Positions 1 through 41,273 of a stretch of 41,273 bases of DNA are shown here, piece after piece. Each line of letters opens with the position of its first letter. The first letter of the stretch is position 1. Source of the stretch: Guillardia theta CCMP2712 (taxonomy: Eukaryota > Protista > Cryptophyta); contig NW_005434593.1 of NCBI RefSeq assembly GCF_000315625.1, forward strand, positions 60,659-101,931. Direction: 5' to 3'. The notes beneath the pieces are model-generated. The model ran no database searches and had not been told where the DNA came from. It saw only the letters and a list, made by a program, of their open reading frames with translations. The translations under genes were made by a program, and so were the position numbers.

Positions 1-248
1 CTTGGTCAGGTCGGCAGAGCTACCAATGTAAGGGTGGACCAACGTCACGTCCGCCATCAAGCCCTCGTACTGCTCGGACCCTCGATCGCGGATTCCAGGG
101 ATGTGGATATCGCCCTTCATCTTGCGGCCATGAGGATGGGAGGGTACCTGCCGTCGAGAACGAGGATCCCCCACTGTATCGATGACGCTCTGAAGACCAG
201 CTTCGTTCAGCATCGACCGAATCGTACGAGTAAGGTTGTCATGCGCCG
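1..248 (-). pseudogene. Restriction-like endonuclease domain fragment of the non-LTR element (runs off window start)
   Basis: Open minus frame reads PAHDNLTRTIRSMLNEAGLQS...GRKMKGDIHIPGIRD...GLMADVTLVHPYIG, which fits the RHD...(P/G)D...DVTVxxP pattern of RLE retroelements. Confidence 0.65.
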
Positions 249-536
249 GCCAGCAGTGCTGGTTCTTTTCGGGCTTGTGTGTTGTGTGTGTTTGTGCAGC
301 TTCTCGCTGTGGACTGTGTACCTGCCGGTTCAGCTTGTTCCTGCTTTGTTTTGCTTGAGGCACTTTTTACCTTCTGCCAGTAAATCCTATACCTAGTATC
401 GCGTCTAGGATTTACTGATAAAAAGTGCCTCAAGCAAAACAAAGCAGGAACAAGCTGAACCGGCAGGTACACAGTCCACAGCGAGAAGCTGCACAAACAC
501 ACACAAAACACAAGCCCGAAAAGAACCAGCACTGCC
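249..536. repeat. Tail-to-tail inverted pair of the element's 3'-terminal ~130-140 bp
   Basis: 249-391 (gccagcagtgctgg...agtaaatcctata) is mirrored by 406-536 (taggatttactg...ccagcactg), with a spacer of about 15 bp. Confidence 0.9.
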
Positions 537-673
537 TAGTAAATCGGACTACTCTCAGAGGAGTCACATTGCGCTGCGGAGGAATGAATTGCTCTGCCAG
601 TAAATCCACTTATCTGCTCATGAGACGAGTCGACGAGAGCAGCCGGGGCAGGTGGGATCGCCGCGCCATCTCT

Positions 674-951
674 CAGTCGGCTGCCTCCGGGTATCGCGTC
701 TAAGGGATGTTATTCCTCCTGCATGCTCCTGCTGCTTGTTGCTTGATTGCTTGACCCTTAGGCTGCTTGTCTGCGCGGCTTCTCGCTTGGGCTGGCGATG
801 CCGCGTCTGGGTGCCAGCAGTGCTGGTTGTTTTCGGGCTTGTGTTTTGTGTGTGTTTGTGCCGCTCGCTGTGGACTGTGTACCTGCCGGTTCAGCTTGTT
901 CCTGCTTTGTTTTGCTTGAGGCACTTTTTATCTTCTGCCAGTAAATCCTAT
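674..951 (+). repeat. ~280-bp 3' terminal unit (putative 3' UTR) of the retroelement
   Basis: Near-identical to 1394-1675 and similar to 2415-2803. All copies end at ccagtaaatcc(tata) and have variable 5' ends. Confidence 0.9.
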
Positions 952-1009
952 AGGATCCATCTGCAGCCGTGACGGCGGCGACGCCGTATCAATGCCCAGG
1001 GACCGCCAG

Positions 1010-1676
1010 AGTACCACGCGAGGAATCGAGCGATAGCGGTATAGTAAACAGCTGAGTGTATACCTTCACAGGGCGTGAACTCGTCCCCTCCCCGACTATG
1101 GGGAAGCTCCCGCTTGAACCTTCCTCCCCGGCATCGGTCGGGTCACGCCGGTCCTTGGGCATTGCCGCGGCGTCGCCGCCGTCACGGGCGGCTACCACTG
1201 ACTTGGCTACCGCTGACTCGGAGGCTAGCGAGGAGGACTACCTCGAGCGGTACCGTGTTCATGTGTCCAGCCTCCCTCCGTCCGCTGCCCCAGGCGGACC
1301 CCCGGGCAGCGCCGGCTCCTTGTCGGCGGCTGCCCTTTCTCCGTCCGCGGCCGCCCGCTTTGTGGCGGCAGCGGACGTCTCGACTGACAGTGGTCAGTCG
1401 GCTGCCTCCGGGTATCGCGTCTAAGGGATGTTATTCCTCCTGCATGCTCCTGCTGCTTGTTGCTTGATTGCTTGACCCTTAGGCTGCTTGTCTGCGCGGC
1501 TTCTCGCTTGGGCTGGCGATGCCGCGTCTGGGTGCCAGCAGTGCTGGTTCTTTTCGGGCTTGTGTTTTGTGTGTGTTTGTGCAGCTTCTCGCTGTGGACT
1601 GTGTACCTGCCGGTTCAGCTTGTTCCTGCTTTGTTTTGCTTGAGGCACTTTTTATCTTCTGCCAGTAAATCCTATA
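1010..1676 (+). mobile_element. Longest 5'-truncated copy: C-terminal coding remnant plus 3' UTR
   Basis: RYSKQLSVYLHRA at ~1036-1075 resembles the RLE C-terminal 'RLSVALQR' motif. It is followed by an Ala/Ser/Pro-rich tail, a stop at 1422-1424 and the 280-bp terminal unit. Duplicated at 2114-2803. Confidence 0.6.
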
Positions 1677-1689
1677 TCTCTCGCAAACT

Positions 1690-2035
1690 CTAGCAGGTCG
1701 GGGTGTGCGAGTTTTGCCAGCGGTGGTACTTCTCGAGGGCCAGGCCGGACAGAGAGGTCAAAGCGACGAATTTGTGATTGGACCCGCGGGAGAAACGGAG
1801 ATGACCCCTGGAGGAAGAAAAAGGAGCTTCTGGAGATGGCTCGCCCTCACCAGCGTCTTGAACATGAAGCCATGCTGGACGAGCCCGAGCTGCGAGAGCT
1901 CTTCGTTGAGGCTGGAGACCTTCGCTCGGAGCTGACTAGCATGAATTCCATCCGTGCCGATGGGAAGGCCCCCAAGTGTAATCCCGCCGGAAAACTCGAC
2001 ACCACTGGGGTCCTTGCTGCTGGTCCGAGCTCGCC
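1690..2035 (-). pseudogene. RT domain 7/thumb fragment
   Basis: GGITLGGLPIGTDG...AKVSSLNEELSQL...LVRASHLQKLLFL...(frameshift)IRRFDLSVR; the LGxPIG motif is typical of CRE-like RTs. Confidence 0.6.
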
Positions 2036-2113
2036 TGCTTCCGCTTTGTTTTGCTTGAGGCACTTTTTACTTCTGCCAGTAAATCCACTGCCAGTAAATC
2101 CTATATATTGACT

Positions 2114-2803
2114 ATCCTCCCCGGCATCGGTCGGGTCCCGCCGGTCCTTGGGCATTGCCGCGGCGTCGCCGCCGTCACGGGCGGTGTTGGTTTGGTTTCG
2201 GCTACCGCTGACTCGGAGGCTAGCGAGGAGGACTACCTCGAGCGGTACCGTGTTCCTGTGTCCAGCCTCCCTCAGTAAATCCTATATCGCTCCGTCCGCT
2301 GCCCCAGGCGGACCCCCGGGCAGCGCCGGCTCTCGGAGTCCTTGTCGGCGGCTGCCCTTTCTACGTCCGCGGCCGCCCGCTTTGTGGCGGCAGCGGACGT
2401 CTCGACTGACATTGGTCAGTCGGCTGCCTCCGGGTATCGCGTCTGAGGATTTTTTCCTCCTGCATGCTCCTGCTGCTTGTGCTGATGCTGATTACCTCTG
2501 CCAGTAAATCCACTAACACCACGCTTGACCCTTCGGCTGCTTGTCTGCGCGGCTTCGCGCTTGGGCTGGCGATGCCGCGTCTGGGTGCCAGCAGTGCTGG
2601 TTCTTTTCGGGCTTGTGTTTTGTGTGTGTTTGTGCAGCTTCTCGCTGTNNNNNNNNNNNNNNNNNNNNNNNNNNNNNNNNNNNNNNNNNNNNNNNNNNNN
2701 NNNNNNNNNNNNNNNNNNNNNNNNNNNNNNNNNNNNNNNNNNNNNNNNGGAGGTTCTGCTTTGTTTTGCCTGAGGCACTTTTTACCTTCTGCCAGTAAAT
2801 CCA
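2114..2803 (+). mobile_element. Second 5'-truncated copy with internal micro-insertions (spans N gap 2649-2748)
   Basis: Aligns by eye to 1122-1675, with extra terminal motifs at ~2274 and ~2496. Confidence 0.75.
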
Positions 2804-2854
2804 TAAGCAACAAGCCGCCGCAGGAGCATGCACTGCGGGAGGAATAAAAGACGC

Positions 2855-3005
2855 TGAGTCTTGAGTCTTGAGACGGCGCTTAAGGCTCTTCTTCAGCTGC
2901 AAGAGATTAGGGTGTTGGTGCCAGGAGGGAATGTAAACTTTCGACTCGCGAGGTTGAATCGCAAGCTGCAGATCGGCCAACATGTACTTCTTCATATTGT
3001 TGTAG
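2855..3005 (-). pseudogene. RT domain 6 fragment
   Basis: NMKKYMLADLQLAIQPRESKVYIPSW...LKKSLKRRLKTQ; a paralogous copy lies on the + strand at 3613-3732. Confidence 0.55.
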
Positions 3006-3504
3006 GTGTTTGTGCAGCTTCTCGCTGACAATATAGGATTTACTGGCTCGCTGTACACTGTGTGCATGCAGGTTTAGCTTGTTCCTGCTTTGTTTTGCTT
3101 GAGGCACTTTTTACCTTCTGCGAGTAAAATTCTAACTACTATCACACTGTGTCGGACACTGGCAGCTTGGCATGCCATGCCAAGATAGCAGTCGAGCATC
3201 TGAGCATAGCGATGCGGGAAAGCCTTGAGGGGATAGGAGGTTTTACTCGAATAAGTGCCTCAAGCAGAAGAAAGCTGCAACTAGCAAAACCGGCAGGCAT
3301 AGAGACACAGCAAAAGTACTCTTCTGCCACAGCATCCACCCACCGTAACTGGCACTGGTATAGGATTTACTGGCAGAAGGTAAAAGTGCCTCAAGCAAAA
3401 CAAAGCAGGAACAAGCTGAACCGGCAGGCACTGCTCCTTCTCGGTTGCTGCTTTCTTCTGCTTGAGGCAATTTTTGCCTTATGCGAGAAAAACTCAGACT
3501 CGAG

Positions 3505-3775
3505 CTTCTCCATGTCGCAGACCTTTCCCCCTCTGTTTGAGTCTTGGCCTACGCTGACAACGTCGTCATTGTTGCCAGGGCCACTCGAGGATGCCGTTGT
3601 CAGTTACCTCCGCAATGAAGAAGTACATGAGGCACTTTTTACCTTCTGCGAGCAAACATTCACATGTTGGCTGATTTGAAGCTTGAGATTCAACCGCTAA
3701 AGAAGAACCTGAAGCGCCGTCTCAAGACTCAGCTTCTCCCCGGAGGCCTGCCCATGATCGGCACCGATGGTTTTC
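3505..3775 (+). pseudogene. Internally deleted RT core fragment with YADN motif
   Basis: 3541-3573 reads V-L-A-Y-A-D-N-V-V-I-V, followed across frameshifts by GPLEDAV, MKKYM, MLADLKLEIQP and GGLP-IGTDGF, in canonical RT domain order. There is an in-frame stop just upstream. Confidence 0.7.
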
Positions 3776-4059
3776 GCGGAGGCTGGTCCGAGCTCTGCGC
3801 TCAGTAGACGCTTCCTCTCCGAAACTGTCTCTGTCATTCTTGCTGTTGTTGCATGGGCCTTGAATCTTCAGGAGGCTCCCGCCTCGCTGAATGTCTTCAT
3901 CTACAGTACAGTACTTGACGATATAGCCTGCCGGCAGGCTTCCCCGCGGCTGACGGAGTCCTCATGATAGCCTCTGAGGAGAGTCACAGGCGGCCTCGGA
4001 TACGGTCATGGACGTGTCACCTGCCAGGCTGAGATGCCATGAAAGTTCCCTGGCAAGTT

Positions 4060-4500
4060 CCGATGCTCCCGCCGGCCCTGCCTGCCAGTGACCGACTGAC
4101 CGTCGGACCGGGCCCACCGGGCCGGGCCCGGGCTCAGCGCGGCACCGTGCCTGCAGTCGAAGTCAGGGATGATTGGAAAATTGTGGGCCCGCCTCATCCT
4201 TTTGGCCTGAGACGTAGGCGGCACCTATGATGTGGTAGGGGTTGTACAAGAGTCGGGGTAGGGGTACTTGTGTATTGAGGAAAGTTCTACAGTGGTCTTC
4301 ACAAAAATCCCTTGGGGTGACAGCCGGTGATATCTATATGTGCAGATATATGAAGAAACACTTATAGTAGTGAGGCCATGGCTGTAATGTTGGGTAGAAG
4401 CTGTTGAAATGGAATATGGGGGGGTAGGGGTATATATATGTAAGGTAGGGTAGTATTAAGTGTGGGTGGGGATGATAGCAGGGGTAGAAGGTTGTTCCCC
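4060..4500 (+). promoter_or_regulatory. CCGG-rich island followed by GGGGTA(G)-rich block upstream of the 4-TM gene
   Basis: Clustered ccgg/gggccc at 4070-4140 and ggggtagggg at ~4255 and ~4421. The same architecture recurs upstream of other genes; function is inferred. Confidence 0.35.
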
Positions 4501-5133
4501 CCCAAATGAAATGGAGGAGCGAGGGGGAGAGCAAGGAGGGGGAGGAGGAAGAGGCAGAGCAAGCGAAAGCAGCACCAGCACCAGCAGCATGTCCAGTATG
4601 ACAAGTAGACACTGACAAGAAACAGCTTGAGGAGCAAGAAGAGGGACAGGAGTACATGAAAGCATGGTATAGAATGCAACATATGGTCCATCAAAATCAA
4701 AACAATATGAAAGATATCCTGACATTATCATTGATTCCGTTGCTTCTACTTCTTCTCCTTCTTCGATCATCCTCCCTTTGCCGTCTGCTTTTGCTTCTCT
4801 GGTAGCTCTTATTTTCCCTTTCAATGTTCTGAATCGCGGAGATATGATGGAAGTAGAAAGGGAAAGATTATAATGATAGATACGATGATCATGATCACCG
4901 AAAATATGAAGACCAAGGTCATGGAGATGTTTAGACGGTAGGAGCTGGAGATGGAAATAGAAAGACACATGGAGTATGAGGAACAGCAGGAGCAAGGGGG
5001 ACGCGCTGTACCTGATGTTTTCAGACAGACATGGGAGTTTGTGTGGACAGCTGCAGCGATGGACCTCGCGCGATTTGCAGGATCCTTCAGGTGCTGGCTG
5101 CTGGTTTTCCTTGTTGTGCCCCCTCTCAAGGCG

Positions 5134-7168
5134 ATGACGTGGCAGGCGATCATCAGCGGCATCTTCCTCTTCATCGGGATTGTCTGCCAGGTGAGGCAGC
5201 GAGGGCTCGAGGGCTCTTAGCAAGAGAGGGGTCTTGTCTTGCTGTGAGCTTGTTGCTCTCAGTTCTGGTCTGGTTTAAATCTCAACGACGTTCCTCTCTC
5301 TTCTCTCTGCGAGACCTACAGGTCCGCCTCGTCATCCTCGCCTTGAGCTTCTCTGCCTCACCTTGATGCAGTGGGGATGGTTCGCCAATGACTCAGAGCG
5401 ACTTCTCTTCTCTCCTCCAATGGTTCTAAGAGCTTTTGCCTCCTCCTCCTCCTCCTCCCTCCTCCCTCCTCCCTCCTCCCTCCTCCCTCCTTCCGCCCTC
5501 CTCCCTCCTCCCTCTTCCTCCTCCCTCCTCCTCACTTCTTCTGTCTCTTTACTTCTCCTCACGCCTGCTCCCTTGGATCTCTGCCCTCACCTTCACCAGC
5601 TGTTTCTCTTCCTCCTCCTTGACCAGAGAGCTTGCTCAAACTCATCTCCCTCCCTTCCCAACCCCTCAAGCTTTACCATTCACTCCCCTCCTTCCCTCAG
5701 GTACAACACGTTCGTCGGTTGTAAGCAACAGACTTGCGCGTCCTATGAGGGAGCAGCATGTGAGTTCTACCTCCCCCCCCAGCTTCTCCTCGACCTGCCT
5801 CTCCTCACTCTCCGCCTCCTTCGGCTGCTCAACTTGCTCCAGCCTTCTTTCTCAATGGCAACTCCTACGCCAGCAAAGGCTCTCGCATCGACATGCTGCG
5901 GTCCGTGACCCTCGCGCTTGGCGCTGACTGACCCCTGGATGTGCTGCAGCTATGCGGACGCGAGGTTCTACTGCAAGTACGCCCCTCATCAGGTGTGAAC
6001 CGCTCCCCTCCTTGGATCCTCGTTAGGCTGCTGATCCTCCTCGCTTCTCTCCTCCTTGGATCGTTCCTCTTGTGCAGGTCTCCTCGCAACCCCAGAGCGT
6101 GACCTGCATCACCAAGCTCATGAGCAATCCTTATTCGGACCCGTGAGACCTCCGTCTCCGCCTCCTGCTCCTCCTTTTCCTTCTCTTCCTCCTCCTCTCT
6201 TCCTCTCCTTCTCTCCTCCTCCTTCTCTCCTCATTTTTTGCTTTTCCTCTTCTTCTCTCCTCACACTTTCCAGGTATCCCTGCCGTCTGTGGCCCGGACA
6301 GCCTGTGGCCACTACAGACAAGTGCGAGCAAGCGGCGTGTGCGGCAGCTCTGACTTAGGTTGCAGCGCCAACTGGTACGTGCTGCCGACGGATGGGACGC
6401 GAGGGGCGATGTACCACATCAACTGCTATGACAAGTAAGTGGGGGAGAAGTGGAGAGGGCAGCTACAGGCGCCTACCTCTGACTTGAGTGCAGGCTTGCT
6501 GTCTACTCGGCGTTTCTCAAGTCCTTGTATCAAGGTGGTGGTGGGGAGCATGGGGAGGTGACCGTGACAAGCTGGCAGGCACCTGGAGCGACTCTCAGAT
6601 CCAGGTGGCGCAGAGCGAGTTCCTGCAGGGCTGCGTGCTGGACAAAGGGTCGGACGGGTATATCCTCATCATCGGACCCATCTTCGCCATCCTCGGGGGC
6701 GTCATCACGACTCTGACCATGTTCAAGAAGTTCAATGGCCCGCCATGGCCTGAGATGGGGATGAATCTGCTTCTCATCTCCATCATCCTCCTCCTCGTCA
6801 GCTTCTGGTCCATCAGCTTGTCCACCACCGCCGACATCTCCGGCAACTACACCTACTGCGGCTCCTCGCAGGCCCCGTTGGTCAACCAGGGCCGCTGGTT
6901 TGACAACTCTCCCTGCATCGACCAGGACTCACAGGGCAGCCGGAGCTGGAACCCCTTCATTTCTCAGCTTCTCCTGCTGGACTCGGTGTATGTGGCTGGC
7001 GGCGTCCTGACCTTTCTGTCGACTATCATGTACCTGGGCCTCTCGTCGGGCTTCACTGAGAGCATGATGAGCGAGAAGTTCGGCAAGTACCTCGTCACCC
7101 TGCAGGACATCCCGATGAAGATCCGCCTCCCTTTCCCTCCTAAGAACGCCAACCCAGCTAAGCAGTAG
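5134..7168 (+). CDS. Multi-exon four-TM membrane protein with large Cys-containing first loop (claudin/PMP22-like topology)
   Basis: About 11 GT-AG exons join in frame: MTWQAIISGIFLFIGIVCQ|FWSGLN...WYNTFVGCKQQTC...ARFYCKY...YHINCYDK...GTWSD...YILIIGPIFAILGGVITTLTMF...LLLISIILLLVSFWSI...NYTYC...VYVAGGVLTFLSTIMYLGL...PAKQ*. The start could lie further upstream. Confidence 0.7.
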
Positions 7169-7208
7169 CTTGGCAGCGACTGAATATGAATGATCAAGTC
7201 ATGCTTTA

Positions 7209-8800
7209 TTACTCCCCTTCTCTTTCCCCATCCCCTCCCGCTTCCCCCTCCTCTCCCTCTTCCCTTTCTCTATCCCCTCCTGCCTCTGCTGCCGTTGTAG
7301 AATTACTAAGGTACTTCACGCACCATTCCTTCCAGCCTCCTCCCAGCGTCTCTTCTAGAACTTCTTCGCTCGCCGACAAGCTGCTCACAACTCCGCTGCA
7401 GAAATTTTTCCAGCTCATCCCGTCCCCTTGCTGGGCCCCAGCTACACCCTGCGCTCCCTGCGCTGCCTTCCACGCGTCACTTCCGTGGACGTTTTCGCAG
7501 AAAGAAGCTCCATGCTCGGTCACGCACTCGTCTTGGTACCACGAGCCGCAGTGGGGAAGGTGACGGGAGACTTGATGTAGGCGCGGACATCTGCTGTAGG
7601 AGCCAAGACCCCTCACCGCCTCCTCCACATCGTCCTCGCATGCGTTGCACATGCACTGGAGAAACTCGTGCATCTGACTGCAGTGCTTCCAGAGAGGAAA
7701 CGATCGCTTCCTCACTCTGTCTTTGCACTCTCGTTCCTTCTCGAACGCCCTCGAGCTCTTGCACGTTTGTGCCGGGTTGATCCACGCCTAGCATGTAGTC
7801 AGTGAGAAGAGAAGATGATGCAAGGAAAGGGCATGAAACAGCAAAGGGGGAAGAGCTTGAAAGAGGCGAAGAAAGGAGAGGGAGGAGGAGGAGGAGAAGG
7901 GGAGGAGAAAGCGAATGTGACGAATGTGACAAGAACATGGCTCACAGTCTCGTCGTTGAGCAGGGTAAGAGCAACTCCGTAGCGAGATTCTCCAACGTGA
8001 GAAAGCACAGCTGGGCACCAGGCAGCATCAAGCGGGGCATGGCAGAGCAGGCGATAGCTATGAACCCCTTAGTCATCGTCACTTGCACAAGGAAAACCTA
8101 CGAGGAGAAGCAGTTGCCTCCTGGCTGAATGTCCTGAAAGAAGGGGGAAGAGGAGGAGAATTAGGATCAGCAGACATCCAAATCATCAAGTGCACACCTC
8201 GTTCATGTCCTGGCAACCTGCTACTCTTCTCATCTCCAGCACGGTTTGTCTTTCTCGCTCGTCCTTGACCCAGAAGCTGCGTCGTACGTCATCTCGCATG
8301 TCGCTCAAGCGCATACACAAACTTCTCGTTCCACGTCCACAACTTCTGCGGGTCGCAGGCCATGCATGCGCACTAGAAGAATATCAGAAAGAGTAAGGGC
8401 AAGAGGTCACGGCAGGCCTGGAAGGGGGCGACATAGTCATGGCAAAACCTCGAGGAGGTTAGGAGATGTCTGCTGTTGTCATTGGCTTTCATCTGGCAGG
8501 GAAGAGGATCAGACGCCAGAGGACGAACGTCTGCGGATCTTCTCTCACCTCCATCTCTTCCTTGCATCTCCTCATTCGCTCCATGTCGCAGGCGCTGGGT
8601 GGTACCGACCCGACGTGACCTGTGGACATCCTGATGTGCCTCCACCTTCCGCCCTCGGAGGAAGCAAGAAGACTGACTGAACTGCTGCCAGGCTGCAGCC
8701 CCTCGTCTCCTTCCTCCTGCCTCCTCACGCTTGTCATCATCAACACGCTCAGCATCAGGGACGTCGCCGCCACCGCCACCATCGCCACCCGCATCTGCAT
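7209..8800 (-). CDS. Multi-exon Cys-rich protein with N-terminal signal anchor, unknown function
   Basis: MQMRVAMVAVAATSLMLSVLMMTS hydrophobic start; CxCxAC motifs in two exons (CACMACD, QCMCNACE); last exon ends at stop 7209. Internal splicing is only partly resolved. Confidence 0.55.
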
Positions 8801-8995
8801 TGCCGGGACCTCCCAGATCCCACCCCTACCCCCAGGAAGGATATACTCGGTTTCAATCACCCCCGGGCTAACATAACTAAAAGTACCCCACCATGACCAT
8901 TGTTCGAGCCACCCCCCACCCCCTTTTACCGTCTGAGTGTGTCTCTTCGCTGGCTTCACCTCCCTGTGAGATTTTTATTCAAAGTTAAGTAACTT

Positions 8996-9375
8996 TTGCC
9001 CGGCACCGTTGAGCCGGCACTGCCGGCGGCCGGGCCGCTACTGGCTAGCCGGCCGGCCGGGCCCGGCCCGCGGCGGCCCGGCGGTGAGCCTCCCGGAGTC
9101 CTCGGAGTCGGACTCGGGATGCTGACGGCCGCCGTCACTGCCCAGCCCCCCGGCCCGGCCCGGGCCGGGTTGACACTTACTAGTTACAGTGAGACTGAGA
9201 CGGTCCCCGGCCGGCACGGTACCGTAGTACCGTGACGTCCACGGTCACTGTGACTCGGAAGTCCGGGCCGGTGTACTACGTACTAAAGCCTGCAGTGTGC
9301 AGTGTGCCGCGTGAGTGCCGTCACCCCGGTCGGCCCGACTGCCACTGCCAGTACGGTGTACGGTCCGGGCCGATT
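8996..9375. promoter_or_regulatory. CCGG-dense island between divergent genes, followed by AT-rich tract (9400-9920)
   Basis: Roughly 20 CCGG in ~380 bp plus several GTAC; no credible ORF. Confidence 0.4.
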
Positions 9376-10019
9376 CAGGGCCATTTTCAGTTAACTAAGT
9401 TATAACCTATTGTAAACGACATAGAGTACTAATTGTTACCATGTATTTGTACCAGAATGGCGCAGCGTTCGCGGTTGTCCTGGTACCTCAATATTTACTC
9501 ATCTTTTAAAAATAGTTTTAAGTTTGTGCACCAGGGACGCTTTCTGTAGTTGAGGAGGGTTTGTCTTTTCCGGCGGGGGTCTTCTCGCAACTTCTGTTCT
9601 TGAAAATCACCCACCTTGCATCCCGCTCATACATCGTTCTCAATAGTGCAGGAAGTATCAAATAATCACTCAATAAACTTCTTTGCTTACTTGTAGGATT
9701 TTGTACTGTAATATTGGCAAGACTACGAGACAATATTTATTATAAAAGCTCTACCCAGGAGTAAAGGAAAATATTTATATAGTAGAATTTTTATAAATAT
9801 TTATACATCATTCACTACCAGTAGCGGTCCCTTCAAATCTATTTGGGAAGAAGAACCTTTTAAAATATTTTTTGAATACAATTTGTTTTATCGACTGTAT
9901 TAGCTGAGGTACTAAAATTAGTATCGGTTTCTTGAAAGGAGCTGCAGTACATCAAGTTGCAGGCAACTGGTACCACCCCCTTCCCCCGTTCCGAAAATTA
10001 CTCCAAGGGTACACGCGGC

Positions 10020-12005
10020 ATGCAAGGGGAACGAATGGAAGCGGCGAGGAGGAAAGGGCGAGCGCTGCGAGCCAAGCATGAGACAAGACAACGAGCTGGA
10101 GGAGGAGGAGGAGGAGGAGGAGAGGTGGAAGATGTGGAAGGAGGTGACAGCGATCACTGTGTGATCATCCGCGAGCTCTGCGTTAGTGATGGCAGTGACA
10201 TGCCATGCACAAAGCCAGTCATCGACCGGCATCGTCAGGGTCGAAAGGTCTCCGTCGCATCTGCCTGTGAGGAGTCTTCGGAGTGCTACAGCAGAGGCTC
10301 AATCTGTGAAGACACCAGGAGACGCAACTCGTCACGAGGAGCAGGCATCATGAGAGTTCTGTTGAATTTCATGTCTTCATCCATAGCCAGCTTCCTCTCG
10401 CTGCTACCATGCTTAGGCCTGCGACCGAATAGACTAAACCTCATCGCATGCGCGGGAATGTGCTTTTTCGTTCTAGACTTTACTCCCCAGTGCTTTGCTC
10501 TCAAAGCTGTGGGAGGAGACCTCACGGCCAGGCAAAACGTGCGAGAAGTGATGAGAAAGTCGATCAGTCGCATGGAGGTGCAGCTAACAAGCAAGAAAGA
10601 CGTCATGTCGACAGAAGAACAAGTGTTGTTCACCCAAGTCTTGAAGGCGTAAGTACTGCAAGTGCCATCTTTGCATGTCATTGCCTCGCCTTGTTGAGGA
10701 GGGGGTCGATCACATGGGTGATGGTCTTGTGCAGGGGGAAGGAGAAGTTTGCCGATTTCGTTGTCAACGAAGTCTTCCCTTTCAGCGACTCTCAATGCTC
10801 CTGGAGCTTTGACAGCATGAGATGCGAACCTTGTGGTCAATGCCGCATGATACCCACGGTTACCTGCTGCTCCTCAAGCCCCTCCCAGTCGCTGACACGA
10901 GTTCCTAGGACAAATTTCCTTACGCAGCTTCATGCTCTCTGCTCCCGGAGAAAGACTGGAGCAACTCCAGCAGCGTGTCGAGGTGCTCAGATCGCTTGCC
11001 TGAGGTCTGCAGAGAGGGATGTTGTTGCGCGATAGGCTGACGTGCTGCTCCTAGAGGGTGCGAGGCTCCAGCAACCCCTTCAAGTCGATCTTGGCCTGGA
11101 GCTCAAGACTTGTCCAAGCTCTGCGAAATTTTGTACAGAGAGACGAGATGCTGGCACGGGAGAGGAGCGACGAGAAGATGGCGGAGCTGATGGTGAAGAA
11201 GCGAGGGTTGCTGGGTCAGAGGATCTATCGCGCCGTCGTCAAGTTTGTGGAGCTGCAACTTCCGAGGCTGAAACGGCCGACGGGGAGAGCGACTTGTCAT
11301 CCTGTCGAGAGTCCCTTGAGCTCTCACAACAAGAGCAGCCACCTCGTCTGCGTGAAAGTTGGGCAGGACCAGCCAGATCACAAGTGCTACCGTAAGTCGA
11401 CGAGCTGCGACGCCACGAGCTCTTGCCGCCTTCATGTGCCCAATGTTGCGGTGGAGCGGATCCTCCTCTCTGTCTTCTACCTGAACAAGCTCATCACTCT
11501 GCTGGGCAGCTCGTGGGCAGCCTCGAGTGTCCGTGTCTTGGCAGCATCCCGCAAGCTTGTGGTTGGCGGGCTGCTGCGGGTGAAGTCGATAGGAGAGGAG
11601 ATGAGGAGCTGGCACTGGACCTCAGGCTTGACAGAGAAGCTGAAAGATCGCTTCCTGTCGATCAAGGAAAGACTTCACGGGATTGTGCGCGTGGTGCGGG
11701 ATGGATGGACGGAGAGGAGGAGGAGTAGGTCTGTCTTGCCTGTGCTGCTTCATCGCTTCAGAGGGCTGATTGACAGGGTCATGGATGCAACGAAAGCAGC
11801 AACCTCATCCTCATCGCGGAAGTTGAAAGAGCTCGTCTCTGCCGTCTCGTCGACGATCAGGGTCCTTCACGAGCAGGCTGTGAGGAAGGACCTCAAGTTT
11901 CTAGCGTGTGTGGTCGGCGTGGAGGAGATGTCGAGCAGGCTCGTGGCTGACATCTCGACGAAACGAGCTGCCAATTTGATTGTCAAGGAGATTCTCAGCA
12001 ACTAG
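10020..12005 (+). CDS. Hypothetical multi-exon protein
   Basis: Long first ORF with GTAAGT donor at 10649, small Cys-rich exons (CSWSFDSMRCEPCGQC), and a 315-codon last exon. No family recognised; start uncertain. Confidence 0.55.
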
Positions 12006-12372
12006 ATTGACTCTCGACCCCGAGCTCTACCAGCTCCGGCTACTAGACAAGTCCGACTGTCAGCGGTCACCCGTCACGGCGTTACATTTCTTTAAGATTT
12101 AGGTTGTAGATCTTGAATATCTTCAGTGTCATCTCCATCTCCAACTCGAGCCCACCTGCTCAGTTGTACAAGCCTGAAGCCTCTCAGCCACCAACAGAGT
12201 GGCGGGGGCCGGGGCTCTGGGCCCGCGGCCATACCGTCTGAAAACCGGGAACCCGGGATCAGCGGAGTTGAGCCGAGTCACAGGCTTCGAATATAGTACT
12301 TTAGCTAATTCTATTTTTTTCCTGAATTCTGTTGGCCAACGGACCGACCGACTGGCGCATGAAAGAGAAACT

Positions 12373-12608
<236 letters not shown>

Positions 12609-12847
12609 GCGCTGATACATGCAACGATGTATACACATATCCGCTATATCTCTATTGATGCATATCAACTTTTGTGTACCCATTGATGAGTGAATGGTTG
12701 AAGCATCTCTTAAATAGTTCTAGTGTATCTCTCTTGCAAGACTGAAAAGGTAACAGGGCACAGGGCTCTGCAAGCATCTATCTGCCCTAGCACTTTTGAG
12801 CATCTCTGTATCTTCTGTGACACATCTTCCTTCTCCTCAACCCTCAG

Positions 12848-13960
12848 AGCAGGAAGCGAGAGGTCTCCTCGGATTATCTCAGCATGGGCAGGTTGCCTGG
12901 CGGGATCGTCGATGATGTGCGAGAGAAGATCATCCAAGAGATCGAGCGCAAGAGGATGACAGAGTCGCATCTCGGCAAGCTCGACTGTTGTGTCGCCGTC
13001 GCTGAAGCTTGAGCAGGAGCATACCTCAAGCATGAAGATTCCATGGATGGAGGGATAAGGTTGGCAACAGGCTGCCAGGAATGACGGGAGGTGACGGGCA
13101 AGCAGGCTCGAAGACAACAAAGACAACTTGTATAGAGATTCGTCTCGTCGCTCCTTCTTCAGGAACAGCATGTCCAGGCGAGGGCATGTCAAGGTTGAGG
13201 TTGACCCATCCATCCTCTGACGTCAGTCCTGGGACAGGTCTCTCCGATACCCCATCCGCACATCGCGCAAGACAGCTCCCAAGAACATCGTCACCTCACT
13301 ACCAAAGAAGGGGTACTGCAGCCCTCTACCTCCTCCCTCCTGACGCTTCCCAAGGCACTTCGCCTCCACCCCGTCGCTGACCATCGGATCCAAGTGACGA
13401 GCGAATTTCCCTGCCTCTCGCCTTCTCTCACGCGAACGCAGGGCCCGGGGTGTGTGCGGGGAGTACATCTACACGATAGAGGGCCCTGCTGACCCTCCTC
13501 CTCTTCCTGTCTCTTTTTATCCTCCTTTCAAGGCCTCCAACCCAACCAAGAAGATGTCCTTCTTCTTGGATCCTCCCCACAGCATCTGACAGGTAGCGCA
13601 GACATGGCTCGGGGACAAATGAAGGATTGTTCCAGGTTGCTGTGGAAGCGGAGGGAGGAGGAGGAATGATACAAGTGTGTAGGCGCCGACGTATGAGATA
13701 CAGGGAGTGAAACCGAGGAGCAAAACTTTCGAGGCAACTGGTGCTTAGGGAGCACATGTCAGCCGGTTGTTGAGCATTTCTCACAGGCAACAGGATGATC
13801 GCTCAATCCCTCTATCCCCTCCAAGTGTTTCCAACAGCCGTCACCTTCACTTAGAACCAAGCACGAAAAAGAGGAGATGCTGGTGTCTGATGTAAATACA
13901 TGCCTATCCTTGAATTCCAACAAGGACGCGAGAGATCAGTCAAAACTTTCCTCTCCTCGC
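12848..13960 (+). CDS. CFAP96/C4orf47 (DUF4586)-like ciliary protein, many tiny exons
   Basis: Spliced APKNIVTSLPKKG|HFASTPSLTIGS|KARGVCGEYIY and FKASNPTKK resemble the KNxYTxPxKKG...TIG and FKPSSPxKK motifs of CFAP96 as I recall them. Start and stop not resolved. Confidence 0.45.
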
Positions 13961-13976
13961 ATGTAAGCTCAGCACT

Positions 13977-15065
13977 TCACTCGTTGACGCTCAGCGATGC
14001 TGCGCATTTCCTGCACGTGTGTCAATCTTGGCTTGTCTGTTGCTAGAAACATCTACACCTGAGCACATCCCCGACAGCTCCCCACTCGTCATCCTTGGCC
14101 TGCGCGTTCAGGATGTAAACCTGCAAGTCCACATCAGATGGAACTTCTCCCGTCCTGGCCTCCCACATTGTCCGCCGACGCCGCAAAGGAGGAAACAACG
14201 TGCAGCTTGGTCTGGAGGGCCGTCAGACTGACGTCAGTCTACTTCTCCTCGCGTCACCTCTTTGCCCGCGAACTCAGTATCAACGACGTACTCGTACATG
14301 TACTTGTCTACACTCCCTGCCTCTTCATTGTCACGCCTTGAGCTGCTCTTGCAATAGACTCGCCTGTTTTGATCGGCCCCGACTGCTTGATGAGATGAAA
14401 CTTGTCACCGAAGTTCTTCGTGTAGCTTCAGAGCAGCATCTTAGTGAGAGTGCAAGGCATCATGCTGGCTGACCTCTCGACGAGGCTTGGCTTCCACGTG
14501 TAGCCCGAGTTGTCAATCTGCTACCCGTTACTTTTTCCTTCCTGTCCCCGCACCTTACCTTCTCGACTTCGCTGAAGATTGCGATTTCTGGCTTCTTCTT
14601 GTCTCTCAGCAGAACGCTGCCAGGACGAGCTTGAAGCCTGTCGAAGACTTGCACTCTCTTGAAGAACACGTCGGTCGGCTTCTGAAAGGAATAGCCCTGC
14701 CCGCTGTACTTCCCGGCTGCGACCTGAAGCGTCTCTACCTCGTACTTGGCGTTCTCTGGAGGCTCAGGGCAGCTCGCTGCTGTGCACTCCGCTTTAGGAA
14801 GTTCAGCGAAGGCGGGGAGAGACGAGGCGAGGAGACAAGACCCGAGGAGAGACGAGACGGCTTCCTTCCTGCTCATTCTTGCCTCTGCCGTCATGTACGG
14901 CGACAGCGTCGTCGAGCTTCGCCGAGGAAGCTGAGAGGAGGACGAGACCTTGCAGAGAGCTTCTGCTGAACGAGAGGAGGAGCGGAGAGCGAAGGGCTCG
15001 GGGCCTACCAGGAAGCAGCTTGCTGCCATGGGCATCGCTAGCGCTACTACAGCCTTCATCTGCAT
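13977..15065 (-). CDS. PsbP-domain thylakoid lumen protein with tripartite presequence
   Basis: Seven exons splice cleanly: signal peptide MQMKAVVALAMPMAASC-F, Ser/Arg transit peptide, SRKEAVSSLLGSCLLASSLPAFA-E lumen signal. Mature part has GYSFQKP...YMYEYVVDTE...KLHVVSSFAASADNVYILNAQAKDDEWGAVGDVLRKCAASLSVNE*, a PsbP fold signature. Confidence 0.8.
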
Positions 15066-15109
15066 TCGAGCCACCTATTTGTGATAGACCACCGGTTCGA
15101 TTTGTAATA

Positions 15110-15400
15110 TTTTCAGGGGTAGGGGTAGTGGGAATTTCTTTTATATGTGACCCGCGGGCCGCCGGGCTGGCGGCCCGGAGACCGAGTCAGACTCTCAGTG
15201 CTTAAAGATTTACTCAGCGATAGTATCGCCCCGGCTTCAAGTTTTAGCTGCCATACGGTATTTCCGACTCGGAGGCCCTCAGTTGCCATGATACGGTTTC
15301 AGTCACACTGGGCTGGGCCCCCGGGTAATGGTTCCCGGCACTGCGGCACTTCACGCCGGCCCGGCGGTCCGCCGAGTCAAGCTGGGGCGGACTCTCTTCT
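15110..15400. promoter_or_regulatory. GGGGTAGGGG motif plus CCGG island between divergent genes
   Basis: ggggtaggggtagtggg at ~15116 and multiple ccgg at 15160-15370. Confidence 0.35.
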
Positions 15401-15454
15401 ACGTCATTTGACAGAAAAAAAGACTGGAGAGTAAACCCGAAAACAGACGCCGGC

Positions 15455-17323
15455 ATGGCAGCCTTGCATGGAGGTTGTGCAGAACAGTTCAGGTGAGAAC
15501 GATGAGAGGAGAGGAGAGGAGAGGAGAGGAGGGGAGAGGAGAGGAGGGGAGAGGAGGGGAGAGGAGGGGAGAGGAGGAGAGTGGAGGGGAGGGGAGAGAA
15601 CGTAGGAGAGGAGAGGAGAGGAGAGGAGAGAACGTAGGAGAGGAGAGGGAGGATGGAGGAGGGGGAGGGAAGTTGAGGAGAGAACAAGAAAAGGAGAAAA
15701 AAGAAAGGAACAAGACAGTCGTGATGAAACCTGGATGCATTATTGTCACACCATGCATATCGTATCATTATCGATGCACCTCAAGGTGTGTTGGAAGCCT
15801 TTAGTAGTTATGTCAAGTTCTGCCTTGATGAGTCATCCTTCTTATGTCCAAGATTTCTCTCTCCTTCAAGCGTATCCTAATACAGTCTGCAGTAGTGCCA
15901 GCGACAGTGATGAAGCTGAGCTGCGAAAGGATGCCGAGTTTCCTGGTGCAGAGAACGAGAATGATGAGGAAGGAAAGAAGAAGAAGAAGAAAAACAAGAG
16001 GAAGAAGAAGAAGGCCGGGGATGGAAGCCTTGAAATGGAGCAAGACCCCGATGCTCGCGCTGCAGGACGAGCCCTACCTCATGAGGCATAGACAACCTGC
16101 TGACATGTGTGATGCTTGAATGTTGAGCTGATGCATTCTTGGCAGGGCATGTCGCGAGCTGGAGATGCTGATGGTGCTGTCGTCGTGACTCTCCTTGTGC
16201 TCCCCTTACATGATGTCAGAATTGAACCCTGAAGCGCTTGCTGAGATCACCCGCACGGTACAGCAGGAGATGGCCGAGCAGGTGAATTGCGTGGGGCGAG
16301 GGCTGCATGAGATTGACTGGAGCCTGCAGCTGAAGATGATCACACAAGAGATGAATCGCTTGAAAGCAGAGCTGTCCGAGAATCTCCCGTGCCTCCCCTT
16401 GTGCTCACCTTGTCCCAGGTACTCTGAGAATGGAGGCCTAGCTGAAATCCAACGCAGCCTGGAGTCCTTCAAGTCCACCAAGATGCTCGACAACACGTCC
16501 AAGGTGATCGATGCAAGCCCCTCAGTCTGTGCTCTCTATCCAAGGAGACTCAAAGCTCGGGTCGATGCTGATCGCTTGTCAGGACGCCGAGGCCCGGCGC
16601 GGGCAGAGGGCGCAAGTGGGGCGAGAGCAAGCTCGAGCCGAGTCCAAGCCAGCCCCCGACAAGAGTGACCTGGAGCAAGCCATGGCGATGCTGCAGGAAC
16701 GACTCAAGAGCCCCAAGGCTGTTCGCTGGGGAGGAGCGACTGAGCGGGAGATACCAGACAACATGCGGGACGTGCAGGAGCAGAGGATGGGAGACGTCGG
16801 ACGTTCAGCAGCTGAGAGTAGCGCCTTCGATGACATCCTGCGTGAGGCGTTGAGGTCGCGAAACAAGGACGCGGAGACTGCGAGAAGAGTGAGGGAGGGG
16901 CCGAGCTCTGATGCTCACCAGAGGTGCGAGCGTTCTACTTGAGGTGCGAGTGTTCTACTTGACATACGTCTTTGTGCAGATTGCGGGATGAGGAGCGGAG
17001 AAGAGATGCGCGCGCAGGAGGGACGGCAGCAAGCAACAGCAACGACGATGGTTTCAACTGGAAGGTTGCGCTGGTTATCGGTATTCTGCTGCTCTTAGGA
17101 CCATTCAGGTAGAGCATGCTGCTGTGCGAGTTACGACAGATTGATGTGCCTGTGACAGGAACGTCCTGACCGAGTTGTATGAGATCTGTGAGTGCTCAGG
17201 CTTCTGTCCTGCTCAACTTCATCCACGTCCTCCCTTGTTCCTTCGCTGACTGGCTGCCCTTTCGTTGCAGTTTTCCCGGAGGACGAGGATTTCAACGAAG
17301 ACTTTCTCATCCAAGTAGATTGA
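15455..17323 (+). CDS. Coiled-coil protein with Lys-rich patch and single C-terminal TM (tail-anchored type)
   Basis: Exons encode GKKKKKKNKRKKKK, helical segments (EITRTVQQEMAEQ|LKMITQEMNRLKAE), WKVALVIGILLLLGPF, and the acidic tail PEDEDFNEDFLIQVD*. Confidence 0.55.
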
Positions 17324-17499
17324 CTCTGATCGGGCCCGGGGAGGCCCTCCGAGTGAATTGCAGCTAGCAGTCACGGTTGTAGTGACTCTTCTCAGTTCAT
17401 CTTCCGAGTGGGTCTAGTAGCACAGCTTTTAAGTTTCACGCTTTGATGAAGTGAGTCTAACAGTCCCGAGACGGGACTGAACTGAACTGTTGATTGCCG

Positions 17500-17750
17500 C
17501 TCCGACAGTCCGACGACTCCGCCGGGCCGGGCCCGGCCGCGCCTCCGCACCGCACGGCGAGGCTACCGTACCGGACGCCCCGGCATGGCCCGGCCCCGCC
17601 GCCCCGTCCCCGGGCCCAGTGCCCCCGTCCGGTGAAGGCTCTCCCCCGGTCCGGCGGGCCGCGGCGCCGGGCCCGGCCGGGCGACGTGAGGCTCCGCGGC
17701 CGTGTGCCGGGGTGGGAGTATCCGGAAAAGTATCCGGAATTTCGGATACT
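17500..17750. promoter_or_regulatory. CCGG-dense island directly upstream of the p23 gene
   Basis: More than 15 CCGG in ~250 bp, very GC-rich, non-coding. Confidence 0.4.
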
Positions 17751-17823
17751 GGCAGGGGCGCAGGAGTTTCTGGATCATTCCTCTGCAATGGCAGGTCGCA
17801 AGGACGGGACGCGGGGAGGGGCC

Positions 17824-19218
17824 ATGGCGGGAAGGTGAGAAGATGAGGGGAGGAGGAAGATACAGAGAAAGATGAAGAGCAGGAGAGGGTTAGATACAGA
17901 TGTTAGTGGAGATATTTGCTCTTGTTTCTTCATTCTTCCCTCTCTGAGAGTTAGAAGGGTCAAGAATGGCACAGTGAAAGCTGCAGCCCACCTTCTCTTC
18001 AGATATCCTGGATCAAACTTGTTCAATCGCATCTTGTTTCGCTTAGATGGAGGAGTACTCCCTTTTCCATCATGGCTTCTCTGTTCTCCTGTACCCTGCC
18101 TCGCATCAGGCTGTTTGCCATTTGATGATATTCTTGGAAAAACTGTGTTGCAGTTCCTTGCCGTGTTTAGCAAGAGCATGCATGTTGTTTGTTGTCATAT
18201 GAAATCATTGACTTTTTATCGCATCTTTTGAGTCGTTCTTTTCGCCTTGTCTGCTTCGTTTGCTGTGTTGTAACATGAGAGCGGTTGACGTACACCTGCC
18301 GCAGGCTCGTCTTCTGCATGTGCGTGACTTTTCTTTGTGGTACGATCGTTTCGAATCCGATGCAAGGAGGCGAAGTGGCAAGACTGAATCTCCGAGCTTA
18401 CCGGCCTCGTGCTGGCCATTCCTTGGAGGGCCTCAGATTACGAGGAGGAGCCGAAGGTCATGTGCCAGGAGTAGCATGGTCGCAGCGACAGAACACCCTG
18501 TTGTTCAAGGTTGACGTCCCGCATGATGCTGCTTCGGTTGTGGATGATTTGAAGCTCTCTGGCAACAAATTGACCTGGCAAGGAGAACTTGTCAACTTGA
18601 ACCTGGAGCTCTACGGCAGTGTGGATGAGAATTCGATCAACAAGAAGTTCGATGGGTGAGTAAGGATTTTGGTGCATACCAGTTGACTGCTCGACAGAGG
18701 ACGTATCGTGACTGTGGTAGCGACAAAGTCGACCAAGGAGTGGTGGCCGCGACTTACCTCTGGTCCCAAGCCCGCCAACGTCAAGGTAGATTGGGCAACC
18801 TGGCAAGACGATGCGGAAGGTCGGTGCTCTTTGTTTGTCTTGCTTTGGGCATTGTAGCTTTGCCCGGAGTTGTGAAGGAGCTGACTTTGAGATGGTGCAG
18901 ATGAAACAGCCAAGTACGACTCTATCGGAAAAACAGGAGAAGGGAACTTTGATGACGACTTCAACTTCGATGAGCTCAACAAGGGCAAGGACAACTCCAA
19001 GGTGAACCTCAAAGTTGGGCTGCTATTTGTGTGCTTACTCGCCCCGTGAATTTCAGTGGGCGGAAAACGATGATGCTCCAGAAGAGAATGACGATGGAGA
19101 TGCAGACGACAAAGAAGAAGCAAAGAATGATGGGGTTGAGATCATGGAAGACGAGGCTGAAAAAGGCAAGGAGCCCCCGGCTCAGAAGGAAGGCGATGGA
19201 GACATGCCTGATGCGTGA
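17824..19218 (+). CDS. p23/Sba1-type CS-domain Hsp90 co-chaperone with signal peptide and LRLRGG junction
   Basis: Exon 1 (17824-17834) joins 18305 to give MAGRLVFCMCVTFLCGTIVS-NP...GLRLRGG-AEGHVPGVAWSQRQ...LELYGSVD...WWPRLTSGPKPANVKVDWATWQDD plus an acidic tail. PxVxWxQR and WPRL...KVDWxxWxD are p23 hallmarks. Confidence 0.85.
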
Positions 19219-19416
19219 AATGTGACCCGAATTTTCCAGTGATGCTCATTTGAAGGTTGAATGTTGTGACGAAAAGGATGCAATGGACCGCGAGCAGACT
19301 CGCAATATCTAGTTTGCTCGTTGATAATACAAAAACAAAGAGATGTCCACCACGAAAGCATGCCATCTCCTCGAATCACTATGATCGACACTTGGCGATT
19401 GAGAAGCGCTGCTAGC

Positions 19417-19847
19417 TTAGGGTGTCTTGGTGTAGTAGGGGACACCCGTCACTTTCTTCCCCTGCAGGACAAGTAAGGGCAGCATATGTCTGCGCATCTC
19501 CTCGCGCTACCTTAGCTTCGTTCTGAGCGTCCTCTTGCTCCTGCTGCATGTACTTCTGCGCCTGGGCAGTCTGCAATCGCAAAGTCTCACTGGAAGACAA
19601 GTACACTCAGAGGTACCTCATCCAAGTAGGAGGAATCGACAGGCAACGGTGTGATGCCCATCTCCAGAGCCCCTTGCTTGGTTGCGGTCTTTGCAGCATT
19701 GTCGTAGACTTCCTCCTCGCCTATTCCCCAGACGAGCGAAGTAGGAGAGTTGCTATGTCCTCCCGACCTCGTGATCAACACCAAGGCAGCAAGTAGCGCC
19801 AAGAGGACCAAGGGGACTGTCAGAAGTCTTGTCTGCGATGACAGCAT
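19417..19847 (-). CDS. Small secreted or signal-anchored hypothetical protein (3 exons)
   Basis: MLSSQTRLLTVPLVLLALLAALVLIT...YLDE|TAQAQKYMQQEQEDAQNEAK|GKKVTGVPYYTKTP*, with in-phase GT-AG introns. Confidence 0.65.
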
Positions 19848-20442
19848 TCAGATCATAGAAGAGAATGTTTGTTTGCTGGATGTTTCAATTCGATGCCGAT
19901 AAAACTTCCATGGCTCAGTGACGTTGGGATCTTCGTGCATCCCAGGTTTGATTTGTTTAGGTCGAGACTTGTGGTCGGGCTATTCCTCCTACATCCTCGA
20001 CATTCGACTCCCCTCAATCTCCTCAATTTGACTCACAAGCAATCTGAGAATGTACTTTCTTAATCTGATCTAAACCAAGTCACTTGTGCCAACTCTATTG
20101 CTAACTGCTGGCATTTCTTGATCTCCTCACCATACCAAACCCGTTCGTCTCCACATCTCCTGACCTTCTTCCGCTGTGCCTTAGCATCTCTTCATCTCTC
20201 TCGCTCCCTCTCCTCACATCTTCTCTCTCTTCTCACCTTCTCTTTCTCTCTCCACGTTCTTGGCGCCGTGAGTTCCATTTCGCTCAAATTCCCGAAATAG
20301 ACGAGTAGGGCCGTGCATGAGTTGGCAATAGTCACTGAGTTCTACGCCGCCGATCGCCCGCCGGGCCCCCGGCCGGATCATCCGGCGATCACTGCGGCCT
20401 CCGAGTCGGACTCGGGGCCACTCAGAGTAAACAACTACAATC

Positions 20443-20964
20443 ACTGGGGCACCAGGAGGGCTAGTCAACTACTCTAGTACACGTACTGGGGTACCAGGAG
20501 GGCTAGTCAACTACTCTAGTACAGGTACTGGGGTACCAGGAGGGCTAGTCAACTACTCTAGTACAGCCTGTACTGGGGTACCAGGAGGGCTAGTCAACTA
20601 CTCTAGTACAGGTACTGGGGTACCAGGAGGGCTAGTCAACTACTCTAGTACACGTACTGGGGTACCAGGAGGGCTAGTCAACTACTCTAGTACACGTACT
20701 GGGGTACCAGGAGGGCTAGTCAACTACTCTAGTACACGTACTGGGGCCCAGCACCAGGAGGGCTAGTCAACTACTCTAGTACAGGTACTGGGGTACCAGG
20801 AGGGCTAGTCAACTACTCTAGTACAGGTACTGGGGTACCAGGAGGGCTAGTCAACTACTCTAGTACAGGTACTGGGGTACCAGGAGGGCAAGTCAACTAC
20901 TCTAGTACAGGTACTGGGGTACCAGGAGGGCTAGTCAACTACTCTAGTACACGTACTGGGGTAC
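20443..20964. repeat. 42-bp minisatellite, ~12.3 copies
   Basis: Unit ACTGGGGTACCAGGAGGGCTAGTCAACTACTCTAGTACA(C/G)GT with starts at 20443, 20485, 20527, 20572, 20614, 20656, 20698, 20740, 20787, 20829, 20871, 20913, 20955. No spacers. Confidence 0.97.
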
Positions 20965-21031
20965 ATCTCTCAATTCATCTATTAACTCGCTGCCGCTAGG
21001 ACCCATCCTGCTTCCTTCACCCGACGAGCCG

Positions 21032-22996
21032 TCAAGATCCTCGCCATCCGGCTTCCTGCTCGTCTGAGCTGCCTGATCGGTCTTGGGCATGAGCCAGCAG
21101 GGGGCTGGAGGGGGAGGAGCTCATGGCCTTCAGGATCTTCTTTCTGAAGTCAGCATGCGCCCTCCGCAACGTCTGGCATGACCGTCAGCATCACGAGGAG
21201 CAGGCGAGACTGAGGGCCTGCGGTGGTTCGCTCACCTCCATGTTCTTCTTGCTCTCCTCGTGGATGCTCTCGATCTCTTCGCGCGCATTCATCGATCGCT
21301 GCAGCAGTCGATCCTGCTGGCTCGCATGCTCGATGCTTCCTATCTCCCCTGCTGCATCCACGGGGCTTCGGCCCGGCGAGCTATGCCTGCTGCTCAGACT
21401 CTGCGACTTTGACAGCTCCGTGAGGGTGCGAACGTAGGCAGAGCTGCACTCCTCCAGGTCCGAGGTCAGCTGCTGCATCCTCAGGCCCTTCACCACTCGC
21501 TGTCTCCTCGCACCTGGTGGATCCTTCGCGTCTTTCGCTCGAGGCTGTCGCTCGCTCGGTTGATCTTGTTGCTCATGATTTGCATCTGAGGGTTCAGGTC
21601 ACTTGCTGGCTAGTCACGAGGGAGCTCGAGCCTCGTCCGTCAGCCACCCCTGGATCATCGCGTGCTTGTCTTCAGCCTCGCTCAGAGACCTGGCTACGCG
21701 TCACAACCTTGCTGTCTTCGCCCCCTCAGCAAACCTCTCCACTTCCTTCAACCTCATCGAGATTCTTTTGATCTCCTGCCCCCGCACACCGTCAGGCGGC
21801 AGCGCGAGGCGACATGAAGCTCACGTTGTCTTTCTGGTGCAGCGAAGCCTTTAAGCGAACCTCGTTGTTCATGGTCGCGTCCAGCTGATTCTCAAGCTCC
21901 TGCAGTCATAAGCGATGAGAGGCGAAAGGGCTCGCAGCAAGCACCTTCAGTCGCTTCTTCATCTTCATCTGAAACTTGGAGCCTTCGGGGGAGTGGAGGT
22001 TCTGATACGCTTTCAACTCCTCCTCCAGCAAGTCTTTGGCCTTGTTCAATCTCTCGATCTCTTGTGCCACTGCGAAACCCTTCACTCCGAGCTGCAAGCT
22101 TCCAGCCACGATCTTACTTGAGTCCATGCCATTGTTCTCGTATATCAGCAGATTCTGTGGAAGTGATATCGAGATTTCCCCGTTTTGGGAGTTTGAGAGT
22201 CTTGCTTTGTCTTCTTTGAGGCGATCTATCTGCGTGGGCAATCAATGAGACAAGCGTCAAGTCTTGTAGACTCTACCATGATTTCAGCTCGCGTTGCTCG
22301 TAACAACAACCTGCAACGATGTAAGAGGGATGGTTCTAGTCATGAGCAGGGACGCAAGTTGCCTTTTGATGGTGTCAAGACAAACGTCAACCTCACTCGA
22401 GTGCTGCATGCTGCGAGGAGCAGCAGCCTCCTACTCCAACGAGTCAGGCGCAAGACAGGAGGAGCTGCTGCTAACCCAGACTTCATTCTCACGAGCTTCT
22501 CTTCTCGCTGCATCGTTGCTCGACGTGTGCCGATCCCTAGAGCCTGGGCCGGAAGCAGTGACAGGCATGTCACCCTTGTGTCGTAGGTGCTCGACGATGT
22601 GTCGAGGGAGCGACTCTTTTGTTCTGCGCTGCTCGTCACCCAGGAGCGGAGGGGCTGCCGCATACCTGCTGGAGGCTCGAATGGTGAGGCGGACCGAGGT
22701 TCCAGGTCTCCCGGAGAGCAGGCGACTGACGTCTTGCGGATAAAGGTGACCGATCTGCTGGCCTTCCACCTCCTCTATGATGTCTCCTATCATCAACGGG
22801 CTTGAGGACGCCGGGCCCTGGAGGAGGGTCGAGTCAGCACAAGGATCGTCAGCAGAAGAGCGAGAGCAAGCTCCACCCGAGGCTGAATGTCGACGATCTG
22901 ATACGGGCAGGAGAAGTCTTCCTTGCCGAACTTGATGCCAAGGAGACCATGCACGGCGTCTCGTCGGATGTCAACGACATGCTTCTCGAAGTACAT
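21032..22996 (-). CDS. N-terminal PDZ domain plus long coiled-coil protein, multi-exon
   Basis: IRRDAVHGLLGIKF...YQIVDIQP|GPASSSPLMIGDIIEEVEGQQIGHLYPQDVSRLLSGRPGTSVRLTI is a PDZ pattern. Later exons are heptad-rich (QEIERLNKAKDLLEEELKAY). Stop at 21032; upstream exons possible. Confidence 0.75.
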
Positions 22997-23066
22997 TGCT
23001 CTTGTTGGCTCAACCCTCAGACAAGTCACTCTTTCCAACTATCAGACGAGAGCTCCTAGCTGAGAT

Positions 23067-23123
23067 CAGTTGAGAGTAGATTCCTCACAAGTACCAGTTG
23101 AGAGTAGATTCCTCACAAGTACC
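23067..23123. repeat. 28-bp tandem duplication
   Basis: cagttgagagtagattcctcacaagtac x2. Confidence 0.9.
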
Positions 23124-23794
23124 CTCCAACAAATGCTCTGCTCCAACATCCTCCAACTTCAGACCAGTGAAGCCTTGAGCCCTGTTGACCTGAGGCACGC
23201 CCAATCAAGATCAGAACACAAGGATCCTGCATTGTGTCCGAAATACAATCATCGACGAGATCGATTCAACACTCAGACAGCTTCGAAGCTGAACACCAAG
23301 AGCTGCCTACCAGATTGAGCAGAACCTCTACCCTCTCTCCGCGCATCTTCGTCTTGCCGAAGTGCAAAACTTCATTACCAGGGGAACTAGGCGGAGAGCA
23401 GGGACAAAGGAAAAGAGTGTAGACGAAGCGCAAGGAAAGTAGGACTACGACCTCCTGCAGTCTGAACTCGCTTCCTGATCGCGATCGATCCTCGTCATCT
23501 CTGCTTTTCTTTTGATACAATTTTCTCTTCTTTTAATGATTGCTTGATCTCTGAATGCGATTCTTCTCGCTCCTCTCTGTTTTTCATCGCCTGACCATCC
23601 CATTCTTCTCTTTTGTGTTGTGCTCCCGACATTTACCTCCTTGTCTGCTAGTTTGCTTTTTCAATTCAAACTTCCTAAGCTATACTCCTCTACTTCTTTA
23701 CCCCTCTCCTCCTCTGACTTCTTCTCTACTTACCTGCATCTCTACTCAACTGCCCGTCTGCCCCAGGCTACTCCTGTAGTCACGAGAGCATGTC

Positions 23795-23835
23795 GATCTG
23801 ATCTGATCTGATCTGATCTGATCTGATCTGATCTG
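23795..23835. repeat. (GATCT)n microsatellite
   Basis: About 8 perfect units. Confidence 0.95.
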
Positions 23836-24499
23836 TTTTCAGTCTCTTCGCTTTCTTCTTCTGTGCTTGTGTGCATGTTCTCGTAACCACTGGCAACCAT
23901 TACACCCCCTACCCCTCTCTTCCCACCCCCACTCGGAGGCCGCAGAGTAGACATTAGTACCCGTCCTCCTACATCTGGTTTCCGGACCTACAACCCCTCC
24001 ACTCCATCTCTACGGACCCCAGGGTGAGAGAATGGTCCTTTCGTCGTGGGGGTGGTATCAGGGAATGATGGGGGTAGGGTGGTGATGGAGGTCAGGGGGT
24101 AGGGGTACGGTAACTTGTAACCGCTCATAACCGCTCAAAGTTATTCAAGCCTAGTAGTGACCGGCGGTTTCCGAAGTTCGGCGGGCCGCCAGGTCGGGCG
24201 ATCTGAGAGGTCAAGTCACTGTGACTAGTATTGGGAGAAGAAGAAGATGATGATGATGAAGATGAACATGAAGATCAAGATGAGGATGAGGATGAGGATG
24301 AAAACGTGAGGGTACTGCTATATCTCATGTTTCAAGTGTTACAATAACTTGCTCTAACTGGTATGTCCGATCTGAGGTATTATTGCTCTGTGGTTTCACG
24401 AGACACTGAGAAAACAAGGAAGACGCTTGCAAGGAAACTCAATGCAATGTAATGGCGCATGGGAAATGATATCACGATCGATTCTTCACGTTCAGCCTC

Positions 24500-26603
24500 C
24501 CAGCACTGCTCTCGTCACAGAAAAGCTGTCGACATCAAAATCTTCTACATCCTTCATCCCTTCTTCGTCTTGTCGTCCATAACGAGAGACTTTGTCCAAA
24601 ACTGTCTAGAGGAAGCAGGTAGCCGAATGTCTTCAACTTTGTGCCTTCCTCCTCCCCCTCCATCGCCTCCTCAGCATTGCTAAACGGTGCTTGACATTCC
24701 CTCCTCACCCTCGCTTCTTCTGAATTACCCGCTTTCTCATCGGCACCGTCTCCTCTTCAACAGCCTGCATCACGTTTGAGCAAAGGAGAAGGGATGGAAA
24801 AGGAGGGGCAGGAGAGAATCAGACGAGGAGAGAGGGTGAGAGGGTGAGAGAGGAGGAGAGGAGGAGAGTAGAAACACCTCATCTGGCTCTGCGTCCTCGA
24901 TCAGCTCATCTCCCAAAAACGTCTTGAAGCTCTGGGACAGCAAGTCACGCTTTTGGCTCCACTAGTGCATTCTCCACCTCGTCATCGTCATCGTCATCGT
25001 CATTTTCCTCGATGTCCTCGTCGAAGTCTGGCATCACAGCACTGTACTCGTCATCCTCCACATCCTGAAGAGCCCGTCACTTCTCGTCTGCTTGCTCGTC
25101 TGACATCTCACCGGCATCTCGTCGTCCAGGTCTACTCCATCGTCATCATCCTCCACCTGAGCACGAGCGTGAGAACAAGCAAAGAGAGAGAGAGCAAGCA
25201 ACGATCGCGTACAAGTCGAGTCATGCTCCTCGGGACAGGCAAGTCTTCGTCATCATCGATATCTTCATCAATAATAACCTTCTTCTGCTCGCCTTCATCA
25301 GCTTGGTTGCTGCTCCCCGGCCGTACGTCACTCACCTTAGCCTTTCCTCGCTTCTTCTTGGGGTTCAGCCGCGCCTCCTCCTCCTCGTCTGCTCGGATCA
25401 TCGCATCGAAGGGCGACTCATGGAAACTGCTGCTCATCCCTCCTCCGCTCTTCACCAGCTCCCAGTCGTTGTTCTGGATCGAGTCTTCATCGTTGTCGTC
25501 CTGTCGCGGGCGACCGGGTCCTCGCTTCTTGCTTGATGCCGAGGGGTCGAAGCTGCGCAGGGAAGGAGGGAGAAACTCTCGCGGGATTCCGTTAAGTGTC
25601 TTCGCTTGGGGAGCAGCAGGAGGTTTGGCTTCAGGAGCAGGAAGAGAAACCTGAGCGGAGTCGAGGGAGGAGATTTTACTTCCCTCCGCGATGATGTCCG
25701 CCTGGTACTTGACGATCTTCGAGCTGTGCATGGTGATCGTCACTCCTGCTCTCCTCACGATCTTGGGCGCTTGCAGGATCTTCTCCAGCGCCTCCCCCGA
25801 CGGGCGGAACTGATCGTCAACCTCTTCCACCCTGGTCGCTATGCTTCTGGCCACGAGCCCTGAGGTTGATCGCAGCATTTCCGGCATGTCCAGAGAAGAC
25901 TCGTAGGAGCTATCCGACGAGAACCCGTCTTCGAGCTCCAGATCCACCTCCTTCTGCCCCCTCCCCCTAGCGCATGGACCGACACTGGAGAGGAGCCCGA
26001 GGAAGCGGAGGAAGAAAGACGGGAGCTGATCTTTGGGTTCAGACGTGACGGAGTCGGTGTCGCGCTATCTCCCAGCTCGACAGTGGATGCGAGCAGCCGG
26101 TTGATCAGCTGGGCTTTGGTCCCGTTCTTCTTGAGCCCACGAGCTTCGCACATGGAGCGGAGACGAGGTACCTTCATGGACTGCAGGTCGCGCATGCTGT
26201 ACAGGTCCTGCTCGCCTCTAAGGGCTCCGGCTCCCATGATCACCTGCTCTCTCCCGTCTCCCTCAAACTCGTCGTCGCTGTCTTCCATCAAGTCATCCTC
26301 CTCCTCCTCCTCCTCCTCCTCCGAGAAGGTCAAGGAATCCGAAGGCAATGGCCGCCAGTTCGCTTTCTTGTCCCCAGCCTGCGCCGCCATCAGGACCATG
26401 TCCCATCCTCGTCTCGGGAGAGAGAGAGGCAAGGTGACGCGCGACAGCTGCGCAGGTCTGTCGCACTTGGCTGGAGAGAGCGTGTTCGCCCTCAGAGGTC
26501 TCATCCCAGACGACAGGAAGCAAGGAAGCTCGCTCGCACTGCTCGCTCTGCCCGTGATGCACAGCAGCACGGCGAAAAAAACTTCAGTTGACAACCACCT
26601 CAT
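24500..26603 (-). CDS. SAP-domain protein with N-terminal signal and transit-like peptide, acidic low-complexity C-terminus
   Basis: MRWLSTEVFFAVLLCITGRASS signal, Arg/Ser/Pro-rich linker, then LQSMKVPRLRSMCEARGLKKNGTKAQLINRL, which fits the SAP consensus. 3' end approximate. Confidence 0.7.
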
Positions 26604-28871
26604 CCTTCTGATGTGGCCCACAAGCAAGGCGACATCTTGTCCCCGCCTGTCGTTCACCATCCTCGTTCTGTCGGGTCGCTGTGCTGGTACCTGGTTGCTC
26701 ATCTTCCGATCTCTCTTGCGACAACTTCAAGGAGAAACCGAGGAAAACATCCCTGGCGAGCAGAGCATGTCACAAGCAGACAAGAGAACACAACAACTGA
26801 AACATCTGGAGCCCCGCATTTCTCTTCCGTGCGTGTGCTTTCCACCATCAACCATTCAAGTCTCACTACGATATTCTTGCCCCAAGCGTACTTCCCCCCT
26901 CACATCATCAGAACCAACTCATCTTTGTTTTACTTCGGTCACATGACGATAGTCTAGCTTCATGATTCTTCGAACTGTTCGAACATTTTGCCTTCTCATC
27001 CTCTCTCGTACATGATTCCTACACCTCCATAGTTATCTCCTGCTCTACATTTCATCTGTGAGTTAACTTCCTGTCTCTCTTTGACAGCCTTTCAAACGGC
27101 CATTGGCACTTACTTTTCTTCCTGCTCCTGCTCCTCTTCTCTCCGCCGACTCTACACTCCTGTATGTCTGCCCAACCCCGGCAATCACTGGAGGGCCACG
27201 TTAAAATCGGGGGACTGCGTTGGGTCGCAAGAAGAACGAGGGATCTATCGCTGTTGTACTTGTCTGGTTCTTTGGAGTCTTGATCTCACTGTCAATGTCT
27301 CATGTCTATCTTATTGTTTATGGTCATTTCTTGCTAAATCCCTCACATATCCGCCTCCTCTCTTTCAGGGTTAGTCTCAATTCCACTACCCTTTTCCCTG
27401 CAGTCCGATTCATCATCCCTACCTGCAGCGATACGCCCCCTCTCACATCGATCATCTCATCATCTTCTTCCTTCATAGTTCACAATTCCATCTACTCGCT
27501 CTGATTCCCGATCGTTCCTCTCCGTCCATTCACCATCGACACCATCTTCTCAGTAACCATCAAATGATAATGACTGAAGTTCTTGTGTTATTCCGAGTTC
27601 TCCCTATGACGAACGGTTTGTTCGGCGTTCCTCTTCTTTACATCTTTTGCATCTTTCGCATCGCCATCGTCATCCACATCTTCTCCCCTCGCCCCTCTCC
27701 AGGCATGCCGTCGCTGCTGATCAGCATTGCGGGCGGCCAAAAGCTTAGAGATGCCATACAGGGCGTTAAGACACAAAGCTTTCAATAATTTTTCTGATTT
27801 CGACGAATATTCAAGAATATTCTTTAAAATTTTTCCTATATTTTCAAGATATATACAAGATTTGAGCCCCTGCAGGAAAATGCGACCCTCGTCCGGCCTC
27901 CTATTCCCCTGCTGGTACCCCACCCTTTCCCTCACCCCTCATAACAACTACCCCCACCCCTTTCCAAGGAGATATACCCTCAATACTCTTCTACTACCCC
28001 ATCGTGGTTCTCAATTTTTACCAGGTAAATGACCCCCACAAATACGAAAATGATGACCCCTACCCCCGATGACAAATTGTAACCACCACTCTATCTACCC
28101 TAACCACCACAAAGATCCACCCCACCCCATATATGCAGCGTCCAAGAATTCCTACCCTGGTCAGACTACCCCTCTTTTCCTCTCCATATACCCCTATTAT
28201 TCAGATCAGGTACCCCTGGGTGACTGCGACCACCCTCCTCTAAAGTACCCCACCCTCACTCGGATGGACGCATGTGTCTTTACACCGGATTTTCCTCAGT
28301 TTCGCCGGGCCTGGGGCGCAACAGACACAGGAGCGAATGCCCCTGGCAGCTCCGCGCCGACAAACTAAACTTTAACTAAAAATGCAGAGGAATGCGGCTC
28401 CTTCCATGCGGTGCAGGCGCAGGAGGCGAAGGAGGACCAACAGGAGGAGGAAGATGGGAGCGAGAGATCCAGGAGAGTGAGGTGGTCATGGCAGGAGAGA
28501 AGCGAGGGATGGTCACTGGATGCAGTTTAGACTGATTGGCGTACAACAGGCATCGAACAATAGCATATCGTGAGCAGTACGAGAAGCAACTGCACTCGAG
28601 GAGGACACGGTGCTGTAGAGCTTTTGTAAGACGTTTGTAGTGAGGCAGGAACAAGGTGAAGTAGGAGGAGGAGGAGGAGGAGGAGGAGGAGGAGGAGCAG
28701 GTAGCCTGTTGCTGACAGAGAAGAGGTGGGCCCAGGAAATCGCACCATGAGACCTCTTGTCAGATTTTGGAGAATGGAGGCGATTCTGAGTTGATCTTTT
28801 AGGCAAGATGCACAATTGCATCTGATTGCCGGCATCGGTGAAGGAGCATCAGCAGCCTGAAAGTGAGTAGG

Positions 28872-31800
28872 ATGATGCACGCGAAAGCTCGCGCTCTGGT
28901 CCGCCCGATCTTCTGCCTCAAAAGCGGTTGCTCAAGCTTCGTAAGGAGATCGCCCCAGCTCGTCGCTTGCTCGTCGCTTGCGAGGTCTTTCCATCAAACG
29001 CGACTGAAGCTTGCCGATGTCGACAACATGCATGAGTACACGGGGATAAGCTTGGAGGATTGGCAGGATTACAGGAACCAGGCAGCTATGCAGATCGGCA
29101 CAGAAGAGAAGAAACGTTGGCCGCTGCATGAGAAGATCAAGGCTGCGGGTCCAGCGTATGTCAACGTGGCGAAGAAGGTGAGAAGCTCGTTACGTGAGAT
29201 CGATAGAGTGCTGGACGTGTTTGAGCCGGGTCAGCTCGCCATCTCCTTCAACGGCAGTCAGGACTGCAGTGTCGTGCTGCACCTGGTCATGGAGGCTTGC
29301 CGGCATCATCGCTCCCACAGCTTCACGCACGTGCAGCCCATCTGGTTCAAAGACCCCGAGCATGAGTTCCCCGAGATCGTCGAGTACGTGAGCACAACGG
29401 CAGAGAAGTACTTCACCTATCAGGACATGCTCAAGTCCGCCGTCGACGAGAACCTCAACCGTCTCTGGACGATTCACGTCAGCGAGCCCAAGGACTTCAT
29501 CGACGGGCTGATCTACCTGGCTCAGTCTACGGGCATTCGGTGTGTGATCATGGGGAGCAGGAGAACGGATCCGGGATGCAGAGACCTTTCGGACCTCGCC
29601 CTCATGGACCTCGCTCCCATCTTTCTCAGCTCCTCCTTGTCGAGGATCGAGCTCGAGACCAAGATCAACATGCTCCGGGTCGAAGGAGACCCGGGTTTGC
29701 CCGGAACGCTCACGAGCAAGGTGAGGGAGAGAGCGGAAGTTCGACGTGGGTTGACAACTTTGCCTTGCAACTCTTCAGATCAAAGAGCCTTCGCTGTTGA
29801 GATTCTCTCCTTCCCTCGAATGGTCTTTCCGAGATGTCTGGGACTTTATCCGTGCCGCTGAGGTACAAGGGAACTATCCCCTCCTCCCTTACTTGCTCGT
29901 TCACCCTCTCCTGCAGATCCCCTACTGCACGTTGTACGATCAAGGCTACTCCTCCATCGGCACCATGGTCGATACTCTTCGCAATCCTGCGCTCCTGCGG
30001 AGGTGAGTGGTCGCCAGTCAAGCCTGTGCGTCTGACCGGCTGCAGGGAGCAAGTGCAGGTTGAGTCGTCCGTTGCCTTGAAGAAAAAGTTGGACGAGATC
30101 CATGAGAGGTGGCGGAGCGCGAGAGGCGCCAGACGTCTGATGCCCTTGCGCAGGATGCGGAGGAATCTCGGCAAGGAGAGGTTCGAAGCGCTGGACAAGC
30201 TCAAGCTGAAGGATCAAGGTGATGCTCGAGTGCTGCCGGTGGCTGCTGACCCCGTGACAGGTGTCGCCATCTATGACTCGATGTACGACGAGCTCGAGGA
30301 CAGGGAGCGCAGCATCACCTCTCAGCTGATCTCCCGCACCATGATGCAGAACCGAGAGCAGGACGGGGGAGCGGAAGATCTGGATGAGAACGAGATGGGA
30401 GGCCTCGCTAATCAGTACCTCTTGGCCTTGTCGAAGCAGGCGGAGGACGTGGACGAGGAAGCGGCCGAGGATGCGAAGCCTGAGGAAAACATCGCGAGCG
30501 CGCCGAGCGAGAAAGGAATTGTTGAGGATCAGGACGATCCAACGACGATGTACCTCCCGGCGTGGAAGCTCAAGGACGAGAGCAGGGAAGTGATCTCGCG
30601 CGTGCACGACCAGGAGCAGGGCATCATGGGGACTGCAGCGATCCTGGTGATTGGGGACGAGTTTATCTCCGCTGAGGTGAGGAGGAGCTTGTCGGGGTAT
30701 GGGGGACTGACGGGACAGGGAAGGTGCGGGAGAGCAACTCGCACTTCATCAGCAGCAACCTGCGCAAGATCGGAGTGGCGGTGAAGCAGGTGATGATCAT
30801 CGAGAGCGACATCGACATCGTCGCCTTCATGCTGCGTCGCCTCAGCCCAGTCTACCAGTACATCTTCGTCGTCGGAGGGATGGGCCCCCGCCACACAGAC
30901 CTCACTCTCCTCGCCGTGGCCAAGTCCTTCGGGACAGGCGTGCAGGTGAGGAGGGGGAGAGAGCAGGGAGGACCAGGAGCTAAGGCAAGGCGGAAGGAAA
31001 GGATAGTAGGTGACACAAGATGAGAAAGATTCCAATTTAGGTAGAAGGAGGAGGAGGAGGAGGAGGAGGAGGAGGAGGAGAACGATGGGGATAAAGGGTT
31101 GGAGTAACAGCAGCTGGCAGGAGCATCCAGATCTTCTTTCAATGATCGAAGCTGGAATCCCAGCGGAAAAGTTTGCGCAGGTTGTCAAACCTTCGCTTCG
31201 CTATCTCCTCCCTCTCCTCCCCTCCTCCCCTCCTCCCCTCCTCCCTTAATCCTATAGCCCATAGATGTCTGTCACGTGCTACCGCTCACTCCATCATACA
31301 ACTGAATCACTTCACAGGTGTTCAGCGAGTATCACTGGAGGATGGCTTTCATCCCCTTCGGAGCTGAGCTACTCGGTGCTTTACCCACCGCCTCTTCTAT
31401 TGAGAGCTGGAAGTCAGTCTCCAAGTACTGGCCCGTCGTGAAGAAGAACAACGTCTACATCCTCCCCTCCAAGCCCTCCCTGCTCACCGAGAAGTTCCTG
31501 TCCATCCTCCCCCAGCTCAAGAGCTCTCCGCTCTTCCTCACCACCATCATCTTCCGAGTCGACAAGGTACTAGTGCCTGTCTGTCGCTTGCTTGCCTTGA
31601 CCCCCTGGCAGTCTGTGATCGCTGAGAACATTGCTAACGCTGGTCTGCTCTCGGTGTTGCCGCTACTTTCACTGAGATGATGGCAGTGTCGAAGCATGAG
31701 ACGGTCAATGCCAACTCCTTCACCAGGACTATGGATGACGGCACTGTCCGCACGATCGTCTACCTCGAGGTGAAGGAAAACCCCTCAACTCCATCATCAC

Positions 31801-32086
31801 CATCACCTCGTGCTCTCTCTTCCCCCTTCTCCTCCTTTCCTCTCCTGCTTTTCCGCTCTTCGTCTCCTCCTCCTTCTCCTCTCCTCCTCTCCTTGACTCC
31901 CCCCCCTTATCTCCTCCTCTTCTCGCTCCTTCTTCTTCTCCTCTCCTCTCTTCCTCTCCCTCTCCTGGCTCCTTCACATCCGATTCTGTTATCGCTTCCT
32001 CTCTTTCTCTTCTCACGCTGCTGGTCAGTCAAAGGATCTGCATGAGCAGCAGGCGGCTGTTCAGTATATCTTGGGTTCATTGCCAG
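28872..32086 (+). CDS. Divergent FAD synthase: PAPS-reductase-like domain plus C-terminal molybdopterin-binding (MPTb/CinA-like) domain, mitochondrial-type presequence
   Basis: AISFNGSQDCSVVLHL, IMGSRRTDP, RFSPSLEWSFRDVWDFI..IPYCTLYDQGYSSIG, NPALL, YLPAWKLKDES; then TAAILVIGDE...GGMGPRHTDLTLLAVAKSFG...NVYILP. The last exon runs into the N gap. Confidence 0.85.
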
Positions 32087-32449
32087 GTCAGAACTCGGAG
32101 AGGAGGAGGAGGAGGAGGAGGAGGAGGAGAGGAGGAGGAGGNNNNNNNNNNNNNNNNNNNNNNNNNNNNNNNNNNNNNNNNNNNNNNNNNNNNNNNNNNN
32201 NNNNNNNNNNNNNNNNNNNNNNNNNNNNNNNNNNNNNNNNNGGACAAGAATGCCCATCCCCTTCCACTCCCTCCCCCAAACTTAAACTATAAATACAGAG
32301 GGAGAGGGGCTCCTTCCCCTTTCCTGCAGGAGCAGGAGCAGGAGGAGGAGCAGCACCAGCAGGAGGATGAAGATGAGAGCTCCAGTTGATGAAGGTGGTG
32401 ATGGCAATAGCGAAACAAGAGAGGGTCACTGTATCCAGTTTCAACTTAT

Positions 32450-33045
32450 TGGGGTTGCCGTGCCACCTACCTCTACCATTTTGTTACCAGAACCAGAACT
32501 AGATGCACTTGCGGAGGAGGCGGTCAGGGAGGGGTTGGGTATCAATTTGGTAGTTGTCCTGGGCCAAGTAGAGAGAGAGAGAGAGAGAGAGAGGAGGAGG
32601 AAGAGAAGGAGGAGGAGGAGGAGTGGGGGGGGGGAGGGGAACAGGAATTGGAACGCAGAGACTAACAGAGACGGCAGAGGAAGTGATTGTATCGGTCATC
32701 GACGATCACATCACAGGACAGTCTCCCTCAGAGTGACAAGGAGAGCAGAGAGCAGGGGAGACCTGCCGATATTTTCCTTCCATTTGTACCATTAGATCAG
32801 CTTCATTGTGGGTAACACAGAAGAGCTTTTTAAGATCTGGAAGACACATGGCACACCGTCCGAAGGAAAGGATGTGCTTAACGATTCTGTAAAGAAATTC
32901 GAATGTGATGAGAGTGAGAAGCCCTGGGTTTGTAGCTCGTGAGATAACAACCGATAACAAGAGGCTTGTCATCTGCTTCTCCTCCTTGTTCGTGAGATCT
33001 TGTGACTGAGGTGCAAGGTTTCTCGCCTCGCCTCGAATCTCATCG
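32450..33045 (-). CDS. Possible small hypothetical gene
   Basis: Non-repetitive open frame QDLTNKEEKQMTSLLL...FEFLYRIVKHILSFGRCAMC...EGKYRQ with plausible splice sites. No homology recognised. Confidence 0.3.
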
Positions 33046-33989
33046 TTCCTCCTCTGATCCTCGTACCTATGTCGTTACCACTCTCTCTCTCTCTCTGCTC
33101 TTCCTCCTGCCCCCTGCCCCCTGCTCCTGCTCCTGCTCCTGCTCGGAGTACTCCTGCTCATCCAATCTCTTTTAGTCCAACCCGCAACCCCCACCCCTTC
33201 TTTCCCCCACAAAGGTACCCCACCTCTATTGGTTTAAATAAAGGGGAGGGGTCATGATTTTATAATTCTTAAAATATTTATTGATTCTCCGTACCGAAAA
33301 GGGACGACAATTGTACCTCAATATTATAAACATGTACTGATGTTTGGGATGGTTTACTGATTTTTATGGTACACTTTCTTGGGAAAATGTTTTAAATTTA
33401 AATTTTCAGAAAATAAGTTATAACAATGCACCCTGGACCATGCCGAAGGATGCCGGGTCAGGGTCGTTAGAGAAAGTCGCTGAAGAGGGGAGAGGAGAGG
33501 AGAGGAGGGAAGAAGAGGATGATGCTGAGGAGGACGAGGAGCAACAGTAGAAGGAGGATCAGAGTGGAAGAGAAGATGCATGGCTGATGACATATAGGGA
33601 CGAGGAGATCATGTATGTGGGAGAAAGGGGCGTTGGTGCGGAAACGACCTCGCAAACTTATGCAAGAGCGGAGGGAGATGGTATGAGATCATCTGATGAG
33701 AGGTAGATCCGAATTAATGAGCATGCGTGCAATTGTAGTAGTATGGCAAAGGGACAGGGTATCAGAAAATGTCCTTAGCAACGAAGGATTTGTGATGATT
33801 TTGAGATTTTGAGGGAGGGGAGGGCGGAGAGGGTGAGGAAGAGGAAGACTTCTGGTGATGAACTACAGATCAAAGGTCCAGACACGTCTGATCTCAACTG
33901 ACCCCACCTGTCGCCATCTCTCCATGTTCCTCACTATCGTCTCAGGAAGGTGATGCCCCAGTGAGGTTGGTGGACAGTCACGAGGAAAC

Positions 33990-36009
33990 ATGTCGGAGAG
34001 TGTCGCAGCAGAAGTCCCGACAGAGAGCAAAGAGCAGAGGAGCTCGAGCGTCGAGATGTCTCCGGTCAAGGGGCTGGAGGATGCAGTGCGTGCGGGCTCG
34101 CCGGTGTCAGAGGATAAGAAACTGTCGTCGCACAAACGAAGTCTGAGCTGGGGAGGGGCCTTCAGCCGCTCCTTGTTCGGTCTGCGGAGTAAGAGCAAGG
34201 GCGATGAGTTCAAGGAGAACGAGGGGGAGCAGAACGGAGTCGCTGTCGTTCCCGAGCCCATCGGGGAGCAGGAGGCGACGCAAGAGGACGGGCAGGAGTC
34301 ACCCATGAAGCCTTCGCGCCTGCAGTTCGGGTGGAGCAAGAAGACTATGTCACCGGAGAAGAAGCCCGAGGCTCCTGCTGAGCGACATCCTCCCCATCCC
34401 CTCACACCCATAGAGCACAAGCCTGGCGCTGCTTTGTCGCACGAGCCGCTGGTGCAGCTGCTCAAGGACGTGGAGGGCATCGAGGCGCTGGTGCCGCGCA
34501 AGCAGGGAAAGCTGCTGGAGACGCTCAAGGCGTCGGAGAAGAAGCTGCGAGAGCTGGAAGCGGCTCTGCTGGACCCTCACGAAACCTCGAGGAAGCTTCG
34601 CTCCTCCCTTGACGTGCTCAAGGCGGCGGTGCAGGCGGCGGAGGACAAGAACGGAAAGATCAGCCGCCTCGGCCTCGTCATGCTGCAGCGACTTGCAGTT
34701 CTTGACGCCATCGACCCTCCTTACTTCGCCGCTGTCGGCATGGTGCTTCGCAAGTGCTCTGAAGTCGCAGAGGAAGCAATCCAACTCCGCGTGGTCCAGT
34801 TCATCTCGAGCGCCATGCAGAGCGAACGGTTCGCGATCCAGATCGGACCTGCTCTCTTCATGCTTGAGGCGCTCTTGTCTATCCATGGCGGTCGCTTTCC
34901 CGCGGCATCGCAGGCGGCGGCGGCGGCTCTGCGGCAGGTGACGGAGGCGTCCATCGACCTCCTGCACAAGTTTGACCTGGAGAGAATCGAGAGGTGAGGG
35001 AGGAGGGCGAGAGGGGAAGGGGAGGAGGAGGGAGGGGGTGGGAAGCAGGGAAGGGAGCAGGGGGAGGAGACGAGGATGGAAAGGTGACGTGCGACTGCAG
35101 TCAGAGGAAGCAGCAGCTCTCCTTCGACTCTCGGGCGAGCGAGGACGAGGAGGTCCATGAGATCTCAGAGGTGAAGGAGGAGTCGCCGAGCGCCAGCCCA
35201 AGCTACGTGAGCAAGAAGAGCTTACCTCAGGCAGCGGAATGCTGCGCTCAAGTGCTGAAGGAGCTCCTCCTCCTCATCAACGGGGAATCCTCGCAGAGAG
35301 TCAGGAGCCGAGCCTCCCTGTCCTCTCAGATCCTTGCGATGGACATCTTGGACTCGCTGTTCCGCAAGCACCCGTCAGTGTTCATGAGGTGGGAGAGGAG
35401 GAGGAGGAGGAGGAGTGGCTGATTTGGTGCAGGTATGCTCCTCTCTTGAAGCTCGTTGAGGACGACCTCCTCTCCATCATCATCGCACAGCTGCAGGTAA
35501 CGAATCTGACCCCCGTCCTACTCCCTTGCATTTCTTCCCTCCCCCCGTTCCTCCCTCCCTCCCTCCCTCCCTCCTTCCCTCCCTCCTCTCCTTCTCTTCC
35601 TGCTATGGAGGAAGCAGCGGTTTTCTGACATCTCGCAGCGCTTGGCGTCTGGCGGCGTCAAGTTGCAGATAGGAGCAAGGGAGGCGAGGGAGGACTACGC
35701 GCAGAGGATGCTCCAGGTCTGCTGCCCAGCTGCCGCCCACGTGGCTCATGTCAAAGTTTCTCAGGTTGTCAAACTTTTCCGACTCTCTTCAGGGATCGTC
35801 AGCAACGTCTTTGCAACTTCTCTTCACGAAGAATTCCTCGAAACCTTGTGAGCAGACGGACTGAACCCTACCCACCCACTTCACTAGTTCCTACCCACCC
35901 ACTTCACTAGTTCCTACCCACCCACCTCACTAGTTTGTGTCCCTCTGTAGGCCCCTCTTCTCTCCTGTCCTGCATCTCTCCTCCTTTTCCTCTTCTACCT
36001 GTTCTCCTT

Positions 36010-36044
<35 letters not shown>

Positions 36045-36806
36045 CTCGCTCTCCCCCTTCCTCTCCTGTGCTCTCTTCTCATCCCTCGCCTGCTCCCCCC
36101 TACCATCCTTCCGTCCTCACTTCTCCTCCAGCTCTGTCGAGGAGGGTCTCGGCTCCTTCCTCCTCCCCAACATCGCCAACGTCTTGTCGCTCTTCTCCTA
36201 TCTGGCGCAGGTGAAGGCCGTCGAGCGAGGCTCTAGAGTTCGCGCTGACAGCTGGTCAGAACGCTTCCCAGCAGTGGGTCAAACTCATCGCGCTGGAGTG
36301 TCTGCTGGAGTACACGTCCTGTCCGAGCTTCTCTCGGCGACTGAAATATGCCTTCACTGTGTGCCGAGGACGAGGATCTGTGGTGAGAGATGGAGCGAGA
36401 GTGAGGGGGGGGGGGGAGGAGGAGGAGTGAGCAAAAGCTGCGGCAGGACGACCAGGACAACGTCATCGTCGGGATCATCCGGATCTTCGATGACATCGTC
36501 AAAACTTTCCTCGAGAGCAGAACGGGAGAGCAGCAACATGCGAGGAAGATCGCGGGAAAGGGGGAGGCAGGAAAGGGAGCAGCTGCTACCGCTGCAGCAG
36601 GGACAGGAGGAGGAGGAGGAGGAGGAGGAGGAGGAGGAGGAGGAACAGCAGCAGCAGCAGCAGCAGGATCAATGGAGCTCAAAGGCAGTTTTATCTTGGA
36701 ACCAGCGGCTCCTTACACTAGACTTCTCGATGCTCAGGTGATGAGACTCGAAATCTTCCAGCTGGCATTCAATCATCTCCATCATCATCATCATCATCGT
36801 CATCAT

Positions 36807-36840
<34 letters not shown>

Positions 36841-39800
36841 TCCATCACCATCACAACCACCACCACCACCTCCTCCTCCTCCTTCTCCACCGTCTCCTTC
36901 TCACTTACTCCAGGTCGGCGAGCCTTCGCTCCCTCCCAACGTCGATGAGGTGGTTGCGGAGATGTCGATGCTGTGCGGGTCCAACATCTCTCACGCCCTC
37001 GCCTCCCTCTGCGGGATCTCCCCCGTCCTCCTCCTCGACCTCTCCGACCCCTCCAACCTCCCGCAACTCGCCCCCCAGCCCAACTTCAACTCCTCCCTCC
37101 TCGAGCAGAACTCTGAGGTGAGGCTACAAGCTGGAGAGACTGCGGTGGGGGAAGACGAAGGAGAGTAGAGCAGACGTTGAGAGGGGAGGTAGAGGAGGAG
37201 GAGGGAGCAGGAGGAGGAGCTGTGAGGGAGAGGAAAAGGAAGCGAGGGAGGAGACGAAGAGGCAGGGAGTAGAGCAGGAGGAGGATGGAGGGAGAGGGGG
37301 AAGGGGGTGGGAGGAGGAGGAGAAGAAGAAGAGTAGCAGGATGTAATGGTGTGAGCAGGTATGCTGGCACATCGTCGAGGGTTGTGCGAGCTCGCTGAAC
37401 TCGATCTCGAGGATGGTCCTGCTCTGTGTCCGACATCCCTCACTGCTTCGCCGCATGCTCTCAGCTCACTGCGCCCTCACCCAGACTGCTGCTGTCCTGC
37501 AGATGGTCCAGGCCAGAGATCTCTGCTTCAGGTGAGCCATGTCCTGATTCCTTCGTAGCTGACCTCCTCCTCCTCCTCTCCCTCTCCCTCCCCTCCCTTC
37601 ACTTCCAGTACACTCTGCGACATCGCTGCTCCTCAGCCCTACCAGAGTCGCATCCTCGTGTCTCCTCAAGGGAAGCCCCCGGCTACTCCCGCGAGTGAGG
37701 GCGACGGCAGCCATGCGAGCAAGTCGAAGGAGGAGGAGCATGGAGGAGAGACGACGGAGACAGTCGTGAGGGAGGAGGAGATGGCTGAGGAACGTGTCCT
37801 TGCCATCGAATCTCTCCTCCTCCTCGTCTTTGAGCTCGCAAGCTCTCTTCACGAGTCCTGGGGCAAAATCCTTCCTGTCTTCCAGTACCTCCAGACAGAA
37901 ATTTCAGGTCCCTTCCTCCTTCTCCCCCCCTCTCTCTCCCAGCCCTCCCTCTGCTCCTCCTCCTCCTCCTCTTCGTCGTCGTCGTCGTCGTCCTCCTCCT
38001 CCTCCTCCACCACCACCTCCGCCGGGGGGTCGTCGGCGGTGGTAGTGGGGGGAGGGGAGGGGGGCGGCGCCTCGCTCAACCAGGAGGATGATGGAGGGTG
38101 GGGAGGGGCGGGGGTGACGAAGATGTAGGAGGATGGAGACTGAGGCTGACGTGGTGGAGGGGGATGGGGGAGTCTGCGGTGGCGCAAGACGTGCTGCCAG
38201 ACGCGTGAGCATGACGTACAGCGAGAGGGAGGGAGGGNNNNNNNNNNNNNNNNNNNNNNNNNNNNNNNNNNNNNNNNNNNNNNNNNNNNNNNNNNNNNNN
38301 NNNNNNNNNNNNNNNNNNNNNNNNNNNNNNNNNNNNNNNNNNNNNNNNNNNNNNNNNNNNNNNNNNNNNNNNNNNNNNNNNNNNNNNNNNNNNNNNNNNN
38401 NNNNNNNNNNNNNNNNNNNNNNNNNNNNNNNNNNNNNNNNNNNNNNNNNNNNNNNNNNNNNNNNNNNNNNNNNNNNNNNNCCTTCTACTCCTCCTCCTCC
38501 TCCTCCTCCTCCTCCTCCTCCTCCTCCTGGTCTTTCTCTTTGCTCACATGACGGCAGAGACGGGCGTGAAGGAAGATCATGATGTGAAGGAGGTCGAGGA
38601 CTCAGGCAAGAAGAATTTCTTTGGCAGGAAGAAGACCAAAGTCAAGAACCCTGCTCCCTCCTCCTCCGCTGCTGCTGCTGCTGATCCTCCTCGACCTCCT
38701 CCTCCCCTCCTGGGCCAGCTCAACCGCCTGCTCCTCCTCCGGCGCTGGATGGACCTGCTCTTCGAGCAGAGCAGCCGGCTACCTGAAGACGCCTGCATAG
38801 TGCTCCTGACCGCCCTCTACCGCCTCTCCCTCTCCTCCCTCCAGGACCTCAAGGCCGGTGCCCTCGACCTCGGCTGGACACACTCGGGGAGCCTGGGGGA
38901 GCTGCTGTTCGGTGTGGAGAGGACAGTGAGGATCGCGCGGGGGAACCTGATGCGGCTGGAGGGGCTGTGGGGAACGATTTCTGTTCACTTGTCGCACGTG
39001 TCGTCGCATGCTCGTTCGGTCATGCGGCAGCATGGGATGCTCTACTTCTCCGAGCTGATGAACGAGGCCTTCAACTTCGCGTGCTCGGCTGGGGGGGAGC
39101 AGGGCGGGGAGGAGGAGCGAAGGAAGGACGGGAAAGGGAAGGACGAGGGAAGCTCTGCTAGCCTCAAGAAGAAACTGATCGGGGCGTACGAGGACATGTT
39201 CAAGTGCTCTTACAGTGACACCAAGAGCCTCGTTCTCTCCAGCCTCCATCAGCTGCTCTCTTCCTACGGTATGAACATCCAGTCTGCCTGGCCCTCCATC
39301 CTTCACTTCCTCCCACTCGTCGCTCAGGATCCAGAGAGTCAGCAGGTGCGGCAGGGAGCCACGTGCCTCGCCTACGTGTGCGATCACCTTCTGCTCTCCC
39401 TCTCGCTCCCCGACGTCGAGCAGCTCCTGCAGTGCCTCCTCCTCTTCGCCTCTCAGGACGTGGATGCTGAGTCGAGCCTGCGGGCGATCGCGATGACGCG
39501 GGACGTGGGAAGGTATCTGATGGGCAAGCTCTGCCGCCAGGAGTTGGAGGGGAAGGAGGAGGAGAGGAGGAGGGCAGAGGTCACTCGCTCGGTCCTGTCC
39601 TCCTTCGCCAAGCTGGTCCAGCTAGGGAGGGACAAGAGGAGCAGAGTGAGGGAGGAGGCGATCAGCACGGCAGTGGAGATGAGTCTGGGGCCCGAGGACA
39701 AGTGCGCGCATGTCATGATCAGCTTCCTTGGGTCCCTCCTCCTCCCCTACCTCCAGGAGACCTCCGGCTGGATGGAGACGGTGGAGCAGGAGAAGAAGAA

Positions 39801-41273
39801 CTTGCACAGGCAGTGGCTGAGGACTTGGAGCGCGGGGATGCGGGGAGCAGCCAAGGTGCTGAGCGAGCGGATGGCAGGGGCTGGGAAGGGAGGGAAGGAG
39901 GAGGAGGAGGAGGTGTGGGGGTTGTGGGATCCCTTCCTCCATCTGTACAAGTGGAGCCTGCGCAGTGAGAACATGGCGATCGCATGCGAGGTGACGAGCG
40001 AAGTTTGCGCGCTGATGTCGAGGAACATAGTCCAGCTGCCACTGAGCTGCTGGACGAGGCTGTGGCAGGAGGTGGAGGAGAGGATGCGGGAGCTCTGCGA
40101 GGATGAGCGGGTGGAGATAGAGCGCATGTGGCTGATCCTCTCCGAGCTGACGGCGGTGCTGCAAGAGAGCCGAGCAAGTGCAGGGGAGAAGCTGAGCAGA
40201 GAGATCATCGCGAGCTACGTGGACATGCTCAGCTCGCTGGCTGTGAGAGAGTGGAGGAAGAAAGGTGACGTCCTCCTCCTCCACAGCAAGGGATCAGTAC
40301 CTTCCTCCCCGTCCCCAGGCGAGAGAGGGACGGAAGAGGAAGCGGGAGGGGGAGGGGAGGGGTTGATGAACGAGCGGATGGCGCAGCAGTTTGATGCTCT
40401 CGTCCTCCTCCTCGACAGCTTCAGCGCAGCTGAGAAGATCGACCTCTGGAGGAAACTCTTCGCCTCCTTCTCCTCCGTCCTCCCCGGCAGCTGCAGCAGC
40501 AAGGAATGGTCGTCCCACCTCAAGGATGGGAAACCCAGGAAAGATCCTTCTCCCTCCTCGTCCTCCCCCTCCTCGTCCTCCCCCTCTTCCTCCCACCAGC
40601 ACAGCGTCGCCGTCACTTCTCGAGCAGCGTTGGCCCTCAACTTTCTGTTCGAGCGGGCAGGGGAGGAAGTGCAGCCGCGAGTCTTCGAGGAAGCGATCCT
40701 CCGCCTCCTCCTCGCCTTCTCCTCGTCAGGACCAGGAGGAGCCCAGCAGTCGCTGCGGCTGCCGGTGGCTCAGGTGGTTGAGAAGATCGTGGAGATCGGC
40801 ATCTCCCAGCTGAAGGCCCTGGAGGAGGAGAGCCAGCGGAGAATCTGGACGTGTATGATCGAAGGGTTCAGAGAGGTAGAGAGAGGAAGAGAGCGAGAGG
40901 GGGGAGGAAGAAGAGTGGAAGGAGCAGGACAAGAGCAACAATGAGGAGGGGAACGAGGACGAGGACGAGAGGGAGGAGGATGAGGAGAATGAGGAGAGGG
41001 TCAGAGCGAGAGGAGCTGAGGGTGTTGGCAGGCGATTCTCTGTGTGGAGAAGAAGACGAAGAGCGAAGCAGAGCTTGTGGACGAGACATGGTGAAGCTCC
41101 TGATGAGAAAGGGGGGGAGGGAAGAGGAGGCAGGGGGAGGGGAGGAGGGGGAGGGGGAGGGGAGGAGGGGGAGGGGAGGGAGGGGAGGGGGAGGGAGGAG
41201 TTACGTGGAGTGCGAGGCGTGTCGCGTGCTTGCCTCTTTGTTTTGTTTTCCCTATTTTTAATAATAAGGGGCT
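33990..41273 (+). CDS. MON2: MON2 (Sec7-less BIG/GBF-related trafficking scaffold; DCB, HUS, HDS regions), 3' end unresolved
   Basis: DCB: KISRLGLVMLQRL...EAIQLRVVQ...AAAAALRQ. HUS: VLKELLLLING...LAMDILDSLF and QWVKLIALECL. HDS: LLFEQSSRL, GNLMRLEGLW, VLSSLHQLL..YG..IQSAW, LGRDKRSRVREEAI, QWLRTW. No Sec7 catalytic motif seen. Spans N gap 38238-38480. Confidence 0.8.
35867..35935. repeat. Intronic 23-bp tandem repeat x3
   Basis: cctacccacccac(t/c)tcactagtt three times. Confidence 0.9.
36770..36870. repeat. Intronic (CAT)n/(CAC)n microsatellite
   Basis: Lies between donor GTGATG (~36738) and acceptor CCAG (~36912). Confidence 0.85.

Follow-up and report, generated by a model that had tools for sequence, protein, structure and literature searches.

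The putative p23 gene described here lies in a window of 41,273 nucleotides (the whole stretch of Guillardia theta CCMP2712 DNA that was analysed) and encodes, at the end of its N-terminal leader, an LRLRGG box that is identical to the C-terminus of ubiquitin. A neighbouring ORF matches GUITHDRAFT_115087 of this strain at 100% identity. The motif L-x-L-R-G-G is the best-conserved part of p23 in other cryptophytes. Since it also stands at the leader end of six out of six proteins localised to the periplastid compartment (PPC), the relict red-algal cytoplasm surrounding the plastid, the box is probably the cut site of PPC leaders. That it is a selected functional signal can be held with high confidence. 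That it is a cleavage site is favoured on the sequence evidence with less assurance, and a protease of ubiquitin-tail type acting there is slightly more doubtful than likely. The reading as a whole, in which p23 is sent to the PPC and the box is cut after Gly-Gly by such a protease, has roughly an even chance of being right. The features of the gene are as follows (window positions).

17788..17834 (+): coding part of exon 1, with two in-frame ATGs and the positively charged start of the signal peptide (MAGR...); sequence and RNA contig X8
17835..18304 (+): intron 1, 470 nt, GT..AG; spliced versus unspliced RNA contigs
18305..18353 (+): rest of the signal peptide, namely the hydrophobic core LVFCMCVTFLCGTIV plus Ser; hydropathy 2.75, cut judged by eye
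18354..18431 (+): 26-aa transit-peptide-like linker, Arg-rich and Lys-free; orthologue linkers have 21-50 aa and 9% pairwise identity
18432..18449 (+): LRLRGG box, equal to the ubiquitin C-terminus; sequence and 17-sequence family profile
18450..18655 (+): remainder of exon 2, with the predicted start of mature p23 (AEGHVPGVAWSQRQ...) and the greater part of the CS domain; alignment and fold of orthologue P0037
18656..18697 (+): intron 2, 42 nt; joint present in X1, X8 and X11
18698..18819 (+): exon 3, with the last CS strands, the WWPRLT motif and VDWATWQDD; RNA joints, spliced ORF and alignment
18820..18900 (+): intron 3, 81 nt; RNA contigs
18901..19001 (+): exon 4, start of the acidic tail; RNA contigs and spliced ORF
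19002..19056 (+): intron 4, 55 nt; RNA contigs
19057..19218 (+): coding part of exon 5, acidic C-terminal tail with the TGA stop at 19216-19218; RNA contigs and spliced ORF

The spliced p23 ORF is intact (260 aa), its start being either of the in-frame ATGs at 17788 and 17824, and the transcript ends at about 19283, beyond the stop codon. Introns 2, 3 and 4 are each confirmed in three RNA runs. The splicing of intron 1 was seen in the contig of one run (X8), in which the joint 17834|18305 has a depth of 342 as against 24 for the unspliced form; the X1 contig keeps this intron, and the raw-read RNA run X22 scarcely covers the gene. The signal peptide depends on the splice 17834|18305, and retention of intron 1 places a stop codon immediately after MAGR. 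The initial annotation had begun its feature at 18305, which proves to be the first base of exon 2, joined to the upstream exon in the X8 contig; use of exon 1 and the signal peptide is supported by this contig, X1 giving the unspliced form. The N-terminus reads MAGR(KDGTRGGAMAGR) and continues into the 15-residue hydrophobic core (Kyte-Doolittle 2.75 over 11 aa), which together are predicted by this hydropathy heuristic to form an ER signal peptide. With the signal-peptide cut placed by eye after Ser, the linker (NPMQ...SLEG) contains 4 Arg, 0 Lys and 2 acidic residues among its 26 aa. The +1 residue would be Asn, or Ile as the other plausible by-eye choice, and no Phe, Tyr or Trp lies nearby. 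The signal peptide (on a heuristic basis and dependent on splicing) stands as first described, the basic linker of about 26 aa with no Phe at +1 is plausible on the cuts judged by eye, and the LRLRGG at 18432-18449 (+) is confirmed and encoded in the same frame as the p23 domain. The absence of a ubiquitin fold, likewise asserted at the outset, holds as well: such a fold is impossible given a linker of only 26 aa and an orthologue leader with pLDDT <50 and no secondary structure.

By sequence, the gene is predicted to encode a p23/Sba1-type Hsp90 co-chaperone with a CS domain (PF04969). A profile of eight family members matches PF04969 proteins named "prostaglandin E synthase 3" or HSP20-like chaperone with E values of 1e-14 to 1e-4. 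The AlphaFold model of orthologue P0037, made from a shallow alignment of 8 sequences and having a mean pLDDT of 57, contains a confident beta-sandwich at residues ~50-125 (pLDDT 80-88). Its best Foldseek matches include 2kmw (Arabidopsis p23-like), 7krj_C and 1ejf (human p23), and 2cg9_X (Sba1), with E values of 4e-5 to 5e-4. These fold and family tests were run on orthologues, which stand in for the spliced 260-aa protein of the window. The Pfam CS match of orthologue P0007 is borderline (E 9e-4, 20.6 bits versus a cut-off of 21.3), and exon 2 of the window alone gave no Pfam match. The spliced protein runs ...EWWPRLTSGPKP...VDWATWQDDAEDE... into an Asp/Glu-rich tail, with the WPRL motif after the domain and the acidic C-terminus both present. 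Cytosolic p23/Sba1/PTGES3 proteins have in common with it the CS beta-sandwich, the W.QR start, the WPRL motif and the acidic tail, whereas the window family differs by a cleavable-looking leader of 48-60 aa. Among 1.84 billion representatives, 19 true relatives were found, the named ones being cryptophytes, Baffinella and Rhodomonas, and all those whose N-terminus is complete show the order signal peptide, variable linker, box. The window p23 appears to belong to a distinct subfamily, so far known from cryptophyte-like sequences only. Several candidates were discarded. The matches P0004, P0020 and P0022 are spurious repeat proteins with scores inflated by their repeats. An apparent leaderless form (P0005 and P0012, starting MTLRGGG) was rejected, as the contig has an in-frame signal peptide and linker upstream and P0005 is a truncated gene call. 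Additionally, P0013 has AVAGG for LRGG and is probably a bad gene call, since its close relatives in L012-L014 carry LRGG.

The conservation of the box is sharply confined. In the 17 cryptophyte orthologues, P6 is Leu in 14, Met in 2 and Gln in 1, P5 is variable, and P4 Leu, P3 Arg, P2 Gly and P1 Gly are each found in all 17; conservation of the ubiquitin kind beyond P6 was sought in the family profile, and P7-P10 are not conserved. Pairwise identity is 0.81 for the box, as against 0.09 for the 20 residues ahead of it and 0.40 for the CS domain. By these values the box appears to be under strong purifying selection, with the remaining leader drifting. A chance hexamer in an Arg/Leu/Gly-rich leader might be considered, because the chance rate is ~6e-7 per position and composition alone would provide an exact match about once or twice per proteome; alternatively, the box might be a structural strand of this p23 subfamily. 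Both ideas are extremely improbable and are refuted by the conservation of the box and its presence on localised PPC proteins. The conservation of the box exceeds that of the folded domain, none of 52 ordinary p23 proteins contains it, and 6/6 unrelated localised PPC proteins do. Moreover, it lies within a segment of pLDDT <50 in the P0037 model, hence outside the fold and predicted to be disordered. Conservation in orthologues together with recurrence on other proteins places the box far beyond chance. Other LRGG strings of the window, at 14931 (+) and 5129 (-), lack a gene-like context and were set aside.

The position of the box is equally constrained. It precedes the conserved Trp by 7-13 residues in the family, and the window protein has 9 residues between GG and Trp; in ordinary p23 proteins that Trp follows 6-22 residues (median 10). 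From this spacing, the box seems to stand where ordinary cytosolic p23 proteins begin, and a cut after GG would leave an N-terminus like theirs. The predicted post-GG sequence of the window p23 is AEGHVPGVAW..., the peptide that starts there being AEGHVPGVAWSQR. Directly behind GG the window protein has Ala, and its orthologues have G, D, E or S; Pro never occurs there, a pattern compatible with cleavage but weak as evidence.

A cross-check on other periplastid proteins was made with published sequences (ASAFind 2.0 supplement, PMC12136025, Appendices S2, S3 and S9). LRGG is found at the leader end in 6/6 G. theta proteins that were GFP-localised to the PPC, namely the starch synthase-like ugg-t, EF-1alpha, 14-3-3, RRM1, cyclophilin and Ubc8 (PMC12136025). 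In EF-1alpha, GG is followed by GKEK, with which that protein canonically begins, and the corresponding sequences are VDGEDPAADQQYENLSR in 14-3-3 and AGSDAIVPDQK in ugg-t. Furthermore, sCdc48 has MRLRGG. No box was found in the stroma-targeted proteins with Phe at +1 among these sequences (PMC12136025). The same separation is seen within a pair of FBPase paralogues, one having LRLRGG and no aromatic +1 and the other, a stromal Phe(+1) protein, having no box. The PPC ubiquitin precursor gt_155024 ends in LRLRGG-SY, preceded by a degenerate domain ending LRVRGG, and this ending requires a ubiquitin C-terminal hydrolase to act in the PPC. No further leader-box genes were found around the p23 orthologues in ~64 kb of cryptophyte-like metagenome loci, a small sample. 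Recurrence on unrelated GFP-localised PPC proteins and absence from stroma-targeted paralogues indicate a dedicated PPC leader-end signal, which is well supported by these comparisons and is probably compartment-wide in cryptophytes. A PPC location of the window p23 is inferred by analogy, from the same type of leader on the six GFP-localised proteins. Two earlier suggestions can thus be kept in part. Of the presequence/mature junction, the position of the box holds, 7-13 residues before the first strand, and the mature N-terminus after GG is a prediction; of the dedicated PPC maturation system, the leader-end signal holds, and the protease is a proposal.

The box could also remain uncut and serve in sorting or retention, being recognised by SELMA or by a factor that binds ubiquitin tails, or it could block onward import across the inner membranes and so keep the protein in the PPC. 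Its presence on the PPC member and absence from the stromal member of the FBPase pair would suit such a role. So would Toxoplasma PUBL, whose RGG ahead of the ubiquitin-like domain is left unprocessed and is dispensable (PMC5487736), a result that speaks against a deubiquitinase mechanism too. PUBL resembles the cryptophyte case in its red-derived complex plastid, its ubiquitin-dependent import and its RGG at the leader end, for which the authors had proposed a deubiquitinase site. However, that RGG was on one protein and tested as unprocessed, whereas the cryptophyte box is probably compartment-wide. Moreover, a receptor signal need not adjoin the mature domain, yet the box always stands at the canonical start despite linkers of 21-50 aa: in p23 it is 7-13 aa ahead of the first strand, in EF-1alpha immediately ahead of GKEK. 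Keeping 30-60 disordered residues on p23, EF-1alpha or 14-3-3 also seems costly. An uncut signal is rather unlikely on balance.

In the favoured reading, p23 would be targeted into the PPC, where Hsp90 is nucleomorph-encoded; an Hsp90 gene is present in cryptophyte nucleomorph genomes (PMC3542566), and the predicted consequence is that a nucleus-encoded p23 would be the partner of this Hsp90. Targeting would rely on a two-part leader made of an ER signal peptide whose coding sequence is interrupted by the 470-nt intron, and of the 26-aa Arg-rich linker with no Lys and a probably non-aromatic +1. As the likeliest mechanism, the leader would pass the SELMA translocon, after which a cysteine protease with a cleft of ubiquitin-tail type would cut after Gly-Gly. 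Such a cleft would possess a narrow S1/S2 channel for Gly-Gly only, along with pockets for P3 Arg and P4 Leu; a deubiquitinase or a ULP/PLpro-like protease is the kind of enzyme proposed. Cleavage would free a p23 whose N-terminus (AEGHVPGVAW...) is equivalent to that of cytosolic p23, and the same cut would strip any ubiquitin on the leader.

Presequence peptidases of the MPP type have Arg at -2 or -3 of the cut. The junction position and invariant Arg of the box suit these rules, and cleavage might therefore be performed by an enzyme other than a ubiquitin-tail protease, for instance an M16 processing peptidase (SPP/MPP-related) cutting at R-G|G or R-G-G|X, the likeness to ubiquitin being convergent. 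Such an enzyme is also suggested by the fact that cryptophytes lack a homologue of ptDUP, the one periplastid deubiquitinase named so far (PMC12412216, PMC5756292), which counts against a deubiquitinase as the enzyme. However, M16 sites are degenerate, whereas L, L, R, G and G of the box are nearly invariant in 17 orthologues and in unrelated PPC proteins, and five nearly invariant positions point to a deep, narrow substrate cleft. In addition, the PPC must anyway contain an enzyme that trims the LRLRGG-SY of its ubiquitin precursor. A protease of the M16 kind is accordingly given a low probability. A further point against a deubiquitinase is that most of these enzymes depend on touching the ubiquitin fold and cut short LRGG peptides poorly. 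Ubiquitin fusion precursors (polyubiquitin, Ub-ribosomal fusions and gt_155024) likewise have LRLRGG directly before the N-terminus of the next protein, released by a cut after Gly-Gly, but a beta-grasp precedes their tail, where the p23 family has a disordered linker of 21-50 aa behind the signal peptide. With no beta-grasp before the box, the p23 leader would escape enzymes whose recognition depends on the ubiquitin body. The coronavirus papain-like protease, which is also a deubiquitinase, cuts linear LXGG sites without a ubiquitin fold. Its sites resemble the box in being ubiquitin-tail-type linear motifs, but they belong to a viral polyprotein and can dispense with the P3 Arg that is invariant in the box. 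The PEXEL/TEXEL motifs (plasmepsin V, ASP5) and oomycete RxLR similarly combine a short motif tens of residues past the signal peptide with a dedicated protease and one destination. They differ in sequence, in the use of aspartic proteases and in acting in the ER/Golgi, whereas the cryptophyte box stands at the border between leader and mature fold.

A broader proposal is that the ubiquitin-tail copy might be a universal "cut here" mark for cryptophyte PPC imports, with a looser x-R-G-G in diatoms, and that one PPC protease might remove both the leader and the ubiquitin attached at SELMA, a nucleomorph UfSP/ZUFSP-like peptidase being the candidate. This is tentative and on the whole unlikely. 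A zinc-finger protein that has a UfSP-type peptidase domain and is described as a putative deubiquitinase is encoded in each of the four cryptophyte nucleomorph genomes that were examined (PMC6559170). If the proposal is true, deubiquitination and removal of PPC transit peptides, now treated as separate steps, would merge, and a sequence marker for the whole periplastid proteome would become available.

In cryptophytes and diatoms, bipartite signals with Phe at +1 lead to the stroma and those with a non-aromatic residue to the PPC (ASAFAP motif; ASAFind 2.0, PMC12136025). The window p23 is alike in its signal peptide and its transit-peptide-like part, with a +1 that is probably non-aromatic on the by-eye cuts, but these rules cover ~25 residues around the signal-peptide cut, and the LRGG box lies further downstream. 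In the cryptophyte, nucleomorph and Guillardia literature searched, Gould et al. 2006 (MBE) excepted, no published targeting rule that includes a leader-end LRGG box, and no description of one, was found; the sole text mention is an "LRGGG motif" noted in passing for Omp85 homologues of P. tricornutum and C. merolae (PMC2222254). The box bears on how PPC residents lose their transit-peptide-like leaders and on the roles of PPC ubiquitin besides translocation. It is also a much sharper predictor of the periplastid/nucleomorph proteome than the "no Phe at +1" rule. According to what Lau et al. are said to have found in 2015, N-terminal lysines are reportedly needed for SELMA import in diatoms. 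Lys makes up 1.9% of the leaders versus 7.3% of the mature parts, and leaders so poor in Lys seem to fit poorly with lysine ubiquitination of the leader as in diatoms. Within the p23 linker, a weak upstream half-copy of the box, RLNLR, occurs at 18381-18395.

The p23 gene comprises five exons on the forward strand, with its coding region at 17788-19218 of the window, and the joined exons yield an intact ORF of 260 aa. Its introns, and the N-terminus read from the spliced ORF, are arranged as follows.

17835-18304 (+): intron 1, 470 nt, GT..AG; joint 17834/18305 in an RNA contig of run X8
18656-18697 (+): intron; spliced RNA contigs of three runs
18820-18900 (+): intron; spliced RNA contigs of three runs
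19002-19056 (+): intron; spliced RNA contigs of three runs
N-terminus, part 1: MAGRKDGTRGGAMAGR
Part 2: hydrophobic core of 15 residues, then Ser
Part 3: linker NPMQ...SLEG, 26 aa, with 4 Arg and no Lys
Part 4, 18432-18449 (+): LRLRGG
Part 5: AEGHVPGVAWSQRQ..., then the remaining p23-like protein with WWPRLT and an acidic tail

The initial annotation had opened this feature at 18305, which the joint in run X8 identifies as the first base of exon 2. It had also made its reading depend on the use of exon 1, and this is borne out by X8, where exon 1 is joined to exon 2 with a depth of 342 on the spliced path versus 24 on the unspliced one. Intron 1 is kept in the assembled transcript of run X1, as it is at low depth in X8, and the gene is scarcely covered in the raw-read RNA of run X22. 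In exon 1, ATGs at 17788 and 17824 are both in frame, 36 nt apart, and each start (17788-17835) reads MAGR: ATGGCAGGTCGC... and ATGGCGGGAAG/G. When intron 1 is retained, the ORFs from these ATGs have just 16 or 4 codons, end at TGA 17836-17838 and lack a signal peptide. Thus, the signal peptide depends on the 17834/18305 splice, as a stop otherwise follows directly after MAGR; the retention could reflect plain pre-mRNA or regulated splicing. In the intact spliced ORF, LRLRGG lies between leader and p23 domain as originally described, and the leader has no space for a ubiquitin fold ahead of it. A weak half-copy, RLNLR (18381-18395), is located about 17 residues upstream, and G(L/M)RLR occurs at the matching relative place in several orthologues (P0030, P0003, P0006, P0014 and P0037). 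In the window protein, EGLRLRGG looks like a merger of these two copies.

Exon 2 alone has no Pfam match. Among 1.84 billion representatives, an exhaustive HMMER search returned just 22 matches, three of which were rejected as repeat artefacts, and the named true relatives are cryptophytes, namely Baffinella frigidus KAJ1484020.1 ('HSP20-like chaperone') and Rhodomonas CCMP768. An eight-member profile, scored against the 8000 candidates sharing most words, reaches PF04969 p23 / 'prostaglandin E synthase 3' of fungi, diatoms and green algae (E 1e-14 to 1e-4). Moreover, the AlphaFold model of orthologue P0037 is a confident beta-sandwich over residues ~50-125 (pLDDT 80-88), and among its top structural matches are an Arabidopsis p23-like protein, yeast Sba1 and human p23 from Hsp90 complexes. 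Therefore, the encoded protein is a divergent p23 extended at its N-terminus. The window's own p23 is absent from the matches of both searches, though the collection does include a neighbouring G. theta protein, and public annotation may lack the gene or model it wrongly. G. theta, a cryptophyte, possesses both a nucleomorph and a periplastid compartment (PPC). Cryptophyte nucleomorph genomes encode Hsp90 (PMC3542566), so it is biologically sensible that a p23 encoded in the nucleus should be sent to the PPC, and we infer this location for the window protein.

Wherever the N-terminus of a relative is complete, it opens with a hydrophobic signal-like stretch, continues through a linker of 21-50 aa and reaches L-x-L-R-G-G. 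By itself, an exact LRLRGG would turn up some one to two times in a proteome (~6e-7 per position at window composition), and the box in p23 exceeds chance because all these relatives keep it. In 17 sequences anchored at Gly-Gly and numbered back from the presumed cut, P4 Leu, P3 Arg, P2 Gly and P1 Gly are each found in 17/17, P6 is Leu in 14, Met in 2 and Gln in 1, and P5 is variable. The box is the best-conserved portion of the protein, with a mean pairwise identity of 0.81 against 0.09 for the preceding 20 residues and 0.40 for the CS domain. P0005 and P0012, apparently leaderless with an MTLRGGG start, were rejected as such, their contig having an in-frame signal peptide and linker upstream; P0013 (AVAGG) was likewise dismissed as an exception, its close relatives at metagenome loci L012-L014 having VLELRGGGG. 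The conserved first-strand Trp stands 7-13 residues after Gly-Gly, similar to the 6-22 (median 10) after the initiator Met in 52 ordinary p23 proteins, so a cut after Gly-Gly would leave a normal p23 N-terminus; LRGG occurs in 0/52 of these. In the P0037 model, built on a shallow alignment, the box falls within a stretch of pLDDT <50 that lacks secondary structure, a few residues before the first strand, which argues against a structural role.

The box was further sought in the ASAFind 2.0 supplement (PMC12136025, Appendices S2, S3 and S9), in which six G. theta proteins are given as PPC-localised by GFP fusion and credited to Gould et al. 2006. In these published sequences the box recurs at leader ends, closing the leader in 6/6, with a rough chance of ~1e-14 (LRGG ~5e-5 per position, ~100 leader positions each).

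Box (G. theta) or looser x-R-G-G (Thalassiosira) in published PPC proteins (slash, putative cut)
G. theta ugg-t: RMSLRGG/AGSD
G. theta EF-1alpha: MLRLRGG/GKEKHH (GKEK, canonical EF-1alpha start)
G. theta 14-3-3: ALRLRGG/VDGE
G. theta RRM1: PLRLRGG/FRGD
G. theta cyclophilin: ALRLRGG/GLPY
G. theta Ubc8: IPLRGG/ANPT
Thalassiosira sCdc48: LSARGG
Thalassiosira sCdc48-2: DIGRGG
Thalassiosira sDer1-1: FDLRGG
Thalassiosira sSec14: FQIRGG
Thalassiosira TrxH: LSLRGG

In the same supplement, the Cdc48 homologue of G. theta carries MRLRGG, and proteins of the cryptophyte plastid set with Phe or Tyr at +1, the first residue after the signal peptide, are without the box. An FBPase paralogue without aromatic +1 reads QALRLRGG/SAAT, while the Phe(+1) paralogue lacks the box. 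It is also not found in the G. theta best-BLAST matches NTRC, glutaredoxin, sTLP-1 and sDTC, in which the mature domain directly follows the signal peptide. As a looser x-R-G-G stands at the equivalent position, 30-60 residues past the signal peptide, in several Thalassiosira pseudonana PPC proteins (Appendix S3), the box may extend beyond cryptophytes. Additionally, in gt_155024, the G. theta precursor of PPC ubiquitin, the signal peptide is followed by a degenerate ubiquitin-like domain that ends in LRVRGG and then by a true ubiquitin that ends in LRLRGG-SY, a layout that may hint at the origin of the tail box in leaders.

Of the dedicated maturation system originally proposed, a dedicated, selected leader-end signal for the PPC is well supported by orthologue conservation, junction position and the published PPC proteins. 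On these sequences, the box would mark the end of PPC leaders and most simply reads as a processing site. We hypothesise that the leader is cut after Gly-Gly by a protease of the ubiquitin-tail type, possibly a deubiquitinase. The narrow clefts of deubiquitinases and papain-like LXGG proteases read Gly-Gly, Arg at P3, and Leu at P4 and P6, whereas M16 presequence peptidases follow loose Arg -2/-3 rules, less specific than the box. A ubiquitin C-terminal hydrolase must be present in the PPC because gt_155024 ends LRLRGG-SY. A candidate enzyme is the zinc-finger protein with a UfSP-type peptidase domain, termed a putative deubiquitinase, in 4/4 cryptophyte nucleomorph genomes examined (PMC6559170). 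However, Lys makes up 1.9% of leaders and Arg 9.2%, compared with 7.3% and 3.1% of mature parts. In diatoms, the import translocon SELMA reportedly ubiquitinates leader lysines, with which such Lys-poor leaders are oddly at variance. Most deubiquitinases, furthermore, require the ubiquitin body. The diatom PPC deubiquitinase ptDUP has no cryptophyte homologue (PMC12412216, PMC5756292), and the RGG that precedes the ubiquitin-like domain of Toxoplasma PUBL, put forward as a deubiquitinase site, undergoes no processing and is dispensable (PMC5487736). These points weigh against the deubiquitinase mechanism, and two alternatives are therefore retained beside it: a cut by a protease of another class, and a box left intact as a sorting or retention signal.

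A prior description of the box was sought in the openly accessible full-text literature on transit peptides, cryptophytes, nucleomorphs and Guillardia, and none was found; the sole passing mention is an 'LRGGG motif' in Omp85 homologues of P. tricornutum and C. merolae (PMC2222254). With the p23 locus, the nucleomorph-encoded Hsp90 gains a predicted co-chaperone partner, and the box gains a well-resolved series of orthologues and a comparison with published PPC proteins.

Directly upstream of exon 1, a very GC-rich island (17500-17700) is dense in CCGG and GGCC and has ORFs on both strands, preceded by an upstream gene whose 3' part (17000-17456, +) has introns 17106-17155 and 17188-17270 in RNA contigs. 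A convergent neighbour (19262-19600, -) has an intron at 19461-19509 (CT..AC on +) and a raw RNA read depth of 48-166; its poly(A) reads at ~19300 lie some 15-20 nt from the p23 transcript end (~19283). Farther along, 38548-40944 (+) holds a single-exon 798-aa ORF (38548-40941), Mon2/Sec7/BIG1-like (PF09324) and 100% identical to GUITHDRAFT_115087.
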